Virus record (IMG/VR): IMGVR_UViG_3300020420_001038
Span: 22,866-86,865 of that record
DNA length: 64,000 nt
From: a virus
Direction: 5' to 3' (one strand)
The notes beneath the pieces are model-generated. The model was not told the DNA's origin and ran no database searches. It saw only the letters and a program-made list of their open reading frames with translations. The position numbers and the translations under genes were made by a program. Positions 1 through 64,000 of the stretch are shown here, in pieces (positions within the stretch are counted from its first letter, which is position 1; each line of letters begins with the position of its first letter).

Positions 1-364
1 ATATTATTTTGTAATCATCCAAATTAATATCAAACTGAACTACTGGTCTTTTGTAAATTTTTCTATCTCTAATATAAATCGTCTTGTCGTTATTATCAAA
101 AAGGATTAAATTATTTGGAGCATATTCTACGGATTTGCCACTTATTAAAATATCCTTGTTTATTTTATTGTCAGAACGTTCCTTAAAAAACCATAGGCAA
201 ATGACAGGTTTTGAATAATCTGCCTGTTCGACATCTTTAAAAAATTTATATTTGAACCTAATTTTATTTTTAAAATTTTGCCATGTAGTATGGGATAGAT
301 TGTTTTGATTTTCATATAACTTATTGTATTCCTCGTCCTTATAAAAATTTTTAATATATATCAT
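1..364 (-). CDS. hypothetical protein, 3' end truncated by window edge; paralog of 364..852
   Basis: Not in ORF track. ATG at 364 reads MIYIKNFYKDEEYNKLYENQNNL...VICLWFFKERSD...KRPVVQFDI and stays open to base 1. Confidence 0.75.
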   Translation of the reverse strand, partial: MIYIKNFYKDEEYNKLYENQNNLSHTTWQNFKNKIRFKYKFFKDVEQADYSKPVICLWFFKERSDNKINKDILISGKSVEYAPNNLILFDNNDKTIYIRDRKIYKRPVVQFDINLDDYKII

Positions 365-852
365 TATCCCAAATTCCTCAAAAGCATTTTTTTTATTTTC
401 TTTTTGTAGACAATATCAATAGTTTGTAAATCTATCTGTACACAAGGTCTACGTATAACAAATTTATTTTTATTTAATTTTATGTCTTTATTTGTAATTA
501 GCATGGTATTTGTTTGATAACTTACATTGTGTTTATTAACTGTAAGATCTACAAAATCTTTGTAGGGATCTATTTTTTTATCTCTACAATACTTGCGATA
601 TTCTGCTGTATCAGGACGCTCTCTGAAAAACCAAACACACACAACCTGTGTTGTATCTATATCCTCTAAATTATGTAAAAATTTAAACGAACATTTATTG
701 TATTTTTTGAATTCAGTCCAATACTTTCCGTCTAGATAATTTTGAAATTCATATAATCTGTTGTAACTTTCGCGTTCGAACACTTCGGGTAAAACTATTA
801 CCCCAGTGTGTATGAGATGCTTATCTTCGAGTTTTTGAAATAGTTTATGCAC
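364..852 (-). CDS. hypothetical protein
   Basis: ORF 364..963; more plausible start is GTG at 852, overlapping the upstream stop. Shares LYE.QN, C.WFF.ER and RP.VQ.D motifs with its neighbour. Confidence 0.7.
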   Translation of the reverse strand: MHKLFQKLEDKHLIHTGVIVLPEVFERESYNRLYEFQNYLDGKYWTEFKKYNKCSFKFLHNLEDIDTTQVVCVWFFRERPDTAEYRKYCRDKKIDPYKDFVDLTVNKHNVSYQTNTMLITNKDIKLNKNKFVIRRPCVQIDLQTIDIVYKKKIKKMLLRNLG

Positions 853-1519
853 TGAATAAGTTGATAACTTCTTTTTTCCAGTCATCTGCATATTCACATT
901 CTCTATACCCGTCGAACCATGGACCACCTTCGGTGTAGTGTAATATTTTTGGTTTGCCATCATCTGGTTCTTGGTACCAACCTACTAACCAATTATAATT
1001 GTGGGGCAAAGATCCTATCTCAGAGTCATCCAACCATGTAAATCTATGCAAGAATTTAGGGGTTTGTTGGTTTAAAAAATCAGGCGTCAATATCTTATTT
1101 TTTGGATGTTCGCAGTTCCAAAGTACCATGCTACTCCAATTTTTTCTTGGATACACAGTTTGTACCTGTCCGTCCATTTTTGTTGTCTCTTTTGGTTTGT
1201 AATCGTGTTGCACACAAACAACTGCTTTACTAGGATCACAATATTTTTCTAATTCATGACTAGGAATTTTCCATAAAAAATCACAGTCGCAAAAAACTGC
1301 CCAGCCTTTGAAGTCGTTAAGATAAGGAACAAAAAATCTTGTAAATGTAAATTGTGTCGTTGCGAGTTTGTCAACTTCTCTAGTGTATATGCCCTGTTCA
1401 CGCATTTCGTTTTGCTTTAAAGGATACACTTCCGCATCCGGATCTCTACGCTTAATAGAATGTTCGCAAACTTGATATGCAATATCTTCTCGTGAATCCC
1501 AGCCTACATAAATCTTCAT
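845..1519 (-). CDS. GT-A fold glycosyltransferase (GT8/CDI-like)
   Basis: KIYVGWDSRE, FTFTRF, DxD motif (FCDCDF), PRKNWSS, HYTEGGPW. Confidence 0.85.
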   Translation of the reverse strand: MKIYVGWDSREDIAYQVCEHSIKRRDPDAEVYPLKQNEMREQGIYTREVDKLATTQFTFTRFFVPYLNDFKGWAVFCDCDFLWKIPSHELEKYCDPSKAVVCVQHDYKPKETTKMDGQVQTVYPRKNWSSMVLWNCEHPKNKILTPDFLNQQTPKFLHRFTWLDDSEIGSLPHNYNWLVGWYQEPDDGKPKILHYTEGGPWFDGYRECEYADDWKKEVINLFSA

Positions 1520-1523
1520 AACT

Positions 1524-2216
1524 CTATTTAATTGCTCTTTTTAGTCTTTCTACATCATCTTGAAAGTACACTTCTTTGCATTTTTTATATGTCCATTCAT
1601 CTCTTTTAAATACACCTTTACTTCTATTACGCATTCCTGTTTCATCTTTCATCTTTGTAATTCTTACTGTTATATCTCTTCTATACACAAATCTATCTAT
1701 TGCTTTCGCTAATTCACCAGTCCATTGATCCACGTTCCAGTGCCAAAACATAGGTCCCCAAAAATATCCTAGTGCTTTGCGCCATTCTTTAGTAACGACA
1801 GGAGTAACGCATTGTTGTTTCTCATACCTATTATCTCTGCCGCAAAACATGGCCATACAGAAAATACCATCAGGATACTCCATTTTGGTCAAATCCAATT
1901 TCAAGTCCCAATCCTGTGTCTCAAATACTACTTCGTCTCCTGCCAACATATAGTAATCTGCTTCCGTGTTTTCACACATCTCGTTCCAACTAAGGATAGT
2001 GTTTTGATCGGGTCCTATTTCGTACTGCACAGATTTTCCATAAGTTGACTGCAGGTTTGTAAGTATATTTTTGTAAAACTTTAATTGGTTATCATCATCA
2101 TTAAGATAATATTTTATAATAACATTTGATTTATTATTAGCCATATCTAATGCACTTGTCACTAACTTTTCAAGATACTGCGGCCGGCCACGTGTTGGGA
2201 TTGCTATACAAATCAT
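1524..2216 (-). CDS. GT2-like glycosyltransferase
   Basis: N-terminal IAIPTRGRP, WN..C and LAGDE motifs typical of GT-A enzymes. Confidence 0.7.
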   Translation of the reverse strand: MICIAIPTRGRPQYLEKLVTSALDMANNKSNVIIKYYLNDDDNQLKFYKNILTNLQSTYGKSVQYEIGPDQNTILSWNEMCENTEADYYMLAGDEVVFETQDWDLKLDLTKMEYPDGIFCMAMFCGRDNRYEKQQCVTPVVTKEWRKALGYFWGPMFWHWNVDQWTGELAKAIDRFVYRRDITVRITKMKDETGMRNRSKGVFKRDEWTYKKCKEVYFQDDVERLKRAIK

Positions 2217-2899
2217 AGTTGAAGCACTGCCTCTATCATGTGTGAAAAGCCTGTTTGCCTTTCTTCGGGGGACATATTTTTGTTTGAATCCTCAAAATGA
2301 TCTGCAACTGTGTTTACTGATAATGCTTTACGATTGAATTGTGCGGCCAATGTGTATAACATATAAGTTTCCATTTCGACTGCTAATATACCATATGCTT
2401 GGTGATCGTGCCACCATGTTTCACTAGGTTGATAGAAATAATCATTAGATGTAATGCCACCAACATGGGCCTCGGGGCAAATATCTGAAAACTTTTTAAG
2501 TAATTGATAATCTGCACTTGGACTATATTGGAAGCCAGGGATTAAATTTTTGCCCATCGCACTGTCAGTACTTGCTGTTGTTGCCGCGACAATGTCTCCT
2601 ACCTTAATGTGTTTTGCTATGCCTCCACAACTGCCTACTCTTATTATTTTTTGTACATCATAAAATTTAAAGAGTTCTGTAATATAAATTGAGTTACTTG
2701 GCATTCCCATACCGCCTGCCTGCACAGATATACGTTTACCATTGTAAGTGCCTGTAAAGCCTAAACAATTCCTCACACTGTTTACTTGTACAGGATTTTC
2801 AAAATAGGTTTCAGCAATCCATTTTGCTCTTAACGGATCTCCTGGTAGCAATACTGTATCTGCATAATCACCTTTTTTTGCTTCATTGTGTGGCGTCAT
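2213..2899 (-). CDS. deoD: purine nucleoside phosphorylase DeoD-type
   Basis: MTPHNEA, LLPGDPLRAKWIAE, GMGMPS, IRVGSCG, AVEME signature motifs. Confidence 0.95.
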   Translation of the reverse strand: MTPHNEAKKGDYADTVLLPGDPLRAKWIAETYFENPVQVNSVRNCLGFTGTYNGKRISVQAGGMGMPSNSIYITELFKFYDVQKIIRVGSCGGIAKHIKVGDIVAATTASTDSAMGKNLIPGFQYSPSADYQLLKKFSDICPEAHVGGITSNDYFYQPSETWWHDHQAYGILAVEMETYMLYTLAAQFNRKALSVNTVADHFEDSNKNMSPEERQTGFSHMIEAVLQL

Positions 2900-3452
2900 A
2901 TAATTCCTTCCAGTTTTTTACCCGCTTGCCATTCCAACCCTCACGATTGTATGGGTGATCCATCATAAACGTATTAAGGCCAACTTGTTCGCCTTGTATT
3001 GCATAATCAACTCGATCTTCGATCCAAATATAATTTTTACCTTTGTATCTTTCTTCGAGAATTTCTTTTTTTGGTTTTCTAAAATCTCCTGCACAATATA
3101 TGTAATCAAACACATCGCCAAACAAGTGTTTTAGATTGGCTTTACGCAATTGATGTGCATATTTGTCTTTGCCAATCATTGTGATAACCTCAAAACGCCA
3201 ACCGTCTCTTGCAAATTTACTGACAAACTCCACACTATCTTTGTATGCTGGAACAAATCCTAACACACCAGTTTCGTTAAATTTATGCACTAGTTCTAGT
3301 GCTTCGGTTTCATCTATGCCGTATCTTTTGGATTGTTCAAAATATTGATCGGTCTCAGGAAATCTAACGTATCCTTGCTCTTTCATCCAAATGTCAAAAG
3401 CAAAACACCAGTCTAGCAGTACGCCATCACAATCAGTTATTATTTTTTTCAT
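2883..3452 (-). CDS. HAD-superfamily phosphatase (5'-nucleotidase-like)
   Basis: DCDGVLLDW motif I, WIED motif IV, C-terminal HPYN...RVKNWKE. Confidence 0.85.
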   Translation of the reverse strand: MKKIITDCDGVLLDWCFAFDIWMKEQGYVRFPETDQYFEQSKRYGIDETEALELVHKFNETGVLGFVPAYKDSVEFVSKFARDGWRFEVITMIGKDKYAHQLRKANLKHLFGDVFDYIYCAGDFRKPKKEILEERYKGKNYIWIEDRVDYAIQGEQVGLNTFMMDHPYNREGWNGKRVKNWKELYDATQ

Positions 3453-4170
3453 TGATTAATAATCTTTTTATTTCATCCCAAGTACCTAAGTCTACATAAT
3501 CTTCAACATCAATTGCTTTAGAATTGTAGATTGGTGTTGAACAAATTTCTGTGTTTTCGACTGGTTGTTTAAGTGTAGACTTCTCCATAAAGTCCATACA
3601 AGATTTAAATGCTCTTCTCCTGAAGGCAAATGCACACCAAAAAGCATTAAATTGTTCTAAGTTTGTATCAGGTTTATCTTGATAATTTTTTATTATCTTA
3701 TCATCATCTACGTATAATGCACCTTTTGTTTTTAACACTTCATGATTAATTTCGTCTTTATATAAAAATGTAAATCCTGTCTCGGTTAATGAGGTTTTTA
3801 CAAGTTCAAATAAATCTCCTCCATTCCTAAGTTTCATTATAGTATCAGGCAGGAGAACTAAATTATATTCACCAAATAAATGACTTGCACTTTTAATTGC
3901 ACCTGTGTATTCTTCCTCGTTTGGATTTTGATACACAAAACTGATGTTGTATCTGTCTTTATATTTTGCTAGGTATGTTATTAATTCTGTTTTGTTTTCG
4001 TTTATTACAACTACGAAGTCGACATCTTTACGTCCATAGTCTCTGAAAAAATTAAACGAGTAATCTATCAATGCTTCGTCATTATTAATTCTTAATATTT
4101 CTTTTGGATATGGTAAATTTAATCTTGTTCCTTTTCCTGCCGCTGGTAATATTACTGTAAGGTTACTCAT
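3433..4170 (-). CDS. sugar-phosphate nucleotidyltransferase (NTP_transferase family)
   Basis: VILPAAGKGTRL..PYPKE N-terminal signature, LLPD, YVDLGTW. Confidence 0.85.
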   Translation of the reverse strand: MSNLTVILPAAGKGTRLNLPYPKEILRINNDEALIDYSFNFFRDYGRKDVDFVVVINENKTELITYLAKYKDRYNISFVYQNPNEEEYTGAIKSASHLFGEYNLVLLPDTIMKLRNGGDLFELVKTSLTETGFTFLYKDEINHEVLKTKGALYVDDDKIIKNYQDKPDTNLEQFNAFWCAFAFRRRAFKSCMDFMEKSTLKQPVENTEICSTPIYNSKAIDVEDYVDLGTWDEIKRLLINEKNNN

Positions 4171-4808
4171 TTTCTTAAAATTTCATGTATTTGTTTCCAA
4201 TTACTTACTCTGATTACATCAGGATGATTGAAATCTTTATTGTATTCGTGGTCAATTAATATAGGCTTTAAACCGTATTTAAGGCCTGCTAGTGCGTTTT
4301 TTGGCTTGTCCTCGACCCAATATAGTCCGGTTCCATGAAATTCTGCTAAAGCACTATCTTTGTCTGATCCTGTATCTAAAATATGATAATTGGTAAAAAC
4401 ATAACTGCCAAATAATTCGCCTAATCTTTTCTTTCTTAAAAGTTGTGCAGGTATGTCAGAAGTTTGAGATGTGATTGGAATAAAGGTCCAGCCTTCCGCG
4501 GCCAGTAACTTCACCCAAGTCTGTGAGTCGGGCATAGGACATTGTGTTCCCATCCACGCACTTTTATTGAATTCTCTTATTTCTTTTCTTATTTCTGTTT
4601 TGGAAAGACCAAAACGTTCTGCCATTTCGTATGTGTCTTGTTTGTTGTCTATTAATGTATATGGATAAATTTTCTTTCCTGTGTATCCTTCTCCAACTTC
4701 GTTTTCAAAATATGAACGTTGAAGCATCCATTCTGTAAAATGGTTTTCCCATTCCAGTAATACACCATCTACGTCTGTAAGGATAATTCTATTATTTGAT
4801 ATTGGCAT
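4167..4808 (-). CDS. HAD-superfamily phosphatase, paralog of 2883..3452
   Basis: DVDGVLLEW, WVEDK, HEYN...RVSNWKQ. Confidence 0.85.
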   Translation of the reverse strand: MPISNNRIILTDVDGVLLEWENHFTEWMLQRSYFENEVGEGYTGKKIYPYTLIDNKQDTYEMAERFGLSKTEIRKEIREFNKSAWMGTQCPMPDSQTWVKLLAAEGWTFIPITSQTSDIPAQLLRKKRLGELFGSYVFTNYHILDTGSDKDSALAEFHGTGLYWVEDKPKNALAGLKYGLKPILIDHEYNKDFNHPDVIRVSNWKQIHEILRK

Positions 4809-5256
4809 CTTCCATTCCCGCTACTCTCAGTTTTACAATGTTTGTAATTTGCCATTGCTTCTGATCTAGTCCTTTGGTGATGCCTAACCATTGATTTCTT
4901 AATAGAGCAAATTCATTTATTATCTTGTCCATGTCAACAACGTCCTGTTCGCCATCTACATATTTTTCAGCATCTCTGCTAGATAAGGCTCTGTTATAAT
5001 TTTCCAAATATTTTTTGAATGCTTTTGATCTTGTCCTACGCAATTCTATATTTAGATATTCTAATATCGCTTCAATCTGCTGAAGTTGTGCAAATCTTTC
5101 TTCTACTATTCCTGGCAACGATGCAGATGCCTTTTCTAAATTTCCGTAAATTTTTACTTCTTGCTTGGCTTTTTGATATTCTTTTTCGAAATGTAATATG
5201 CAGTCTGGGATTTTGTCCAAACTTCTACTTACTTCATTATACCAATTAATCTTCAT
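4792..5256 (-). CDS. uvsY: UvsY-like recombination mediator
   Basis: Helical protein with YLENYNRALSSRDAEKYVDGE and KGLDQKQWQITNIVKLR; lies downstream of uvsX. Start trimmed to ATG at 5256. Confidence 0.8.
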   Translation of the reverse strand: MKINWYNEVSRSLDKIPDCILHFEKEYQKAKQEVKIYGNLEKASASLPGIVEERFAQLQQIEAILEYLNIELRRTRSKAFKKYLENYNRALSSRDAEKYVDGEQDVVDMDKIINEFALLRNQWLGITKGLDQKQWQITNIVKLRVAGMEDANIK

Positions 5257-5488
5257 AACGATCGTCGTACTGTTCTTCTTCATCCTCTTGATCTTCGTAG
5301 AAAGTGTTGATCGCTTCTTCTAATTTTAGATCAAACTCACCACAGGCTTTAATTTCGTCTTCTTCAACACCTATATCTTCAAGTGTTTTTATAAAATCAA
5401 TTGCCGCATCTGCCTTTTGCTTCTCTGGCATGTAGTTGGATAAAGAACTCCATAAACGTTCGATGTCTTCGTGTGTCATTTCTGTCAT
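5246..5488 (-). CDS. small acidic hypothetical protein
   Basis: 80 aa ORF overlapping uvsX and uvsY. Confidence 0.75.
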   Translation of the reverse strand: MTEMTHEDIERLWSSLSNYMPEKQKADAAIDFIKTLEDIGVEEDEIKACGEFDLKLEEAINTFYEDQEDEEEQYDDRYED

Positions 5489-6528
5489 TCATTTGCCTCA
5501 GATTCTTTTGATAATTTATCAAAATCATCCATAAGCATGTCTAATTTGGGTCCAACCCAGGCTTTTCTAAATTCAATATGTTCTTTTTTGTCTGGTCCTA
5601 CGTATTTTAATCTATTTCCTTGCTGTACTAGTATTCCTTTTTTCTCGAACAGGTCAACTAGTCCACTATAAGGATCCATTCCAGTATCATAAGGAATTTT
5701 GACTTGTACACTTTCAAAAGGTTTAGCATATCTTGTTTTCATCACTTTACAAGCGGCTCTTATACCCCTCACGTCAGATACTTTATTACCCTTTTCATCT
5801 TCTTTTAATTTTAACTTTTTCATTGCAACAACGATACTTGATGCATATATAAATCCTTGACCGCCCGATATCTTGTCATCTGGGTCAAACATGTCTTGTG
5901 ATGCATATGTATGGTTGGTTGCTATCATGCCAACGTTCCATGAACCAAACATGTTTACACAGTTCCTTACAAGTGCTGTCAGTGCCTTTGGTTTACGACC
6001 TAGGTCACCTTTCATCTCACCTGCCTCAAACTGATTTACGTCCGTTGGAGTCAACATCATGCCCAACGAGTCAATGACAAAAAGCACCTTTGGTGCACCT
6101 TCTTTGTCGTCAGCATGTTGTTCCTTGTACCCTTTCATGAATTCTGATACTGTTTTTGCTACATCATCGACCATTGATAAACTTAATTTTAGCAGTTTGT
6201 CTTCTGATGTGTCCACTTTAAGTGCCTGTAGCCAAGTTTCATCCAGTGCATTCTCAGTGTCGATCAATATTACAAATATGCCTTGATCCTGTGCATTCTT
6301 AATAATGTTGCCTGATGCTATGTAAGATTTACCAGCACCAGACTCACCGGCAAGTACTGTGACTTTGCCTAAGGGAATACCTTTTTTGAAATCTCCAGTC
6401 ATCAAATAGTTCAATGCGTAGTTGCCTGTCGATATCCAATCTGTTGGATCACTAAATCCAATTCCAAGTCCTTGTATAGACTTTGTTATACTTTTTCTAA
6501 ATTTTGTTGCGTCAAATACTTTTGTCAT
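5485..6528 (-). CDS. uvsX: UvsX/RecA-like recombinase
   Basis: Walker A GESGAGKS, IDTENALD, Walker B VIDSLG, NHTY, SGGQG. Confidence 0.95.
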   Translation of the reverse strand: MTKVFDATKFRKSITKSIQGLGIGFSDPTDWISTGNYALNYLMTGDFKKGIPLGKVTVLAGESGAGKSYIASGNIIKNAQDQGIFVILIDTENALDETWLQALKVDTSEDKLLKLSLSMVDDVAKTVSEFMKGYKEQHADDKEGAPKVLFVIDSLGMMLTPTDVNQFEAGEMKGDLGRKPKALTALVRNCVNMFGSWNVGMIATNHTYASQDMFDPDDKISGGQGFIYASSIVVAMKKLKLKEDEKGNKVSDVRGIRAACKVMKTRYAKPFESVQVKIPYDTGMDPYSGLVDLFEKKGILVQQGNRLKYVGPDKKEHIEFRKAWVGPKLDMLMDDFDKLSKESEANE

Positions 6529-6539
6529 AATATCCTCTT

Positions 6540-6568
6540 ATTATATTACACAAGGCCTCAATAGTCAA
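6540..6568 (-). promoter_or_regulatory. sigma70-type promoter for uvsX
   Basis: Minus strand TTGACT-17 nt-TATAAT, followed by AGAGGA SD and ATG. Confidence 0.7.
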
Positions 6569-6595
6569 TATCAAGGCCTTGGTAAAGTGTCAATG

Positions 6596-7579
6596 TTATT
6601 TTTGTTGTCTTGATCTAATAAGTTTCAAGATATCCTCTGCCCTTTTGGCACTATCACCTGTTGGTGCCGCTGGTTGAGGTGCTGTTTCTGGTGCTGGTGC
6701 AGTTTCTTTTACTTCAGCATTTACCGGATCAGCAGTACTTTCAACTGGTGCAGGTGTGTCTGCCTTAGGTAACGATTGTTGTGTACCTTGATAGGCCATA
6801 CCTGCTGGTCTAAAGTATTGTCCATACTTCTCAAGATCATACGCCTCACCATCCACAGATTTTTCAAATAATTCTTTAATTATTTTTACTTCTGCTTCAG
6901 TTGGTTCTTTTGGTCTGAAGTCATTTAGATTATGTAATCCAAATTTATCAATTGCACTTCTTTCTGCTTCTTCTAGTGCTCTTTCTCTTCTTGACCATTT
7001 TGATGTTGAGTAGTCAGCATATCCACCTTTAGTTGTCTTATTAATTCTAAAGTCAACACCTCTCACACTGTCAGTTGGCAATTCTTCCATTTCTGGATCA
7101 AGTAATGCCGCTCTGATTATGTTAAAGATCTGAGGTCCAATTATAAATCTTCTGATTGGATTCTCTGGTGTTGTGTCTTCCGCCAACGGATTAGTTACAA
7201 CAAAACCTTGGAAAATATAACTTTTCTTTTTCCAATATTTTCTGCCCATGTCTTCCATGCTCTTGTCTTTGAACCATGGTCTAACTTCCGTTAGTACTGG
7301 GCAAGTTTTGCCGTACATCTCCATACAAGGAACTTGCACAGTAACTGGTCTTGAATCTGTCTGACCTTTGATGCCTGCGAAAGGCAGTTTGATCATGTTT
7401 CTCTCAGTCCAGAAAAATGTGTTTGCTGTGTCCTTGTCTGGTAAAAATCTAACGACTGCTTCGTCGCCTTCTTTTATATTCCAGTGTGGATAAATGGCGT
7501 TGTCTCCGCCTGTTGATGAAGTGGAGCGATTCACTTCTTGAGATTTTAACTTCGCTCTTATTTCAGCCAATGTAGCCAT
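6596..7579 (-). CDS. single-stranded DNA-binding protein, T4 gp32-like
   Basis: VRFLPD, CPV, YWKKKSYIFQGFV, DFRINKTTKGGYADYSTSKW; strong AGGAGG SD; adjacent to uvsX. Confidence 0.9.
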   Translation of the reverse strand: MATLAEIRAKLKSQEVNRSTSSTGGDNAIYPHWNIKEGDEAVVRFLPDKDTANTFFWTERNMIKLPFAGIKGQTDSRPVTVQVPCMEMYGKTCPVLTEVRPWFKDKSMEDMGRKYWKKKSYIFQGFVVTNPLAEDTTPENPIRRFIIGPQIFNIIRAALLDPEMEELPTDSVRGVDFRINKTTKGGYADYSTSKWSRRERALEEAERSAIDKFGLHNLNDFRPKEPTEAEVKIIKELFEKSVDGEAYDLEKYGQYFRPAGMAYQGTQQSLPKADTPAPVESTADPVNAEVKETAPAPETAPQPAAPTGDSAKRAEDILKLIRSRQQK

Positions 7580-7639
7580 AATGTAAGCCTCCTAATTTGC
7601 CTATGTTTGTGCCTAAATGTATATTAAGCATTAGTGCAT

Positions 7640-7668
7640 AATATACAACTATATTTATCTAATGTCTA
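7640..7668 (-). promoter_or_regulatory. composite sigma70-like and late promoter for gp32
   Basis: TAGACA-17-TATATT with a late TAAATA box inside the spacer. Confidence 0.5.
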
Positions 7669-7674
7669 GTATTA

Positions 7675-9603
7675 TTATTGGTAATGTGCTAGGTTTTTGA
7701 TTCTGTCTAATTCTGGATTAGACTCTGCTTCTTGCTTATCGTTTGGACGTCTTAGTTTGTCAAAGTTTTTTGAAAGATAAGCCATTGCCTCTTTACCGTT
7801 ATGTGTTTTGAAAACTGATTTACCGTCTTTATCTAATACGTCATTTACAATTTTTCCATTGTCATCTTTATACATTGAAACATAAGGTTTGATGTCTTCG
7901 AAGGTTACGTTTTCACCTGAGAATGCAGGTTCTTTCCTTGCTAGTTCCATTCTTCTTTTGATAACAGCCTGTTTCATTTTTGGATCTTTCATTAGATCCG
8001 GGTCTCTTTGTATTTGATTTAATACTTTTAATTTTTCTCTTCTATCTTCTTCGTCTCTAGGATTTTTATCATATTCATTTGCAGTTTGTTCTGCCCAAGA
8101 CTCAAATGTTTCTGTTTCTTTTGCCTTGCCTTTAAGATCTTTTTTAGGATTGTAATCTGCAGGATCCATTCTTACTTGGTCTGTGTATCCCGGTTCGGCC
8201 TGCATCTTCTTGTAATCATCGATATATCTCTTTGCCAACTGTATTGCAATTTTTTTATTTTTGGCATAATCCGCATCAGGTTTAAACATAGCAGATCCTT
8301 CTTGTTCTAATCCGTCTGCTACTCTAGATGCAAAATTTGCCACTCTATCTTCTTCACCTGTTTTTGTTAACATTCTTGAAGCGATGTCTGACAGGATTGA
8401 ACCTAGCATAGTATTTTTGTCTTTAAATTTTGTTACCTTAAGCATTTTATCTGCACTGTCATCTTTCCTTAGCACTAATTTACTTTTTGGATCACTTAAA
8501 AATGACGTTACAACACCCCCGTGGTCCATTGGTGGTTCGATTGGTGCATCGATTGGCTCTGCATCCGGCTCAAGTTCATTTACCTGTCCTTGTTCAGTAG
8601 CATTTTCTAATTCTGCCATTACTTTATTGATAAGTGGGAAAGCGTCTTCTACTCTTTTATCTAAATTTGTCATAGTGAATTTTTCTCTTAACTTGGAAAC
8701 TGTTTCGTCGTCTAAAATCTGGTCTTCTGCTTTTCTATAACTCTTACAACTAGCCTCGTAATGTTTTTGCTTCGAAAGATTTTTCATATACTCTCTCAAA
8801 TTTTCAAGTTGTAATTTTGTCTTTTCAATGATGTCACCTGCATTATCATTTAATTGGTCTTTGTTAGAAACATATCTTGAAAAAGATTGTAATTTTGCAA
8901 TATCCTCAGAAGTTTGTATGATGTGTTCACCAAACTCGTCATGCGGTCTGCCACCGTTTGCAACGTGTCTAACCATTGCTCTAGCACCAGACAAATGTGT
9001 AAGTGGGTATTTGAATCTTTCACCATCTTCGTTTTCTATGTATAATGATTGTATTTGTCTTGATCTAGCGCCAGGAACAGTTTCATCAACTTTGCCTGTA
9101 TGTCTAATAATAAGTCTTGTCTTGTCCAGGTTCTCATATGAACGTTTTGCGGTACCTGTTAGTCCCTCGGTCACACCTGCTAGTTTTGTGATTCTTTGTA
9201 ATTCTTCTGACATGTCATCAGTATTTACCGTTTTGTTCGTATCTGCAAGATTTTGATAATCCTGCTTCGTTAGGTTCGATTTAGTAATATCTCTCACGTC
9301 AAATGTGAGACTATGCTCTATTGCAAAATCTTTTAATTCCTTAAGGAAAGCATACCATTCGTCTTTGCTATCCTCGTCTATTTTATCAACAAGATCTCTA
9401 TTGTAGAAAACTTTCATGTTTTCGCCATCTGCTAAACTAACACTTACTGAACCATACGTATCTGAATCTTCTTGGAATTCAAATTCGAAAAATACAGCAG
9501 TGCTTGGATCAGCAGTTGCGGCACCGTTTTCGTCGCCGATTCTAATATTAGAAAATTGTGATCTTATTTTGTTAAACAAGTCTTGTGACGTTTTTGGATT
9601 CAT
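7675..9603 (-). CDS. large hypothetical protein, possibly head-associated
   Basis: 642 aa ORF directly downstream of terminase, with late TAAATA upstream and a KLAG-type motif shared with the scaffold. Confidence 0.75.
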   Translation of the reverse strand: MNPKTSQDLFNKIRSQFSNIRIGDENGAATADPSTAVFFEFEFQEDSDTYGSVSVSLADGENMKVFYNRDLVDKIDEDSKDEWYAFLKELKDFAIEHSLTFDVRDITKSNLTKQDYQNLADTNKTVNTDDMSEELQRITKLAGVTEGLTGTAKRSYENLDKTRLIIRHTGKVDETVPGARSRQIQSLYIENEDGERFKYPLTHLSGARAMVRHVANGGRPHDEFGEHIIQTSEDIAKLQSFSRYVSNKDQLNDNAGDIIEKTKLQLENLREYMKNLSKQKHYEASCKSYRKAEDQILDDETVSKLREKFTMTNLDKRVEDAFPLINKVMAELENATEQGQVNELEPDAEPIDAPIEPPMDHGGVVTSFLSDPKSKLVLRKDDSADKMLKVTKFKDKNTMLGSILSDIASRMLTKTGEEDRVANFASRVADGLEQEGSAMFKPDADYAKNKKIAIQLAKRYIDDYKKMQAEPGYTDQVRMDPADYNPKKDLKGKAKETETFESWAEQTANEYDKNPRDEEDRREKLKVLNQIQRDPDLMKDPKMKQAVIKRRMELARKEPAFSGENVTFEDIKPYVSMYKDDNGKIVNDVLDKDGKSVFKTHNGKEAMAYLSKNFDKLRRPNDKQEAESNPELDRIKNLAHYQ

Positions 9604-9615
9604 ATAGTGTATTTA

Positions 9616-11211
9616 TTATCCGTAGAAGTTTCCAAATATGGGCATTGGTGTGGTTAGTTCTGATGTTCGATCAGTCCATTTTTCAAATATTTTGGGGTCA
9701 AAATCTGCTAATACTTTCATCATTCTTGTCATTAGTAAACAACTCATTACTAAATCATCGTGTTGCCCGGGTTTTGCTTTATAACTAAGGCCGGTTGCAA
9801 CAAAGTCCTTTAGTTCAGATATAAGAAGTTGGGAATTAATCTTCATTTTTCCTCCCTCCACAAGTTCCTTAAATTTTGTACATGCATCAATTTTGTGTTT
9901 TGCAGTGGTGTTGAATCCTCTTCTAAATTTACGTCTATGACCTTTTCTGATTGGTTCAGATAAAAACATACCCATAATATTTTCTTCACCAATATCCATT
10001 ACCCTCATCAGTGCCGCTTCACCTATTGTGTTGTTTTCCATTGAATAAAATATTTGCGGTGTTGCTGTGCTATCTTTTTCCATTATTGTATCATGAATAT
10101 GTTTGTTGATTCCTTGTAGGATCCTTACTTGTTGATTCATTGGAGTCATGTTGTGATGCCATTCAGCAACTTGTTCAAATGTAGGTAATTCAAAAACTTG
10201 AATTCCTGCATAGTCACCTCCAGTACCCATGCTAGGATCTAAACTTACTAGATAAGTCATACCGGGTGTTGGACGTTTAAACCAACGAACTTGGCCTGTG
10301 GTCTCAACAGGTGGCACTCCTTCCATATCCGCCAAATGTATACTGCTTATTAAAGTTTCGTCAAAGATTAAGAATTCACATTCATGCTCCCTTCTGAATC
10401 TTTCTTCACCTATTCTGGATCTTTCCGTTTCTGCCCATGCTTCGTCTCGGTCGGGGTGTTCACTCCAGTGCGCCTTCATTGCATAGAAGCCGTTAGTACC
10501 TACTGTTTGGTCATTTCCGTATTCATCAAATCTTTTGTTTGCTTCCTTCCATATCATCGCAAATTGGTCTTCGTCACTATTTGGTGTTGAAGTAATCAAA
10601 CATTTACCTCCAGTTGATAGTGTTGGAGACAGTGATGTCCAAAACTCTTTGGCTTTTTCAGGTGGTTGAACGAACGCAAACTCATCACAATAAATCATTG
10701 TTAAGGACATACCCCTACCTGTATTTTCTGTTGTGGTGGTTGCCATAATTTTTGAACCATTATCAAATTCAATACTGTTTCTGTTATACTGATTTACACC
10801 TGCTTTGATCCAACTAGGTAACATCTCATAGGCATAACGTACCCTTGACATGATATCTGATGCTCCTGCGTATTTGTGTGCGGCAATTAGAATCTGTGAA
10901 TCCGGTCTGAACATAGCATACCATATCAAGTATCCAGAGGCACAGGTTGTTTTTCCTGTCTGTCTTGGTAACATTGATATACTAAATCTATGATCGTTAT
11001 ATGCTTCAATCAATCTTTCTTGGTATGGATAAGGTTCGAAAGGCAGTTCACCCTTGGTTGGGTGTTGAATCTTCATGAAAGTTTTCATAAAAAACAACGG
11101 ACCTGTTTTAGGATCCATACATTTTTCAAGTTGTTCAACTTGTTCTTTTGTGTATTTGTGCTTTTTGTTTGCACGTTTAATTTGGTCAGAATCTAAACTT
11201 ACATAGGCCAT
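9616..11211 (-). CDS. terminase large subunit (gp17-like)
   Basis: PYPYQ Q-motif, Walker A PRQTGKTT, Walker B YCDEFAF, STPN, RNase H-like LDPSMG and HDDLV. Confidence 0.97.
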   Translation of the reverse strand: MAYVSLDSDQIKRANKKHKYTKEQVEQLEKCMDPKTGPLFFMKTFMKIQHPTKGELPFEPYPYQERLIEAYNDHRFSISMLPRQTGKTTCASGYLIWYAMFRPDSQILIAAHKYAGASDIMSRVRYAYEMLPSWIKAGVNQYNRNSIEFDNGSKIMATTTTENTGRGMSLTMIYCDEFAFVQPPEKAKEFWTSLSPTLSTGGKCLITSTPNSDEDQFAMIWKEANKRFDEYGNDQTVGTNGFYAMKAHWSEHPDRDEAWAETERSRIGEERFRREHECEFLIFDETLISSIHLADMEGVPPVETTGQVRWFKRPTPGMTYLVSLDPSMGTGGDYAGIQVFELPTFEQVAEWHHNMTPMNQQVRILQGINKHIHDTIMEKDSTATPQIFYSMENNTIGEAALMRVMDIGEENIMGMFLSEPIRKGHRRKFRRGFNTTAKHKIDACTKFKELVEGGKMKINSQLLISELKDFVATGLSYKAKPGQHDDLVMSCLLMTRMMKVLADFDPKIFEKWTDRTSELTTPMPIFGNFYG

Positions 11212-11252
11212 AATGTATTATTTAAGGTTAAAAATTACTTAGGAAAAGTAAC

Positions 11253-12356
11253 TTATTTTTTTTCTTTGTCTTCTTTATCTTTAGCGGCTTTTTTCATAGG
11301 TTCTGTTTTATTACCATCTTTATCTATATCGATATAGTCTGGTTTTGCCGCTTCTTGATATGCTTGTTTGAAACTTTCGTACTGCGTTCTCAAACTGTTT
11401 GCTAATTCTTCTTCTGTGATTTTATCTTCAACTGCAAGTGGATTATCTCCAGGATATTCTTTTTTCACTTGTTGTTTTTGTTTGTTTAAACCACCTGAGT
11501 GTACATTTACTAATGTATCTATATCTGAAACTTTTTCTTCTGGCTCATTTGCAAATGTTTCTTCTTGTTTTTCTTCATCCGGTTTAGTCATCATGTCTCT
11601 CATTTTAGCCATTTGCATACTGCCTACAGCGTCGTCACCTGGGACATCCATTTGCTTATTCATTTCGCCTGGGTCCATGTCTGAACCATGTTCTGGTTCC
11701 ATGTCTGGCATTGATCCATCAACAGGTTTTACACCTGCTAATTTTAAAATCTGCATCATAATTCCTGCTTCTTCAGGAGAATCAGTTGTAATTTGAATTG
11801 CTTCTTTTACCTCTTTTTTGTCTTTATTTTCCATAGTGTTTGTATTTACCTGTTCAAAATCGCTATCTCTTAATGTATGCTCTTCGTCTCCAACTTTAAA
11901 CTTGTCGCCTTTTTTCATTCCTGCCGCTTTTGCTTGTTGCACTGCTTGAGCAAAGGCATTGCCTTCGTCTGTAGGTTGTTCTGAATCCATTGCAGGCTCC
12001 ATATCCGGTTTAGGTTCGCCGTCATTGTCGTAATCATTTTTAACCATGTTCATAGCAGTTTCTATTTCATACGATTTAGGAAAAGGTGCCTTTTTTGCTT
12101 CCATATCCATTGCTCTCAAAACTTGATCTTTTGGCATTTTTAAATTGCCGTCTTCATCCTGATAATCACCTAAAACTTCTTGAGCACCAATGTGTATGTC
12201 ACTCATGCCACCTTCTTTCATTTTTTCTTTTTTAGAAATTGCTATTGCGGCTTGTTGTTTAGGGTTCATGGCTTCTGTTGAGGTGATTGCTTTTTCAACT
12301 TCTGGACTTTTGTTCTCAATCTCTTGTAGTTTGTTTAGTACGTCAATCATTTCCAT
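11253..12356 (-). CDS. acidic low-complexity protein, probable head internal/core protein
   Basis: D/E/K/M-rich, ILKLAGV motif, EF-hand-like DIDKDGNKTE near the C-terminus. Confidence 0.7.
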   Translation of the reverse strand: MEMIDVLNKLQEIENKSPEVEKAITSTEAMNPKQQAAIAISKKEKMKEGGMSDIHIGAQEVLGDYQDEDGNLKMPKDQVLRAMDMEAKKAPFPKSYEIETAMNMVKNDYDNDGEPKPDMEPAMDSEQPTDEGNAFAQAVQQAKAAGMKKGDKFKVGDEEHTLRDSDFEQVNTNTMENKDKKEVKEAIQITTDSPEEAGIMMQILKLAGVKPVDGSMPDMEPEHGSDMDPGEMNKQMDVPGDDAVGSMQMAKMRDMMTKPDEEKQEETFANEPEEKVSDIDTLVNVHSGGLNKQKQQVKKEYPGDNPLAVEDKITEEELANSLRTQYESFKQAYQEAAKPDYIDIDKDGNKTEPMKKAAKDKEDKEKK

Positions 12357-12358
12357 AA

Positions 12359-12955
12359 TTATTTCCTCTTTGGGTCAGGGTGTGGGTTAGTGCTTTTTGT
12401 AAGTGGCGATGGTGCCGCTTCGTCTTCTTTAGTTGAAATATTTTCTTTTTCTTTTGGTTGATCTTTTTTATCTTCTCTGTCTTTAAGCAATTCTTTTAAT
12501 AAACTCATGTTTGCTTTTGATGAGTGGAAATCTTCTGCGTTTACTTTTGGCGCATCTTTGTATTCGATGTCTTGTAATTTATTTTTATACTCTGAAGTTT
12601 TTGCAACTTCCATTTGTTCTTGATACTCTTCTGACGGTTCGTTTGGTTTTCTTACAACAACACATGCAGGAGAAATATTCATGTAGTCCGCTATGTACTC
12701 TTTCATTTCTCTTACAGATGCTGGATAGTTAGTTGTAACATCAAAAATAGTAACAGATTCATTGCTCAACTGTGGAAAATCCAAAGGAAGTTTTTGTATA
12801 GGTGTTGTTTTTCCTGCAGACATTTTAGAAAGTTCAAATTTTTGTAGTGCTGTTTCAAGTCTAGTTTTGTCTATGTCTTTAGGTGCACCCGCAACCTTTA
12901 TTTTGTAGTCATATGACTTTGTTGATTCTGTAAGATAATGTTTAAACGTGCTCAT
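12359..12955 (-). CDS. hypothetical protein
   Basis: ORF with TAAATA 6 nt upstream of ATG at 12955 (MSTFKHYLTE). Confidence 0.75.
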   Translation of the reverse strand: MSTFKHYLTESTKSYDYKIKVAGAPKDIDKTRLETALQKFELSKMSAGKTTPIQKLPLDFPQLSNESVTIFDVTTNYPASVREMKEYIADYMNISPACVVVRKPNEPSEEYQEQMEVAKTSEYKNKLQDIEYKDAPKVNAEDFHSSKANMSLLKELLKDREDKKDQPKEKENISTKEDEAAPSPLTKSTNPHPDPKRK

Positions 12956-12964
12956 ATGCAATAT

Positions 12965-13489
12965 TTAGTCTTTTTTCATCAGTTTTTTCATTAATTCGTT
13001 ACGGTCTGATATTACAAAACCCTCTTGCTCTTGCACACCGCTTGGCTCGTCCTTGTTACCCTGGTCTATTTTCTGCTTTTTAAGTTGTAATTCAACCATT
13101 TTCAACTTCTTATCTATTTTGCTTGATTTGGCATCAATGGCATTACGTAACATAGTACTTGCAACCTCAAAAATACGTCCCGAGTAACGAGAATCTACGT
13201 TCATTCCGAGGTCCATAAGGTTTTTGTAACTTTCTTCTGCTTCCACAGATAATTTGTCTAATTCGAGATCCGACAATTCACCCAATCCTTTTACTTGCGG
13301 TAATGCGGCCGCTATTTTGTCAAATTCAGCATAAGTTTTTTCCAATGCTTTTGCAGTCTGTGGATCGACATTTTTCATAACACTTGCAGTTTGTTCTTTA
13401 TTGGCTTTGGCTTGTTCTTTTTTATCTACATCTTTGAATGCTTCTTTGACGTTTGGTAAATTAAGAATATCTTCTAACTTTTTTGTCAT
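12965..13489 (-). CDS. putative terminase small subunit (gp16-like)
   Basis: Helical LMDLGMNV...RIFEVA, C-terminal DRNELMKKL resembling gp16; close to gp17. Confidence 0.6.
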   Translation of the reverse strand: MTKKLEDILNLPNVKEAFKDVDKKEQAKANKEQTASVMKNVDPQTAKALEKTYAEFDKIAAALPQVKGLGELSDLELDKLSVEAEESYKNLMDLGMNVDSRYSGRIFEVASTMLRNAIDAKSSKIDKKLKMVELQLKKQKIDQGNKDEPSGVQEQEGFVISDRNELMKKLMKKD

Positions 13490-13497
13490 GTTTTTAT

Positions 13498-13938
13498 TTA
13501 CTTACGTTTACCGTTATGGAAAAGTTGTTCTTCTGAAATTACTCTAAAACGTATTTTGTTTTGTTTTGCATAGGCATTGGCGGCTTCCCATTTGGCCATG
13601 TTTATTACTGCTTGTTTCTTTTTTCCCATGCTTTTACCAGCCGCTTCTAAAGATGTCTGTGCTTTAGGTTTTATCTCAATTAATTCTGCGTGTTTGCCGC
13701 CATTTTTATCCACGTACACAACAAAAAAATCCGGTACGTACACTGTGTACTTTCCAGTAAACGGATGTCTATAAGGAATTTTTATAGATTCACTTGCCCA
13801 TTTTGCCACGTTAGGATGTTCGTCACACAATCTCATGAAAGTTTGTTCCCAACTGGATCTGTATGACGGAGTCTTTAATCCTATATACTTTTCAGTATTT
13901 TTTGGATAGAATTTTCCCTTTGCGAATCTTGGTAGCAT
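13498..13938 (-). CDS. head completion nuclease, T4 gp4-like (TnsA-like PD-(D/E)xK)
   Basis: GKFYPKNTEKYIG, YRSSWE, WASE.IKIPY, YVPDF, IEIKP, NMAKWEAA. Confidence 0.9.
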   Translation of the reverse strand: MLPRFAKGKFYPKNTEKYIGLKTPSYRSSWEQTFMRLCDEHPNVAKWASESIKIPYRHPFTGKYTVYVPDFFVVYVDKNGGKHAELIEIKPKAQTSLEAAGKSMGKKKQAVINMAKWEAANAYAKQNKIRFRVISEEQLFHNGKRK

Positions 13939-14312
13939 TAGTCTAGTATATTTCTAGACACAGTTTCGTTAGTTTTGAGAGATTGCCTTACTCCCAACCT
14001 ACTTGATCTGTATCTGTTTGAGTTGAGTACAACTGTAATAAGTTCAGATAGTTGAGCCGGGTCGGCATAAGTTAGTTTGTCTAATATTTCTTGTGGTGAC
14101 ACACTATCAACTTTTGCCTGTTGTAAAATTACATATGCGGTTGCTTCAGCGGCGTTTCTTCCAAATCCTCTTTTAACAAAAAAGGCAATTGCCGCATCAT
14201 ATTCGCCTGCATTAAATTGAAATTCTTCTACGTATTGATCTTCAGATAATTTTTTTTTAGTTTCTTCTAAATTATCTTTTTCTTTTATGGGTAAATTTGT
14301 ATAAAATGTCAT
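13938..14312 (-). CDS. hypothetical protein
   Basis: 124 aa ORF, translationally coupled on both sides. Confidence 0.75.
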   Translation of the reverse strand: MTFYTNLPIKEKDNLEETKKKLSEDQYVEEFQFNAGEYDAAIAFFVKRGFGRNAAEATAYVILQQAKVDSVSPQEILDKLTYADPAQLSELITVVLNSNRYRSSRLGVRQSLKTNETVSRNILD

Positions 14313-15697
14313 TATATGTTGGCCTTTTCTGTTACTATTGCCACGTCTTGATTTTCTCTTGCAATTCTTACGTAACCTTCGTTTACTAATTTTCTTATAT
14401 CAGTAATTACCTTGTTTCTATAGACAGTTTTAGTTGTTGCAGTTGCGTTGCTGTATTCTAGATCAGATTCGGCCACTGTTAAGTTTTTCCTAGAGCCAAT
14501 ATCTTTGTAATAGATACCAGCCGCTATTTCATCCTTCAGTGTGTCATTTGTCAAGACTAAATTATAGGATTCGTCTGGTGTTAATGTTTTTGTAGCATCA
14601 AATTTTGCTGTGGTTATTGTAGTATTATTTTGTCCTGTTTTGTTATCACTTGTTCCTCTTGCACTAGCAATAGTACCAGCGGCCACTGCCGCACCTATTC
14701 CAAATTGTGCTATTGGATTAGATATGCTTCCGGCTGACTTTGCCACTTCCTGGATACCTTTTTTAGCAAGTCCTTTTAGTTCTTGTTTAACATCCTTCTT
14801 TTTAATTTTTTTAGCATTTCTATATGTGTTACTTGCTGATAATATTGCCCCCAAAATGTTTCCTGATCTTACATTCCTTATTACTGATCCTACTCCGTCA
14901 ATAACTCCACCTGGCCCAAAAACGGAATTTGTGCCCCCACCTAAAATTGTTAATGGACTAGGTTCGTTGTCATATCTGACAGTTGCAAACCCTGGTACAT
15001 CTTGTTTGTTTACTACACCAGATCCATATACAACTGTTTCATAAAAAATTTGCATTACGTTTTCCATGATTCCTGTCCCGTCTGCTTGATCAACAGAATC
15101 ATGATTAAATGATCCTATTAATGGATTAATTAGGCTCATGGATGTGAATCTTTGTTTATGTAGTACAAAAATATCTATCTGTTTTAGAAAAGGCTCTTTT
15201 TTCTTAATAGGAACGTCCATTCCATATTTGTTAATTTTTCTTGTACCAATTGGATCATAGTAATCGTCTTTCATTTGATTAATCATGCTTTCGCTAGTGA
15301 TTCCTACAGAGTCTGCTATGTGATATTCGTAATACTTTTTCCAAAAAGCATTAACAGTGTCAGCATGATCATCATGGAAAGTTATATTAATTGGATCATA
15401 TTGTATCCTTGTTGCGGCATACATTTTTTTGTTATATTGAATTTTTTCTTCGATGTTCAAACCGTACCTAGGAAGGTCACATCTTTTCACCAACATGTTC
15501 AACTCGTACAATTCCTGATTTGAAAATTTATCTATGTGCAGTCCGTTGTTTAGTTGAAAAACTACATGAAACAAGAACTTTTGTTTCGGCATCAACTTAT
15601 ATGTGTCATCAACATACAACCTAGATGCGTGTCTAAAGTCCTTCATTCCTGGAAGGTTATCTTGGAATCCTTGTAAGTAGTCGTTTATCTTTGGCAT
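14312..15697 (-). CDS. tail tube-fold protein (gp54/gp48-like tube initiator)
   Basis: PKQKFLFHV, VKRCDLP, YDPINITFHDD parallel the adjacent tube protein. Start set at ATG 15697, 5 nt after TATAAATA. Confidence 0.7.
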   Translation of the reverse strand: MPKINDYLQGFQDNLPGMKDFRHASRLYVDDTYKLMPKQKFLFHVVFQLNNGLHIDKFSNQELYELNMLVKRCDLPRYGLNIEEKIQYNKKMYAATRIQYDPINITFHDDHADTVNAFWKKYYEYHIADSVGITSESMINQMKDDYYDPIGTRKINKYGMDVPIKKKEPFLKQIDIFVLHKQRFTSMSLINPLIGSFNHDSVDQADGTGIMENVMQIFYETVVYGSGVVNKQDVPGFATVRYDNEPSPLTILGGGTNSVFGPGGVIDGVGSVIRNVRSGNILGAILSASNTYRNAKKIKKKDVKQELKGLAKKGIQEVAKSAGSISNPIAQFGIGAAVAAGTIASARGTSDNKTGQNNTTITTAKFDATKTLTPDESYNLVLTNDTLKDEIAAGIYYKDIGSRKNLTVAESDLEYSNATATTKTVYRNKVITDIRKLVNEGYVRIARENQDVAIVTEKANI

Positions 15698-15715
15698 ACT
15701 GTTATTTATAGCCAC

Positions 15716-15742
15716 AAAAAAAGCGCCTATAAAGACGCTTTT
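15716..15742 (-). terminator. intrinsic terminator after tail tube gene
   Basis: AAAAGCG..CGCTTTT hairpin with a U-tract on the minus strand. Confidence 0.65.
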
Positions 15743-15767
15743 AATGTTATAATTGCTAACTTAATTC

Positions 15768-16394
15768 TTATTGTCCACCACCAGTACTTAATGTACCGAT
15801 AGTTCTTGCAACTGCTGTACCGATTCCTGTACCTTGCGGAGTCTGTATTGCGTTGTCGTATCTGATTCCTAATGTGATAGTCACTGGTTCTGAAGTGTTG
15901 TAAGCCAATGTGTTGTAGTTCACGTTGTCTATGTATGCACCGTATAGTTCAAATGTTTCTAATACATTTGGTGCAGACTGTCCGTTACCACCATCAAGCA
16001 TTTCAATTCTGCCTGTGAATTTGTAATCAATACCAGATGCCGCTGAACTTTGCTCAAAGAAATCAAATTGTTTCTGAATCTGTTCGCCAACCAGTTTAGT
16101 TACTGAGTTGTTTACGTCATCTCTTAAAGTAATTGTAATCGGTTCCCAAGTGTGTTTACCTGCTACATATACTCTTGAGTTGTATACATCTAGTGTTACT
16201 TGATCAAATGTCAAGTTAGGTCTTGTTATGTCCATAACTTGTTTTGTTAATTCTGATCTCGGTGTTGATACTCCAAAATTTTCCAGGATCGCTCTAAAAC
16301 GATATTGTAGTTTTGGCATCAATAAACCTTGTGATGCTGAACTTTGATCGTTTGCTAGTGGTACTGTAAATTTTGATAAAGTTGATATTGCCAT
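15768..16394 (-). CDS. tail tube protein (gp19-like)
   Basis: MPKLQYRFR, YVAGKHTWEPITITLRDD, LGIRYDNA; follows the sheath gene. Confidence 0.9.
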   Translation of the reverse strand: MAISTLSKFTVPLANDQSSASQGLLMPKLQYRFRAILENFGVSTPRSELTKQVMDITRPNLTFDQVTLDVYNSRVYVAGKHTWEPITITLRDDVNNSVTKLVGEQIQKQFDFFEQSSAASGIDYKFTGRIEMLDGGNGQSAPNVLETFELYGAYIDNVNYNTLAYNTSEPVTITLGIRYDNAIQTPQGTGIGTAVARTIGTLSTGGGQ

Positions 16395-16418
16395 TTTGTT
16401 ACTCCTATTTATCTAAAA

Positions 16419-19400
16419 TTAGTTCCCTAATTTTGCTATTTCTCCTGTGTTTTTGATTCTCAACGGTATGTAAATGAATTCAACTGATTTCACAGGCTCA
16501 ATCGCTATATCTACATACAATTCGTTTCTGTCAATCCTAGTAGGAGTGTTGTTAGTGTCGTCACAAACTACTAAGAAGTCAAACAACGCTCTTTGACCAA
16601 CTAGTTCTAACAAGAATGATTCGATTGCGCCTTTAATCTCGTTTCTTGTTAATTCATCATTTGGTTCAAATATGAAAGGTTTCGCTACTGCATCTAGTTG
16701 TGTTCTTAGATACACTGCTAGTCTTGCCACGTTGATTCTATCTAATGCCGAACTTGCCGAAGTTTTCGTCAAGTTACCAAAGTTTACAATTCCTGCACCT
16801 GAGAAGAAAGTAATTGGATTTACTTTTACTTCATGCATTGAATCTCTCACTGACTCCGTTACAGATATTGTTTCGAATTCACCGGTTTTGCTGTCAATAT
16901 ATCCAACTGAAGTTGCATTGTCTACAATACCTCTTCTAGTTCCTGCTGGTGCAAACCATGGAAATGCAACATTGTCGTTGTTTGCCATTGTTCTTATCAT
17001 CATGTGTGAAGGTGGAACTACAATTTGTTTACTTGCGTTGTCAGTTGTCAATCCTGATGGGTAAAATACTCCTAAATATTCACTAGCACTTACTAGACCG
17101 TCTTCACCGTTGTCAGTTGCACCTGCTGTGTTGTTAGACCAATTAGTAATTGATGTAGCAGTGCCTTCCAATCTCATTGGTGTATCACCAATTATGAAAG
17201 CAGTATTGTTTCTGTCAGTGTTTAGATTAATCATGTTTTGGATCAATTCTGGATATCCAGGTGATGCAATAACATTGTAGCCTCTTTGGTCTTCACGTAT
17301 TGCTTGGTTAGTGTCCATCTCTGATTTTAATTGCTGTACAATAACTTTTCTCTGTGCTTTTCTTCCAAAAGTTCCTGAACCGTCAGTGTTGTTACTTGAT
17401 TTTGTAACCCATCTGTCTGGATAATAACCGCCGACTCCTTCGTTATTGTATCTTATGTTTCCTAAACCTGCTGATCCTGAACTTGGATATTTTGTTTCTG
17501 TAATATAACTGTTTTTATATTCTTTAACATTGTATCCGCTTCTTCTTGTGTTCCAAAGCATTATACCTTGTGGATATAAAACTGGATCTGGAGCATCTGG
17601 ATCTAAGAAAGAATCACTTAATAAGTCTTTGATTGAACTTGGTGAGCCAGCCTGTGTGCTATCGTTTGCATTTTTTTCCGCCGCAGTATGATATCTTGCA
17701 TCTGCAAACACAATACCATCTTCCGTCGTTTGGTCTGCTTTGTCAACTAACACCCATGCCGCACCAGTTGTTGTTACCGCAACTTGGTTTGCTGTGTTTG
17801 TTGAACTTAATGTTGCTGATGTGTTGTACTTGTAAATTTTTGGATAGTTTTCCAAATCACTTGTATCAATCCATAAGTCGTTGTCGACAAGTATAGTTCC
17901 ATCTGATTGTTTGTTTGGTGCTGTTGCACTAAACTGAGGACCATTTGGATCTGTGTTAGCGTAAACTTCTTTGTAACCTTTGAAAGTTGTTCCGTTGTGC
18001 ACCATAATGTCTGCTTCGTCTATGTTTGTGTTGTACCATAATGTACCGTCTGTTGGTTCATTTGTTGGTGAACTTACAGAAGCAGTGTAACTTAATCTTT
18101 TCCAGTTACTTGCCATTACGTCGTTACCTACAGTTGAGTCTTCTGAATCACCAGTTGGTGCAACATATAAGTTGTCAACTAATGTTGTAGAATTAGCAGT
18201 GAAAGTACCATAAGCATGAGCCGATCCTGCTCCGAAACCTGCATCTGCAATTGGAGTACCGCTTGTATCGTTCATTCTAAATTCACCACCTAGTTCGTGT
18301 GTAATTTTAATTGCGCCTTTGAATTCACCTGCACTTATTACTTCTGCTTTTAAATTTGTAAATCCTGCAGTTGTAAATGCAGTAACAAAATCCTCTGCAT
18401 CACCTAAAGTAGAACCATCACCTGAGATCATTGTAACAGTTTTTGCCGCGTTCAATGCCTCTTGGTTTTTAATTGATTCTCTTACTGTAAAACTTTCACC
18501 TGCTGTAAAACTTGGTGATGTGTTTTTAGATTGTATAACTGTTTTTCCACCTTCGTATCTGAAGAGTTGGAAATCACCTACATTTGGTGTAACGTCTTGT
18601 TGACCATCTGAACTTTGCTCAGTGATATTAAATTGTGTATACAATGCACCTGCACTCAAACCTGTTCCACCGTTTGCTGGATCTAGATTAAAGATTGCAG
18701 AATGATGTGTTGCGTGTAATGGAGATGCTACCGAACTAAAAGTTCCTGTTGCACCACTGTACAATTTAGAAATTATATTAGCACCTGCATTTGCAGATGT
18801 TGTTTTAAACCAAACTGAACCGTTCGGTCTATTTTCGTCTGCTGTTTTCCAAGTAGGTCTGTTAGTGTGTTTTGCTTGTAAAAATTTAGTTGCTTGTTTT
18901 GTACCTGCACTTATTCCTAAACCAGCAAGTAATCCAGTTCCTTCTTCGAATCTAAATGTGCCATTACCGCTTGTGGAATCTCCAAATGATAAACCATTGT
19001 AGAATAATTCTAAATTTCCTGTTGTTGCATTTACGCTCGATGATAATCCAGGAACATTTGCATTGTTAATTGCAGTGTTTACATCTGAAAGTGCTGTACC
19101 ACCAGTTTGGACTAGCACACCATTTATGTTCATGTTGTGTGAATTTGTTACCGTCGTTCCTGATGCCACTGTTAAAAATGGATGTGATTGATGCCATGCA
19201 ACTGAACCTAATTGTACCCAAGCATTACTTGAATTTTTTAGATAGATTTTGTTGCTTACGTGTGTTGTATTAATTGCGTAATCACCTTGTGATCCTATTG
19301 ATGTTTTTGGTATACCAGTTGATGCGTTTCCTACCAGGTCGGAAACTGAAGTAATCAATAGTGGTGTTTTTGCTGTAAATTTTTGATCTGTTCTTGACCA

Positions 19401-19847
19401 TTCAAATATTCCATATTGGCTTGTTGCAAGGTCAAACCAGTATGTACCGTCTGTTGGTCTCGCTGTCGGTGCCGATGCACTTCCAACTAGATCTGTTAAG
19501 TTTACATTTGCTCTTAAAATGTATGCTCTGTTAGCCAACCCTAAAAATGAGTAAGCCGCTTGTAAACCATATTCATTTAATTCGTAACCATGAATCGAGT
19601 TTCCAGATGCGTCTGAGTAGAATTTTGGATCTCCAAAAGTCTCTGTTAATTCTCTTTGTGATGAAATCAGTTGTACTTGATTAGCACTAGCAGTTGTTGT
19701 ACCTGCCGCTATACTTGAACCTGATCCCGCTAATTTGTCTTGTGCAGATGCTACAATAAAAAGTGGAGTTGTACCTGCGTCTGATGGTACATAAAAACTC
19801 TCGTTTATTACTGAAACGTCTACTCCTGGTGATGTTAAGTTTGCCAT
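16419..19847 (-). CDS. tail sheath protein (gp18-like) with a large internal insertion
   Basis: LTSPGVDV N-terminus, PWFAPAG.RRG, RINVARL, FEPNDELTR, IEPVKSVEFIYIP. Confidence 0.95.
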   Translation of the reverse strand: MANLTSPGVDVSVINESFYVPSDAGTTPLFIVASAQDKLAGSGSSIAAGTTTASANQVQLISSQRELTETFGDPKFYSDASGNSIHGYELNEYGLQAAYSFLGLANRAYILRANVNLTDLVGSASAPTARPTDGTYWFDLATSQYGIFEWSRTDQKFTAKTPLLITSVSDLVGNASTGIPKTSIGSQGDYAINTTHVSNKIYLKNSSNAWVQLGSVAWHQSHPFLTVASGTTVTNSHNMNINGVLVQTGGTALSDVNTAINNANVPGLSSSVNATTGNLELFYNGLSFGDSTSGNGTFRFEEGTGLLAGLGISAGTKQATKFLQAKHTNRPTWKTADENRPNGSVWFKTTSANAGANIISKLYSGATGTFSSVASPLHATHHSAIFNLDPANGGTGLSAGALYTQFNITEQSSDGQQDVTPNVGDFQLFRYEGGKTVIQSKNTSPSFTAGESFTVRESIKNQEALNAAKTVTMISGDGSTLGDAEDFVTAFTTAGFTNLKAEVISAGEFKGAIKITHELGGEFRMNDTSGTPIADAGFGAGSAHAYGTFTANSTTLVDNLYVAPTGDSEDSTVGNDVMASNWKRLSYTASVSSPTNEPTDGTLWYNTNIDEADIMVHNGTTFKGYKEVYANTDPNGPQFSATAPNKQSDGTILVDNDLWIDTSDLENYPKIYKYNTSATLSSTNTANQVAVTTTGAAWVLVDKADQTTEDGIVFADARYHTAAEKNANDSTQAGSPSSIKDLLSDSFLDPDAPDPVLYPQGIMLWNTRRSGYNVKEYKNSYITETKYPSSGSAGLGNIRYNNEGVGGYYPDRWVTKSSNNTDGSGTFGRKAQRKVIVQQLKSEMDTNQAIREDQRGYNVIASPGYPELIQNMINLNTDRNNTAFIIGDTPMRLEGTATSITNWSNNTAGATDNGEDGLVSASEYLGVFYPSGLTTDNASKQIVVPPSHMMIRTMANNDNVAFPWFAPAGTRRGIVDNATSVGYIDSKTGEFETISVTESVRDSMHEVKVNPITFFSGAGIVNFGNLTKTSASSALDRINVARLAVYLRTQLDAVAKPFIFEPNDELTRNEIKGAIESFLLELVGQRALFDFLVVCDDTNNTPTRIDRNELYVDIAIEPVKSVEFIYIPLRIKNTGEIAKLGN

Positions 19848-19963
19848 TATTCGTATTCTCCTTGCAAGTTTGTACGTATACTTTGTTATTTATTAGATCA
19901 TTACGTTTTTACGACAAAATTTACCATTATTTGGTGCCTATATAGGTGACGTAAATACAATAT

Positions 19964-20323
19964 ATGAATATAGGCATCAGACCGTTGTGCGTTCAGTGTA
20001 AGGTTAAGCCAAGAGCCTACGGGTATAAGAAGGGCACCAAGATATATTGGCGTAGGTTATGTGATACATGCAACAGGAAGAAATCACATAAAAAAATAGG
20101 CGGTATTACGCCTTTGCAACGTTCTGGCTATAAAAAAAGGAATAAATGCGAGTTGTGTGGTTTCAAGGCACAAGACAGCATACAACTTGATGTGCTGTTT
20201 GTTGATGGGAATTTACGTAATACTAATGCTTCAAATCTTAAAACGGTTTGTGCCAATTGTCAAAGACTCAGTAGTGTTAGAAGACTTGGATGGCGTGTTG
20301 GTGATCTCCAAGCCGATGATTAG
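19964..20323 (+). CDS. Zn-finger / degenerate HNH-like protein
   Basis: Reads on the + strand (ATG AAT ATA GGC at 19964) although the track labels it minus; four CxxC pairs and DGNLRN...NL..VCANC. Confidence 0.75.
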   Translation: MNIGIRPLCVQCKVKPRAYGYKKGTKIYWRRLCDTCNRKKSHKKIGGITPLQRSGYKKRNKCELCGFKAQDSIQLDVLFVDGNLRNTNASNLKTVCANCQRLSSVRRLGWRVGDLQADD

Positions 20324-20872
20324 ATCATCTACTTTTTTGTATAATTCTTCCTTTGTTCCATCGTTGTCTATGATATAGTCAAATTTTGAATCTAACCAGT
20401 CCCACTCTGACTTATGGGCATTTTTTTCCTGCATTTCTTTTTGAGTAGGAAGGTCGCCTCTTTTTACACACACTATCTTTCCACCATGTGCTTTGATAAC
20501 TTTAATCTCATTAACAAATCTAGTATCAGATACAACAGTTTTTTCTCCCTTGTATCTCGATATCAAACTATCTATCCATATTGCATCATGCATATTGCCA
20601 CGCATTACTTCAGTACCAAAATACTGTAATACCCACCTAGGGGTCACTGGTTTGCCAAATTTTTCACTCCAAAAAGCATCGGGTTGTTCACGCCATTCTC
20701 TACTGACATCTGTGTTGCCTTCTAGTAATTCTCTATCCCAATTAAATATATTGGCAGTTGCGTCTTTTAGACTTTTGGCAAAAGAATCTCTTTTGAATCC
20801 ATGTTGTGCAACCAGTCTTTGAGCCACTGTGTCTTTACCAGACCCAATTAGTCCTACTATTCCTATTAACAT
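20231..20872 (-). CDS. deoxynucleoside monophosphate kinase (T4 gp1-like)
   Basis: GLIGSGKDT P-loop, SFAKSLKD, TPRWVLQYFGTE, SDTRFVNE, HKSE. Confidence 0.92.
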   Translation of the reverse strand: MLIGIVGLIGSGKDTVAQRLVAQHGFKRDSFAKSLKDATANIFNWDRELLEGNTDVSREWREQPDAFWSEKFGKPVTPRWVLQYFGTEVMRGNMHDAIWIDSLISRYKGEKTVVSDTRFVNEIKVIKAHGGKIVCVKRGDLPTQKEMQEKNAHKSEWDWLDSKFDYIIDNDGTKEELYKKVDDLIIGLEITNTPSKSSNTTESLTIGTNRFKI

Positions 20873-20878
20873 TAATTG

Positions 20879-20907
20879 ATTATACTACTTTTTTAGTCGT
20901 TTTTCAA
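20879..20907 (-). promoter_or_regulatory. sigma70-type promoter for dNMP kinase
   Basis: TTGAAA-17-TATAAT ending 6 nt before the ATG. Confidence 0.55.
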
Positions 20908-21067
20908 TGACTTTTTTTGCCTCTTTTACCGCACCAAGTATAGATCTTCTTATATCTAGTTTTTTATTTTTCAAGGCACTAATAGACATATTTTCTAAAT
21001 CGTTTACGATTTCTTCCAACTCGTCAATATTACATTCATGATATCTTTTATATCTTTTATCTTCCAT
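20885..21067 (-). CDS. small hypothetical protein
   Basis: 60 aa ORF with TAAATA 8 nt upstream. Confidence 0.6.
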   Translation of the reverse strand: MEDKRYKRYHECNIDELEEIVNDLENMSISALKNKKLDIRRSILGAVKEAKKVIEKRLKK

Positions 21068-21099
21068 GGTACTATTATTTAAAATGATTGTATTATGAA

Positions 21100-21861
21100 T
21101 TAACCAATAACAAAACTGTGTGGAGTGCCACCCTCGGCATAATTGCCAATTTCCATGTCTAATTTTTCCATCTCGGCAACACCTTGTGCTTGTAACTGTG
21201 CACCGTTCAATTGTGTTCCACCTTGTGGTCCAGCAATGGTGCCAAACTTTCCTCTAGCCTCACCTAGCATAGTTTTTGATACTGCAAGTGTGTAATCTCT
21301 GATCCATGGTTTTGCATACACATCTTTGAATAATGTTATATCTGGTCTAAAATTGTCAGTGTGCATCAACACAGTTTCTTGATCCGATCTTGGTCTTTGT
21401 GTGATTGTTAATTTTTTTGTAGCAACATCGTAATGGAATTGAATAAATGAACCAAACAATTTTCCTACCAATTCTTGATAACTTGCAAAAGCAAAATACG
21501 TTGCAAGTCCACCAGTCGCACCTGCTCTTAACAAGTAAGTGTTTGTGTATGCTAAATTGAATGGTTCAAATAATGTACCACCTTCTCCACCTTCAGTCCT
21601 GGAACCTACTGTTCTTCTGAATAATTTTCTTACGTTTATCACCTCATCTGGTAAAATATATGTGTTTTGATTTTCCTTTAATTGTAGGAAAGCATATGAT
21701 TCTTCTACTGCATTTGAACTACGTTGTCTGTAACGATCTATTGCTCTGGTCAGCGCCGTTTGATAGTGTTTAGGGTCTAATTCCACATCTATCATGCCCT
21801 CGCCTAGATTGTTTTTTACGTAATCAAATATTTCTTGTTGACCTGTTTGAAGTTCTGACAT
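21100..21861 (-). CDS. neck protein / head-tail adaptor (gp13-like)
   Basis: LGEGMIDVELD, WIRDYTLA..K.MLGEARGKF..IAGPQGG..LNG; start trimmed to MSELQ at 21861. Confidence 0.85.
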   Translation of the reverse strand: MSELQTGQQEIFDYVKNNLGEGMIDVELDPKHYQTALTRAIDRYRQRSSNAVEESYAFLQLKENQNTYILPDEVINVRKLFRRTVGSRTEGGEGGTLFEPFNLAYTNTYLLRAGATGGLATYFAFASYQELVGKLFGSFIQFHYDVATKKLTITQRPRSDQETVLMHTDNFRPDITLFKDVYAKPWIRDYTLAVSKTMLGEARGKFGTIAGPQGGTQLNGAQLQAQGVAEMEKLDMEIGNYAEGGTPHSFVIG

Positions 21862-21904
21862 ACTGATATTTATTACCTTTACCTGTGCAATAAATATGTA
21901 TGAT

Positions 21905-23071
21905 ATGCCAAGATTATCCATTTTTAAGCCAGAAAAAGGCAATGACTACAAATTCTTCGATCGCAACATCAGAGAGATGTTCACTGTGGGTGGAACGGAC
22001 CTACATTTTCACAAATATTTAGGACCTTACGATCAGGGCGATACAAACAAGGACGGTGAAGCATCACCAACAGAACCACAATATTCAGGCGACACATTAA
22101 ACGAAAAAACAATACAAGATCTATTATTTTTAGAAAACAGAGATAGAAAATATGCTCCGGACATTTATACTGTGCGTGGAATTTATAATGTTCAAGATAT
22201 AGATTTTAACTTATCTCAATTTGGTATGTTTTTAGCAAATGACACATTATTTTTGACTGTGCATTTGAATGATATTGTTGAAAGAATTGGAAGGAAACCA
22301 ATGGCCGGAGACGTTTTAGAATTTCCGCACCTGAAAGAAGACTATTCCTTAGATGAATCTATACCAATCGCACTCAAAAGATATTATGTTGTGGAGGATG
22401 TAAACAGAGCCGCGGAAGGATTTTCACAAACCTGGTGGCCACACCTATTAAGATTGAAATTAAAATCAATGGTTGACTCTCAGGAGTTCAGAGATATCAT
22501 AGGTGACGCAACAACAGAAGGTTCGTTAGCAAGTTACATGTCAACTTTCAACAGAGAAAAAACAATAAGTGACCAAGTTTTAAAACAAGCAGAAGCAGAT
22601 GCACCAAAATCAGGATTCAATTTCAAACAATATTATGTTGCACCGATTGATGAGAGAGGAAATATACGAACTAATAATGTTAATACTACAGATAGAATAA
22701 GTTCAGACAAAACAATTAATGCAACCATCGATACTCCTGCAAGTTCTCATTATGGATTTTATGTAGGCGGAGATGGTGTGGCACCAAATGGACATCCTGC
22801 TGGTTTTGGAATATCATTTCCAACTGCAAATATAGACAAGGGTGATTATTTCCTAAGGACTGATTATTTGCCGAACAGACTTTTTAGATATGATGGGAAT
22901 AGATGGATTAAAATTGAAGATTCTGTGCGTGTCACTATGTCAAATACAGACACAAGAGCAACATACAAAACCGGATTTGTTAACAATACTTCGTCAGATA
23001 CGATAAATGGTTTAACAGTAGAACAGAGACAATCGCTTACAAAAGCATTGAAACCAAAGGCTGACAATTAA
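21905..23071 (+). CDS. neck / head-closure protein (gp14-like)
   Basis: DFNLSQFGMFL, RKPMAGDVLEFPH; between gp13-like and gp15-like genes. Start MPRLS at 21905. Confidence 0.7.
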   Translation: MPRLSIFKPEKGNDYKFFDRNIREMFTVGGTDLHFHKYLGPYDQGDTNKDGEASPTEPQYSGDTLNEKTIQDLLFLENRDRKYAPDIYTVRGIYNVQDIDFNLSQFGMFLANDTLFLTVHLNDIVERIGRKPMAGDVLEFPHLKEDYSLDESIPIALKRYYVVEDVNRAAEGFSQTWWPHLLRLKLKSMVDSQEFRDIIGDATTEGSLASYMSTFNREKTISDQVLKQAEADAPKSGFNFKQYYVAPIDERGNIRTNNVNTTDRISSDKTINATIDTPASSHYGFYVGGDGVAPNGHPAGFGISFPTANIDKGDYFLRTDYLPNRLFRYDGNRWIKIEDSVRVTMSNTDTRATYKTGFVNNTSSDTINGLTVEQRQSLTKALKPKADN

Positions 23072-24516
23072 TGTTACATTTTTACGACGGACAGGTTAGA
23101 AAATTTTTGACCCAATTCATGAGAATTTTGGGCAATTTTTCTATAGAAACAGGAAAAGCAAAAGACGACACTGTGAATCTAAGAGCAGTTCCAGTTGTGT
23201 ATGGTGATCCAACCAGACAGGTAGCGAATATCATTAGAAACAATTCGGAAAATGCAATGAATTACACACCGAGAATTGCTTGTTACGTTAGAGAACTGAA
23301 CTATGATAGAGAAAGAATGCAAAATCCTTATCATATTGAAAAGCAACATCTCAAAGAAAGAGACACAGATTCAGACGGAAACTACACAGACAAGTTAGGA
23401 GCAGGATACACAGTTGAAAAAGTTATGCCATCTCCTTTTAGATTAGAAGTTACGGCAGATATTTGGACATCTAACACCGATCAAAAATTACAATTATTGG
23501 AACAAATTTTGTATCTATTCAATCCAGATTTTGAAATACAAAAATCTGACAATTTTTTAGACTGGACAAGTCTAAGTTACGTTGAACTTACTGGAATAAC
23601 ATTCAGTTCAAGAACAATTCCTGTGGGTGCCGATACCGAAATTGATATTGCAACAATGACTTTCAGTATGCCAATATGGTTATCACCGCCTATAAAAGTT
23701 AAAAAATTAGGAGTTGTACAAAAAATTATAATGAGTGTGTATGACGATGACGGCGGAATAACAAAAGGATTGATAGATGGCACATTATTGACGAGAAGTT
23801 TTGTTACCCCAAATAATTTTGGATTATTAGTAACAGGCAATCAACTTAGATTACTTGGTACAACAGGAGTAAATGTAAGTTCGGGTGGAGACGGATTTTA
23901 TACAGGGGCAAAAGAACCTTCAAATTTTGACCCATTTGAAACTTTTGGTCCTCCTGTTAACTGGAAAACATTGATAAATCAATACGGCAAAGTCACAAAC
24001 GGCACATCGCAGATTAGGTTGAAGCAACCAAACGGAAATGAAATTGTCGGAACCATATCCACATCACCTTTAGAAGATACGATTTTACTGTATAACATTG
24101 ATTCAGATACTATACCGGCAAATACTCTTGTGAATGTTAAAAAAATTATAAATCCATCAACATTTGCACCGACTAATCCGCAAAATGGAGATAGATATTT
24201 GATAATTGACGAAATAGGTGATTCCACAGCAACAGTATCCAACCCAACATGGGGCACTTTGGTGGCTAGTGTTGGCGATATAATACAATACAATTCGGCT
24301 TCAAGTATATGGCAAAAAGTATTTGATGCAAGTCATCCAGACTCAACTCAACATTACGTAACGAATACTCATACAGGTATTCAATACAGGTTTAATGGCA
24401 TTGAATGGGTTAAATCATACGAAGGTGTGTACACTGCTGGTAAATGGAGCATTGTTTTAGATGGCGGATATACAGCAAATGATGATGCTTCTGGACAAGA
24501 CGCAACTACTCCTTGA
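23071..24516 (+). CDS. tail sheath stabiliser / tail terminator (gp15-like) with C-terminal extension
   Basis: HFYDGQVRKFLTQF, VPVVYG, P.PFRL...DIW, LEQILYLFNP. Confidence 0.8.
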   Translation: MLHFYDGQVRKFLTQFMRILGNFSIETGKAKDDTVNLRAVPVVYGDPTRQVANIIRNNSENAMNYTPRIACYVRELNYDRERMQNPYHIEKQHLKERDTDSDGNYTDKLGAGYTVEKVMPSPFRLEVTADIWTSNTDQKLQLLEQILYLFNPDFEIQKSDNFLDWTSLSYVELTGITFSSRTIPVGADTEIDIATMTFSMPIWLSPPIKVKKLGVVQKIIMSVYDDDGGITKGLIDGTLLTRSFVTPNNFGLLVTGNQLRLLGTTGVNVSSGGDGFYTGAKEPSNFDPFETFGPPVNWKTLINQYGKVTNGTSQIRLKQPNGNEIVGTISTSPLEDTILLYNIDSDTIPANTLVNVKKIINPSTFAPTNPQNGDRYLIIDEIGDSTATVSNPTWGTLVASVGDIIQYNSASSIWQKVFDASHPDSTQHYVTNTHTGIQYRFNGIEWVKSYEGVYTAGKWSIVLDGGYTANDDASGQDATTP

Positions 24517-24541
24517 TAATTTGCAATTAAATTGTTATAAT
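24513..24541 (+). promoter_or_regulatory. sigma70-type promoter for the NUDIX gene
   Basis: TTGATA-17-TATAAT ending 5 nt before ATG 24547. Confidence 0.55.
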
Positions 24542-24546
24542 AGTTT

Positions 24547-24975
24547 ATGAAAGATAATATAATTTGTTCGGGTGCGTTGTTTTATTCAACCTCTACCAAA
24601 CGTTTCTTGTTCCTACAAAGGACAGATAAAAAAACACAAGGCACATGGGGATTGGTAGGCGGACTTGCACGTAGTACGGAATCTGCATTCGAAGGATTAA
24701 AAAGGGAAATAGAGGAGGAAGTAGGTGATACTCCAAAGTTCAAAAAAGTTATTCCGTTAGAGATGTTCACATCCAATGATCAAAAATTTTATTTTCACAC
24801 ATATTTGATAGCAATCGATTCAGAATTCATACCAAAACTTAACGAGGAACATTCGGGATATTGTTGGACAGCCTTCGAATGCTGGCCAAAAAATCTACAT
24901 GGTGGATTAAGGAATACACTTAATAATAAAAGTATAAAAGGTAAGTTGCAGACTATATTAGATTTGATAGTTTAA
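24547..24975 (+). CDS. NUDIX hydrolase
   Basis: WGLVGG...ESAFEGLKREIEEEVG Nudix box, LNEEHSGYCW. Confidence 0.9.
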   Translation: MKDNIICSGALFYSTSTKRFLFLQRTDKKTQGTWGLVGGLARSTESAFEGLKREIEEEVGDTPKFKKVIPLEMFTSNDQKFYFHTYLIAIDSEFIPKLNEEHSGYCWTAFECWPKNLHGGLRNTLNNKSIKGKLQTILDLIV

Positions 24976-27900
24976 TCGTTTTTAATATATTTTTTACCCG
25001 TAAGTTTTTCAATATCTCTAATCATTTCTTCCATGTTGACCCTTACAGTTTTGCCTGTTTTTGTATTTCTTGAGAAGTATTCCCATTCGCCTTGTTCGTT
25101 GTGCGGAGATATCTTAGTAACGTTACCTGCTTCATCACGCACAAAAACTTCTGCACTTGATGATTCATCCTTGGCGTAGATGTGTGCGATATTGGCGGTT
25201 GTAGATGGATCACTTGCTAATACACCCAGTTCAACGTGTCCTGTAACTCTTAAACTGGTGTCATTCAATAACTGTAAACTGTCTGATCTAAATCTACCTG
25301 AAATGTTGTTTGATCCATTTTTTAAGAATGCAAATTCTAATATACCGTCCTCAGATCCGTCACTTGCATCTAAAATCTTACCTGTAATTTTTGCATAGTT
25401 AATTTCTTGATCGTTGTCATTTTCGCCTTTGAATTTTATCTGTCCTAAGTAGTCAGCATCTGCTGGACTAGAACTATTTCTCTTCAATGATATTACCGGT
25501 CCTGCTGTGCTTGAATCTTCTGTTGTGGTAATTGTTAATGAATCATCTGTTGTTGTATTTGTTATTGTCTGGCTTCCCAATACCGCTACCGCACCTGTTC
25601 CTTGAGGGTCAAGAGTGATGTTTGCATTAGAAGCCGGTGATTGGATCGTATCAGTTAACACACCTGCTGTGAATGTTTTTTGTCCTGAGATTGTTTGATT
25701 GTTACTTGTTAAAACAGATAATGAAGTTGATGCACCCGCCGGGTTACGTAGCAACTGGACTCTAAATCCATTTACAGTTGTTGATCCACCGCTGGTGCTC
25801 GATGCACTTAAAGATACAGTTGAGCCACTTAAAGATGCTGTAAATTCTAGTTGGTCAGTTCCTTTAGTTGATACTTGTGGTGCAGTTGTTACATATGCGT
25901 CAGTTCCATCTGTGACAACAAATACCTCACTTATCGATGCGGCGGATTCTGAACTGTTGTTACCGACTACAACATAGTGGGCACCATTGAAAGAATCTGT
26001 ACTGAACGTATCAACCTCTGTTGCCGAACTTGACACAGTGACCTGGCCGATAGTTTTTGTGTTGTCACTGGTTGCATCTGATTCTGAATCACCTAATAGT
26101 ACTCTATACATTTTGACTGCGGTGTTTGGTTCATTTCCTGATGCCCTCAGTCTCACAGAACCACTATCTATGTCTGCTGATAAAGATATCAAAGCATTAC
26201 TTCCTGTGAAAATGTCATTGAACACTGTGATAAATGCATCTGTACCGTTGTGTACAACCAAGCATTCTATATTGTTTAATTCTGTTTTTGTTGAATTGTT
26301 TGCACTGATGTAATATTTTGCACCTCTGTATGATGATGCCGACCATGTATCAAGATTTTCAGTAGCACTGTCTACATCTGTGTTGATAATTGTTGCGGTG
26401 TTTCCTGAACTGGACGCTGATGTATTGTCACCAAGACCTATTCTGAAAAACTTGACAGAGTTTACGTCTGCTGTACCTGTACCTCTTAATCTGACCGTTG
26501 AGCCAGATATGTCTGCATCGAAAGCCACTTGAGTATTTGATCCTGACCTTACTATACCACCTGTACTAGTAAAAGCATCTGTGTCGTTGTGTACTAAACT
26601 GACTGTCTGTGTAGCAATTTCGTCATTGATTTCATCTCTGGTTACCATCTGATAGAATGCACTATCAAAAGATGTTTTGTCAAACGTGTCTACGTTCACT
26701 GCTGTTGTAGAAATACTCGTTGCTTCGCCTGTTGTAGTACCACTTGCTTCAGTTGCCGTTGCCGTTTTGGCAATGTTTACCCAACCCGATGTGTCATATC
26801 TTTCATAACTGTCGGTCGAGGTGTTGTAACGTATCATACCTGTTGCGTTTAATGACGGTCTCTGTGCTGTTGTGCCTTTTGGAATTGTTAATGCACCCGG
26901 TTCTAATTTCAAATTGTTGTGTGTGATATATAAATCATCGGATGTTTGCCCGTTTGCCCTGTAAATGTTATTGGCTTCAAAAGACAATCTTGCAAAAAAT
27001 ATTTTTGTGTTTGGATTACAACTTGCTCTTAATCTTGCTTTGCCGCCGGACACATCTGCTGAAAATGTTGCCAATGTGTTGTTTGCCGAAAGTACAAAAC
27101 TTTCAGAAATTGTTGCATCTGTGCCTGCACTATTCACAGTCATTGTAATTTCTGAGTTTTGATATTCAGATCCCGATTCCATTGTTATGAAATATCTTGC
27201 TGTTTTAAATTTGAACACGTCAAAACTGTCTACTGTTTCAACAGCACTGTCTATGTCTTTTTTGATTCCGTAATGGAAGTTATCAAACTCTCCTAATTTG
27301 GTTTTAGTTCCTAAATCCTGTCTGTATAATACTGCTGTACCTGTTGTGTTTCCTCCAGACAGAGAACTTAATGTTACTGTCTGTCCTGATATTGTGCCTG
27401 TAAAACTATGTAACGGTGTACCTCTGCTTGACACCATTGCGTAATCATCATGATACACTGTTGTTCCGTCATGTACTAAACTTTTTTCAGATATTTGATA
27501 ATCTCCTGATGTATCATCTTTGATTAGGATGACATATTTTGCTCCTCGTATATCTGTTTTTGTAAATTGATCTAATGTTGTAGCAGTTGATCCAATGTTT
27601 GTAGATGTTGCAATTATTTTTGAGTTTGTGTTTGCAACAGTTTCGTGATGATCTCCCAATGCTATTCTATAAAATCGTAGGTTTGTATGAGTAGAAGTAT
27701 TAGTCGCCGCGGATAATTGCACAACATCTCCGGATATTGCGACAGTGAAGTCTACTATTCTCGTTGAGTCTTCGTTGACATTGTATACTGAGATATATGG
27801 TGTAGTATCATCATGGATAATTGAAACTTTTAAGTGTCCAACAAAATTGTTTGTTTGGTCTTCCACTGCAACATCGTATATTGCACCTCTAAATTCTTTG

Positions 27901-28802
27901 ATATCAAATTCATCAACAACTGCTGATGTTGTATCTAGTTTGTAATAATTGAATTGTTTTACCGCTGTGTTGTTACCGCCACCTCCGCCACCAGATTCTG
28001 CAAATGATAATGCACCCGAACCGTCTGTTTGTAACACTTGTCCGTTACTGCCATCTGCTGTTGGCAATGAGTACGCACCACTTATGGTTACAACTCCTGC
28101 TGACGATACTGCAAATTTTTCACTGGCGCCATTGGCATAGTGACTGGTAGCACTAGGTTTAGTCCCGCCACCTGCATCACCTCCAACACTTACAGTAAAG
28201 CCACCGGATGCTGTGCCAAATTTTATTGAACCGTTGGTGTCAGACATCACCATGCTGTTGTTTGCGTCAGTGCTGTGTATGTATAGAGGTATGTCCGAAG
28301 CGGTGTTTATTGTTAATGTGTTGAGAGCAGTGTAACTGGCATCCGCGGTTCCTATACCAATGATACCACCCTCACTCATGTCAATTGTAACTGGTGATAT
28401 TTCAGTACCACCATCGTTGCCTCTGAATATTAGATCTTTATCTGATACGTTTGCTTTGACAACAAAATTATCATTGTCGTTTGTTAGGTAACCAAATTGT
28501 GTGCCGCCACCTTTTTTAAGTATAATATCACCTCCAGCCGCATCTAAGAAAATATCGGCTGAATCATTTATATAAAAGTTTGTTGAAGTAACTAGGTTTG
28601 TTTCTAGGCCAGTTGATGCCGCTAGTGTTACTGCTGTGGCCGTTCCTGCCACTTGTAATTCTGTTGAAGGTTCTGAAGTACCAATTCCTACTCGTGAGTT
28701 TGTGACATCGAGGTACAGTAGGTTTGTTTCAAATGCAAGGTCGACGCCATTCCTAGTCAGATTGGACTTTAATACCGACCCTGTTATACGACCTATGGCC
28801 AT
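24972..28802 (-). CDS. large modular virion/tail-fibre protein
   Basis: 1276 aa, S/T/G-rich; RVGIGT repeats, about six tandem D.F...(F/Y)R.AKY beta modules, PKGTTAQRP module. Confidence 0.8.
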   Translation of the reverse strand: MAIGRITGSVLKSNLTRNGVDLAFETNLLYLDVTNSRVGIGTSEPSTELQVAGTATAVTLAASTGLETNLVTSTNFYINDSADIFLDAAGGDIILKKGGGTQFGYLTNDNDNFVVKANVSDKDLIFRGNDGGTEISPVTIDMSEGGIIGIGTADASYTALNTLTINTASDIPLYIHSTDANNSMVMSDTNGSIKFGTASGGFTVSVGGDAGGGTKPSATSHYANGASEKFAVSSAGVVTISGAYSLPTADGSNGQVLQTDGSGALSFAESGGGGGGNNTAVKQFNYYKLDTTSAVVDEFDIKEFRGAIYDVAVEDQTNNFVGHLKVSIIHDDTTPYISVYNVNEDSTRIVDFTVAISGDVVQLSAATNTSTHTNLRFYRIALGDHHETVANTNSKIIATSTNIGSTATTLDQFTKTDIRGAKYVILIKDDTSGDYQISEKSLVHDGTTVYHDDYAMVSSRGTPLHSFTGTISGQTVTLSSLSGGNTTGTAVLYRQDLGTKTKLGEFDNFHYGIKKDIDSAVETVDSFDVFKFKTARYFITMESGSEYQNSEITMTVNSAGTDATISESFVLSANNTLATFSADVSGGKARLRASCNPNTKIFFARLSFEANNIYRANGQTSDDLYITHNNLKLEPGALTIPKGTTAQRPSLNATGMIRYNTSTDSYERYDTSGWVNIAKTATATEASGTTTGEATSISTTAVNVDTFDKTSFDSAFYQMVTRDEINDEIATQTVSLVHNDTDAFTSTGGIVRSGSNTQVAFDADISGSTVRLRGTGTADVNSVKFFRIGLGDNTSASSSGNTATIINTDVDSATENLDTWSASSYRGAKYYISANNSTKTELNNIECLVVHNGTDAFITVFNDIFTGSNALISLSADIDSGSVRLRASGNEPNTAVKMYRVLLGDSESDATSDNTKTIGQVTVSSSATEVDTFSTDSFNGAHYVVVGNNSSESAASISEVFVVTDGTDAYVTTAPQVSTKGTDQLEFTASLSGSTVSLSASSTSGGSTTVNGFRVQLLRNPAGASTSLSVLTSNNQTISGQKTFTAGVLTDTIQSPASNANITLDPQGTGAVAVLGSQTITNTTTDDSLTITTTEDSSTAGPVISLKRNSSSPADADYLGQIKFKGENDNDQEINYAKITGKILDASDGSEDGILEFAFLKNGSNNISGRFRSDSLQLLNDTSLRVTGHVELGVLASDPSTTANIAHIYAKDESSSAEVFVRDEAGNVTKISPHNEQGEWEYFSRNTKTGKTVRVNMEEMIRDIEKLTGKKYIKND

Positions 28803-28904
28803 ACTTGGGTACTCCTTATAATAATGTTAGTACAGCAATACACCGTACACAGCCTGATATCATTGCCGGCTGACCACAGTAATAGTATTTATCGGCTGTT
28901 TGCT

Positions 28905-29141
28905 TTAGGCTCCTATTACAAGGAAATGGCACCATCTGGGTGGCAACCATTGCAATAGCCATGCTCTATTCCTGTATAATGGGTATAGGTGTTCCAGACT
29001 TATTTGGTCCAAGTTTTTAAATTGTACTCTAAAATATGGATAATCACAAGAAGTGAATATTAGGTCATAATCATCTTGTGTGCCTTTGTACACTCTAATT
29101 TGTAGGTGACGATACCTTTTACTCTTGATTAATTTTTTCAC
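28905..29141 (-). CDS. small basic hypothetical protein downstream of the glutamine riboswitch
   Basis: ORF 28905..29156; likely start is GTG at 29141 after a GAGGGAG SD. Confidence 0.6.
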   Translation of the reverse strand: MKKLIKSKRYRHLQIRVYKGTQDDYDLIFTSCDYPYFRVQFKNLDQISLEHLYPLYRNRAWLLQWLPPRWCHFLVIGA

Positions 29142-29159
29142 GCACTTCTCCCTCAAAGT

Positions 29160-29202
29160 GCGTTCCTTCGGTTTCCCTACTTCCGTCCTATTGGATGAAC
29201 GT
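29160..29202 (-). promoter_or_regulatory. glnA-type glutamine riboswitch (glutamine-I)
   Basis: Minus strand ACGUUCAUCCAAUAGGACGGAAGUAGGGAAACCGAAGGAACGC: P1 CGUUC/GAACG, P2 UCC/GGA, GGAAGUA and GAAG E-loop strands, P3 GG-GAAA-CC. Confidence 0.8.
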
Positions 29203-29207
29203 AAAAA

Positions 29208-29215
29208 TATTTATA
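29208..29215 (-). promoter_or_regulatory. T4-type late promoter
   Basis: Perfect TATAAATA 5 nt upstream of the riboswitch; gp55-like sigma is encoded in this window. Confidence 0.75.
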
Positions 29216-29223
29216 AAAGTCAC

Positions 29224-29253
29224 AAAAAAAGGGCGACATAAAGCCGCCCTTTT
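29224..29253 (-). terminator. intrinsic terminator
   Basis: AAAAGGGCG...CGCCCTTTT hairpin with A/T tracts on both sides, downstream of 29279..30292. Confidence 0.8.
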
Positions 29254-29278
29254 GTCTACTAAAAAGTATGAATATTTA

Positions 29279-30292
29279 TTAGTTGTTTGTTCTTACAACG
29301 CAATTTACCAAACCAATACCTTCGTCGGATTTGTTTTCTAATGCTCTTCCGATTACGTTAAATGGACTGATACTTTCGCCAGTTGCCGCCGCTCTCGCAC
29401 ATCCTTTGATGCTTGATGTTACAAGTCTTTGACCTTTTGTTACTGATCCAGTTGTTCTTACTGGTGCTCTTCCTGTCATTGCAACAAATGGATGACTGTC
29501 GCCGTTTCCTGCCGCCGCGTTCATCATGTATGCTGGTTTAGTAGATACCACACCAAATACATTGTCAGATAAATCTGATGTTGTTTCAGTGATTTCTGCT
29601 GTACCGCCTACTGTTACTACTGCGCCTTCTCCCATAGGAGCGTCTGCTTCAAATCTTTCACCTAAGTCAGCGTAAGAAGCCGAAGTTGCTCTTGCGTGGA
29701 TTACGTTTGCTCTTATATCCACTAGTGCGTCAATATCACCTGGGTTCATACCTCTACCTGCTGTCCAGGCACCGCCTGCATTTCCAAAAGTAGTTGTACC
29801 GTCATCAGAGTATGATTCATCCCATACCCAGAAAAGATCGTTTTCTGTGGCACTTGATGCGTCACCTCTGTTAACTTTCAAACCTGATAATGTTGGCATT
29901 CCAGAGTTTGAAGAAACGTTTCTGTTTACTTCGATGATGTTGTCTTCAACTGAAAGTGTCGCTGTGTTAATAATTGTTTGTGTACCGTCTACTGTTAGGT
30001 TTCCGTGTACTCTTACACCGTCATCTGTTACAGTCAATTCAGCATTACCGTCTGCTGTAATTATAATTGTACCATTTGTTCCTGTGTCAGTTACTGCTAC
30101 CGAACTGTTTAATTGTGCGATACTGTTTTGTGATAGACCCGCTAATGAGTCATCAACATATTTTTTGTTTGCTAACTGCCCGTCTGCTGTTGGAGCCGAC
30201 GTTGTGTTACCATGAATAGTGTTTGCACTTGCTGATATTACTATATCACCAACTGAAATACCATTATGTACTCTAAAGTTACGTGTTGTCAT
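29279..30292 (-). CDS. virion fibre-like protein with a C-terminal intramolecular-chaperone-like domain
   Basis: LSVEDNIIEVN module; SASYADLGERFEAD...GAVVTVGG...VIGRALE C-terminus resembling autocleaving chaperone (peptidase G2-like) domains. Confidence 0.7.
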   Translation of the reverse strand: MTTRNFRVHNGISVGDIVISASANTIHGNTTSAPTADGQLANKKYVDDSLAGLSQNSIAQLNSSVAVTDTGTNGTIIITADGNAELTVTDDGVRVHGNLTVDGTQTIINTATLSVEDNIIEVNRNVSSNSGMPTLSGLKVNRGDASSATENDLFWVWDESYSDDGTTTFGNAGGAWTAGRGMNPGDIDALVDIRANVIHARATSASYADLGERFEADAPMGEGAVVTVGGTAEITETTSDLSDNVFGVVSTKPAYMMNAAAGNGDSHPFVAMTGRAPVRTTGSVTKGQRLVTSSIKGCARAAATGESISPFNVIGRALENKSDEGIGLVNCVVRTNN

Positions 30293-30339
30293 AGTTCCAT
30301 GTTTCCCTTATGATTTATATTAATATAAAGTTAAGTCGT

Positions 30340-30380
30340 AAAAAAACGCCCTAACAGTTGTATTTACCATTAGGGCGTTT
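30340..30380 (-). terminator. intrinsic terminator with a late promoter box in its loop
   Basis: AAACGCCCTAA/TTAGGGCGTTT stem with U-tract; the loop contains TAAATA on the minus strand. Confidence 0.7.
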
Positions 30381-30412
30381 AAAATTATCTGTAAGGTATA
30401 TTCTCTACCGGA

Positions 30413-32023
30413 TTACGCCGCTAGTGAAGATTGTACAGTAGCCGCCGTTGTGCCTCCTGTACTTGTTGCCTGTATGTTCACTGTTCCTGAATCATATACT
30501 GCTGTTACTGTCGCCAAGTCTGTTGAACCTGAGTTAGTAATACCGTAAACAGTTATGAATGCAGTTGTACCGTTGTGTACAACAGTTGCTTTCATGCTTG
30601 AGTATTCAGAGTTTGAAGAGTCTTGTAAGACTATAAACAATTCTGCCGCTCTGTATGTAGATGCATTGAAACTCATAATTGTTGTAGCAGTTGATGTGAA
30701 GTTCACTGAACTTGTTTCAGTTCTTGCAACACCACCTGATGCTAAAGCAGTATTATCAAAACCAGTTATCGCAAATATTCTTGCACCACTGTGTGGAGCA
30801 GAAGTAAATGTAATGTTTGTTCCTGATACTGTGTAGTTTTCAGTTGGTTCTTGGTATACGTTGTCAATGAAGACAAGTACGTTAGCCACCGCCGCCGGCG
30901 CTGAACTGAAGAAACCTGTGAATGTTGTAGTTGATCCGTCACCTGTTCCCGATACTTTAGAAATAGTTGGTGTGTCACCTGCTATCGCCAAGTTAACATA
31001 AGTTGAACCATCTTGACAGCCTTCGTATTGTCCTGTCTGTGAGTTGAATCTTATGATACCAGTTGCCGCAGTCGGTCTTGCCGCTGTGTTACCAACCGGA
31101 AGTCTAAACGCATCAGTCGAACCTGACATGTCAAGTTCGTAAACCGGTGAACTAGTGTTGATACCAATTGCATCTGCTGAACCATCTAAAAAGAATTGGT
31201 GCGTGTTTGCCGCCGATTCCATTCTGAAGTCAAGATCGTTTGCTGATGCTTCATTGAAGACAACTGCTCTTGAGAACGTAGCACCACCTGTGATGTTTGC
31301 GTTCAAGTCTGCGTAAGAGTCAATTGTAACGTTACCTGCTGTTGTACCATCCTCTGAAGCCGAAACTGCCGCAACAAATTCGTCTGCTGATTCGTCCCAA
31401 ATGAATACTACGTTTGCATCAGATCCTCTGTTAAAGAATATACCTTGGTCAAACGTGTTAGCCGCTCCACCTGAGTTATTCTTTGCTAATTGAATTAGCG
31501 GATCTTCAATTGTTAATGTTGTTGAGTCAATGGTAGTTGTTGTACCATTTACAGTCAAGTTTCCTGTGACTGTCAAGTTTGATGTTATACCACCTGAAGT
31601 AAATGAAAGTCCACCTGCTCCGATTGTAGCAATCTCAGATCCTGCCACGTCGAATCTAATTACGTCTTCGTCTGAACTTTCTTCTACTTGGATTTTTGTA
31701 TCTTCGTCAGCGTCTTGAATTGCTGAACCTGATGCCAAGTTTTTGTAGGCACCGCCGGCATAACCTTCGATTGTTCCAATCGTTGTGTTATATCTTATAT
31801 CACCGTTTGCTGGCGATCCCGGTCTCTGTCCTGTTGTACCTGATGGTAACCTTAGTGAGTCAGTTGCTGAGATGTGTAAGGTAGTAGCCGGTGAAGCCGT
31901 TCCAATACCTACTCTGCTGTTACTGACATCCAAGGCTAATAAATTTGTTTCAAATGTTAAATCAGTACCTGACCTTGCCAAGTTACTGGATAACATCTGT
32001 CCTGTTATTCGTCCTATTGCCAT
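30413..32023 (-). CDS. modular virion/fibre protein
   Basis: MAIGRITG N-terminus shared with 24972..28802; two LP.G.T..RP modules; GDGSTTTF module. Confidence 0.8.
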   Translation of the reverse strand: MAIGRITGQMLSSNLARSGTDLTFETNLLALDVSNSRVGIGTASPATTLHISATDSLRLPSGTTGQRPGSPANGDIRYNTTIGTIEGYAGGAYKNLASGSAIQDADEDTKIQVEESSDEDVIRFDVAGSEIATIGAGGLSFTSGGITSNLTVTGNLTVNGTTTTIDSTTLTIEDPLIQLAKNNSGGAANTFDQGIFFNRGSDANVVFIWDESADEFVAAVSASEDGTTAGNVTIDSYADLNANITGGATFSRAVVFNEASANDLDFRMESAANTHQFFLDGSADAIGINTSSPVYELDMSGSTDAFRLPVGNTAARPTAATGIIRFNSQTGQYEGCQDGSTYVNLAIAGDTPTISKVSGTGDGSTTTFTGFFSSAPAAVANVLVFIDNVYQEPTENYTVSGTNITFTSAPHSGARIFAITGFDNTALASGGVARTETSSVNFTSTATTIMSFNASTYRAAELFIVLQDSSNSEYSSMKATVVHNGTTAFITVYGITNSGSTDLATVTAVYDSGTVNIQATSTGGTTAATVQSSLAA

Positions 32024-32120
32024 TTTAATTTCCCCTTATCGCGATAATTTTAGTTTGTTTTAAAACTATGAATATTTATCGGATTGTGCTATAATTTGAG
32101 TGTTAAATACCGCTAACGAC

Positions 32121-32660
32121 ATGAAAAACACGTATATTACAGTAGTTGGAAATATGCCAGTCAAGTTTGACTTGGACCAAGCGAAGCATCTGGGGCCTTT
32201 GATAGGGTCTAGCAACAGCAATAAAACAGTGGTATTTGACTATGCAACCGTAAACAGCGAATTAAACCTACAAGACATGTTAAATTCAACCCATTTCAAG
32301 GATTGTGAAATCCTCACAACGGAAGAATTATATAAAAAATACCTTTTTTTCGATGGTGTTTGCAATATGCCAATGTTTCCCGGCATCAAAAGTTTTGATA
32401 TAGACCAAGAAAATTGCAGTCCACAGACTCTCAGTTTGCTTTTAGCGGTATATCTTAAAAAGCCTGTGATATTTTTATTAGGATACGACATCTCTAATCC
32501 AACAGAACTAACCAGATTAAAAAGTATTGCACTGTCCAACCCAGATACCAAGTTTATGTACATATGTAATCCACCAAGAACCTATCAATTAGATGATTTG
32601 TCAAACGGATTTTGTGATACCTACATCAAGTTTCAGGAGTTGATTGATCGTGAAAAATAA
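32121..32660 (+). CDS. hypothetical protein, divergent paralog of 45655..46284
   Basis: VVGN...IFLLGYD pattern; TAAATA upstream of ATG 32121. Confidence 0.6.
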   Translation: MKNTYITVVGNMPVKFDLDQAKHLGPLIGSSNSNKTVVFDYATVNSELNLQDMLNSTHFKDCEILTTEELYKKYLFFDGVCNMPMFPGIKSFDIDQENCSPQTLSLLLAVYLKKPVIFLLGYDISNPTELTRLKSIALSNPDTKFMYICNPPRTYQLDDLSNGFCDTYIKFQELIDREK

Positions 32661-33012
32661 AATATTTTACAAATACAGTCTCAAGGTAAGATGGCCAGCA
32701 ACCTGTAGAAATAGAAGTGTTGAAGTGTTGAAAGAACGCCCCGATCTTATAGAACAAATGAATAACTTTAGGCAAAAAATTGATACAGTGTTGAAAATAG
32801 TTTGCAGAAAAAATTATCAAGTGGATGGTTCACATTCTATGACAGGAGTAAGACTTTGGTTTGAGTCGGGTCAAGATTCTTATGAATTTATTATTAGACA
32901 ACCTGAATTCGAGTGGGAGATTGTTCCGGAGATATCAGTAATAAATGTGATTACAAGCCAACTACAAACGTTTCAGATAGTTTACACACCTACAGGTGTC
33001 GTAATAGATTAA
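32644..33012 (+). CDS. hypothetical protein
   Basis: 122 aa ORF overlapping the preceding gene. Confidence 0.6.
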   Translation: MIVKNKIFYKYSLKVRWPATCRNRSVEVLKERPDLIEQMNNFRQKIDTVLKIVCRKNYQVDGSHSMTGVRLWFESGQDSYEFIIRQPEFEWEIVPEISVINVITSQLQTFQIVYTPTGVVID

Positions 33013-34028
33013 TCAGCAAACCCGTGCATGACAACAATTCTTGCACCTGTGTGTGCGGCCTCACCAGCAGTTGTGACAGTGGTTCCGCTCATTGTATAAT
33101 TGGTTGTTGGTTCCTGCATCACTCCATCAATATATACGATAACATTTTTAGCATCGGTAGGAGTTGTACTCATTGTGAATGACGTTGTTGATCCATCGCC
33201 AGTAAAAATATCTTTTGTAATAGTTCCTGCAACTGCTTCAGTTCTCAAAGCAGTGTAAGTTGATCCATCTTCTGATACTTCATATTTTCCTGTTGTGGTG
33301 TTGAATCTTATCACACCTTCCTGAGCACTTGGCCTTTCAGCAGTGGTACCTGTTGGTAGAACTACACCTGAATTTGCACTGAACACATATTGTCCTGTAC
33401 CGGTAGTACCAAAACTCATATCGGCATTTGTTGAAATATTGTTTATTGCGTTGTCGCTGAATTCAGTGTTGCCTGTACTTGCACTTATATTCTGTACACC
33501 AATTGGCCCAACATATCTTGCACCACAGATGTAAACGGATTTGCCTGAAAAATTAACGCCATTTGGCAAATTAGCACCTATGAAATGTAGTACTCCTGAT
33601 TGATAATCAAAAAACCATTCGTCGTCGTTACCTGATCCAGTGGCAAAGAGTTGTGATCCACCTGATGCGGCATTGCCGGCATCTCCTGATGTGTGTACAT
33701 AAACTTTTACTTGATAAGTTGATCCAAACTCCGGTGGTATCCAATCAGTTAATCCTGTTTTCCATGTTCTGTTTGCGGCCGCTGTACCGTCATTAGTGGT
33801 TTCATCAGGAGCACTGGCAGGATAAACAGTAACTATACCCGCACTTGAGGCTGGTTGAGTCGCTGGTATGTTGTTTGCTTCTGTCCAAACTTTGTCACCT
33901 CTTAATAATAAAGGAGATGCAATGGCTTCGTTGGGTGCTTTCTTGGCCGCATTGGTGTCTGTCTTTGTTGCCGCATAACCAATTTTCTTCCAAAGATAAT
34001 CTACTTTTTTTGCGTCAGTTATTGCCAT
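33009..34028 (-). CDS. virion structural protein
   Basis: WFFDYQSGVLHF; LPTGTTAERP and GDGSTTSF modules. Confidence 0.75.
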   Translation of the reverse strand: MAITDAKKVDYLWKKIGYAATKTDTNAAKKAPNEAIASPLLLRGDKVWTEANNIPATQPASSAGIVTVYPASAPDETTNDGTAAANRTWKTGLTDWIPPEFGSTYQVKVYVHTSGDAGNAASGGSQLFATGSGNDDEWFFDYQSGVLHFIGANLPNGVNFSGKSVYICGARYVGPIGVQNISASTGNTEFSDNAINNISTNADMSFGTTGTGQYVFSANSGVVLPTGTTAERPSAQEGVIRFNTTTGKYEVSEDGSTYTALRTEAVAGTITKDIFTGDGSTTSFTMSTTPTDAKNVIVYIDGVMQEPTTNYTMSGTTVTTAGEAAHTGARIVVMHGFAD

Positions 34029-37000
34029 TAATCTATTGCCAGTGCTGTGACACTGTCTCCTGAGTTTAATTTAATTCTTACTAGTATATTGTTACCTGTG
34101 GCGTTTGTTCCATTTTCAGTACCTAAAGTAAATGTAAATTCTTGTCCGGAATATGTTGTTCCATCCACCACCCTGTCACCAGAGTTGAATGCACAACCAT
34201 TGGATCCATTTCCGCCTGCACCTGTGTTCGATCCTGGTACCCCCGATCCACCATAAGTGGTAGAACAATCTAGCCAACCGTTCAAACCAGAGGCATTATC
34301 GATTGCTGTACCCGGCGCCGCAATGAACATTCCTGAAACTTTACCTGACATTGTAACATTAAAGTTGGCCACATTACTTCTTCTAAATGCAAAAGTAAAG
34401 TACTGTGCCTCTCCTCCATTCCGACCTGTATTTAAATCTGGTCCTACCGGAAGATATCCACTGCTTAAATCCGTTGTGAAGTGAGATATTGTTCCAAATC
34501 GCGAAATAGCCTCGTTGGTTCCCGCCACAGTAACCGCTCCAGACCATGCTGAATCAGTGTAGTAATTGGCATTAGATGAATCAAATAGTGATGGAGTGTC
34601 ACTGTTTAGGGAACCAAACCCTGCTATCCTTACCGCATCGTCATCAAACGTTGCGCCTAAAGAATCTGATACTGTGATACCGCCTGCTTCGTTGTCTAGA
34701 CTTAACAATGATGCTCGGTACACCTGAATTTTTGTTGCAGAACTGTTATAACTTCCAGTTCCGTTTGCGTTTTTACTTCTTGCTCTAATTGTTTTTACTG
34801 CCCTCACACTGTCACTGGTGATAGGCACACTTAAATTTCCTATTGTGTATGCACTTGATACACCAATGTCAACTTTTGGTGTGCTACCACTTAACATTGT
34901 GGTAGATCCATCTACCTGTGTGTATGTGTATGCCGAATCTGTTATTACATCGCCGGATGTGGATTCTTGGTTGGTATCGTTGTGTACTTGGTGAGGTGAG
35001 TTTGTATCTTGAAATGCTTGTCCGGTGAAGTTAGCAATCGTAGTTCCTGATACTTGTAGTGTTGGAGAACCAGTGTTGTAATAAGGCACACCAGAAATAT
35101 ATCTTAATGATCCTGCACTTGATTGAGATACAGTACCAATAGTTGTGGTTGGAGTTGCAGTTACATCATCTCTTACAACATGCACTATGTTTGTGTTCCC
35201 ACCTGCTGTGCTTTCTATTCGTTGTGCATTTGATCCAATAGAATATGTTGACAATGCCTGTGTAATTTTTGCAGTTGCCACTAAAAACATTCTTTGTGGG
35301 AAAGATGCGACTTCGTCTGCATCTCTGTGGTTGGTTACAACTAAACTTGTGAATGTTGCATTATTTGAGCCACCCTCTGAAGTTGTAAATGTCCTGTTAC
35401 CTCTGTCGGCATTATTAATTTTTGCTGTCACTGTTTGGTTAACAGTTGATCCTGTACCATTTGAATTATTAGTTAAGAAGTTCGTACATGTGTTTGTGTC
35501 AATTGTACCACTTGTATAACGTCTTGCAGTTGTTGTGTTTAATGAATCACCTGCTGACTGAGATGTAAACGAACTGGAATTATCAGTGAATCCATGGCAA
35601 AGTTTTGGTGATGTACCTTGTGCAGAATCACTTAATGTCAAACTTTTTGTAGATAAGTTTGCTGGTGCACTTGGCGTAGCATTCATTGTAAAAGTTATTG
35701 TTTCGTTGTCATTTTGGTGTATTGTGTCGGGTGTACCTGTTGCTCTAAAATCTGTTGTGAAACTTCCTGTGGATGTGCCTGTGAAGTTTTTAGATAAGTT
35801 TACGCCAACCACTCCTGCTGTTGACCCATCCTCACCAATTGATAAAACATCACTGGAGTCGTTGAGGAAATCATACTCATAATTGTCGCCATTCTGTGAA
35901 CTATTAGTAAAGTTTACCAATGCTCTGTTGGCACCATCTAGGTCTGTTACGTCATATAAATCTAATCCGTTGTCTCCAGATTTTGTTGATACAATAGGCG
36001 TTGTTGCTGTAAGCACTGCTCTCACGTCTGGTTCAACCACAATGTTTGTTATCGCACTTGTGAATGTTCCTGTCGAATGTCCGTTGTTCAAAACTAATTT
36101 TACAGGATAAGTGGTTGTAGATCCCACAGTTCCTGATCCTGACTGTGTGAAGCCAAATGTTTTAGAAATTGTTTGATCGGTGTCTCCGGATGAACCTGTG
36201 CCAATATTCACAGTTGTTTGCGTTGAGTCATCTGTAAAGTCCCATTGGTATTGCTGTGTTGCACTGAAACTTGAATTTGCACCAGGATTCGTATCGGTTC
36301 CGTTGATAAAAGTTCTAGGAAATCCTGAAGTGCCTTCTTCGTTGACTCCTCTTAATGTTGAGTCTGCTATATCAATTTTTGGAGTATGTGTTGAATACAC
36401 TTCAAAATTTGAATTGGTGCTTTGCGGAATTTGTTCTGGCGCCGCACTTGGATGACTTAACAATGTTAACCTAATATTATATTTTGTATCACCTGCTCCT
36501 GTACCAGCAACAGTTGATCCATCATCTGTGGCACTGTTTGTATAGGTGTGAGATAAGTTGTTGCCTGCCCCACCTCCAGCGGCATTATTATTTGCAATCG
36601 ACTCTGTTGTGCCGTCTCCCCAATCAACTGAATATGTACAAGCACTAACACTGTTTGTGGTATTATTTTGTAAGAAAACTGTACTTCCTGAATCTGTTTT
36701 TGTTATTGCACTGCCACCATTTCGTGTTGCTGAAGTTCTGATTGCAAAAGCAACTGCCGGTGCTGGAGTGGCCACTGCAATATAATCTGTTCTTGTAAAG
36801 GTTGCAAAACTTCCTGCCGAGTCTGTTGTTGCTGTATTGTTAAATGCTTTGACTGTCACATCCATTGGTGTATTTGTTGCGTCATCATAGACGTGAGTAG
36901 GACTTGTGGTCGTTACCGTTTCACTATCTCCATCTCCCCACGTGATAGTGTATCGGTTTGCACCTCCACCCACTGTTGTGATTGTTAGTGTAACGGTGTC

Positions 37001-37723
37001 GCCCTCTGATATTGATGTTGTATTTGCTGTGAACGTAACACTTTTCACGTAAGTTGAGTTACGTATGTTCTCCATTGTTTCGTTAAGTCCGTCCACTGCT
37101 TCTGTAATTTTAGTTGAGTTTCCTATTGTAGTGAGTGCTCCATCACCATATGTTGAGTCCACAGGAGCACCTAAATCTGTATTTGCTCCTGTAATTGTTC
37201 CACTACTAGATAATGTGGAAATTGTGTTGTCTATGTAATTTTTTGTTGCGGCATCCGAATTCGATGTTGGCTCTCCAATTTGTATTTTTTGTAAAGTAAC
37301 ACTTGTCAAATCTGTTCTTGTGGATCCGTCCGAAGTTGTTGTACCAAACTTAAATTTATCCTCTGTTTCATCCCAGAAAAATACAGCAGGATCTTGCGAT
37401 GACCCTCTGTTGATCATTATGCCTGAGTCTGTATCGGCAGATGCATTTTGATTTATTGTTAAAATATTATCTTCAACTGACAAGTTTTGTGAGTCAATTG
37501 AGGTAGTGGTACCTTGGACAATAAGGTCACCTGTTACTGTTTGGTTTCCTGATATTCTAGTGTTACCCGATACATCTAGTGCAAAATTACCAGGCGTATT
37601 GGTATTGACACCTATACGTCCATTTTGTACATCTAAGTAGAGCAATTGGCCGTTGAAAGCCAAATCCGTGCTACGGATAAGATTTGATTCTAATAATTCA
37701 CCTGCTATCTTTGTTATTGCCAT
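34028..37723 (-). CDS. large PKD/Ig-like domain virion protein
   Basis: 1231 aa; YTITWGDG, YSVDWGDG and YQWDF PKD-like motifs; LSVEDNI module. Confidence 0.8.
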   Translation of the reverse strand: MAITKIAGELLESNLIRSTDLAFNGQLLYLDVQNGRIGVNTNTPGNFALDVSGNTRISGNQTVTGDLIVQGTTTSIDSQNLSVEDNILTINQNASADTDSGIMINRGSSQDPAVFFWDETEDKFKFGTTTSDGSTRTDLTSVTLQKIQIGEPTSNSDAATKNYIDNTISTLSSSGTITGANTDLGAPVDSTYGDGALTTIGNSTKITEAVDGLNETMENIRNSTYVKSVTFTANTTSISEGDTVTLTITTVGGGANRYTITWGDGDSETVTTTSPTHVYDDATNTPMDVTVKAFNNTATTDSAGSFATFTRTDYIAVATPAPAVAFAIRTSATRNGGSAITKTDSGSTVFLQNNTTNSVSACTYSVDWGDGTTESIANNNAAGGGAGNNLSHTYTNSATDDGSTVAGTGAGDTKYNIRLTLLSHPSAAPEQIPQSTNSNFEVYSTHTPKIDIADSTLRGVNEEGTSGFPRTFINGTDTNPGANSSFSATQQYQWDFTDDSTQTTVNIGTGSSGDTDQTISKTFGFTQSGSGTVGSTTTYPVKLVLNNGHSTGTFTSAITNIVVEPDVRAVLTATTPIVSTKSGDNGLDLYDVTDLDGANRALVNFTNSSQNGDNYEYDFLNDSSDVLSIGEDGSTAGVVGVNLSKNFTGTSTGSFTTDFRATGTPDTIHQNDNETITFTMNATPSAPANLSTKSLTLSDSAQGTSPKLCHGFTDNSSSFTSQSAGDSLNTTTARRYTSGTIDTNTCTNFLTNNSNGTGSTVNQTVTAKINNADRGNRTFTTSEGGSNNATFTSLVVTNHRDADEVASFPQRMFLVATAKITQALSTYSIGSNAQRIESTAGGNTNIVHVVRDDVTATPTTTIGTVSQSSAGSLRYISGVPYYNTGSPTLQVSGTTIANFTGQAFQDTNSPHQVHNDTNQESTSGDVITDSAYTYTQVDGSTTMLSGSTPKVDIGVSSAYTIGNLSVPITSDSVRAVKTIRARSKNANGTGSYNSSATKIQVYRASLLSLDNEAGGITVSDSLGATFDDDAVRIAGFGSLNSDTPSLFDSSNANYYTDSAWSGAVTVAGTNEAISRFGTISHFTTDLSSGYLPVGPDLNTGRNGGEAQYFTFAFRRSNVANFNVTMSGKVSGMFIAAPGTAIDNASGLNGWLDCSTTYGGSGVPGSNTGAGGNGSNGCAFNSGDRVVDGTTYSGQEFTFTLGTENGTNATGNNILVRIKLNSGDSVTALAID

Positions 37724-37786
37724 AATACTACTTTGATATTTACCAATTATTCATATGACTACAAACTAGCACTAAATAATCATTAT

Positions 37787-38656
37787 ATGGCACTATTACC
37801 TATTAATAAAATTGAAAAAGTATCAAAGTCACGTATATCTGTGCAACAGGTAGATGTATTTGAAAATTCAATAAGTGGCGATGCAATCACAGGCGGAAGA
37901 ATAACAGACTTCGCAAGTTCGGGTATACACGACAAAGCGGACTCGGTGCAATTGGTTATTGAAAATGACCATATAGAGGTTGCAAAAGACCTGCACATCA
38001 AAGGCACAGTGAAAGTAGAGAACTTACAATACGTTCAAGCACAGGTTCCGAAACTGAATGTGACTGATGCAATAATGATTGATCATAACGAAGTGATATG
38101 GAAGGATAGATTAGGCAAGTCTGTCAAAAAGAGTTACATAGAAGAGTTAGGAATTTTACGGAATCTACAAGTTTCAAGGAACAATTTTTATGTCGCGGAT
38201 GGTAGAGTAGGTGTTAATACAACGGCACCATCTGCAGATTTTTCAGTTAACTCCGGAGGATATGAAATTATTACAACAATGCAAGAGTCAAATGCATTTG
38301 TTGGTACGCATTCGCACGTTGCCTTCGCAATTGGAACAGATAACACACCAAGATTGACTTGTAGAGCAAACGGAGATGTTGTTGTTGGATCCGAAAGTGG
38401 GAAGCCTGTAAATCTAAATGTATATGGACAAATGGGTATTGGTGTGAAATATCCCCAAGAAAGTTTACATGTTGATGGCAACATTAAATTTGCCGAAAGA
38501 ACATTCGCATCAGGCGAACAAGCACCAAATGATGGACGTTGGGACACAGGGTCTATTGTATGGAATGAAAAGCCTGAATTGAACAAACCAGTTGGTTGGG
38601 TATGCTTCAAAGGTGGCAAGCCTGGTGCCTGGAGACCTTTTGGATTAATTTACTAA
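37787..38656 (+). CDS. hypothetical virion-like protein
   Basis: RVGVNT/MGIGV repeats, C-terminal PVGWVC..GG.PG.W; start at ATG 37787 after TAAATA. Confidence 0.7.
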   Translation: MALLPINKIEKVSKSRISVQQVDVFENSISGDAITGGRITDFASSGIHDKADSVQLVIENDHIEVAKDLHIKGTVKVENLQYVQAQVPKLNVTDAIMIDHNEVIWKDRLGKSVKKSYIEELGILRNLQVSRNNFYVADGRVGVNTTAPSADFSVNSGGYEIITTMQESNAFVGTHSHVAFAIGTDNTPRLTCRANGDVVVGSESGKPVNLNVYGQMGIGVKYPQESLHVDGNIKFAERTFASGEQAPNDGRWDTGSIVWNEKPELNKPVGWVCFKGGKPGAWRPFGLIY

Positions 38657-38669
38657 AAAAATATTAGAT

Positions 38670-39155
38670 TTATTCGCCGAGTTTGTTGAGACCATGGACT
38701 ATTGTGATTATATGTCCGCTTGTTGCACCATCATTGGCAGGTGGCGCTGAACCAAAAGTCATTGTGGCTGTTGTGCCTGATCCTGATATAGTATAGTTTG
38801 TTGTTGGAACCTGATATACTCCGCCAATAAACACTAAAATATCAGTGGGATCACTAACTCCTACTGAGAATGTTGCACCTGGACCATCGAAAGACGCCAA
38901 GTCAAGTCCGCCGCCGTTTCCAAAAGTTGTTGTTGTGCCGTCACCTTGAAACTTATCAATAGTAATTGTTTTCTCTCTTGACGATTCTGATATGTTGTAC
39001 CATTCAGAACCATTGTAGACTTGATATGTTGAAGTTGTTGTGTTAAAAACTAACTGACCATTTACACCTGCTGGCCTTTGAGCAGTCGTTACATTTGGAA
39101 TAGTGATACCAAATGCATTGTCTCCTACCAATGGGTTTTTTACAAATCTACCCAT
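38670..39155 (-). CDS. small virion structural protein
   Basis: TTAQRP...GQLVFNTT and GDGTTTTF/VFIGGVYQ modules. Confidence 0.75.
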   Translation of the reverse strand: MGRFVKNPLVGDNAFGITIPNVTTAQRPAGVNGQLVFNTTTSTYQVYNGSEWYNISESSREKTITIDKFQGDGTTTTFGNGGGLDLASFDGPGATFSVGVSDPTDILVFIGGVYQVPTTNYTISGSGTTATMTFGSAPPANDGATSGHIITIVHGLNKLGE

Positions 39156-39160
39156 GGTTA

Positions 39161-39475
39161 TTATAATCCTATAGTTGAGATTGTTGCGTTGAACTGTGCC
39201 GCCGAATCTGGTGCCGCAATATAAATTTTTGCACCTGTTTCCAATATCATTTTTTCTGTGTCAATGATATACGTGTCTCTGGCCTTAACTGTCAGTTGTG
39301 AATAGATTAGATGATTAGCACTCACTGATGCACCATTAGGACACACATAAACGTCAATTGTGCCATCACCGTCTGTTTTGTTTGTGATGTAGATTACTGT
39401 CACTGCCGTGTCCGCAGTTGCCGTAAATGCCGCTGATCCTAACCCTGTTCCAACTTGATAATTTGTTATTGCCAT
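39161..39475 (-). CDS. small beta-rich structural protein
   Basis: 104 aa ORF within the structural operon. Confidence 0.7.
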   Translation of the reverse strand: MAITNYQVGTGLGSAAFTATADTAVTVIYITNKTDGDGTIDVYVCPNGASVSANHLIYSQLTVKARDTYIIDTEKMILETGAKIYIAAPDSAAQFNATISTIGL

Positions 39476-39478
39476 ATT

Positions 39479-40330
39479 TTATCCCAATGCAATGGCCAAT
39501 GCCGTTGCTTTGCTTTTACTTATCAGTTCTCCTACAGCGCCAGAGCCAATGTTAGAGTTCCTAAAATACAATCCTGTACCACCGCCTCCTGCTGTTTTGT
39601 TATAAACTTTTGTTTGTGTTGTTGCCGCTGGATCCGAGGCCATTGCGGAAAATGTCAATATATCATTGATCACAATGTGCCCTGTACCGTTTGCTTTTAA
39701 TTCTAAATTACCATTTGAGGCATCTGATGTGATTGATGTAATGCCTGTCAAATCATTATTCAAATTGAATGTTATTGAATCTGCCCCAACCACAGTGGTG
39801 TTAGATATATTTGAACCACCAAGTAGTTGTAAAGTGTCTGATGAACCACCTATTGAAACAACAGAAGAATCATCTCCTGCTATTTGAACTGTTGATGCCG
39901 CTGTGTTGTCCACATAAGTTTTTGTTGCCGCATCCGAACCATTAGTAGGTTCTGCAATTCTTATGTTTGCTAATGCTGTGTCTGTGATTGCATTACCAGA
40001 ACCATCTGATGTTGTTGCGACTGCTTTGAAAACATTATCACCCTCGTTCCAATAAAAAGCAACATTGTTGCCTGCTTGATATCCTGATTGTCCTGATCTA
40101 TTGATCATTATACCTGCATCAACGTCTGCACCTGAATTATTTCTTGCTAAAATTATTTGTGCGTCTTCTACCGATAGAGTTGCAGTGTTTAAAGTTGTGT
40201 TTGTACCATCAACTACAAAATCTCCCATTACTCTGAGAGTTTTAGAGTCTACAAATACGGTGTTTGAACCACTCGCACCTGTGCCCGTTTTAATTGTATA
40301 ATCTCCTGAAGTACGTAAATGCTTTGCCAT
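39479..40330 (-). CDS. virion structural protein
   Basis: LSVEDAQIIL module and DAATKTYVD motif shared with neighbours. Confidence 0.75.
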   Translation of the reverse strand: MAKHLRTSGDYTIKTGTGASGSNTVFVDSKTLRVMGDFVVDGTNTTLNTATLSVEDAQIILARNNSGADVDAGIMINRSGQSGYQAGNNVAFYWNEGDNVFKAVATTSDGSGNAITDTALANIRIAEPTNGSDAATKTYVDNTAASTVQIAGDDSSVVSIGGSSDTLQLLGGSNISNTTVVGADSITFNLNNDLTGITSITSDASNGNLELKANGTGHIVINDILTFSAMASDPAATTQTKVYNKTAGGGGTGLYFRNSNIGSGAVGELISKSKATALAIALG

Positions 40331-40350
40331 TTGCTATTATTTATGTAAAG

Positions 40351-40377
40351 AATAGGGGAGCATTGAACTCCCCTATT
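40351..40377 (-). terminator. hairpin/terminator
   Basis: 10-bp AATAGGGGAG/CTCCCCTATT stem between genes. Confidence 0.6.
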
Positions 40378-40397
40378 ATAAGCACGTGTCGAGTTGA

Positions 40398-40814
40398 TTA
40401 CTCAGATACGATATCTATGTTACCTTTACCTGACGCAATTGAACCTTGGATGTCAGTTCCTAATGAATAAGGTACTGATCCTGTGGCACCGCCTGCAGTC
40501 ACGTAGTGTACTGTGTTGTTGAAAAATTTCTCAACATAAGCAACAGTTGAATCGTCTAATGTAATTTGTACACAGAACTGGTTTGATGTGTTCGCAAGTG
40601 ATCCTGGTGCTACTGCTTTTAATTCGTAAACTGCTTCTGTAGAATCATCCAAGTGTATTTTGAATAACTTAGATCCTCTTTGTGAAACAATGTACGCAGT
40701 AGTTGAATCAACTTTTGCACCACCAGTTGGTCTGTAAGCCGTCACCGCAATTTTACCTGCTGTTGAGGCACCAAAGTCTGATACAAATCTATCTTTTCTT
40801 ATTGGTCTTCCCAT
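40398..40814 (-). CDS. hypothetical structural protein
   Basis: 138 aa; AGGAG SD; late promoter and structured leader upstream. Confidence 0.75.
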   Translation of the reverse strand: MGRPIRKDRFVSDFGASTAGKIAVTAYRPTGGAKVDSTTAYIVSQRGSKLFKIHLDDSTEAVYELKAVAPGSLANTSNQFCVQITLDDSTVAYVEKFFNNTVHYVTAGGATGSVPYSLGTDIQGSIASGKGNIDIVSE

Positions 40815-40830
40815 TTTTTTTCTCCTGTTT

Positions 40831-40902
40831 CAGAGCCTAATGTGAGTTCTACTCACTACGCGGTTTATTCCGCATAAGTCCGCACTTGGTTGTGCGGCTC
40901 TG
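40831..40902 (-). ncRNA. candidate structured leader RNA (four-way junction)
   Basis: CAGAGC/GCUCUG closes three hairpins (CGCAC/GUGCG, UAUGCGG/CCGCGUA, GUGAG/CUCAC), between ATAAATA and the SD. Confidence 0.55.
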
Positions 40903-40997
40903 TTTGACTGTACGTATTTATGATTTTGTGAGATGTTTAATGTGTTGCTACAAAGGCCGATTCAAAAAAACTACAATGTCGGCCTTGTATGAAATTA

Positions 40998-41108
40998 TTA
41001 ACCTTGAACTTCAGGTGCAGGTTGTCCAGACCATACTGCCCATCCAATCGCAATGACTACAATGGCAATACCTATCCAAACTTTTTTGCTTTTAAAAAAA
41101 TTTTTCAT
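40998..41108 (-). CDS. 36 aa single-TM peptide
   Basis: Below the track cutoff: MKNFFKSKKVWIGIAIVVIAIGWAVWSGQPAPEVQG, with AGGAG SD and ATAAATA upstream. Confidence 0.7.
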   Translation of the reverse strand: MKNFFKSKKVWIGIAIVVIAIGWAVWSGQPAPEVQG

Positions 41109-41201
41109 AATTTGTCTCCTATACTATATTTATTTTAATAAGAGTGGTGTAAGATCGATGGCTCACACCACTCCGAGGTTTATGTATTACTAGATTTTAG
41201 A

Positions 41202-41435
41202 TTATTTTCTATTATAGATATGATATAAAATCCAAACTGCTACCAACCCAATCAGACCTTGATCTGAAAAGCCTTGCAGTACGCCCTGGACGTTTCCTAT
41301 TACAGAAACGTTTGGCCAGAACGGAATACCTTGACCGTTGAAAAGGATTTCTAAAACAATTCCTAACGCAATTAAACTTACTCCTACGTCAGCAATTCCT
41401 TTTGCCCATCCTTTTATCTTGTTAAGATAATCCAT
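41202..41435 (-). CDS. small two-TM membrane protein
   Basis: 77 aa with two hydrophobic segments; GGAGG SD. Confidence 0.75.
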   Translation of the reverse strand: MDYLNKIKGWAKGIADVGVSLIALGIVLEILFNGQGIPFWPNVSVIGNVQGVLQGFSDQGLIGLVAVWILYHIYNRK

Positions 41436-41582
41436 GTTGGACCTCCCTTGATTAAAAGTTTCTTTCGAAACTCGAATTTATTTAGGTCCATGATTTCCAG
41501 ATTATAATGTCACATTTGGTCTGTGGCACCTATGACTGTGAAAATAATTCTTTAAGTGTGTGTATAAAGAAAGTTCAGCCAC

Positions 41583-41613
41583 AAAAAAAAGGGCGACCGA
41601 AGCCGCCCTTTTT
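41583..41613 (-). terminator. intrinsic terminator after the major capsid gene
   Basis: AAAAAGGGCG..CGCCCTTTTT hairpin with U-tract; near copy of the terminator at 29224. Confidence 0.85.
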
Positions 41614-41634
41614 GAAATAAAAATAAGCCTTGGC

Positions 41635-42807
41635 TTACTTGAATTTTAAGTTACCTGATGTTACTCCTACTAATCCAACGTAGTCAGCCGCGTTACCAAG
41701 AGATGATGCAGTGTTTGTTAACTCTACATAACCATATCTTGTTAAGAAGCCTACTACTGGTTCGAATGTAGCCGGATCTAATACAACACCTGAAGACATT
41801 AATGGAATGTAAGGACAGTAGAACGCTGGTGCGTCTGCTTCACTTGATCCTTTGTATCCAACTAGTACTGCTGTACTATCTTCTGCGTATGCGTCAACGT
41901 ATACTCTCATAGAAGCATTTAACGTACCAACAAATTTTGTGTTAGTAGGTGCTTCGAAAGTACCTTCAGTTGATCTTGCGAACGCTGATGTTGTTGCAGA
42001 TTGAAGAACTGTTAAAGCAGTTGGTGATACTACTGCGTAGTTACCAGCGCCTCTTCTTGTTCTTGTTGCGATATTGTTTGCAACTCTGTTGATTAACACA
42101 GCCAAAGCCGCGTGTTCATCACCAACGAATGTTGCAGTACCAGATACAGCCGCTTGGTCAAAAGTTTCTTGAGCGGAACCCGCCAATGTTCTTAAAGAAC
42201 CAATGATCTCTTGATCGATCTCAGCAGTAATCTCTTGTGCTAATGCCGCCATGATTTCTGCTTCTACGTCTATACCTTGTTGTGCTTGTGCATCTTGAGC
42301 CGCTTCAAAAGTCCATCTAGCACTTAATTTTCTAGATTTCGCTTCAACCGGTTGTTTCAAGATTTGGATAGACATTCTCTTACCAGGCTCACCTTCTAGT
42401 GACGCCGTTGACGCACCTTTTGGTGTTGTGTTGTTCTGGTTACCTGAGTATGCTTTCGCAATTTTGAATGGAGATAACGCTTCTTCACCAGCAACTGTGT
42501 TAGATGCTACTGTGTCTGCATATCTTATTCTTAGTGTGTGGATCTGTCCAACCGGACCAGTCATTGGTTGTACACCAACGATCTCGTTCGCTATAACAGT
42601 AGGCATAACCCTACGTATTACTGGAAGGATCACTCTGTTTAACGTAGCAACGTTACCTGCAGATGTGGCACCAGCAGTTGACTGCTCAGCCAAGTATCTT
42701 TTTGTGTTTTCCAACACAACATCCATAGTTTTTTTCTTGTTGCCTGCTAAACCTTCAGTTAGAGCGGTTTTAGTTTCGCTCCATTTTGATTCAAATATCT
42801 CTGACAT
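41635..42807 (-). CDS. major capsid protein (gp23-like)
   Basis: IRRVMP..IA.EIVGVQPMTGPVGQI, AKSRKLSARWT.E.AQD, EITAEIDQE, YCPYIPL, TRYG. Confidence 0.97.
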   Translation of the reverse strand: MSEIFESKWSETKTALTEGLAGNKKKTMDVVLENTKRYLAEQSTAGATSAGNVATLNRVILPVIRRVMPTVIANEIVGVQPMTGPVGQIHTLRIRYADTVASNTVAGEEALSPFKIAKAYSGNQNNTTPKGASTASLEGEPGKRMSIQILKQPVEAKSRKLSARWTFEAAQDAQAQQGIDVEAEIMAALAQEITAEIDQEIIGSLRTLAGSAQETFDQAAVSGTATFVGDEHAALAVLINRVANNIATRTRRGAGNYAVVSPTALTVLQSATTSAFARSTEGTFEAPTNTKFVGTLNASMRVYVDAYAEDSTAVLVGYKGSSEADAPAFYCPYIPLMSSGVVLDPATFEPVVGFLTRYGYVELTNTASSLGNAADYVGLVGVTSGNLKFK

Positions 42808-42833
42808 TTCAATCTTCCCCTTTAGTTTATTAA

Positions 42834-43904
42834 TTATATACCCGCCAACTTACGAATATCTGTTAAATCAGCATCTTCTCTCACTTCTCTGTCACCCGCT
42901 GATTCTGTAATAACTTTCGTTTCTTTTACAGAAGCAATTGGCTTGTCTGCCATTACGTGAGGTAGATACTTGTCAAATGAAGTCTGCAACTTGCTAGTTT
43001 GTACACTTTCAAGTAGTTGTGCCATTACTTCACTCTTTTCTTTGCCCAATGGTTTGAGCATCTCAGCCATCTTTTCCTTGCGTTCCATCAAGTCCGCTTG
43101 TCTTTTCGCTTCCGCTTCTTTGGACTCAATCACCGCTTGTTTCTCTTCGACAGCCTTCTCAGCGTCTTTTAATTTAAGTGTAGTTTCATCTACAACTTTC
43201 ATTAACTTCGAAGTTTCCGATTTCTCATTTAAGTAAGAATTCGTGTACTCAGAAGCAAACGCCTCGAATATTTTCTTACCAAAGTTGATTTCTCTTGCCG
43301 CTGTAATGTCTTCTTTCAACTGTGCTAATTCCTCAGCAAGTTTTTTGTTTACAGCAGTCTCTACAACTTTAGCAGATCTTGTAATGAAAGCCTCTTTCAT
43401 CTTAGCCATTTGTTTTTTGGCTTCGGCTACTAGTTTGACTTTCGTTTCCACAACGCCTTTTTTGTCTTCATGGAACTCTTTAATTTCTTTTGCAAGAGCA
43501 TTTACTACGAACTCCTCCATTTTCTTAAAGTTTTCATGAACACCTTTTCTGTCGCTGTGTAGTTCTTTTAACTCTTCTGATAATTTAGAAAGTATAAACG
43601 ATTCTAATTTAGCAGAATGAGTGCCTACGTTTTCTTTGTAAGCAATTTTTTCTTGTGCAAGTGCTTTTCTATCTTCAACAAACTTTGAAATCTCTTCAGA
43701 TAATTTCTCAGTCATCATTTTGTCGATAGCCTCGATCATGTTTGCTTTGTCGTGTTCGTATCTTTTTGCAAACTCTTCTCTTAACTCTGCACCTACAGTT
43801 TCTTTGTTTTCTTTTATCTTGCTATCCCAAGCATCAGCGATTGCCTTTTGAGTATCTTCTGATATTGCTCCAGATTCAACAAGTTTTGATATTGCATCTA
43901 TCAT
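42834..43904 (-). CDS. prohead core scaffold protein (gp22-like)
   Basis: Long E/K-rich coiled coil between the protease and MCP genes. Confidence 0.85.
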   Translation of the reverse strand: MIDAISKLVESGAISEDTQKAIADAWDSKIKENKETVGAELREEFAKRYEHDKANMIEAIDKMMTEKLSEEISKFVEDRKALAQEKIAYKENVGTHSAKLESFILSKLSEELKELHSDRKGVHENFKKMEEFVVNALAKEIKEFHEDKKGVVETKVKLVAEAKKQMAKMKEAFITRSAKVVETAVNKKLAEELAQLKEDITAAREINFGKKIFEAFASEYTNSYLNEKSETSKLMKVVDETTLKLKDAEKAVEEKQAVIESKEAEAKRQADLMERKEKMAEMLKPLGKEKSEVMAQLLESVQTSKLQTSFDKYLPHVMADKPIASVKETKVITESAGDREVREDADLTDIRKLAGI

Positions 43905-43906
43905 GG

Positions 43907-44536
43907 TTATTTTAGATCCTTTATTATGTTGGTTAGTGCCTCTTTGAGGTATTTTTGTGCTTTTGCATCATTTCTAACTTCTTGCGCCAGACCTTTTGCC
44001 ATGTTACCACCCTTTGTGTTCATCAGGTGTTCGTAAATTGGCGTTGGGTAAGCACCCGGTGCCGAAGGTTGGGCCACAACATCAACTGTGATGATCTCAA
44101 AGTCTGAAACTTCACCGCTTCCGTACTCGGAAATGTTACCACTTCCTCTACTTGAAACGCCTAGTTTCACACCTGATTCCAACATAGTTTTGACAAGTTG
44201 ACCCATCGGTGTTGGTAAAATTTTCATCTTACCGTATCCATTTGGACCGTCCATCCACATCTCAGTTATCATGTGAGACACTCGGTCCAAATTAATCTTT
44301 AAATCGTCTGGATGATCTACTTCTCCTAGAACACTGTAACCTGAACCGATCTGATCATTAAGAGTTTTTACTGCTTTTCCAATTTCGTTCACTGGGTAAA
44401 CTCTTTGGTTAGCATTCTTAATGCCTCCTTGAATACAGATTCCCTTCATGTACAAATCCTTACCATGCTCGCCTTCGTGTAAGATCTGCACTCTGGCCTG
44501 ATCGTATGTTAGGTGTTCTCTTAGATATAGTGACAT
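43907..44536 (-). CDS. prohead protease (gp21-like)
   Basis: NANQRVYP, LGEVDHP, LGVSSRGSG, DVVAQPSAPGAY. Confidence 0.95.
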   Translation of the reverse strand: MSLYLREHLTYDQARVQILHEGEHGKDLYMKGICIQGGIKNANQRVYPVNEIGKAVKTLNDQIGSGYSVLGEVDHPDDLKINLDRVSHMITEMWMDGPNGYGKMKILPTPMGQLVKTMLESGVKLGVSSRGSGNISEYGSGEVSDFEIITVDVVAQPSAPGAYPTPIYEHLMNTKGGNMAKGLAQEVRNDAKAQKYLKEALTNIIKDLK

Positions 44537-44557
44537 CTAGACTCTCCTGTTTTCCAA

Positions 44558-45553
44558 TTACGCTTTTGCGTTAACTGGAGATTTAGCAGATTTATCTGAA
44601 TGATCAGCGGTATCAGCCTTTTCATTTTTCTTGAATGAACCTGACTTGTCTTTTCCGCCTGTATTCTCAAAATCACCACTCATTTTTTGTGCAGTTGGTG
44701 CCGGTCTGCCTGTTTCATCAGCGCCACCTTTTGCAATATTATGAGTTCCGCCACCCATGCTCTTTACTTTAGAGTTAACAGGTGAACCTTTGCTGTCTGC
44801 CTTGTCTGAGTTATCTGCAGATTTTTGGATTTTGTACTCATCCATTTTCTCTTTTTTCATATCTGCTTTTTTACCTTCAACTGGCATTTCTACAGGAGCC
44901 TCAATAGGTGCGTCTAATGACTCGTCTTTATCTTCTTCGCCGTTGTCATCATCTTTTTTATCACCCATCATTGCTTCGAATTCTGCTTTTAGTTCGTCTA
45001 AAGCGTCTTCCAAGTCAACTACTCTGTCTTCCATGTCTTCTTCGCCTTTGTCACCGTCCATGTCCATGTCTTTACCCATGTCATCAGCGGCTTTTGGGCC
45101 TTCACCTTCATCATCAGCAGAAATGTCTTTGATTAATTCATCAGTAGCATCGCCACCAACTTCTTCAATTGACTCTTCTTCTGTGTTTTCTGGTTTTACT
45201 GGAGTTTCAGATTCCGTTGCTTCGTCTTCGATTTCAACAACTTCGTCAACTTTTTCGTCTTCTTTAGATTCTTCTGAAGTTTCTTTTACTTCTTCGTCTT
45301 TAGTTTCCTCAGTAGTTTCTTCTACTGCTTCTTCTTTAGACTCTTCTGAAGTTTCAGACACTTCATTTTCTTTCATGTCTTTTTTATCTTTATCTTTCTT
45401 GTCATGCATCGCTTCAGTAGTAGTTTCTGAATCTGCAAGACCTTCGTAGATATCTCTAGATTTTTCTACAACGATTTCATGAAATAAAGACTCTGCTTTA
45501 TCTGTCTCTTCGTTGATTAGAAGTTCTAGTAATTGCTCAAATTTATTAGTCAT
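44558..45553 (-). CDS. highly acidic prohead core-like protein
   Basis: Very E/D-rich; position upstream of gp21 analogous to T4 gp67/gp68. Confidence 0.65.
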   Translation of the reverse strand: MTNKFEQLLELLINEETDKAESLFHEIVVEKSRDIYEGLADSETTTEAMHDKKDKDKKDMKENEVSETSEESKEEAVEETTEETKDEEVKETSEESKEDEKVDEVVEIEDEATESETPVKPENTEEESIEEVGGDATDELIKDISADDEGEGPKAADDMGKDMDMDGDKGEEDMEDRVVDLEDALDELKAEFEAMMGDKKDDDNGEEDKDESLDAPIEAPVEMPVEGKKADMKKEKMDEYKIQKSADNSDKADSKGSPVNSKVKSMGGGTHNIAKGGADETGRPAPTAQKMSGDFENTGGKDKSGSFKKNEKADTADHSDKSAKSPVNAKA

Positions 45554-45654
45554 ATTACACGTGCTCCTTTATTGATGCGATTTGTACTTATAAGCAGTAT
45601 TATTTAAGATAAAAATGTAAAAACGGCGGTATTAGTGGTGTAAAAATGGTCCTT

Positions 45655-46284
45655 TTAGGTGTATTTTACAGTGAGACCAAACTTTGATAAAAAATCTTCA
45701 GTATCCATGTGTGTCAGGTTATCGTTCCAGTCAAGGTCTTTGGGTCTAAACCAACCGTTCGGCGTTATTCTGTAGAATTGTGTGTCTTTGAAATCTTGTA
45801 GGCAACGTTTTGTCTGATTCATCCAGTTTCCATAGAAAGTTGCCTCGTCCTTGCTACGTTTATAGTTCCTTGTGTCTTTGAAAACATTGTTGAATTTGTG
45901 CCTGTTTGCCTTTTGTGCATCTGTGTGTCCTTGATAATCAAATCCTAATATATAAATGTCCGTGAATTTACGTTCACAAGCCATTCTTAATGCAGTTGGA
46001 CCGCTTGACCAACCCAAACTTGGTTGGAACCATTGCACATGGTTTTTGATTGCTTCATGTTTTTCGTATTGTGCATTGTAATTTGACCATACTTGGTGTG
46101 TCTTGATATACTCTGATTCTGCTATTTCAAGCACCATCTTGGGATCAACAGCAATTAAAAAGTCGGGTTGTTCAGATCTATACACCCCATTACAGGCAAA
46201 AACGGTACCATGTTTTTTGAGATCTTCGATTTTTATGCCCTTTCGGGATTCTCCGTTACCGAGTACGAATGCTGTTGTTGACAT
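45655..46284 (-). CDS. Rossmann-like protein of the Maf/MptE/GT42-like group
   Basis: AFVLGNGESR, FACN, PDFLIAVD, GWSSGPTA, IYILGFD. Confidence 0.6.
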   Translation of the reverse strand: MSTTAFVLGNGESRKGIKIEDLKKHGTVFACNGVYRSEQPDFLIAVDPKMVLEIAESEYIKTHQVWSNYNAQYEKHEAIKNHVQWFQPSLGWSSGPTALRMACERKFTDIYILGFDYQGHTDAQKANRHKFNNVFKDTRNYKRSKDEATFYGNWMNQTKRCLQDFKDTQFYRITPNGWFRPKDLDWNDNLTHMDTEDFLSKFGLTVKYT

Positions 46285-46526
46285 TATACTTCTAAGTTAT
46301 CGTCTTGGACCGGGGTTCCGTACATCTTTTGAACAAATACGGCTTCTTCTTTCTGCTGTGCTTCGTGTTGTTCCGAAGCAAGTCTCATAGAATTGATATC
46401 TTTGAGTGTTAATCTAGTTTTTCGTGTGTCATCCTTATCCAATATCGAAATATCCTGCTCGGCGTCATAGGATTTGTCCTGTTCAAAGCCGTTTTCGCTA
46501 TATTGAAAGAATTCCATTAGTTTCAT
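46284..46526 (-). CDS. small hypothetical protein
   Basis: Probable start MKLMEFF at 46526, 5 nt after TAAATA; DTRKTRLTL motif. Confidence 0.7.
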   Translation of the reverse strand: MKLMEFFQYSENGFEQDKSYDAEQDISILDKDDTRKTRLTLKDINSMRLASEQHEAQQKEEAVFVQKMYGTPVQDDNLEV

Positions 46527-46539
46527 AATCGTATTTAAC

Positions 46540-48276
46540 CTAAACCTGGCCACCTCCACCGGTTCCTCCAGGTGTTGTTCCACCACCTCCTGGTGTCTGA
46601 CCAGGCTGTCCTGGCTGTGGTGTTTCCGGATTTGGTGCCTCTGGGTCTGCTGTTGGCTCAGTAAACTGATCCAAATCACTTGTGATGCCTGCCTGTGTAA
46701 CTCCGCCTGAACGTAATTGTCCGGATTTTGTTTTCTTCGCTTGTGGAATATTGTTTTCTTCTGCCCAAAGGTCGGCATTTCTTGCCATTTCTTCCTCAGT
46801 AAGTCCGAGATATCTTTTTAAAGCGAATCTCTTACTCATGTAAGGAAGTTCTGCTACCTGTGAGAATGATTGTATTCTTGTTTGGTCCATTTCTGTCTGT
46901 CTGTACTGTGCAAAGTTTTGTGGTGGATTTAGTTTTAGTTCAAACATACCACTATCGATGTTGTAACCTTTAGATTTGATCCATAATTTGAACTCTTCGT
47001 CGAATGTTGGGTTCAACATACTTTGTAATCTTGCACAATATTTGTTGAATCTTAATTCTTGAATGTAAGCAGTACCTACCCTACCATCATTATACTGTTG
47101 TTGCGAATCATCTGGTCCTGTTGGCAAGTATGAACTTGGTATTCTCAAACCTCTGAACAGTTTGTTTGTAAAGAATTTAAGGTCATCAATCTCACCCAGG
47201 TTGGTTCCACCCGGTAGTGTGTCAACTTTAGACCCTCTTCCTTCTGCTGTTTGCGGAAAGAAGTAATCCTCATTAATACTCATTGGATTATATGTAGCAT
47301 CAATATAGTTGACACCACCTGATGTGCTTGGAATTCTTCTTTGATTAATTTCGTTTTTGACTCTCTCAACGAACTGCATAGCCAAGTGTGTTGGCATATT
47401 ACCCACGTCGATGTAAAATACTCTTCTTTCAGGTGCTCTCTGTACCCTGTAGATGATAATTGCGTCTTCTAATAATTCTTTTTGTTTGTAAACTTTGAAA
47501 ACTTGTTCTAATACCGACTGTCCAAACGGAAATAAGTTGTCTAAACCATCTGACATACTCATATGCACCACGTGTTCTGCATTGATGTTGTATGCATTCA
47601 TTGTTTTGTAAAATCTACCGCCTGCATTTCCTTGTGCGAAGCCAGACATGTTGGTTCCCGAACCACCACTTGCATAACTTTGACCATAAGCCGCGGTTCC
47701 GCCGCCTGTTGTTCCACCTCCACCGTATGTTTGGTTGGGTGTTATCTGTGTTGCACTCAATCTTTGTAGGTTTGGATTAATATCTCTTATCACATACTGT
47801 TCAGGCTTCTTGCCTTCTGATTCATTGACAACAATTCTATCAACTTTTGCATTGTCAACATACAACCACTTGTATGTTTCAGGATCTCTCACGAAGAAAC
47901 AATCTCCGTATTTCAATGCATTCCTGAATATTCTAAAAATTCTTTTTGTTAGTTTATTAGACTTGGTCCATTGTTGCAGTGCCTTCTTTAAAAGTTTGAC
48001 TTCGTGCTCTGTGGTTTCGTCTTTGAATAAAATATCAAATGGTGTTTCGTTCTCTGTGTTTAATTGTGTTGAAAATTCTGCTAGTATATCAAGTGCCGCA
48101 TTTATTTCAGAGTCCGAATCCATTTGGTCATATTGAAAATATCTTTGTATCCTGTTTGGGTGTCCTGTGTAAACATCCGGAAGATACGAACTGTAATTTC
48201 TTTTTGCAAAGTTAGGCACTTTTTCGCCGGATATCGGAGAAAGATTAGCGTCTTTAAAATATTTTTTCCAAGCCAT
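46540..48276 (-). CDS. portal protein (gp20-like)
   Basis: LLEDAIIIYRVQRAPERRVFYIDVGNMP, EDYFFP, GRGSKVDTLPGG.NLGEIDD, ELRFNKY. Confidence 0.97.
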   Translation of the reverse strand: MAWKKYFKDANLSPISGEKVPNFAKRNYSSYLPDVYTGHPNRIQRYFQYDQMDSDSEINAALDILAEFSTQLNTENETPFDILFKDETTEHEVKLLKKALQQWTKSNKLTKRIFRIFRNALKYGDCFFVRDPETYKWLYVDNAKVDRIVVNESEGKKPEQYVIRDINPNLQRLSATQITPNQTYGGGGTTGGGTAAYGQSYASGGSGTNMSGFAQGNAGGRFYKTMNAYNINAEHVVHMSMSDGLDNLFPFGQSVLEQVFKVYKQKELLEDAIIIYRVQRAPERRVFYIDVGNMPTHLAMQFVERVKNEINQRRIPSTSGGVNYIDATYNPMSINEDYFFPQTAEGRGSKVDTLPGGTNLGEIDDLKFFTNKLFRGLRIPSSYLPTGPDDSQQQYNDGRVGTAYIQELRFNKYCARLQSMLNPTFDEEFKLWIKSKGYNIDSGMFELKLNPPQNFAQYRQTEMDQTRIQSFSQVAELPYMSKRFALKRYLGLTEEEMARNADLWAEENNIPQAKKTKSGQLRSGGVTQAGITSDLDQFTEPTADPEAPNPETPQPGQPGQTPGGGGTTPGGTGGGGQV

Positions 48277-48282
48277 ACTTTA

Positions 48283-50352
48283 TTATACTAGACTTCCGTC
48301 CATTTTTGCAAGATTAATATTTGTTTTTTTGGTATTTTGTTCAGTCTTTGCACCTATCATAACAAGCATATTTAAGTGATCTGCAAGTTTTTCGTTCGTT
48401 GCAACCATACGGTTAATACCTTCTATTAAGTTTGGCTGTGTTGTGGTAGCCATTGTTTCTCTGGCCGCCTCGCTGACAGGCATTCCTGTTGCAGTCATGT
48501 CTTTTGACAGCATTGCCAATGCACTGGCAAAATTTGCTTTAGGAATAACTGCTTCCTCACCATGCAACATTGCCAATTTGCCACTGCCAAAATTTTGGAA
48601 TCCGTCTGTGCCTTGATTGAAATCAGGAATTATACTTTTTAAGTAATTGTAACCTGCAATGACTCCCTCTTTGGAGTTTGAAAAGAATCCTTTGCCGTCT
48701 TCGCCCTTGGTTGCAAATTCTTTCACCGCCGATCCGGCCGCTTTTGCATCTTCCGTAACGTTTGTGAAAATGCCTTTGTCATCTGCACCCGGAAGTATGT
48801 ACTCCAAGGTGGATTTTGCTCCCTTGGCCACACTATCATATATTGTTCTGAAACCCTCCCAGTTCAAAATGTGTACACCGATCTCTGCCATCTTGTCTAT
48901 TGTCTTTTGTATTGGATTGCTTTCCCCTGTGAAGTAAGTAGTCAGGTCGTCCAACATTGTTCCAATTTTTGTCGGCACTGTTGTGATAAAGGCCTTGGCA
49001 ATTGCAAGTCCGGCTTTTTCTGCCTGCACTTCAAGTTTTTGTAATTTGTCTGTGGCATTTACTAGTGCTGTGGTGTTTGCATCTCTGGCACTCATCTCTT
49101 TGTCTAATGTTTCAGACTGACCACCTGCAAGTTTGGCCAGTGCAGATAGTCCTTCTCCAAAAGATCCTCCGGCAAATGCGGCATCACCAAAACCTTCGCC
49201 TGTCTTGATTGCTTCATTGGCCGAGGCACGTAACGCATTCATTAAACTTTCAACATCACCATTACCTCTACTGAAAGCAAGTATGGCATCATTGATTGCT
49301 CCGCCACTCATTGTAGTTAGATTTCTTGATGTTTCTGTGATGGGTGCACCTAAGGCAATAAGTTCTTGTGCCAGTTGTCCGAGGTTGCCGTCTACCGCGC
49401 CAAGACTAGCCACCATGTTGTTTAATCGATTTGCTTCTTCAGGAGCCATGCCTGCCAACTGTGCCTGGAACGCACCATTAACCGACAATGCTCTGTTCTG
49501 TTGATCTAATTCTTGAACACTTGCACCTGTAAGTTTTGAAAGTTTTACTAAATTTTTTGTGTAGTCAACAGTGATGGAAGCAAGATCCATGCTACGCATT
49601 TTGTCTGCGTTACCTCTTGCTCTTTCTAATTCAAGAACAGTGGCTCCAAATTCTGCTGTCTCTTCTAAATTCAAACCAAATTGTGCAAGTTCGTTGATTG
49701 TTCTATCTCTCAGTTCTCTTGTGAACCTTGTCAACACTGGCATCGATTGATCAACTGTTCCAAACAGTCCCGCAAGTCCTTGTGAATTTTGTCCAACCAG
49801 ATCAACAAATTGCATCAATGGCATGTTTGCATCCAGTGCCGCTTCTCTCAATTTGATAACCGATCCTCCAAATGTGGCTCCATTCTGTGCCAATGTTTTG
49901 AATATGCTTGAGTTGAAGTCAACAAATTTTCCTAGTTTTTCTAAACCAAAACCTAAACCTTGTGTAGCCTCACCAAACGATTGGAAGTATTTGTCTCCTT
50001 CAATCGCTGTTTTTGTATTTTGTGCCAATCCTGCAACAGTTTTCTTTGCTTCATTGCCGATCAAAGTTCCCATCTTTTTGACAGCGGCTCCAAAACTATT
50101 CACGGATTTGGTAGTGACATTGAATTCCTCGCCCATTTTTCGTATTTGGGAGATATTCTTTCTGATGGCCTGTCGCTTTTTCTCGTCGGCCTCTGTGGAA
50201 CCCTTAATGGCTTGTAATTCTTTTTCTTGCGCCTGTATGGTTCTCTTTAAAATTGCTTCTTTTTGTTTTTCCGTGTTGGCAAGTTTTAACATCGATCTTG
50301 TTGTTGACAATATCGTTGAATTGAACTTTTCTAGATTCTCTATCTCAGCCAT
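48283..50352 (-). CDS. putative tape measure protein
   Basis: 689 aa helical, A/G/L-rich; C-terminal AMLHGEEAVIP motif common in tape measures. Confidence 0.7.
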   Translation of the reverse strand: MAEIENLEKFNSTILSTTRSMLKLANTEKQKEAILKRTIQAQEKELQAIKGSTEADEKKRQAIRKNISQIRKMGEEFNVTTKSVNSFGAAVKKMGTLIGNEAKKTVAGLAQNTKTAIEGDKYFQSFGEATQGLGFGLEKLGKFVDFNSSIFKTLAQNGATFGGSVIKLREAALDANMPLMQFVDLVGQNSQGLAGLFGTVDQSMPVLTRFTRELRDRTINELAQFGLNLEETAEFGATVLELERARGNADKMRSMDLASITVDYTKNLVKLSKLTGASVQELDQQNRALSVNGAFQAQLAGMAPEEANRLNNMVASLGAVDGNLGQLAQELIALGAPITETSRNLTTMSGGAINDAILAFSRGNGDVESLMNALRASANEAIKTGEGFGDAAFAGGSFGEGLSALAKLAGGQSETLDKEMSARDANTTALVNATDKLQKLEVQAEKAGLAIAKAFITTVPTKIGTMLDDLTTYFTGESNPIQKTIDKMAEIGVHILNWEGFRTIYDSVAKGAKSTLEYILPGADDKGIFTNVTEDAKAAGSAVKEFATKGEDGKGFFSNSKEGVIAGYNYLKSIIPDFNQGTDGFQNFGSGKLAMLHGEEAVIPKANFASALAMLSKDMTATGMPVSEAARETMATTTQPNLIEGINRMVATNEKLADHLNMLVMIGAKTEQNTKKTNINLAKMDGSLV

Positions 50353-50433
50353 ATGGTTTTATTTCGCCCCTTTTTATACGCATATAAATATTGACATACA
50401 TACGCAATTATCGTATATTTATAGATGCAAAAA

Positions 50434-51291
50434 ATGACAGAAAATACTAACCCTTTACAAAAGTATTATAGACAGCCACAGATCTATGTGAAACTGCCAT
50501 CGGGCGGTAAATGGTATGGCCCTGAGGTTTTCACCCCAACTGAAAATGGTGAGATACCAATCTTGCCAATGACAGCAAAAGACGAACTGGCTTTCAAAAC
50601 TCCAGATGCATTGATATCAGGACAAGCGACAGTGGATGTGATAAAATCTTGTGTACCAAATCTTAAAGATCCATGGCAAATGGTGAATTTTGACACTGAC
50701 ACTATATTATTAGCAATCAGGATAGCATCGTATGGTGAGACCATGAACATCGACTTCACTGTACCTGTTACTAATGAGCAGGATTCCACTACATTAAATT
50801 TGCCTGCCATGTTGGAAGATCTGGGCAGAGCAAAAATATCAGATTCTTGCAAAACAAAAGCAGGATTTGTTATTAAACTTGCACCTTTAAGATACAATCA
50901 ACTAACAAAAATAATCCTTGCACAGTATGAACAGCAAAGAATTTATGCATCGGCGGTGGCCTCAAACGTGAATGAAGTTACCAGAAGCAAAACTTTCTCC
51001 GAAAGTTTTAAAAAATTAAATGAACTAAATTTTGATATGCTTATCAACAGTGTGGCAAGTATTACCACTCCAGATAATGTCGAAGTCAATGACCAAAAAC
51101 AAATTGTGGAATTCTTAAGCAACGCACCTTCTGACGTGGTGGATGATATACAAACAGAATTGGCAAAAGTGAGAAGCCAGGCACAGACTCCTCCGTTGAA
51201 AATAAAGGCCACGGAAGAGCAGATCAAGAAAGGTGTTCCGGCAACATTTGAGGTACCCGTAACTTTCGACAACTCAAATTTTTTCGGGTAA
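50434..51291 (+). CDS. baseplate hub / tail assembly chaperone (gp26-like)
   Basis: YVKLPSGG, PMTAKDE, LLAIRIASYGE, C-terminal SNFFG; start at ATG 50434. Confidence 0.75.
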   Translation: MTENTNPLQKYYRQPQIYVKLPSGGKWYGPEVFTPTENGEIPILPMTAKDELAFKTPDALISGQATVDVIKSCVPNLKDPWQMVNFDTDTILLAIRIASYGETMNIDFTVPVTNEQDSTTLNLPAMLEDLGRAKISDSCKTKAGFVIKLAPLRYNQLTKIILAQYEQQRIYASAVASNVNEVTRSKTFSESFKKLNELNFDMLINSVASITTPDNVEVNDQKQIVEFLSNAPSDVVDDIQTELAKVRSQAQTPPLKIKATEEQIKKGVPATFEVPVTFDNSNFFG

Positions 51292-51293
51292 GG

Positions 51294-51515
51294 TTGCTAA
51301 CACAGTCGGAATCTGAAATTGTAAAATTTCTAAAAGATTTCGAGTCTCAACAAAAAAATCTAAAATTGGAACTTATGAAACTTTGTTGGTTTATGCGTGG
51401 CGGCATAACTTGGCAGGAGGCACTCAATTTATCGCCGGATGAGCGCCAAATAGTGTCACAATTGGTAAAAGAAAACTTGGAAACTACCAAAAAAACAGGT
51501 CAGCCATTCTTCTAA
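51294..51515 (+). CDS. small hub-assembly-like ORF (gp51-like), probably reached by -1 frameshift
   Basis: LCWFMRGGITWQEALNLSPDER; weak TTG start; lies in the -1 frame of the upstream ORF after T_TTT_TTC. Confidence 0.65.
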   Translation: MLTQSESEIVKFLKDFESQQKNLKLELMKLCWFMRGGITWQEALNLSPDERQIVSQLVKENLETTKKTGQPFF

Positions 51516-51567
51516 AATATAGTATACTATAATGGATGTTAAAAAATACGATAATTAACACTTGCAT

Positions 51568-51894
51568 ATGTCCGAAAGAGATCTAATTAAAGAACTCAAA
51601 GCACAAATTGTTGACCTCACCGCAGATCGCGATGATGCTCTGGCTAAAGTCAAGAGCAAGGAGTCACGTATGAAGCAGGTGTTGATAAAATTAGAACATG
51701 CAACTTCAGATGTGCAGGCAACAGGTCACAAGATAGGCGATCAGAACAAGAAGATAGCAGAACTTGAGGCCAAACTCGCGACCAAAGAGGAGTTACTGGA
51801 AGAAGCGTTAACTAAGATTAAAGTATTCAAGCAAGGACATTTTGACCCAGATGACTCAACACACACCGACGCAAAAGATCAAGACCTGGATTAG
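51568..51894 (+). CDS. coiled-coil hypothetical protein
   Basis: Heptad-rich ORF (MSERDLIKELK...). Confidence 0.65.
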   Translation: MSERDLIKELKAQIVDLTADRDDALAKVKSKESRMKQVLIKLEHATSDVQATGHKIGDQNKKIAELEAKLATKEELLEEALTKIKVFKQGHFDPDDSTHTDAKDQDLD

Positions 51895-52351
51895 CGAATT
51901 CGTAACCAAACCGAATCCCATATTCGGCGACCTACCGCCATGCCCGTTTGCCCAAAAGGCCATGCTGGAGGACAAGGTGGAGTTCCTGGAACTGGACGGT
52001 GTTGCCGGATACGAAACACTGTACGGACACATATTCAATTTTGATTTCGAGGACAAGGACGTGTTGGTAATGATAGCACAGCCTGACCAATTCACTGGCC
52101 CAGAGACCGAGCAGTTGGCACGTGATCTCAACTCATACTTCATGTCCAAGGATGTGGTTGTGTTGGAGGACCATCCGGAGATAGATGAGTCGGTCAAACA
52201 TGTCAAACTCAACAATGGTGAATACGTATTGTTCCTGGCCCAGAGCCTCAGCAAGTTGAACCATTTCAGCAAACTGCTGGAATCCGGTCCTTACTATAAA
52301 AATTGGTCTAAAAATTATCTCGAAGCAGTGAAAGGTTTCCGAGAGAAGTAA
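51851..52351 (+). CDS. hypothetical protein (DUF1415-like)
   Basis: WISEFV...LPPCPFAQKA and EDHP motifs resemble the DUF1415 CPFA pattern. Confidence 0.6.
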   Translation: MTQHTPTQKIKTWISEFVTKPNPIFGDLPPCPFAQKAMLEDKVEFLELDGVAGYETLYGHIFNFDFEDKDVLVMIAQPDQFTGPETEQLARDLNSYFMSKDVVVLEDHPEIDESVKHVKLNNGEYVLFLAQSLSKLNHFSKLLESGPYYKNWSKNYLEAVKGFREK

Positions 52352-53081
52352 CCTGGTCGATCTCGCTGTCTCTCTTGCACAGCCTACGGTACAGCCGTTT
52401 GTTAGATGTCCACTCCATGCCGGTCCACCATTCGAATCCCCTCCATGATGCCTTGTATTCCGAGGACTTCTCGTATCCACTGCCCATGTAGTAGTATGGT
52501 ATGGATTGATCCGCGGCCCACATCATCTCGAGATCCATCGTGATCGCCGATATGGGCACTGTGTTGGCGTGTATGCAACTCTCCAGTCCCGACACTGTGT
52601 ATGCGTCCATGTCGTCTATGGTGGGTGCCATCATGTCCTCCTGCCACCAGTAACGTTTTTGCTTTGTGAATCCTATTATGTTGTCAGCGGATCCGGTGTA
52701 GAATATCATGAATTGGTCACGTTTGTGGTAATGTCCGAAAGGGTTGTAGTCCGCGCCAAATTTTTTCCGCTTCATGTACTGCTTGTATATTTCGGGCAGT
52801 CCCAACAGTTTAACCATCTCGGATGCGTCTATCACTTTCAGTTCCACACGTTGTCCCTGCCATTTGTGTTCACGGAATCTCGGTCGGAACCGATCCATGT
52901 GTATGCGTGTGCTACGTGATTGGTAAAAAACTTCCTTGCCGCCCACTGGCTCGTCCAGCGCCAGCCAACCATGTTCTATTGCTTCCGACTCTTCGCCCTC
53001 GTCAAAGATTGCCATGGGTTTGCATACCACTAAATCCTGCTGTTCCTGTTTGCCGAAAGTGTGATCCCAAATAAACTGCAT
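52308..53081 (-). CDS. putative aminoacyl-tRNA--protein transferase (ATE/Bpt-like)
   Basis: AIEHGW, STRI, and C-terminal YYYMGSGYEKSSEYK resemble the ATE/Bpt L..GW and YYYLGY....KM.YK motifs. Confidence 0.6.
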   Translation of the reverse strand: MQFIWDHTFGKQEQQDLVVCKPMAIFDEGEESEAIEHGWLALDEPVGGKEVFYQSRSTRIHMDRFRPRFREHKWQGQRVELKVIDASEMVKLLGLPEIYKQYMKRKKFGADYNPFGHYHKRDQFMIFYTGSADNIIGFTKQKRYWWQEDMMAPTIDDMDAYTVSGLESCIHANTVPISAITMDLEMMWAADQSIPYYYMGSGYEKSSEYKASWRGFEWWTGMEWTSNKRLYRRLCKRDSEIDQVTSLGNLSLLRDNF

Positions 53082-53099
53082 ACTGTACTTAATTCAATA

Positions 53100-53510
53100 C
53101 AAAGATGGTTTGCAACCATCTGAAACTTCGCTACGCTCGTTTCTTTTTTTAATTAACGCAGTTTAAGAAAACTTAACGCATTGTGCGTTCTCTGTGGTAG
53201 ATGAGCAGTCACTATTCTGCTATTACTAGCAGAACAGATCGTAAACTCTGTGGTGAGTTCACAGTCACTATACATCGCTACTCTCGTCGGGCGGTTGTGC
53301 TGTACCCGTTTGCTCATTCATTACAACGCGAGCCTACTAGATCCTTGTATAATAGTATCTAATAAACTTGAGGTTTATCTTTTTCTAAGAGCCTCATCAT
53401 TTTTGCTGTGTGCATCAAAGGATTCACCTGTCGCTTGTTAGCCGCATTTCCTTGCTCACTGGTTGCGATGCTATGTTTGCCTGGGGGAAATTGTGTGTGC
53501 CTATCGCATA
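53100..53510 (-). ncRNA. candidate large structured ncRNA (alternatively a replication origin)
   Basis: About 480 nt with no credible ORF, at least seven inverted repeats and two direct-repeat cassettes; TATAAACA late-like box at the minus-strand 5' end. Confidence 0.55.
53190..53271. repeat. two-copy direct repeat CTCTGTGGT-N7-CAGTCACTAT, 56 nt period
   Basis: 53190-53215 (core AGATGAG) and 53246-53271 (core GAGTTCA), with an 8-bp hairpin between them. Confidence 0.9.
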
Positions 53511-53562
53511 TGTTTATATGAGTTTTATTTTAAGGTCAATCTTTTTGGCTTTAAATATTGTA

Positions 53563-54009
53563 ATGCATTGGCAGTACCGAGAAAAAGACATCACAGAATT
53601 ACCAGATGAGGTTGTGGGATTTGTTTACCAAATAACAAATACAACCAACGGTAGGATGTACATAGGAAAAAAACTTGCTAGATTCAAAAGGTCAAGGAAG
53701 CCTTTGAAAGGCAGGGTCAACAAAAGAAGATACACGGTGGCCAGCGATTGGCAGGATTACTATGGATCAAGTGATGCCCTCAATGAGGACATACAAAAAC
53801 TTGGTAAAGACAAATTCAAAAGAGAAATATTATTCTACTGCAAATCCAAAGCGGAACTTTCATACGTTGAGGCCAGAGAACAGTTTGCACGAAAAGTTTT
53901 GGAAACAGACGATTACTACAACGGCCATATCAGGGTTCGTATACACGGGTCTGGGATAATGAGAGAAAAATCTACAAAAGGTATATTAAAAGAAAAAGCC
54001 TCCACTTAA
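53563..54009 (+). CDS. minimal GIY-YIG nuclease-fold protein
   Basis: GFVYQITNTTNGRMYIGKK, YYGSS, FKREIL, catalytic-type E (YVEAREQ), YYN. Start at ATG 53563, 5 nt after TAAATA. Confidence 0.85.
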   Translation: MHWQYREKDITELPDEVVGFVYQITNTTNGRMYIGKKLARFKRSRKPLKGRVNKRRYTVASDWQDYYGSSDALNEDIQKLGKDKFKREILFYCKSKAELSYVEAREQFARKVLETDDYYNGHIRVRIHGSGIMREKSTKGILKEKAST

Positions 54010-54028
54010 AATAAGCAGAGGCCTTTTT
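53993..54028. terminator. probable bidirectional terminator between convergent genes
   Basis: AAAAAGCCTC...GAGGCCTTTTT imperfect hairpin. Confidence 0.55.
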
Positions 54029-54055
54029 ATCGCGTTCGGATCCAATTAGCAATAA

Positions 54056-54247
54056 TTACGCCGCAGTTTTTGCCGCGTTTTTAGCCTCTTGAATTTCTTT
54101 TCTTCTTGCTTTGATCAATTTTGAAAGATTAGCAAGTGCTTTTCTGGCTCTTGTTGCAGAAGCCTTTACGCCTTTCTCTGTGAACTTTCCGTTCTCTTCA
54201 GAGTATGCTTGGATCTCACTCATGATCTGTTCATGTGTTTGTGACAT
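54056..54247 (-). CDS. histone H1-like (Hc1-like) small basic protein
   Basis: KFTEKGVKASATRARKAL..L.KL.K..RKE pattern. Confidence 0.75.
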   Translation of the reverse strand: MSQTHEQIMSEIQAYSEENGKFTEKGVKASATRARKALANLSKLIKARRKEIQEAKNAAKTAA

Positions 54248-54335
54248 ATTAATTGTCCTTCCTTTTTATTCGTACGATAATATTAATTAACATATGCTTA
54301 ATTAAAGCACGTAAGAACTGGTTCTGTCAAGTAAA

Positions 54336-54812
54336 TTAATATGGAATATATGATTCTTTTACCAAATCATATATTTGATTTTTGGTAAACTGCCAATCTT
54401 CATAGATATCAGCAAATTTTTTTGCAATTTTGTCGTAATCTTCTTTGGTTTCCATGTGCCCAGGTTCAAATATTTGGGCATTTTGGTTCTCCATGTTGTG
54501 TCTGTACACAATAAAATTTAAATTTAATTTTTCCAACCCGTAATTTATTGGGCCTGTTTTCTTCCAATTCAAGAACGTGCCTTGTTTGCTTGTGAATACA
54601 AATATTTTCTTTGCTTTGGAAAATAGCAATGAAAGATTTTCATTTATATTCCTATTTCCCGTGGCAGTATGAATCAATATTTCGTATTCTGGTAGGTTTC
54701 GGATGCAATTTCTATCTGTGATATCCAACATATCTTTGCCATAGTAATCACCATCTATAAATTCTTTTAGACTATTTGCAAGATTTCCATGTCCGCCAGT
54801 GACTAGGATCAT
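54336..54812 (-). CDS. short SDR/epimerase-like Rossmann protein
   Basis: ILVTGGHGNLA, LDITD, YxxxK (YGLEK); only 158 aa. Confidence 0.65.
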   Translation of the reverse strand: MILVTGGHGNLANSLKEFIDGDYYGKDMLDITDRNCIRNLPEYEILIHTATGNRNINENLSLLFSKAKKIFVFTSKQGTFLNWKKTGPINYGLEKLNLNFIVYRHNMENQNAQIFEPGHMETKEDYDKIAKKFADIYEDWQFTKNQIYDLVKESYIPY

Positions 54813-56584
54813 ACAATTATCTCTACATCGTTAGCATAATTGGTAAAGCCATTTTCTTTTGTAACTTTTAATACTGAATTTACTCTGCTGACAAGTTCGT
54901 CTTTGTGTGAAATCAAGAAAATATTTTTCCTTTGTGTTCTACTCATGTCTTTAAGAACCGCCATGGAACTTTCTACACCAGATAGATCCATACCTGCATC
55001 AACCAGTTCATCTATGAACAATAAGTTGATCTGTTGATAAAGGCTTTCCCATACATCTCTGAATGCCCAACTTAGACTCAATATCAGTCTATTACGTTCA
55101 CCTCTGCTTAAATTATCAAAATCCAGTTCTCTTCCAAGTTCCTCGATAGTTACTGTCAAGTCTGGTTGGAATGTAACCGTATGCGGTAGTTTAACTTTGC
55201 CCAAGAAGTGTGCAAGTCTTTGGTTCAAATATGTTAAGTTTTGTTCGATTATTCTTGTTCTTATAAATGAGTCTTTCGCTGTTAGTAGTTTGTACAAAAA
55301 CTCCTGGTGTCTATACAAATCTTCCATTTCATTTACACTTGTATAGTCTACTTTTTGTATGGCTTTTTGTGTTAGTTCTTCTATCTGTTCAGCATACGGA
55401 TCTTCTTTTTTCTCTGTTTGTTCCAGTTGTCTTTGTAAATCTTTAAGACTGCCTTTATGGTTGTATGCTTCGTCCATTGTGTCGTAATAGGTATCCGGAG
55501 TTTGTCCTAAATCTCCTATAACATCAAGATCTTGTTGTATTTTTGCAAGATCACTTTTTACTTTGTCACTAATTTCTCTGCTTTCATTTAAGGTTTGTGT
55601 AAGTTGTTCTGTGAGATGCTTATGCTTGTCGTCGTTTAAAGATTGTTCACATGTGGGGCATTTTGCATCTTTGGTGTATTCCAAGTCTGCTTCTGTTTTT
55701 GTTATTGTTTGTTCTGTTTTAGTTAAACTATCTTCGTGATATGCTTTTTCTTTATTTAGACTTAATTGTTTAAGATAGTTTTCATTGTGTTTTTGTAATT
55801 TTTTGTGTGCTTCTAGTTCTTCCTTTATGTTTACTTTTTCAAGTTCTGTGATTGCTTCGTTGAAATTTTTCACGTCTTTTTCTTGTTGCGTTTGCCATGC
55901 ACTAGATCTTATTTTCAAACTTTCAATTGATTCTTGTATTTTTTCATTAGCGGCCATTTTAGAATCTATTTTGTATTTTTCTTCAGTCAATTGTGTTTTG
56001 GTTGATTTCATCTTCTCTTTTAGCAGATCTGCTTTTTGAGATAATAAAGTTATGCCAAGTAATTGTTCAATTATTTCTCTTTGTTCGTTTGCTTTAGTAG
56101 ATAAAAACGGTTGTGTGTATGTGTTCAATGCAATTATATTTTTAAACATTGCCAACGTCATACCGATCAAGTTGTTAATTTCTACTTGCGTTTCCCTATT
56201 TTCACCTTGTGCTTCGTTGCTTTCTGTATTTTGTTCAATGTTGTTTGCATAGAATCTAAAAATACCAGGCTTTCTACCACGTTCAATTGTGTACTCTACA
56301 TTATTTTTTATAAATTTAATGCTTACCATCATGGCTTTTTCGTTGGTTTTGTTTACAAGATTATCTCTTCTGATATTTGTTAAAGCCTCACCAAAGAAGA
56401 CATATGATAGTGCATTTATAATTGTTGTCTTACCTGTACCGTTTCTTGCACCGGCATCATCGCCGCCCAGGTCCAAGTTTTCACCAATAACTAAAACTAA
56501 ATTTTTATTGGCAAAATTAATGCTTTGTGTAGCATTACCCACACTCATGAAATTTTTTACTGTAAGTTCTTTAATTGTTAACAT
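54809..56584 (-). CDS. recombination endonuclease ATPase subunit (gp46/SbcC/Rad50-like)
   Basis: KNFMSVGN, Walker A NGTGKTT, zinc hook CPTC, LSRGE signature, FIDE, ISHK. Confidence 0.95.
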   Translation of the reverse strand: MLTIKELTVKNFMSVGNATQSINFANKNLVLVIGENLDLGGDDAGARNGTGKTTIINALSYVFFGEALTNIRRDNLVNKTNEKAMMVSIKFIKNNVEYTIERGRKPGIFRFYANNIEQNTESNEAQGENRETQVEINNLIGMTLAMFKNIIALNTYTQPFLSTKANEQREIIEQLLGITLLSQKADLLKEKMKSTKTQLTEEKYKIDSKMAANEKIQESIESLKIRSSAWQTQQEKDVKNFNEAITELEKVNIKEELEAHKKLQKHNENYLKQLSLNKEKAYHEDSLTKTEQTITKTEADLEYTKDAKCPTCEQSLNDDKHKHLTEQLTQTLNESREISDKVKSDLAKIQQDLDVIGDLGQTPDTYYDTMDEAYNHKGSLKDLQRQLEQTEKKEDPYAEQIEELTQKAIQKVDYTSVNEMEDLYRHQEFLYKLLTAKDSFIRTRIIEQNLTYLNQRLAHFLGKVKLPHTVTFQPDLTVTIEELGRELDFDNLSRGERNRLILSLSWAFRDVWESLYQQINLLFIDELVDAGMDLSGVESSMAVLKDMSRTQRKNIFLISHKDELVSRVNSVLKVTKENGFTNYANDVEIIV

Positions 56585-57590
56585 CTAGATCATTATAGAT
56601 TGCTGTGAGAATATTTTTGTCATACGTCTCAGAATCTACACCTTGTAATTGTTTTATAACAATTTGATCTACACTGTCAAACTTTTGTACTTCGACAAGT
56701 TGTTGTTGTGCTTGATCAATTTGTTCTGGTATTAGTTGCAATTCTCTCAAATTATATTTCTCAATGAATGTTTCTCGGATAAAATTTGCTTCCTCATATG
56801 AAATTTTTATATCTAAAGTTACTCTTACGTACATCTTTGGTTTCAAATATTGTTCCGGATCTGCTAACAAGTCGGAAATTTTGATTGTGATATACCTTGG
56901 CATATCTGGCCAATTAATATATTTTGGTTTGCCGCCATGTTCTATAATCATCATGCCTCTATCATCGTCCCATGCATCGGCGTAGTTGTGCGGAAATGCG
57001 TTTCCCATGTAAGTGACATTTTTCATAACCTGTCTCTTATGGAAGTGTCCTGAAAAAACTTGCCCACAACCTGCAAAGTGTTCTGTTTGTATACCGCCAA
57101 CATCTGGCATCTCTACCATTGCATTCATTTTAAAATATGGGATCTCAAAATGTCCAAACACATATTGTTGTTTCATCTTTTCAATTTTTTTCCATTCGTC
57201 TCCGACTATCCATGGTATGATTGCCACATCGTCTTCCAAGATCCATTCGTTGACAATATGGATATTCGGAATATTTCTTATGAATTCCATGGAGTTTATT
57301 TCTCTTTTTTCTCTGTAGAACAAATCGTGATTACCCATTATTACATAAACTTTTTCAAATGCCGCACCCAATCTTTCCATGTTAGAAACTGTGTAGTTCA
57401 TTGTGGAAACATTTGTCGAGGCTCTGTGGTGATGCCAATCACCTAGGAATATGCAGGTTTCACAACCATGTGCTTTGGCCTGTTCGATAAACCAATATAC
57501 GAATGATTCGCAATCGTCGTTATGCACACGACTATTACCTTTCATTCCAAAGTGTATGTCTGTGAAACAAGCAACTTTTTTAAAAAACAT
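56571..57590 (-). CDS. recombination endonuclease nuclease subunit (gp47/SbcD/Mre11-like)
   Basis: TDIHFG, LGDWHH, GNHD, GHFE, SGHFH metallophosphoesterase motifs. Confidence 0.95.
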   Translation of the reverse strand: MFFKKVACFTDIHFGMKGNSRVHNDDCESFVYWFIEQAKAHGCETCIFLGDWHHHRASTNVSTMNYTVSNMERLGAAFEKVYVIMGNHDLFYREKREINSMEFIRNIPNIHIVNEWILEDDVAIIPWIVGDEWKKIEKMKQQYVFGHFEIPYFKMNAMVEMPDVGGIQTEHFAGCGQVFSGHFHKRQVMKNVTYMGNAFPHNYADAWDDDRGMMIIEHGGKPKYINWPDMPRYITIKISDLLADPEQYLKPKMYVRVTLDIKISYEEANFIRETFIEKYNLRELQLIPEQIDQAQQQLVEVQKFDSVDQIVIKQLQGVDSETYDKNILTAIYNDLDVNN

Positions 57591-57593
57591 ATT

Positions 57594-58574
57594 TTACCAT
57601 CTTTTTTTGACAGGAGGCTTGTGATTAGTCATGTCTACTTTTTTATAATTGACATCATCAAAATCGCCCTTATCAAGTGTTCCTGTCTTTTTGAATTTTT
57701 TATTCAATTTTGCGATACCAGTTTTGTTTACAACTTTAACCTCGCCATGCACACTTTTCATTTTCTTTTTGTAAGACTCTGTATTCCTATCGTTTTCACC
57801 TTGCCTTGTGTATGAAGGCATCATGTGATTCATTTCTAATAAATCATCTCTAATAGATTGGTTTTTCTTTTCGATGTTTAATATCCTTGTAAATGAATTG
57901 GTTATAGCGGCAGTATAATATGCAAAAGGATTCTCAGATTTTGATTCGTCAAACTGCAAACCAATCTGTGATAATTGCATCAAGGCCTGTGATTGCATTT
58001 CGTCGTTGTAAGTATAACCTCTCCAGTTTGCTCTGGTACCATATCTTTCACAAAGTTTCATGAACATCATTGCCAAACTGTTTGTTATTTTTCCATGCTC
58101 TGCAGAAAAGTAACCGTTACTCATACCACCTATCCAGTGACTCTTTCCAACACATTTTATTTTACCTTTGGTATCAATTCTATAATGTTGGAAGGGTGGA
58201 AAGTTTACTTTAGCATGATGATCTGCTACACTCTTTGGATTCTTTTTTCTTCCAGCATCCATGGGTATGTGATCAAACATCATTACTCTAAAAACTAAAT
58301 CTGTTTTTGGAATTTTTCTAGTAGAAACCGTGTAATCCGAAAGTTTTATTTTTTTAAGTCCTGATGCTTTTGCATCTTCCCATGCTTTTTGTGTTAATCT
58401 TTTTGATCTGTTTTTTCTAGCCTGTGCTATTGCATTGGCGTTAATTTTTTTTAGATTAGGCACAATTAAATCATATTGTGTATCTTCCTTTGCCACATAC
58501 GAACAATAGGTATTTTTACTGGCATGTATTTGCGCCAACAGATCTCGGTTGTTTAAGTATTTCACTCGCTTCAT
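57594..58574 (-). CDS. late transcription sigma factor (gp55-like)
   Basis: YLNNRDLL, NWRGYTYNDEM, FDESKSENPFAYYT; upstream of gp47/gp46 as in T4. Confidence 0.85.
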   Translation of the reverse strand: MKRVKYLNNRDLLAQIHASKNTYCSYVAKEDTQYDLIVPNLKKINANAIAQARKNRSKRLTQKAWEDAKASGLKKIKLSDYTVSTRKIPKTDLVFRVMMFDHIPMDAGRKKNPKSVADHHAKVNFPPFQHYRIDTKGKIKCVGKSHWIGGMSNGYFSAEHGKITNSLAMMFMKLCERYGTRANWRGYTYNDEMQSQALMQLSQIGLQFDESKSENPFAYYTAAITNSFTRILNIEKKNQSIRDDLLEMNHMMPSYTRQGENDRNTESYKKKMKSVHGEVKVVNKTGIAKLNKKFKKTGTLDKGDFDDVNYKKVDMTNHKPPVKKRW

Positions 58575-58712
58575 AATTATCTTTCATTAAAGTTAAAGTG
58601 ACCACAAACAGGTCTGTTGGATCGTGTCGTACGGGGAATTAAATGCGCCTATAATTGTGCCTATAAATATGTTTTAAGTATACGCAAATTAACAAAGGAT
58701 TGCAACCAAAAA

Positions 58713-59576
58713 ATGTCATTGATAGGTAAAGGAATTGGATTTTTAAGTAAGACAGCATCTAGGCTTATGGGTGCTGGTATTAAGTCGGATTCACGACTGC
58801 AAAATGCTTCTGCAAACTGGAGCGACAGAGATGCTCAAAAAGACTGGCGTGTGAGACTGACAATACCGGTAGGTTCACCTGTACAAGATGTATTTTTTGA
58901 TAACAGTAAATTGTTAGCGCCACTAAAACCAAACAATGGAATTTTTTGGCCCTTGACTCCTTCCATGATTGTTCAGCATTCGGCAAACTATAATGCAATG
59001 GAACAAACACACAGCAACTATCCTCACTATGCTTACCAAAATTCACAGGTAGACCAGATTAACATCATTGGTGAGTTTCCAGTGCAAAATTCAGAAGACG
59101 CAAGGCAATGGGTAGCCACAGTGCATTTCCTAAGAGCAGTAACAAAAATGTTTTTTGGTCAAGACGAAGGCTACGGATTAAAAGGTAGTCCACCACCGAT
59201 ACTACACCTCGATGGTTATGGTGATAAAATGTTTAGGAAAGTACCAGTAATTATAAACACATTCAACGTGGAACTAAGAGCAGGAATTGACTACATCTCC
59301 ACGAGAGAAATGGGACAGTATGAAAGAGAAACAAAGGCAACAAAAGTGGCTGATAGTGTGATGAATTTTTTGAGTGCAGGTATTTGGAAAGATGTAAAAG
59401 GTGACCTTGCAGGATATACAAAAGATGTAGAACAAACTTGGGCACCTACACTCTCAAATATTTCTGTTTTAGTAACGCCTATCTACTCTAGAGATAGTAT
59501 AAAGAAATTCTCAATGAAAAAATTTGTAAATGGAGAATTGAGCGGCAAAGGTAAAGATTCAATTGGATTTATTTAA
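58713..59576 (+). CDS. baseplate / tail-tube-like protein
   Basis: P.TP...HSANY, HSNYP, HFLRAVTKMFFG, GSPPPILHLDGYG; first gene of the baseplate operon; TATAAATA at 58662. Confidence 0.65.
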   Translation: MSLIGKGIGFLSKTASRLMGAGIKSDSRLQNASANWSDRDAQKDWRVRLTIPVGSPVQDVFFDNSKLLAPLKPNNGIFWPLTPSMIVQHSANYNAMEQTHSNYPHYAYQNSQVDQINIIGEFPVQNSEDARQWVATVHFLRAVTKMFFGQDEGYGLKGSPPPILHLDGYGDKMFRKVPVIINTFNVELRAGIDYISTREMGQYERETKATKVADSVMNFLSAGIWKDVKGDLAGYTKDVEQTWAPTLSNISVLVTPIYSRDSIKKFSMKKFVNGELSGKGKDSIGFI

Positions 59577-59875
59577 TGGCAAAATATAATAACACATCAC
59601 CTTATTTTGAGACAGAGCAGTTTGCAAACTATCTTGATATCTTAAATCCGAGAACACTAACAGCAGACAGTGACGACCAGGTATACACCGTGGAGAGAAC
59701 ATATGCCTATAGGCCCGACCTTTTAGCCTATGACTTATATGGATCACCGAGACTGTGGTGGGTATTTGCACAACGTAATCCAGACCAAATCGAAGACCCA
59801 ATCTATGATTTCAAACCTGGAGTGAAAATTAAATTACCAAAAAAGGATAACCTGCTTAAAGATCTAGGAGTTTAA
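59576..59875 (+). CDS. baseplate wedge protein (gp53/LysM-like)
   Basis: YRPDLLAYDLYGSPRLWWVFAQRN. Confidence 0.85.
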   Translation: MAKYNNTSPYFETEQFANYLDILNPRTLTADSDDQVYTVERTYAYRPDLLAYDLYGSPRLWWVFAQRNPDQIEDPIYDFKPGVKIKLPKKDNLLKDLGV

Positions 59876-59879
59876 GCAA

Positions 59880-62147
59880 ATGAGTTACGCCAATCCTAAT
59901 ATACGAAGTGCTGAAGTTGAAAAGAGACTTTTAGCGGAAAATAAAAAAAGTTCTTACGTCAATGATATTGCACAACCGAATCCTTTATTCAAATATGCTT
60001 CTGTAAATTATTTGTTTACACTTTCCTGTTTGGGGGAAAAAGACCTAACAAACACAAAAACTTTGTTAAACAGTGTGCCGCATGATATATTAGTGAGAAG
60101 TGGTGGTATAGGATCCGACAATAATCCCACAGACGGTACCTTAGATGCAACCAATCCACATTTTGACGCAAAAGATATTTTGAACAAAAGAGGCAAAAAA
60201 ACTTTTGATAGAATAAAAAGCGTTTTTGATAATCCTAGAGATTTATTTTTCCAAAATGTTGAATTAACAAGTGTACCATCACACAATCAAAATAGGCCTC
60301 AAACATCAGTTACCTCTATACAAATGATGATCGTAGAACCGCAAGGCATAACGTTTTTAGACCGATTGAGAGCAGGAGCGGCCAACAACGGATATTTCGA
60401 TCATTTGGATGCACCATATTTGTTGACTATAGAATTTAAAGGGTTTGACGAAAAAGGCATGCCGGTATACGACGACGACCAGTTAAAAAATTTAAAGAGG
60501 GTGATCCCTGTCAAATTGACAGACATGAATTTAGATGTGAATCAAGGTGGATCAACATATCAAGTTACTGCTATACCTTACAACGAATTTGGATTTTCAA
60601 ACACCTATTTGTATCCAAGGACCAGCGGTAGTGTGCATGGTGGAAATTTATCAGAAGCCTGTGCATCAATAACAGAAATTTTAAACAATCAAAACTTGGA
60701 TGAAAAAGCGAAAGCATTAGTAGACAAACCAGATATTTACAGTGTGACGGTAGATAAGGATTTTAAAGACCAACCTTTTGAATTCAAAAATATAAAAAGC
60801 ACAGGAATGAATTTGCAATATGAAGATAAAATTGTAAGAGACGCCAGACGTGCAGATCAGTTAGGAGAAGTAAATCCAAAACAAATTGTAAAATTCACTT
60901 CCAAAAATTCTATCCTAAAGGTGTTGACAGAAATATGCAAGGCATCACCTGAGTTTGGAGATGACGCATACAAGGCATGGTATTCGAAGGTATCTACCGA
61001 GTTGACAGCCTCTCAAATAAAAGGAGGTAATCAAGCAGTTTATGATGCAAGTAACGAAAGAGGTATGTATTTTAGAGACTATCAAATCAAGACTACAATT
61101 ACTCCATTATCCGGTCCGGGAAACTGGGACCAAAAAAGAAATACCCATAGGAAAAAAATTAACATACACATCACGCCACATTATATTCATGCATACAGCC
61201 TTGCCATACCGGGCGTAAGCACCGGTAACAAATTTAGATCTTTTGTACATAAAAAATACAATTACATTTTCACAGGAGAAAATGTTGATATTTTGAATTT
61301 AGATATCAATTATAGACTGGCATATTTTCAATCAAGACTTAAAGATGTTGACCCGGATCCAAGGTCTCCGGGGGTAAGGGTAGTGGACTCTGCACCAGCA
61401 CCTAGGACAGGAGAAGACATAGTAGAGGATGGTACCCACATAATGAAAAGTGAACCAGGAGTAGTTAAAAGCGAAGGCGATCAAACTGCTGAAAAATATT
61501 TTTATTTGGATCAATTACAAGACGAATTATCAAATCCACTGGCAGACATGGTGAATATACAAATGGAAATTTTAGGCGACCCTGCTTGGATATCTCAATC
61601 ACAGTTTATACCTCTAGAACTTTTTGCCGCGGATCCAACAAAAGGTGGTACTGCTGAAAGAAAGAACACTGACTATTGGCAAGGAGGTAGAGATTTTATA
61701 TGGAACGAACAATATCAATGCTATAATTTTGATGTCGCCGATCCAATCGTGATGCTTAACTTTAGGATGCCGTCCGACATCAACGATTCTAAAGGTACCT
61801 ATGAACTTGCAGATGGAAAGTCAACAACATTTACAGGCTTGTACAGGATAACTCAAGTCTCGCACAGTTTTGATGGAGGCCAGTTTACTCAAACATTAAA
61901 TATGGTTAGATTCAAAAATCAAGGAGTAAAAATTAGTAAACCAATTGAAAATGCTGTGACCTATACATCGGATGGAAGATCATATGTTGCTTTAAGAAGT
62001 GAAGCAGAAAGCCTAGTTGAAAAATTTAGGAATACTGCATTTGAAATCAAAGATGTGAAAAATATTTTTGGTAAAATTACAAGTTTTGCAACATCGGTTA
62101 GGACAACAATTGAAAACAAGGTGAAAAATTTTATAAAAAATGTCTAA
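59880..62147 (+). CDS. baseplate hub protein (gp27/late control D-like)
   Basis: MEILGDP, FTGLYRITQVSHSFDGGQFTQTL; located before the gp5-like gene. Confidence 0.7.
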   Translation: MSYANPNIRSAEVEKRLLAENKKSSYVNDIAQPNPLFKYASVNYLFTLSCLGEKDLTNTKTLLNSVPHDILVRSGGIGSDNNPTDGTLDATNPHFDAKDILNKRGKKTFDRIKSVFDNPRDLFFQNVELTSVPSHNQNRPQTSVTSIQMMIVEPQGITFLDRLRAGAANNGYFDHLDAPYLLTIEFKGFDEKGMPVYDDDQLKNLKRVIPVKLTDMNLDVNQGGSTYQVTAIPYNEFGFSNTYLYPRTSGSVHGGNLSEACASITEILNNQNLDEKAKALVDKPDIYSVTVDKDFKDQPFEFKNIKSTGMNLQYEDKIVRDARRADQLGEVNPKQIVKFTSKNSILKVLTEICKASPEFGDDAYKAWYSKVSTELTASQIKGGNQAVYDASNERGMYFRDYQIKTTITPLSGPGNWDQKRNTHRKKINIHITPHYIHAYSLAIPGVSTGNKFRSFVHKKYNYIFTGENVDILNLDINYRLAYFQSRLKDVDPDPRSPGVRVVDSAPAPRTGEDIVEDGTHIMKSEPGVVKSEGDQTAEKYFYLDQLQDELSNPLADMVNIQMEILGDPAWISQSQFIPLELFAADPTKGGTAERKNTDYWQGGRDFIWNEQYQCYNFDVADPIVMLNFRMPSDINDSKGTYELADGKSTTFTGLYRITQVSHSFDGGQFTQTLNMVRFKNQGVKISKPIENAVTYTSDGRSYVALRSEAESLVEKFRNTAFEIKDVKNIFGKITSFATSVRTTIENKVKNFIKNV

Positions 62148-64000
62148 ATTATCTACAAATTTAAGAGGGCACGTGTCCACATCCAAAGCACCCGACAAGG
62201 ATACATCATGGTCTGAAGGAAGCACAGGTCCGTTTATCGGAATTGTAAAAGGAAATAAAGACCCTGCACGTATGGGAAGACTAAATGTTTTTATCCCTGC
62301 TCTTGCAAAAACAGATGAAGACAAACAGGACAATTTGATTATATGTGAATATCTATCTCCGTTTTATGGAAACAAGGATATTGCTCATAACAGTCCAGGC
62401 TCTTCTGAACATCAATATTCACAGCACTCGTATGGATTTTGGGGTGTACCACCTGATATTGGAACCAGGGTACTTGTAATCTTTGCAGAAGGCAAGGCCA
62501 GCCAGGCGTTTTGGATGGGTTGTATACAGGAACCACTTACTAATCACATGACGCCAGGACTTGCGGCTAGTGATAAAACTTGGGACAAAGGTGGCGGAGG
62601 TCCTCCAGGACAACCGAGTAGTAATGTTGATAAAGAAAAAACGTATGGAACAAAAAAAGTTGTTGCCGGTGAAATAAATCGATTATCCAACAAAAATATT
62701 GATCCTATTGCAAACTATGATAATATTCCTCTGCCTATTCATCCATTCAGTAATGTGCTTTTGGAACAAGGACTGATAGCAGACGAAGTAAGAGGTACTA
62801 CAACTTCGTCAGCACGAAGAGAAACACCAAGTGCAGTTTTTGGAATTAGCACCCCGGGTAGGCTGAATGAAAAAACTCAAAAGAAGCAGGTAGGACCTAA
62901 AGACGAATTATCTACTGAATTTGTAACAAGAGATGCAGGACACACTTTTGTTATGGACGACGGAGATGCAAACAGGCAAAACCAACTGGTAAGATTACGT
63001 ACATCATCAGGACATCAAGTGCTTATGCATGACACCGAAGGTGTGGTTTATATTGCAAACGGATCAGGAAAAAGTTGGTTGGAGATGTCATCGGATGGTA
63101 AGATATACATTTATGCACAAGACGGTTTCAATCTAAGAGCAGACGGAAATTTTGACTTACACGCGGGTGGTGACATTAATTTCCATTCTAAAAATAGTAT
63201 TAAGTTTACAGCAGAAGGAGAAATTGTAAACAATGCAAACGCAATTTTAAATTTAGGATCCGCAGGAATTTTTAATACATCGCAAGAAGGCGTCATCTCA
63301 AGTTATAGTAAAAGTGGAATATCATCTTTCACTGGAGGACAGCAATTACACGGGGGTGCCGGCACACACCTTGCAGGAGGTCAAATTCACTTCAATAGTA
63401 TTGCACCAAGTTCTGATTGGGGACCTACGTGGTTAAACACACAATCAGCAGGAATAGTAATTGATGAATCACAAAATGATGTGAATGTGGCAGTCGGTCC
63501 TGGCCAAATACTAGAGGCAAACACAAAGAAAACAATGACGACCGTGCCGAATATTGTCACACATGAACCTTTCGAAAGGGCACCTTCGGCGGTAAATGAA
63601 AATGTTTCACAATGGGATGATCCTGTGAAATGGAAACAATTATCCGAAACACCGGGTACTTTAGAATACATGGCACAAAAAAATAGGGAGTCCGATGTCG
63701 AATATATTAGAGAATTACAATACATCCAAGATGCTAAAAAATATGTTGAAGCAAAAAGTGGTTTAGATAAAACAATTAAAGGAGTAATAAGTCCTTACAC
63801 AGGTGGTGCTGGCGGATTGCATAGTTTGGCTAAAAATTTAGATATTAACAAAGCAAAAAAATTATCTGATGCTTTTGCCAAAGATTATTCAAAAGTATTC
63901 AACGTGAAGACTAGTTTGAAGTCGTTATCCACAGATAATTTACAAAGTGTCCTTACATCAAAAGTTGTTGCTGGAAGAATTACTAGTGTTGCGTCAAAAA
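62140..64000 (+). CDS. baseplate central spike (gp5/VgrG-like), truncated by window end
   Basis: Not in track because there is no stop. MSKLSTN...GPFIGIVKGNKDPARMGRLNVFIP...YGFWGVPPDIGTRVLVIF OB-fold, then GHTFVMDDG and RLRTSSGHQ beta-helix. Confidence 0.9.
   Translation, partial: MSKLSTNLRGHVSTSKAPDKDTSWSEGSTGPFIGIVKGNKDPARMGRLNVFIPALAKTDEDKQDNLIICEYLSPFYGNKDIAHNSPGSSEHQYSQHSYGFWGVPPDIGTRVLVIFAEGKASQAFWMGCIQEPLTNHMTPGLAASDKTWDKGGGGPPGQPSSNVDKEKTYGTKKVVAGEINRLSNKNIDPIANYDNIPLPIHPFSNVLLEQGLIADEVRGTTTSSARRETPSAVFGISTPGRLNEKTQKKQVGPKDELSTEFVTRDAGHTFVMDDGDANRQNQLVRLRTSSGHQVLMHDTEGVVYIANGSGKSWLEMSSDGKIYIYAQDGFNLRADGNFDLHAGGDINFHSKNSIKFTAEGEIVNNANAILNLGSAGIFNTSQEGVISSYSKSGISSFTGGQQLHGGAGTHLAGGQIHFNSIAPSSDWGPTWLNTQSAGIVIDESQNDVNVAVGPGQILEANTKKTMTTVPNIVTHEPFERAPSAVNENVSQWDDPVKWKQLSETPGTLEYMAQKNRESDVEYIRELQYIQDAKKYVEAKSGLDKTIKGVISPYTGGAGGLHSLAKNLDINKAKKLSDAFAKDYSKVFNVKTSLKSLSTDNLQSVLTSKVVAGRITSVASK

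What the first reader, a model, noticed from the sequence alone, without database searches (positions are those of the whole stretch)
53100..53520. Candidate ~400 nt structured non-coding RNA in an otherwise gene-dense genome
Seen: the longest stretch here without a credible ORF, relatively GC-rich. Inverted repeats: AGATGGTT/AACCATCT (53103-53121), GAAAC/GTTTC, AACGCA/TGCGTT, TTCTGCTA/TAGCAGAA, CGGG/CCCG around CGGTTGTGCTGTA, TAGAT/ATCTA, TGAGG/CCTCA, TGCGAT/ATCGCA (53464-53508), plus long-range ATGAGCA(53201)/TGCTCAT(53311). A TATAAACA late-like box sits at about 53511-53518 on the minus strand. I could not match it by eye to tmRNA, RNase P, 6S or group I/II introns. Inference: a novel phage large ncRNA; the alternative is a structured replication origin or packaging site.
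Basis: partly seen in the sequence, partly recalled or inferred. Interest (0 to 1): 0.85.

Follow-up and report, generated by a model that had tools for sequence, protein, structure and literature searches.

The report
Twin-box structured RNA gene, marine phage
The gene-free gap holds a real gene for a roughly 400-base, knotted non-coding RNA that is in no RNA catalogue, is common in uncultured marine giant T4-like phages, and shows the same short word twice, as if it holds two copies of a still unknown partner.

Summary
The finding is real. Window 53103 to about 53505, minus strand, encodes a ~400-nt non-coding RNA. Relatives were found in 196 of 211 fetched IMG/VR loci. On 35 non-redundant sequences, 91 proposed pairs are 96.3% paired and 38 show compensatory changes; 0 of 500 shuffles reach this, and slid controls give 31-37%. 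One 7-bp pseudoknot is well supported. G-U against A-C cells (297 v 48) put the RNA on the minus strand, and variation has no codon periodicity. No Rfam 15 family matches, ARAGORN finds nothing, and GenBank phages give no match.

An ATE-like aminoacyl-tRNA-transferase gene usually follows (40 of 49 evaluable loci). In 7 of 49 none was found downstream, and a third clade lacks it. I therefore read the RNA as a stand-alone gene, not a leader.

Two single-stranded words (ACCACAG) are identical in 71 of 72 sequences across five word variants, with no partner inside the RNA. I infer that they bind two copies of an outside partner. Function is unknown.

This scan's earlier notes found the same family on other genomes.

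The parts
53534..53539 (-). -35-like hexamer TTGACC of the RNA's promoter
   Evidence: TTGAC[C/T/A] occurs in 30 of 35 aligned relatives at a fixed place. The simple sigma-70 scan did not call a promoter here, because the second hexamer lacks T at position 6.
53511..53518 (-). TATAAACA box, either a -10-like or a late-like promoter box. The transcript is inferred to start a few bases downstream, near 53505.
   Evidence: The box is TATAAAC in 21 of 35 relatives and TATATA in 14 of 35 at the same columns. nhmmer matches of relatives with other upstream DNA begin at query positions 52-60, about 53511-53503. The start site itself is inferred and not measured.
53472..53502 (-). 5' single-stranded part with two AGGCA(A/C)AC repeats (53502-53495 and 53482-53472)
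   Evidence: Both repeats are conserved in the alignment. A subgroup carries an extra 5' hairpin in which GAAGG/CCUUC becomes GUUGG/CCAAC in two rows, seen by eye.
53412..53471 (-). 5' domain of three stacked helices: H1 GCAUC/GAUGC, H2 AAGGA/UCCUU and H3 GCU/AGC
   Evidence: H2 is 96% paired with 2 compensatory pairs. H3 is 97% paired and all 3 pairs are compensatory. H1 is 97% paired and almost invariant.
53369..53396 (-). Hairpin H4 (UGAGG/CCUCA) with inner stem CUU/AAG and loop AGAAA
   Evidence: H4 is 100% paired with 1 compensatory pair (AU 20, GC 14). The inner stem shows UA 23 and GC 5.
53331..53368 (-). Long hairpin H5 (13 bp). Its loop AUUAUAC (53353-53347) forms the pseudoknot.
   Evidence: 98.5% paired; 11 of 13 pairs show compensatory change.
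53267..53273 (-). 3' strand of the pseudoknot (GUAUAGU), pairing with the H5 loop at 53353-53347
   Evidence: 7 pairs, 99.2% paired, 4 with compensatory change (for example UA 17 and CG 16). It was found independently as a top mutual-information pair with 100% standard pairs.
53320..53332 (-). Junction CUCGCGUUGUAAU; the stretch CGCGUUG is invariant
   Evidence: Invariant columns in 35 of 35 sequences. It could pair with ACGC at 53188-53185 or with ACAAC of the H7 loop. Neither pairing varies, so neither can be tested.
53280..53308 (-). Core hairpin H7 (CGGGU/GCCCG) with the invariant 11-nt loop ACAGCACAACC, stacked on the small tetraloop hairpin H8 (AC-GAGA-GU)
   Evidence: H7 is 100% paired; its closing pair is CG in 25 and UA in 10. 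Both H8 pairs are compensatory, and its loops read GAGA, GAAA, UACG or CAAG. The 19-mer around the H7 loop occurs exactly in at least 120 IMG/VR stretches.
53243..53268 (-). Twin box A: GUGACUG, then hairpin GAACUC/GAGUUU carrying the word ACCACA(G) (53254-53248) in its loop
   Evidence: Folding each sequence on its own gives this hairpin in most of the 50 variants. In the alignment it is 89% paired with 2 compensatory pairs.
53213..53236 (-). Central hairpin H10 (10 bp) with a GNRA loop (GUAA)
   Evidence: 99.7% paired with 4 compensatory pairs; loops read GUAA, GAAA, GCAA or GAGA.
53192..53212 (-). Twin box B: GUGACUG, CUCAUCU and the word ACCACAG (53198-53192)
   Evidence: The first 5 nt of words A and B are identical in 71 of 72 unique sequences, across five word variants (ACCAC, GCCAC, AGUAC, AGCAC, ACUAC). 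No column of the RNA stays complementary to word position 2.
53144..53191 (-). Variable linker holding hairpin ACGCA/UGCGU (53188-53176) and an A-run (53150-53144)
   Evidence: Length and sequence vary between relatives. The hairpin is 94% paired with no covariation.
53122..53143 (-). Hairpin H13 GAAAC/GUUUC with the conserved loop GAGCGUAGCGAA
   Evidence: 99% paired with 3 compensatory pairs. The same loop sits on a changed stem (GUUC/GAAC) in the distant clade.
53103..53121 (-). Last hairpin H14 (AGAUGGUU/AACCAUCU); the conserved RNA ends here
   Evidence: 94% paired with 2 compensatory pairs. It is called terminator-like in the window, and 18 of 35 relatives have 4 or more T in the next 8 nt. 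In five loci without a downstream gene, convergent genes begin right after it.
52308..53081 (-). Usual downstream neighbour: a 257-aa ATE-like aminoacyl-tRNA-transferase-fold gene. It is not part of the RNA.
   Evidence: Pfam ATE_C matches 2 of 8 relatives (best E 1.9e-5) but not the window's own protein. The AlphaFold model has pLDDT 79.9. Foldseek's top hits are human ATE1 8tzv (E 6e-6), then MprF C-domains, yeast ATE1, FemX and L/F-transferase.

Best explanation
Window 53103 to about 53505, minus strand, is the gene of a stand-alone non-coding RNA of about 400 nt. It folds into a compact, multi-domain, pseudoknotted structure. It belongs to a family that is widespread in uncultured marine giant T4-like myophages; earlier notes of this scan call it the 'twin-box structured RNA'.

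Shown:
- The family exists.
- Most of the secondary structure and one pseudoknot are supported by covariation.
- The coding strand is the minus strand.
- The region is not protein-coding.
- No Rfam 15 model and no GenBank phage record in the collection searched matches it.
- It occurs both with and without the ATE-like gene downstream.

Inferred:
- It is transcribed from its own promoter (TTGACC 53539-53534, TATAAACA 53518-53511).
- It ends at or just after hairpin 53121-53103, with read-through into whatever gene follows.
- It acts in trans. The fold holds out two identical single-stranded words (ACCACAG at 53254-53248 and 53198-53192). These change in parallel between phages and have no partner inside the RNA. 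I infer that they bind two copies of one outside partner, either an RNA carrying the complementary word or a two-fold symmetric protein. The partner co-evolves with the phage.

My odds:
- Real structured RNA gene on the minus strand: about 0.93.
- Stand-alone, not a leader: about 0.7.
- Twin words bind an external partner in two copies: about 0.4.
For: Family and conservation:
- nhmmer finds the element in 78 of 91 loci fetched through the ATE-like protein.
- A profile finds it in 196 of 211 viral loci.
- An invariant 19-mer occurs in at least 120 IMG/VR stretches.
- In the 8 of 12 loci compared where both align over most of their length, the RNA gene is 80-89% identical to the window while the neighbouring ATE-like gene is 67-75%.
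- In a distant clade the upstream RNA region is 87% identical where the proteins are about 50% identical.

Structure (35 sequences):
- 91 pairs are 96.3% paired.
- 38 pairs and 258 cells show change on both sides.
- 0 of 500 shuffles reach any of the five measures.
- Slid controls give 31-37% paired and 7-12 such pairs.
- The pseudoknot is 99.2% paired with 4 compensatory pairs.

Strand and coding:
- G-U 297 cells against A-C 48, that is 96.3% paired on this strand against 88.5% on the other.
- Column variation by position mod 3 is flat (0.47, 0.52, 0.50).
- The longest ORFs of the relatives differ in strand, frame and length (19-107 aa).

Stand-alone status:
- Of 49 evaluable, de-duplicated loci found through the RNA's own 19-mer, 40 have the ATE-like gene adjacent, 2 have it further on, and in 7 none was found downstream.
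- In 5 of those 7, convergent hub-side genes begin right after the last hairpin. One has a deletion scar of the ATE-like start. One has too little DNA downstream to tell.
- In 8 of 137 hits other genes sit between the RNA and the ATE-like gene.
- A third, diverged clade (L110, L113, L138; 27-35 bits with my model) has the RNA beside the gp26-like hub genes with no ATE-like gene.

Twin words:
- Identical in 71 of 72 unique sequences, with five variants.
- Their columns are among the top mutual-information pairs, with non-complementary identical letters (CC 62, GG 10).
- No column of the RNA keeps standard pairing with word position 2.

Transcription:
- Short contigs of 4 of 4 marine RNA libraries laid (4 studies) lie on 53043-53483. 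One 202-nt contig has no differences.
Against: - No measured 5' or 3' end and no strand-specific reads. The RNA-library data are contigs at depth 2-5, and DNA carry-over cannot be excluded.
- The promoter is not called by the simple sigma-70 scan, and its type (early or late) is unresolved.
- Only 18 of 35 relatives have a T-rich tail after the last hairpin. A separate RNA 3' end is therefore not shown, and processing or read-through is possible.
- The ATE-like gene follows in about four of five loci and also in the distant clade. A functional tie to it is not excluded.
- Parallel change of the two words could also come from gene conversion between the two boxes or from shared ancestry. Only five word variants are seen, so independent events are few.
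- No external partner was found. The complement CTGTGGT is not clearly enriched in the window: 14 sites, 2 of them the gene itself, against 7.7 +/- 2.5 expected.
- Several helices (H1, H6, H12, the box-A outer stem) never vary and so are untested.
Confidence: 0.6

Rival explanations
1. It is a long cis-acting leader (riboswitch-like or T-box-like) that controls the ATE-like aminoacyl-tRNA-transferase gene downstream, for example by sensing tRNA or a metabolite and gating read-through or translation.
For: - The RNA lies directly upstream, on the same strand, of the ATE-like gene in 53 of 61 evaluable ATE-derived loci and 40 of 49 RNA-derived loci.
- The linkage also holds in a distant clade whose protein is only 29-33% identical.
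- No Shine-Dalgarno-like sequence precedes the ATG at 53081, by eye.
- 17 of 35 relatives have no T-rich tail after the last hairpin, so transcription probably runs on.
- When another gene is inserted, it starts at the same place after the conserved UUAAGUA.
- ACGC (53188-53185) has alternative partners, which could make a switch.
Against: - In 7 of 49 evaluable loci no ATE-like gene was found downstream of the RNA. In 5 of these no same-strand gene follows it at all, yet the RNA is intact there: 133 and 152 bits for L124 and L191.
- A third clade has it beside the hub genes with no gene behind it.
- In 8 of 137 hits unrelated genes follow it.
- One ATE-like gene (L086) has no such RNA upstream.
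- At about 400 nt, with a 19-nt invariant core, it is larger than known riboswitch aptamers (recalled, not tested).
Confidence: 0.15
2. It is the RNA partner of the ATE-like transferase, acting as a scaffold, decoy or tRNA-acceptor mimic. The two ACCA-containing words would dock into the CCA-binding sites of the enzyme.
For: - The neighbour has the fold of enzymes that bind the acceptor end of aminoacyl-tRNA: ATE1, MprF C-domain, FemX and L/F-transferase are the top Foldseek hits.
- The commonest word contains ACCA, like a tRNA 3' end.
- RNA and gene are linked in two clades.
- Large RNAs next to a partner protein gene are a known pattern, for example OLE with OapA (recalled).
Against: - The CCA is not kept. 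In 11 of 72 unique sequences the words read AGUAC, AGCAC or ACUAC.
- The RNA persists without the gene in 7 of 49 loci and in clade 3.
- ARAGORN finds no tRNA-like or tmRNA-like element.
I did not test that count.
Confidence: 0.12
3. It is a DNA-level element, a structured replication origin or a packaging site, and not an RNA.
For: It is a long gene-free stretch with many inverted repeats and two direct repeats. It sits between divergent transcription units.
Against: - Pairing is strand-asymmetric: G-U 297 cells against A-C 48.
- Hairpins are capped by GNRA and UNCG loops.
- A loop-to-strand pseudoknot covaries.
- Promoter-like boxes are conserved just upstream.
- RNA-library contigs cover it.
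- GC skew shows no switch particular to this spot.
Confidence: 0.03
4. It is a very diverged member of a known large RNA family (RNase P RNA, tmRNA, group I intron, GOLLD, ROOL) that the searches missed.
For: It resembles them only in size, pseudoknot and GNRA loops. A GIY-YIG homing-endonuclease gene lies next to it, as with some phage introns.
Against: - cmscan at gathering score on the whole window gives no hit here.
- At E up to 10 on 52900-53800 only two chance-level hits appear: RAGATH-7 at 17.9 bits against a cut-off of 111.8, lying in the GIY-YIG coding region, and sR5 at 14.1 against 40.
- At E up to 5 on 10 diverse relatives only one sub-threshold hit appears, in one locus.
- ARAGORN finds no tRNA or tmRNA in 64 kb.
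- There are no flanking exons. The upstream gene is on the other strand.
Confidence: 0.03

Closest known systems
'Twin-box structured RNA of marine phages' in earlier notes of this scan (unpublished AI notes, e.g. e1-5753557, e1-5753569, e1-5374581)
   Same: The earlier cases share 11-33 of 64 short words with the window's core. They describe the same setting between a GIY-YIG gene and an ATE-like gene, the same size (400-440 nt), a pseudoknot, no catalogue match, and two words that change together. I reproduced all of this here independently.
   Different: This is another genome. Some notes speak of two knots; I could support only one by covariation. One note names Polynucleobacter-1 (RF01718) as the closest family, and no such hit appeared here.
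ROOL and GOLLD RNAs (large 'ornate' RNAs; Kretsch et al., Nature 2025, PMC12286853: search listing and start of abstract seen; the Rfam accessions RF03087 and RF01998 are as given in the earlier notes)
   Same: All are large, multi-domain, highly structured non-coding RNAs of unknown function. They are often carried by phages or prophages (recalled). Like them, this RNA has GNRA loops and long-range contacts and stands as a gene of its own.
   Different: No covariance-model match. It is smaller, about 400 nt against roughly 580 and 800 (recalled). There is no tRNA gene in the 64-kb window, whereas GOLLD and ROOL often sit by tRNAs (recalled). It occurs in marine T4-like giant phages. The twin words have no counterpart that I know of. 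Homo-oligomeric cages are not testable here.
Structured leaders that sense tRNA or metabolites (T-box, riboswitches)
   Same: It usually lies directly upstream of a gene whose product has the fold of tRNA-using enzymes, and it contains a pseudoknot.
   Different: In 7 of 49 loci no ATE-like gene was found downstream, and in 5 of these no same-strand gene follows at all; a whole clade also lacks the gene. No T-box or riboswitch model matches.
Candidate structured RNAs of viruses from IMG/VR (Fremin, Bhatt and Kyrpides 2023, PMC10690425: outline and first part of Results read)
   Same: The same data source (IMG/VR intergenic regions) and the same kind of evidence (covariation). Single hairpins of this RNA may be among their 8,495 DNA-virus candidates.
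   Different: Their candidates are 29-151 nt long. A ~400-nt RNA is not described in the parts I read.

Membership tests
Any Rfam 15 family (4227 models) | Match to the family's covariance model at its gathering score | tested here: not met
   No hit in 53082-53562 at gathering score. At E up to 10 only two chance-level hits, far below their cut-offs. Across 10 diverse relatives at E up to 5 there was one sub-threshold hit in one locus.
GOLLD / ROOL ornate RNAs | Model match; size about 580-800 nt; frequent neighbourhood of tRNA genes | tested here: not met
   No model match. Length is about 400 nt. ARAGORN finds 0 tRNA genes in the 64-kb window. The size and tRNA neighbourhood of the families are recalled.
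GOLLD / ROOL ornate RNAs | Homo-oligomeric RNA-only assembly | not testable with these tools
   Needs cryo-EM or native gels. The feature is known to me only from the abstract in the listing.
tmRNA / tRNA-like RNAs | tRNA-like domain and an invariant 3' CCA | tested here: not met
   ARAGORN finds none. The CCA inside the twin words is replaced in 11 of 72 unique sequences.
Group I / group II introns | Model match and flanking exons of one gene | tested here: not met
   No Rfam hit. The upstream gene is on the opposite strand, and the downstream ORF starts with its own ATG.
Cis-regulatory leader (riboswitch or T-box type) | Always in the 5' untranslated region of the regulated gene | tested here: not met
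   In 7 of 49 evaluable loci no ATE-like gene was found downstream, and in 5 of these convergent genes start right after the last hairpin. Clade 3 likewise lacks the gene.
Cis-regulatory leader (riboswitch or T-box type) | Expression platform (terminator or start-site sequestration with alternative pairing) | tested here: inconclusive
   The last hairpin is terminator-like in the window, but only 18 of 35 relatives have a T-rich tail. The alternative partners of ACGC do not vary.
'Twin-box structured RNA' (this scan's earlier notes) | RNA of about 400-440 nt, covarying helices with a pseudoknot, and two identical words that change in parallel; found in aquatic giant T4-like phages | tested here: met
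   structure and pseudoknot; words identical in 71 of 72; gp46 nearest to jumbo phage PA5oct at 49%; shared short words with the earlier cases.
ATE/Bpt aminoacyl-tRNA-protein transferases (for the neighbouring 257-aa protein) | Match to Pfam ATE_N/ATE_C at the curated cut-off | tested here: not met
   The window's protein matches 0 families even at E up to 10. ATE_C matches 2 of 8 relatives (best E 1.9e-5). ATE_N was never seen.
ATE/Bpt aminoacyl-tRNA-protein transferases (for the neighbouring 257-aa protein) | Fold of the aminoacyl-tRNA-dependent transferase (GNAT-type) superfamily | tested here: met
   Model pLDDT 79.9. Foldseek: ATE1 8tzv at E 6e-6 and TM 0.51, then MprF C-domains, FemX and L/F-transferase.

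The most novel reading that the evidence does not exclude
The RNA is a bivalent adaptor of a kind not yet described. A rigid, knotted scaffold presents two identical, evolvable 5-7-nt words that base-pair with two copies of an outside RNA (of phage or host) carrying the complementary word. The phage could then clamp, bridge or sequester that RNA, and the word co-evolves with its target much as a guide does.
Probability: 0.25. Interest if true: 0.9.

Novelty: new variant of a known kind. Interest (0 to 1): 0.78.

Why it matters
Large, intricately folded non-coding RNAs are rare, and the few classes known (RNase P, tmRNA, OLE, GOLLD, ROOL, the guide RNAs of IscB and IS110) have each opened new biology.

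This family is abundant in uncultured ocean phages: at least 120 IMG/VR stretches carry its invariant core. It is conserved better than the protein genes beside it. It is present in seawater RNA libraries. It matches no Rfam 15 model and no record of the GenBank phage collection searched.

Parallel change of the two words is a pattern unlike ordinary base-pair covariation. It gives a direct handle for finding the partner.

The RNA is small enough for in-vitro transcription, chemical probing and cryo-EM. Its structure is therefore testable even though no host is in culture.

Tried and rejected
1. GenBank phage records. blastn of 53000-53650 (E 1e-5) and of the 150-nt core (E up to 10), and tblastn of the ATE-like protein, all gave no match. 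No cultured phage in that collection carries the locus.

2. Genome-contig scan with a 15-nt degenerate core pattern. At this pattern length in 596 billion bases these are chance matches. I did not follow them, and the scan says nothing about hosts.

3. Both are weak, as detailed in the observation check. An alternative partner for UGCUCA in the 5' domain (CAGUGAGCA) was checked by eye on the alignment and is not compensated either.

4. A second pseudoknot, GUUGU (53327-53323) with ACAAC of the core loop. It is 100% paired but never varies, so it remains untested.

5. tRNA-mimic reading of ACCA in the words. Rejected because CCA is not kept.

6. Search for a partner of the words. No cis column was found. 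The complement CTGTGGT occurs at 14 sites in the window against 7.7 +/- 2.5 expected, and 2 of the 14 are the gene itself. A script looking for complements of other conserved segments found only the gene's own opposite strand.

7. Model R1 on the distant clade. L005 scores only 9.9 bits (E 0.01 on 711 nt, filters off). Homology of that clade's RNA rests on shared motifs seen by eye and is not proven. L067 and L086 gave no hit. L067's flank is filled by inserted genes.

8. RNA-library contigs. They show presence only, not strand, ends or level. Parts without cover mean nothing. Shares of words in the run search were small, 0.05-0.16.

9. PDB sequence searches with the ATE-like protein and with its profile gave nothing meaningful.

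10. Literature. Searches found no paper describing this RNA. Supplements of PMC10690425 are closed, so overlap with its candidate list is unknown. I did not run complex prediction, the metagenome-contig scan, the search of protein representatives or the protein-atlas search.
Full report
CONTEXT. The window is bases 22866-86865 of an 86,865-base IMG/VR virus record that CheckV rates about 24% complete. The genes around the finding are those of a T4-like myophage:
- a gp26-type baseplate hub protein (50425-51291);
- a Rad50/gp46-like nuclease subunit (54809-56584);
- an Hc1-like basic protein (54056-54247);
- a SegE-type GIY-YIG endonuclease (53563-54009; Pfam PF19835, E 1.5e-36).

The nearest cultured relatives by gp46 are Pseudomonas jumbo phages of the PA5oct type, at 49% identity. 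The finding lies in the 481-nt gap between the start of a minus-strand 257-aa ORF (52308-53081) and the GIY-YIG start.

OBSERVATION. On its own the sequence folds only a little better than shuffles: z = -2.88 on the minus strand and -1.74 on the plus strand. The gap is one of the three longest ORF-poor stretches of the window, not clearly the longest. It is richer in G+C than the DNA to its right, but poorer than the ATE-like gene to its left.

RELATIVES. The 257-aa protein has over 400 relatives in public metagenomes, all unnamed. Loci fetched through it from IMG/VR carry the gap sequence as well:
- Three close loci are 78-82% identical over the whole gap.
- nhmmer finds it in 78 of 91 loci.
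- A profile finds it in 196 of 211 viral loci.

In the 8 of 12 loci compared where both align over most of their length, the RNA gene is 80-89% identical to the window. The protein gene beside it is 67-75%.

STRUCTURE. RNAalifold on 35 sequences under 93% identical predicted 72 pairs, 32 of them with compensatory changes. I refined this by three routes: mutual information on 72 unique sequences, folding each sequence on its own, and reading the alignments.

The resulting 91 pairs in 17 helices are 96.3% paired. Of these, 38 pairs and 258 cells show change on both sides, and none of 500 column shuffles reaches any of the five measures. Sliding the 3' partners by 1-3 columns drops pairing to 31-37% and gives 7-12 such pairs.

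The best supported elements, in window coordinates, are:
- a three-tier 5' domain (53471-53412);
- hairpin 53396-53369;
- a 13-bp hairpin (53368-53331) in which 11 pairs covary;
- a 7-bp pseudoknot between that hairpin's loop (53353-53347) and 53273-53267, which is 99.2% paired with 4 covarying pairs;
- the core hairpin 53308-53288 with an invariant 11-nt loop;
- a 2-bp stem capped by GNRA or UNCG loops;
- a 10-bp GNRA-capped hairpin (53236-53213);
- two 3' hairpins (53143-53122 and 53121-53103).

Helices that never vary (H1, GCGU/ACGC, ACGCA/UGCGU, a possible second knot GUUGU/ACAAC) stay untested.

RNA, NOT PROTEIN OR DNA; WHICH STRAND. Column variation has no period of three: 0.47, 0.52 and 0.50, against 1.11, 0.33 and 0.73 in the first codons of the ORF. 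The longest ORFs of the 35 relatives differ in strand, frame and length. In the paired cells G-U occurs 297 times and A-C 48 times, so the minus strand pairs at 96.3% and the plus strand would pair at 88.5%.

Just upstream on the minus strand, TTGAC[C/T/A] is kept in 30 of 35 sequences. A box TATAAAC (21 of 35) or TATATA (14 of 35) follows at a fixed distance. The promoter class is therefore open.

The last hairpin is terminator-like in the window, but only 18 of 35 relatives have a T-rich tail.

Eighteen runs on record as RNA, mostly marine or seawater by label, hold small shares of the stretch's words. I laid four, from four studies, and all four have short contigs on 53043-53483. One 202-nt contig has no differences. 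Some contigs also lie on the 5' half of the ATE-like gene and one lies in the GIY-YIG gene. Contigs show no strand, ends or level, and DNA carry-over is possible.

A STAND-ALONE GENE. I counted context on two sets that are unbiased in opposite directions, each de-duplicated.
- Loci found through the ATE-like protein (61 evaluable): the RNA is adjacent in 53, further upstream in 6, and absent from the flank in 2.
  - L067's flank is filled by inserted genes.
  - L086 has a divergent gene 30 nt upstream.
- Loci found through the RNA's own 19-mer (49 evaluable): the ATE-like gene is adjacent in 40, further on in 2, and not found in 7.
  - In five of these seven (L124, L141, L183, L193, L209) the convergent small coiled-coil gene and the gp26-like hub gene begin right after the last hairpin.
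  - L191 keeps about ten codons of the ATE-like start followed by a stop.
  - L207 has other genes and too little room to tell.

The RNA is intact in such loci: 133 and 152 bits for L124 and L191 with my core model R1, against 170 for the window. Where other genes are inserted (8 of 137 hits in the redundant count), they start where the ATE-like ORF otherwise starts.

A third, diverged group (L110, L113, L138; 27-35 bits) has the same invariant core hairpin and central hairpin. It lies beside gp26-like hub genes and has no ATE-like gene.

A further distant group (L005 and L008 types; protein 29-33% identical to the window's) has an upstream non-coding stretch with many shared motifs and the same two 3' hairpins on changed stems. 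This stretch is 87% identical between two phages whose proteins are about 50% identical. My model reaches it only at 9.9 bits, so its homology is probable but not proven.

The constant neighbour across groups is the baseplate-hub module, not the ATE-like gene.

TWIN WORDS. Two boxes share the constant GUGACUG and a word ACCACAG, at 53254-53248 and 53198-53192. The first word sits in a hairpin loop and the second in a single-stranded stretch. The first five letters of the two words are identical in 71 of 72 unique sequences, although five variants exist: ACCAC, GCCAC, AGUAC, AGCAC and ACUAC. Their columns are among the strongest mutual-information pairs, but with identical letters, not complementary ones. 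No column of the RNA stays complementary to the second word position.

This fits two copies of one outside partner. Few independent changes are documented, however, and gene conversion between the boxes is an alternative. I found no partner.

KNOWN FAMILIES. The searches against known families were negative:
- Rfam 15 gives two true hits elsewhere in the window, freshwater-2 at 40812-40897 and a glutamine riboswitch at 29157-29203, and none here.
- Permissive searches of the region and of ten diverse relatives give only chance-level hits.
- ARAGORN finds no tRNA or tmRNA.
- GenBank phages give no nucleotide or protein match.
- Literature searches found no description of this RNA.

THE NEIGHBOUR. 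The 257-aa protein has no Pfam or PHROG match itself. ATE_C matches 2 of 8 relatives. Its model (pLDDT 79.9) is closest to human and yeast ATE1, the MprF C-domain, FemX and L/F-transferase, all of which are aminoacyl-tRNA-dependent transferases. I weighed a functional tie between RNA and enzyme and placed it among the rivals. The reasons are that the RNA outlives the gene in several lineages and that the CCA in the words is not conserved.

MECHANISM. These points are shown:
- It is a conserved, knotted RNA fold.
- It lies on the minus strand.
- It is independent of the downstream gene.

These points are inferred:
- It has its own promoter and an end near the last hairpin.
- It acts in trans.
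- Its two identical words hold two copies of an outside partner.

What the partner is, and what the phage gains, remain unknown.

EARLIER NOTES OF THIS SCAN. After my own analysis I looked up earlier notes. The same family had been noted and followed up on at least seven other genomes as the 'twin-box structured RNA', with the same main conclusions. I treat these as leads only.

Noticed in passing
window 52308-53081 (-): A 257-aa protein with the fold of aminoacyl-tRNA-dependent transferases: ATE1, MprF C-domain, FemX and L/F-transferase are the top fold matches. It has no Pfam match of its own and over 400 unnamed relatives in metagenomes. Its G+C content (0.45-0.53) is well above that of the phage DNA further right (0.29-0.41 at 53500-56000).
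   Followed up: partly
window 51842-52351 (+): A 169-aa ORF (weak DUF6875 match, phrog_28122) converges on the ATE-like gene and overlaps its 3' end by 44 nt. In the five loci where convergent hub-side genes follow the RNA directly, neither this ORF nor the ATE-like gene is in the downstream ORF lists.
   Followed up: no
window 53563-54009 (+): A short (148-aa) SegE-type GIY-YIG endonuclease gene diverges from the RNA gene, with a TAAATA box (53551-53556) 7 nt before its ATG. It is present beside the RNA in many relatives but not all; other genes take its place in L124, L191 and L207. A homing endonuclease parked next to a very conserved RNA gene recalls SegB in the T4 tRNA cluster (recalled).
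   Followed up: partly
L191, about 25-65 nt after the last hairpin of the RNA: A deletion scar. The first ten or so codons of the ATE-like ORF (MELMFDH...) run into a stop and are followed by a terminator-like hairpin, while the RNA upstream is intact.
   Followed up: partly
L005 3515-3985 and L008 3545-3985: In a distant clade the non-coding stretch upstream of the ATE-like gene is 87% identical between two phages whose ATE-like proteins are only about 50% identical. One run of some 120 nt is identical.
   Followed up: partly
L110, L113, L138: A diverged form of the RNA. It has the same invariant core hairpin and central hairpin but a different remainder. It lies beside gp26-like hub genes with no ATE-like gene, and a TATAAAT box stands just before an AGGCAAAAC start.
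   Followed up: partly
window 40812-40897 (-) and 29157-29203 (-): True Rfam hits elsewhere in the window: freshwater-2 RNA (75.1 bits) and a glutamine riboswitch aptamer (55 bits).
   Followed up: no
window 53541-53737 (+): A weak RAGATH-7 hit (17.9 bits against a cut-off of 111.8) inside the GIY-YIG coding region. I take it for chance.
   Followed up: no
window 54056-54247 (-): A 63-aa Hc1-like (histone H1-like) basic protein, Pfam PF07432 at E 1.2e-12. It also appears beside the GIY-YIG gene in L131.
   Followed up: no

Follow-up and report, generated by a model that had tools for sequence, protein, structure and literature searches.

The window, that is, the whole 64,000-nt stretch of viral DNA analysed here, contains a gene for a small GIY-YIG protein beside a structured RNA, and a gene for an Hc1-like protein follows (Table 1). 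The question raised by this locus is whether the three form one RNA-protein system, in which the nuclease obtains its specificity from the RNA or from the structured DNA of the locus, as the original prediction had speculatively proposed, or whether the nuclease acts by itself and the RNA is its neighbour.

Table 1. Features of the nuclease-RNA locus, in window coordinates
Feature	Position	Strand	Basis or remark
257-aa gene downstream of the RNA; neighbour, outside the unit	52308..53081	-	order changes in relatives
Structured ncRNA gene, ~410 nt	53095..53510	-	both limits deduced from the promoter and terminator positions
Terminator hairpin of the RNA, then T-rich run	53103..53121	-	terminator scan; lies just ahead of the 257-aa gene
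Invariant 19-nt loop-and-stem core, GGGTACAGCACAACCGCCC on the RNA strand	53289..53307	-	alignment
Sigma70-like promoter of the RNA: TTGACC (53539-53534), 15 nt, TATAAA (53518-53513)	53513..53539	-	read from sequence
TTTAAATA box, possible late-type promoter	53550..53557	+	5 nt before the nuclease ATG; read from sequence
GIY-YIG endonuclease gene, SegE/I-TevI-type, domain-only, 148 aa	53563..54009	+	PF19835, phrog_447, AF2, Foldseek
Hairpin, shared terminator of the convergent nuclease and Hc1-like genes	53993..54027		16-pair stem and T-run
Hc1-like basic protein gene, 63 aa	54056..54247	-	PF07432, E 1.2e-12
gp46/gp47 (SbcC/SbcD-like, Rad50/Mre11-type) genes	54809..57590	-	phrog_77, 1e-97; phrog_100, 5.8e-64

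The nuclease and its family

Residues 3-123 of the 148-aa ORF match the SegE_GIY-YIG profile PF19835 (E 1.5e-36), and the match covers the entire profile (1-123 of 123) with a score of 125.7 bits against a cut-off of 25. The ORF also matches phrog_447 (E 2.1e-39). The AF2 model has a pLDDT of 93, and the domain is followed by a 25-residue tail only, with pLDDT values of 62-69. The ORF had been described as a GIY-YIG protein without a C-terminal domain, and this description is confirmed. The C-terminal DNA-binding region typical of the Seg homing endonucleases (T4 SegA-G) is missing, and no RNA-binding domain was found in the 148 residues.

The closest fold to the model is the catalytic domain of I-TevI (PDB 1mk0 and 1ln0), with a VIA Z-score of 8.5 and an rmsd of 2.6 over 82 residues at 24% identity; the Z-scores for EndoII (2wsh) and Slx1 were 5.2 and 2.9, respectively. 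No Foldseek match of the model reached E ≤ 0.001: the I-TevI entries have E values of about 0.1, yet a probability of 0.98. In a phmmer search of PDB sequences, the nuclease matched no GIY-YIG chain, and one chance match to a ribosomal protein was obtained. The positions conserved in the GIY-YIG fold of I-TevI, that is, the Tyr of GIY, the Tyr of YIG, the Glu and the Asn, are all present. Y22, Y33, E103 and N120 are invariant across 62 aligned nuclease sequences, and their catalytic roles are presumably those of the I-TevI residues. On the profile match and the model, the 148-aa protein is a full-length catalytic domain of the SegE/I-TevI type.

I-TevI is intron-encoded and finds its target by means of a linker, a zinc finger and a helix-turn-helix domain. 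All three are missing from the 148-aa protein, in which the YIG strand and the first helix are separated by a basic stretch of the Seg type. The basic segment RFKRSRKPLKGRVNKRR, previously regarded as a peculiar insertion, is not one: it lies inside the uninterrupted Pfam match, and the consensus of the 62 sequences retains 'PLKGK..KR'.

The lack of a DNA-binding domain had also been regarded as unusual. It is normal in this large family: 104 of the best 150 representatives at 50% clustering are 120-160 aa long, which means that the short form is the norm, and 11 are longer than 200 aa. The long relatives, to which the 148-aa protein does not belong, carry NUMOD3-like repeats or tails. The short phage proteins of PF19835 and PHROG 447 share family, length and single-domain layout with the window protein. 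Those in P-SSM2, Syn9 and ACG-2014f are annotated as 'NAD synthetase', a label that is unsupported by the predicted fold.

The structured RNA and the transcription units

The RNA gene is housed in a 481-nt gap beside the nuclease gene. In an alignment of 31 sequences, compensatory changes were observed in 31 of 70 predicted pairs, and 98.4% of the cells are paired. None of 500 shuffled controls reached the observed level of covariation, and slid controls gave 4-9 compensatory pairs. The minus strand folds better than the plus strand (-158.9 versus -144.3 kcal/mol). The 19-nt core is unchanged in 30 of the 31 sequences, its closing pair covaries (CG in 20, UA in 10), and at least 120 exact matches of it are found in IMG/VR. 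The terminator stem (helix 15) covaries as well. The TTGAC of the promoter is at least 90% conserved in alignment A1, and an equivalent promoter (TTGACA-17-TATATA) is present at locus L314. The RNA suspected beside the nuclease is therefore real, given its covariation, promoter and terminator.

A search of the window's RNA region against Rfam, with gathering and E-value thresholds (E up to 10), gave no credible family, and neither did a search with five diverged RNA loci. No match to the 3.1-kb locus or to the 149-nt RNA core was found by blastn in 50,697 phage records. A literature search, mostly at listing level, found no description of the RNA or of the short GIY-YIG family. The RNA is a genuine structured RNA, previously uncatalogued, and a candidate new class of large non-coding RNA.

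Assembled contigs from three of four seawater RNA libraries cover the RNA. One 394-nt metatranscriptome contig, which carries no strand or end information, spans 53116-53482. The nuclease gene body is represented by a few short contigs; contig cover gives no ranking of expression. Shares of 0.06-0.16 seen in this connection are small and have no bearing on habitat.

Several other interpretations of the RNA were considered. A group I intron of the I-TevI type was rejected: there is no Rfam intron match, promoter and terminator both belong to the RNA itself, and the flanks contain no split gene. A leader of the 257-aa gene, which has no Pfam or PHROG match, was also rejected. This gene is inverted and moved in L080, L061 and L087, where the RNA keeps its orientation, and the RNA is provided with a terminator of its own. 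Pairing of the repeated GUGACUG...CCACAG motifs with each other or with GAAUGAGC is unsupported: inspection of A1 and A2 by eye showed that the A/G changes are parallel, not complementary.

The nuclease gene is transcribed divergently from the RNA, with its ATG (53563) 24 nt from the RNA -35 box. The original prediction placed late-type boxes on both sides. The divergence holds, but a late-like box exists only at the nuclease gene, and the RNA uses a sigma70-type promoter. The TTTAAATA box is at least 90% conserved among head-to-head loci, and the motif TWTAAATA is not enriched in the window (9 observed, 13.2 +/- 3.7 expected).

The histone-like gene, gp46, gp47 and gp55 (minus strand; phrog_12791, 3.1e-84) are present beyond the nuclease gene, as had been noted. 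The arrangement is less direct: the Hc1-like gene lies on the opposite strand, and a 158-aa ORF intervenes between it and gp46. The 63-aa protein matches PF07432 (Hc1) with 47.9 bits against a cut-off of 23.5, over profile positions 2-56 of 57, and is a putative DNA-binding protein. Its amino acid identity is 79-98% across window-type GIY-anchored loci and 56-60% in the tandem clade. Since the nuclease and Hc1-like genes are convergent and share a terminator hairpin, they are not co-transcribed. The RNA, with its own promoter and terminator, is transcribed apart from both, which makes three separate transcription units at the locus.

The nuclease slot is an exchangeable cassette

Among the checks proposed with the original prediction was genomic co-occurrence, and at the level of the clade it came out positive. 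Of 80 loci anchored on close homologs of the GIY nuclease, 72 are matched by RNA model R2, and seven of the eight misses are at a contig edge; among the loci with room, the RNA is beside the nuclease in 72 of 73. Both the GIY-YIG gene and the RNA are present in 58 of 61 Hc1-anchored loci with room, and none of these 61 has an empty nuclease slot. This clade-level co-occurrence is confounded by shared descent, all loci being within one syntenic lineage. The conserved anchor of the locus is gp46/gp47, and gp46 borders the slot in both clades.

At the level of the family the outcome was the reverse: homologs usually occur without the RNA, which the original prediction had named as speaking against it. 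Nuclease homologs are present in 662 of the 50,697 phage records, and the RNA core is in none of the 662. Five of seven complete Kyanoviridae isolates have the nuclease family (Melnitz, S-SRM01, ACG-2014f, P-SSM2 and Syn9), and S-PM2 and HTVC008M lack it. R2 found no RNA in any of the five, and the same model detects the RNA in G000 and G001. An earlier model, R1, was too narrow: it failed to detect the RNA of G001 and of the tandem clade, as did a core search with four mismatches; since R2 recovered these RNAs, the R1 negatives on isolates count only jointly with R2. The genomic contexts in the five isolates are different; the genes of the short phage proteins lie after nrdB, near talC or a tRNA, or near the endolysin, unlike in the window. 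The nuclease family is much wider than the RNA.

The arrangement of the two genes is also variable. In the window's clade the nuclease gene and the RNA are arranged head-to-head; in the other clade both point the same way (co-directional in 17 of 19 loci). The spacing ranges from 0 to 2.9 kb, with 0.6-2.9 kb in 8 of 71 RNA-anchored loci with GIY. In L118, the RNA is present and no nuclease gene is found within the ~400 nt of contig upstream.

An unrelated PD-(D/E)XK nuclease occupies exactly the same slot in five contigs. When L314 and L059 are compared, gp46/Hc1 are 83% shared and the RNA 95%, and the intervening 510-550 nt have no homology: the slot contains the GIY-YIG gene in L059 and a PF24608 PD-(D/E)XK gene in L314, where the start codon overlaps the -35 box of the RNA. 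The same replacement is observed in L092/L209, L097/L210, L105 and L199. In every case the nuclease gene is on the promoter side of the RNA. The slot is thus an exchangeable cassette.

The flipped orientation, the inserts of up to 2.9 kb, the PD-(D/E)XK substitutes, the five isolates without the RNA and the normal family layout make the nuclease-RNA link look positional, not molecular. The proposal that the RNA supplies specificity finds no support, as orientation and spacing change and a PD-(D/E)XK nuclease lies beside a 95%-identical RNA; an RNA-dependent nuclease seems quite improbable. The claimed RNA-protein machine is not supported, and the nuclease and the RNA look like neighbours at a common hotspot.

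Possible roles of the nuclease at the RNA locus

In our analysis, the 148-aa protein is probably a Seg-type DNA endonuclease that works as protein alone and has a conserved RNA gene as its neighbour. It would promote the inheritance or amplification of this locus in the way that T4/T6 SegB promotes that of tRNA genes; we give this reading a probability of roughly 0.55. SegB is a free-standing GIY-YIG homing endonuclease; according to a passage in PMC2330249, it lies in the tRNA gene cluster of T4 and drives preferred inheritance of the region. Passages in PMC13096335 state that SegB amplifies adjacent RNA genes, that an excess of its homologs lies within 1 kb of tRNA genes, and that they have been repeatedly domesticated by myoviruses. 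In both cases a Seg-type GIY-YIG gene is located among structured RNA genes of a T4-like phage, and DNA, not RNA, is the expected substrate.

The enzyme is predicted to be active and has an I-TevI/Seg-type catalytic domain without a DNA-binding module of its own. Among the uncultured marine T4-like phages of this lineage, it resides in a fixed slot that extends from the terminator of the Hc1-like gene, next to gp46/47, to the RNA -35 box. It would act on DNA near its own locus, and this DNA could belong to co-infecting relatives or to the phage's own replicating genome. The breaks might be repaired by recombination involving the adjoining gp46/47, and the repair might favour inheritance or segmental amplification of the cassette together with the adjacent RNA gene. 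The RNA would then be cargo or target, not a cofactor.

There are differences from SegB. Instead of tRNAs, a single uncatalogued RNA of ~410 nt is the neighbour, and the slot is occupied throughout the present lineage. The protein lacks the C-terminal DNA-binding part, which leaves its site specificity without explanation and counts against a SegB-like role. The traits expected of a Seg-type gene were seen in part: it is present in five of seven Kyanoviridae isolates and has an alternative occupant, yet there are no empty sites and no local identity peak. The median nucleotide identity to relatives is 75.4% for the nuclease gene, 77.0% for gp46 and 84.5% for the RNA. The nuclease value is similar to that of gp46 and below that of the RNA, and thus gives no indication of recent homing sweeps around the nuclease gene. 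In addition, the reading frame is open in all 80 loci, without pseudogenes, and the median dN/dS is 0.077. With strong purifying selection and no empty slots, a useful resident gene fits better than a purely selfish element of gain and decay.

The same observations would also suit a domesticated housekeeping nuclease, in which case the GIY-YIG enzyme or its PD-(D/E)XK replacement serves phage DNA metabolism with gp46/47 and the RNA is an unrelated neighbour. It might nick or degrade host DNA, like T4 endonuclease II, or trim branched replication intermediates, like T4 endonuclease VII. No empty slot was seen, an unrelated nuclease can take the place of the GIY-YIG enzyme, the selection on the gene is strong, and its divergence resembles that of the neighbouring genes. 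EndoII is itself a stand-alone GIY-YIG enzyme and matches the fold. No endonuclease VII (PF02945) is found in G005 (100% complete), Melnitz, ACG-2014f, P-SSM2, Syn9 and HTVC008M. A passage in PMC10976474 states that a denA homolog is missing from Kyanoviridae, in which host DNA is probably degraded by another endonuclease, and one in PMC2993671 that gp49 is replaced by other nucleases in some T4 relatives. However, the family is missing from S-PM2 and HTVC008M, its members in isolates occupy variable accessory regions, and the fold is nearer to I-TevI than to EndoII or Slx1. The allele identity of the nuclease is only weakly tied to that of gp46 in the close clade (rho 0.23, p 0.09). Taken together, a housekeeping role seems unlikely.

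A true RNA-nuclease module, which generalises the original prediction, is decidedly more doubtful. Here, the small nuclease encoded at the promoter, whatever its kind, would be recruited or licensed by the RNA locus. An R-loop or structured DNA might be nicked to start replication or recombination, or the RNA might guide or regulate the enzyme. Adjacency is near-universal across a deep split (gp46 ~50% identical; 72/73, 17/19 and 58/61 loci), the nuclease gene is always promoter-side, the RNA is more conserved than the flanking genes, and recombination genes adjoin. The clade-wide adjacency of two nuclease families to the RNA promoter, in a clade-specific orientation, could mean that the RNA locus needs a nuclease. 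On the other hand, two unrelated folds beside an almost unchanged RNA are hard to reconcile with a specific ribonucleoprotein. The variable layout, the L118 locus, the homologs that occur elsewhere without the RNA, the missing RNA-binding domain and the confinement of co-occurrence to one syntenic lineage also argue against such a module.

The locus resembles the RNA-guided OMEGA systems, HEARO or omega-RNA with IscB, in that a structured RNA gene adjoins a small nuclease gene. In those systems the RNA keeps one orientation and distance relative to the ORF, contains a guide segment, and evolves together with a large protein of several domains. Here, the arrangement is head-to-head or tandem with gaps of 0-2.9 kb, and either fold occurs with the 95%-identical RNA, so that the fixed arrangement and co-evolution of the IscB/TnpB type are not observed.

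In a more specific version, the RNA locus itself would be a site of DNA transactions serviced by the nuclease. Transcription of the RNA would generate an R-loop or structured DNA, the GIY-YIG or PD-(D/E)XK enzyme would nick it, and gp46/47 with the Hc1-like protein would start recombination-dependent replication or amplify the locus. This sequence of events is distinctly improbable; if true, abundant ocean phages would possess an origin or amplification module that is defined by an RNA and indifferent to the nuclease fold.

Finally, a regulatory or addiction pair is hardly credible. In such a pair, a potentially toxic nuclease would be held back by the RNA, or by transcription from the RNA promoter, in a cis-antisense or toxin-antitoxin manner, which would suit the closely spaced back-to-back signals that overlap in L314. 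An antisense regulator, however, need not be nearly as large and structured as this RNA, whose only tandem-type repeat is one 26-nt two-copy repeat, unlike a tandem-repeat antitoxin, and antisense overlap is impossible in the other clade, where the nuclease gene precedes the RNA in the same direction.

In ocean phages, domain-only GIY-YIG nucleases make up a very large family that has been mis-annotated, and this family is now tied to the I-TevI/Seg fold. In one widespread lineage, such a nuclease or an unrelated replacement is always found at the promoter of an uncatalogued 400-nt structured RNA. This arrangement extends the newly described association of SegB with tRNA genes to another kind of RNA. 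The GIY-YIG and PD-(D/E)XK alleles of the slot form a natural near-isogenic pair, with which it can be asked what such nucleases do for neighbouring RNA genes.

Arrangement of the locus and the nuclease family

The window comes from an 86.9-kb IMG/VR viral record of a T4-like marine phage. The nuclease gene is the sole plus-strand gene in the stretch from gp55 to the 257-aa gene, and is terminated by a hairpin common to it and the Hc1-like gene. The observations in the original prediction were largely right but need corrections: the Hc1-like gene and gp46, gp47 and gp55 are present, but the Hc1-like gene, said to follow the nuclease gene, is convergent with it. The 158-aa ORF was found in just 6 of 80 nuclease-anchored loci, so genes are gained and lost between the Hc1-like gene and gp46. 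Neither this ORF nor the 257-aa protein has a Pfam or PHROG match. The 257-aa and 169-aa genes move jointly, and this block can be inverted relative to the RNA (L080, L061 and L087; L-numbers denote related loci in other viral contigs).

Features of the locus and of the window, with the alternative nuclease of L314
Feature	Coordinates	Strand	Remarks
gp55 (late sigma factor)		-	PHROG-supported neighbour
gp47 and gp46 (SbcD/SbcC-like)		-	same stretch as nuclease gene
158-aa ORF	54336-54812	-	between Hc1-like gene and gp46
Hc1-like gene, 63 aa	54056-54247	-	same stretch
Terminator hairpin	53993-54027		
Nuclease gene	53563-54009	+	148-aa GIY-YIG
Structured RNA gene	53095-53510	-	within 481-nt gap
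26-nt units	53190-53215; 53246-53271		within the RNA
257-aa gene	52308-53081	-	beyond the gap
169-aa gene	51842-52351	+	companion of 257-aa gene
freshwater-2 RNA	40812-40897	-	Rfam, above gathering score, 75.1 bits
Glutamine riboswitch aptamer	29157-29203	-	Rfam, above gathering score, 55 bits
PF24608 "phage putative PDDEXK endonuclease"	L314:4214-4723	-	exact GIY-YIG slot beside same RNA

The 148-aa protein matches the whole length of Pfam PF19835 (SegE_GIY-YIG; E 1.5e-36), and also matches PHROG 447. The basic stretch previously taken for an insertion forms part of this continuous match, and the family consensus retains it. The reported lack of a C-terminal DNA-binding domain was borne out, and the short architecture is the rule for the family. 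Among the best 150 representatives of 50%-identity clusters, 104 proteins were 120-160 aa long, 23 were 161-200 aa, 12 were shorter than 120 aa and 11 were longer than 200 aa. In a 90%-clustered collection 7091 proteins matched at E <= 1e-5; of the best 120, 116 were 120-160 aa long. The long relatives (>200 aa) carry repeated tails of a type known from the DNA-binding regions of Seg and I-TevI.

The AlphaFold model (62-sequence alignment; pLDDT 93, pTM 0.83), in which the final 25 residues are not confident, is closest in fold to the I-TevI catalytic domain (Foldseek probability 0.98, E about 0.1; in VIA, Z 8.5 and rmsd 2.6 over 82 residues). A GIY-YIG restriction enzyme (Z 6.9), the UvrC N-domain (5.2), T4 EndoII (5.2) and Slx1 (2.9) follow. 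Tyr22, Tyr33, Glu103 and Asn120 are invariant in the 62 aligned sequences. The reading frame is open over 134-149 codons in all 80 related loci, and selection is strongly purifying (median dN/dS 0.077, from the 17 of 68 window comparisons with dS below 3). The nuclease belongs to a known but uncharacterised family.

This short family is widely called "NAD synthetase", in NC_006883 (PSSM2_218), NC_008296 (BSV9_gp202), NC_047714 (HOQ63_gp196) and PHROG 447. The predicted fold is that of a GIY-YIG nuclease, so this name seems to be an error passed on between records.

The structured RNA

The structured RNA predicted beside the nuclease does exist. Conservation is higher in the 481-nt gap than in the surrounding genes. 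Compared with the window, the RNA has a median nucleotide identity of 84.5%, while the 3' part of gp46 has 77.0% and the nuclease gene 75.4% (52 loci each); for the 257-aa gene the figure is 71.8% (28 loci). On the minus strand, about 410 nt lie between a conserved TTGAC box, followed by TATAAA, and a covarying hairpin with a T-run. The fold of the RNA comprises at least 15 helices, and a 19-nt core is invariant. In an alignment of 31 distinct copies, compensatory changes were seen in 31 of 70 consensus pairs, and 98.4% of cells were paired. None of 500 column shuffles reached the observed covariation values; when the partners were slid by 1-3 columns, 4-9 compensatory pairs were left. Folding energies were lower for the minus strand than for the other in two alignments (-158.9 vs -144.3 and -156.4 vs -140.3 kcal/mol). 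The minus strand also shows 280 G-U and 10 A-C cells, although this is the strand for which the structure was predicted.

The RNA was found in at least 120 IMG/VR stretches. Diverged versions (L076, L078 and L081) retain the architecture, with compensatory changes reaching even the core stem. No Rfam family matched the RNA of the window or five diverged copies, and it appears to represent a new family of large structured ncRNAs. Seawater RNA-library contigs, which alone are no proof of transcription, cover 53116-53482 (a 394-nt contig) and, with complete identity, 53129-53330 (a 202-nt contig). The 26-nt unit (GUGACUG..CUCA/UCUA-CCACAG on the RNA strand) is present in two copies, whose A/G variants shift in parallel across phages. 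The two copies could be twin binding sites.

Co-occurrence and exchange at the slot

The locus sets overlap in their contigs and all stem from a single lineage, so that their counts are not independent. With the nuclease as anchor (the 80 best of 594 confirmed relatives, 57-99% identity), R2, the broader RNA search model, found the RNA in 72 of 80 loci. Seven of the eight misses had <190 nt of contig on the relevant side; the remaining one, L083, shows by eye just a diverged look-alike. With the RNA as anchor (80 loci of at least 120 matches to the 19-mer core), the nuclease gene was present in 71. Of the other nine, four end at the RNA, L150 is too short, and four are true absences (L118, L092, L097 and L105). 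L118 is the only RNA copy seen without a nuclease gene in the remaining promoter-side contig (~400 nt). At L118:1-400, a divergent ORF start with a CxxxCxxC motif, radical-SAM-like by eye, occupies the place of the nuclease gene. In a diverged clade (21-mer anchor), 17 of 19 loci had the nuclease gene. Of the 61 Hc1-anchored loci whose contigs extend far enough (at least 1300 nt), 58 had nuclease and RNA, two the nuclease with no RNA within the available 1.4-1.8 kb, and one a different nuclease with the RNA; no slot between the Hc1-like gene and the RNA promoter was empty.

The predicted co-occurrence holds at the level of the clade but not beyond it: nuclease homologs, at up to 57% identity and in one place per record, occur in 662 of 50,697 phage records, all without the RNA core. 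R2 detected the RNA in the records G000 and G001 and not in Melnitz, S-SRM01, ACG-2014f, P-SSM2 or Syn9, all five of which have the nuclease, in differing neighbourhoods. S-PM2 and HTVC008M had neither.

The nuclease and RNA genes are head-to-head in the clade of the window; in the other clade they are co-directional, with the nuclease upstream. Of the 71 RNA-anchored loci that carry the nuclease, 8 have 0.6-2.9 kb of other genes between the two. A PF24608 PD-(D/E)XK endonuclease, oriented as is usual for the clade concerned, fills the slot in L314, L105, L092/L209 and L097/L210, with a fragment in L199. Between L314 and L059, gp46/Hc1 are 83% and the RNA 95% identical, whereas the 510-550 nt from the Hc1 stop to the RNA -35 box are unrelated, encoding PD-(D/E)XK and GIY-YIG, respectively. 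The TTGACA box of the RNA and the nuclease start codon overlap in L314. The two families were not found together in any record tested (G000, G001, G005, G006 and Melnitz). L005 resembles the window more closely in its nuclease and Hc1 genes (91-92% identity) than in the RNA (81%) and gp46 (80%); therefore, nuclease and RNA are not always inherited together. The varying orientation and spacing, and the substitution beside a 95%-identical RNA, do not support the proposal that the RNA supplies specificity, and the two are probably not one machine. The earlier interpretation is partly supported.

Possible role of the nuclease

The pattern most resembles that of T4/T6 SegB, a Seg-type GIY-YIG gene among tRNA genes. 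Passages in PMC2330249 and PMC13096335 state that DNA cutting by SegB favours the inheritance and the amplification, respectively, of adjacent RNA genes; the latter also reports an enrichment of SegB homologs near tRNA genes and calls them "repeatedly domesticated" by myoviruses. On this likeness, the 148-aa protein may be read, with a probability of about 0.55, as a DNA-acting nuclease stationed at a valuable RNA gene, the RNA being its cargo or target.

A housekeeping role seems unlikely. Four features nevertheless speak against a purely selfish element and are compatible with such a role: the lack of a DNA-binding domain, strongly purifying selection, the absence of empty or decayed slots, and ordinary divergence lacking a sweep signal. 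Some support for housekeeping comes from endonuclease VII (PF02945), missing from most genomes tested: it is present in S-PM2, S-SRM01 and T4, and no homolog was found in G005, Melnitz, ACG-2014f, P-SSM2, Syn9 or HTVC008M, all whole, complete or near-complete T4-like marine phage records. Likewise, Kyanoviridae are stated in a passage of PMC10976474 to be without denA, and gp49 is replaced in some T4 relatives, according to part of PMC2993671. An RNA-defined DNA-transaction module, suggested by the constant placement of the nuclease, whatever its fold, at the RNA promoter, is more improbable still. None of the readings accounts for this placement.

With its swappable nuclease cassette beside a non-tRNA structured RNA, the arrangement adds a new form to the association of Seg and RNA genes.
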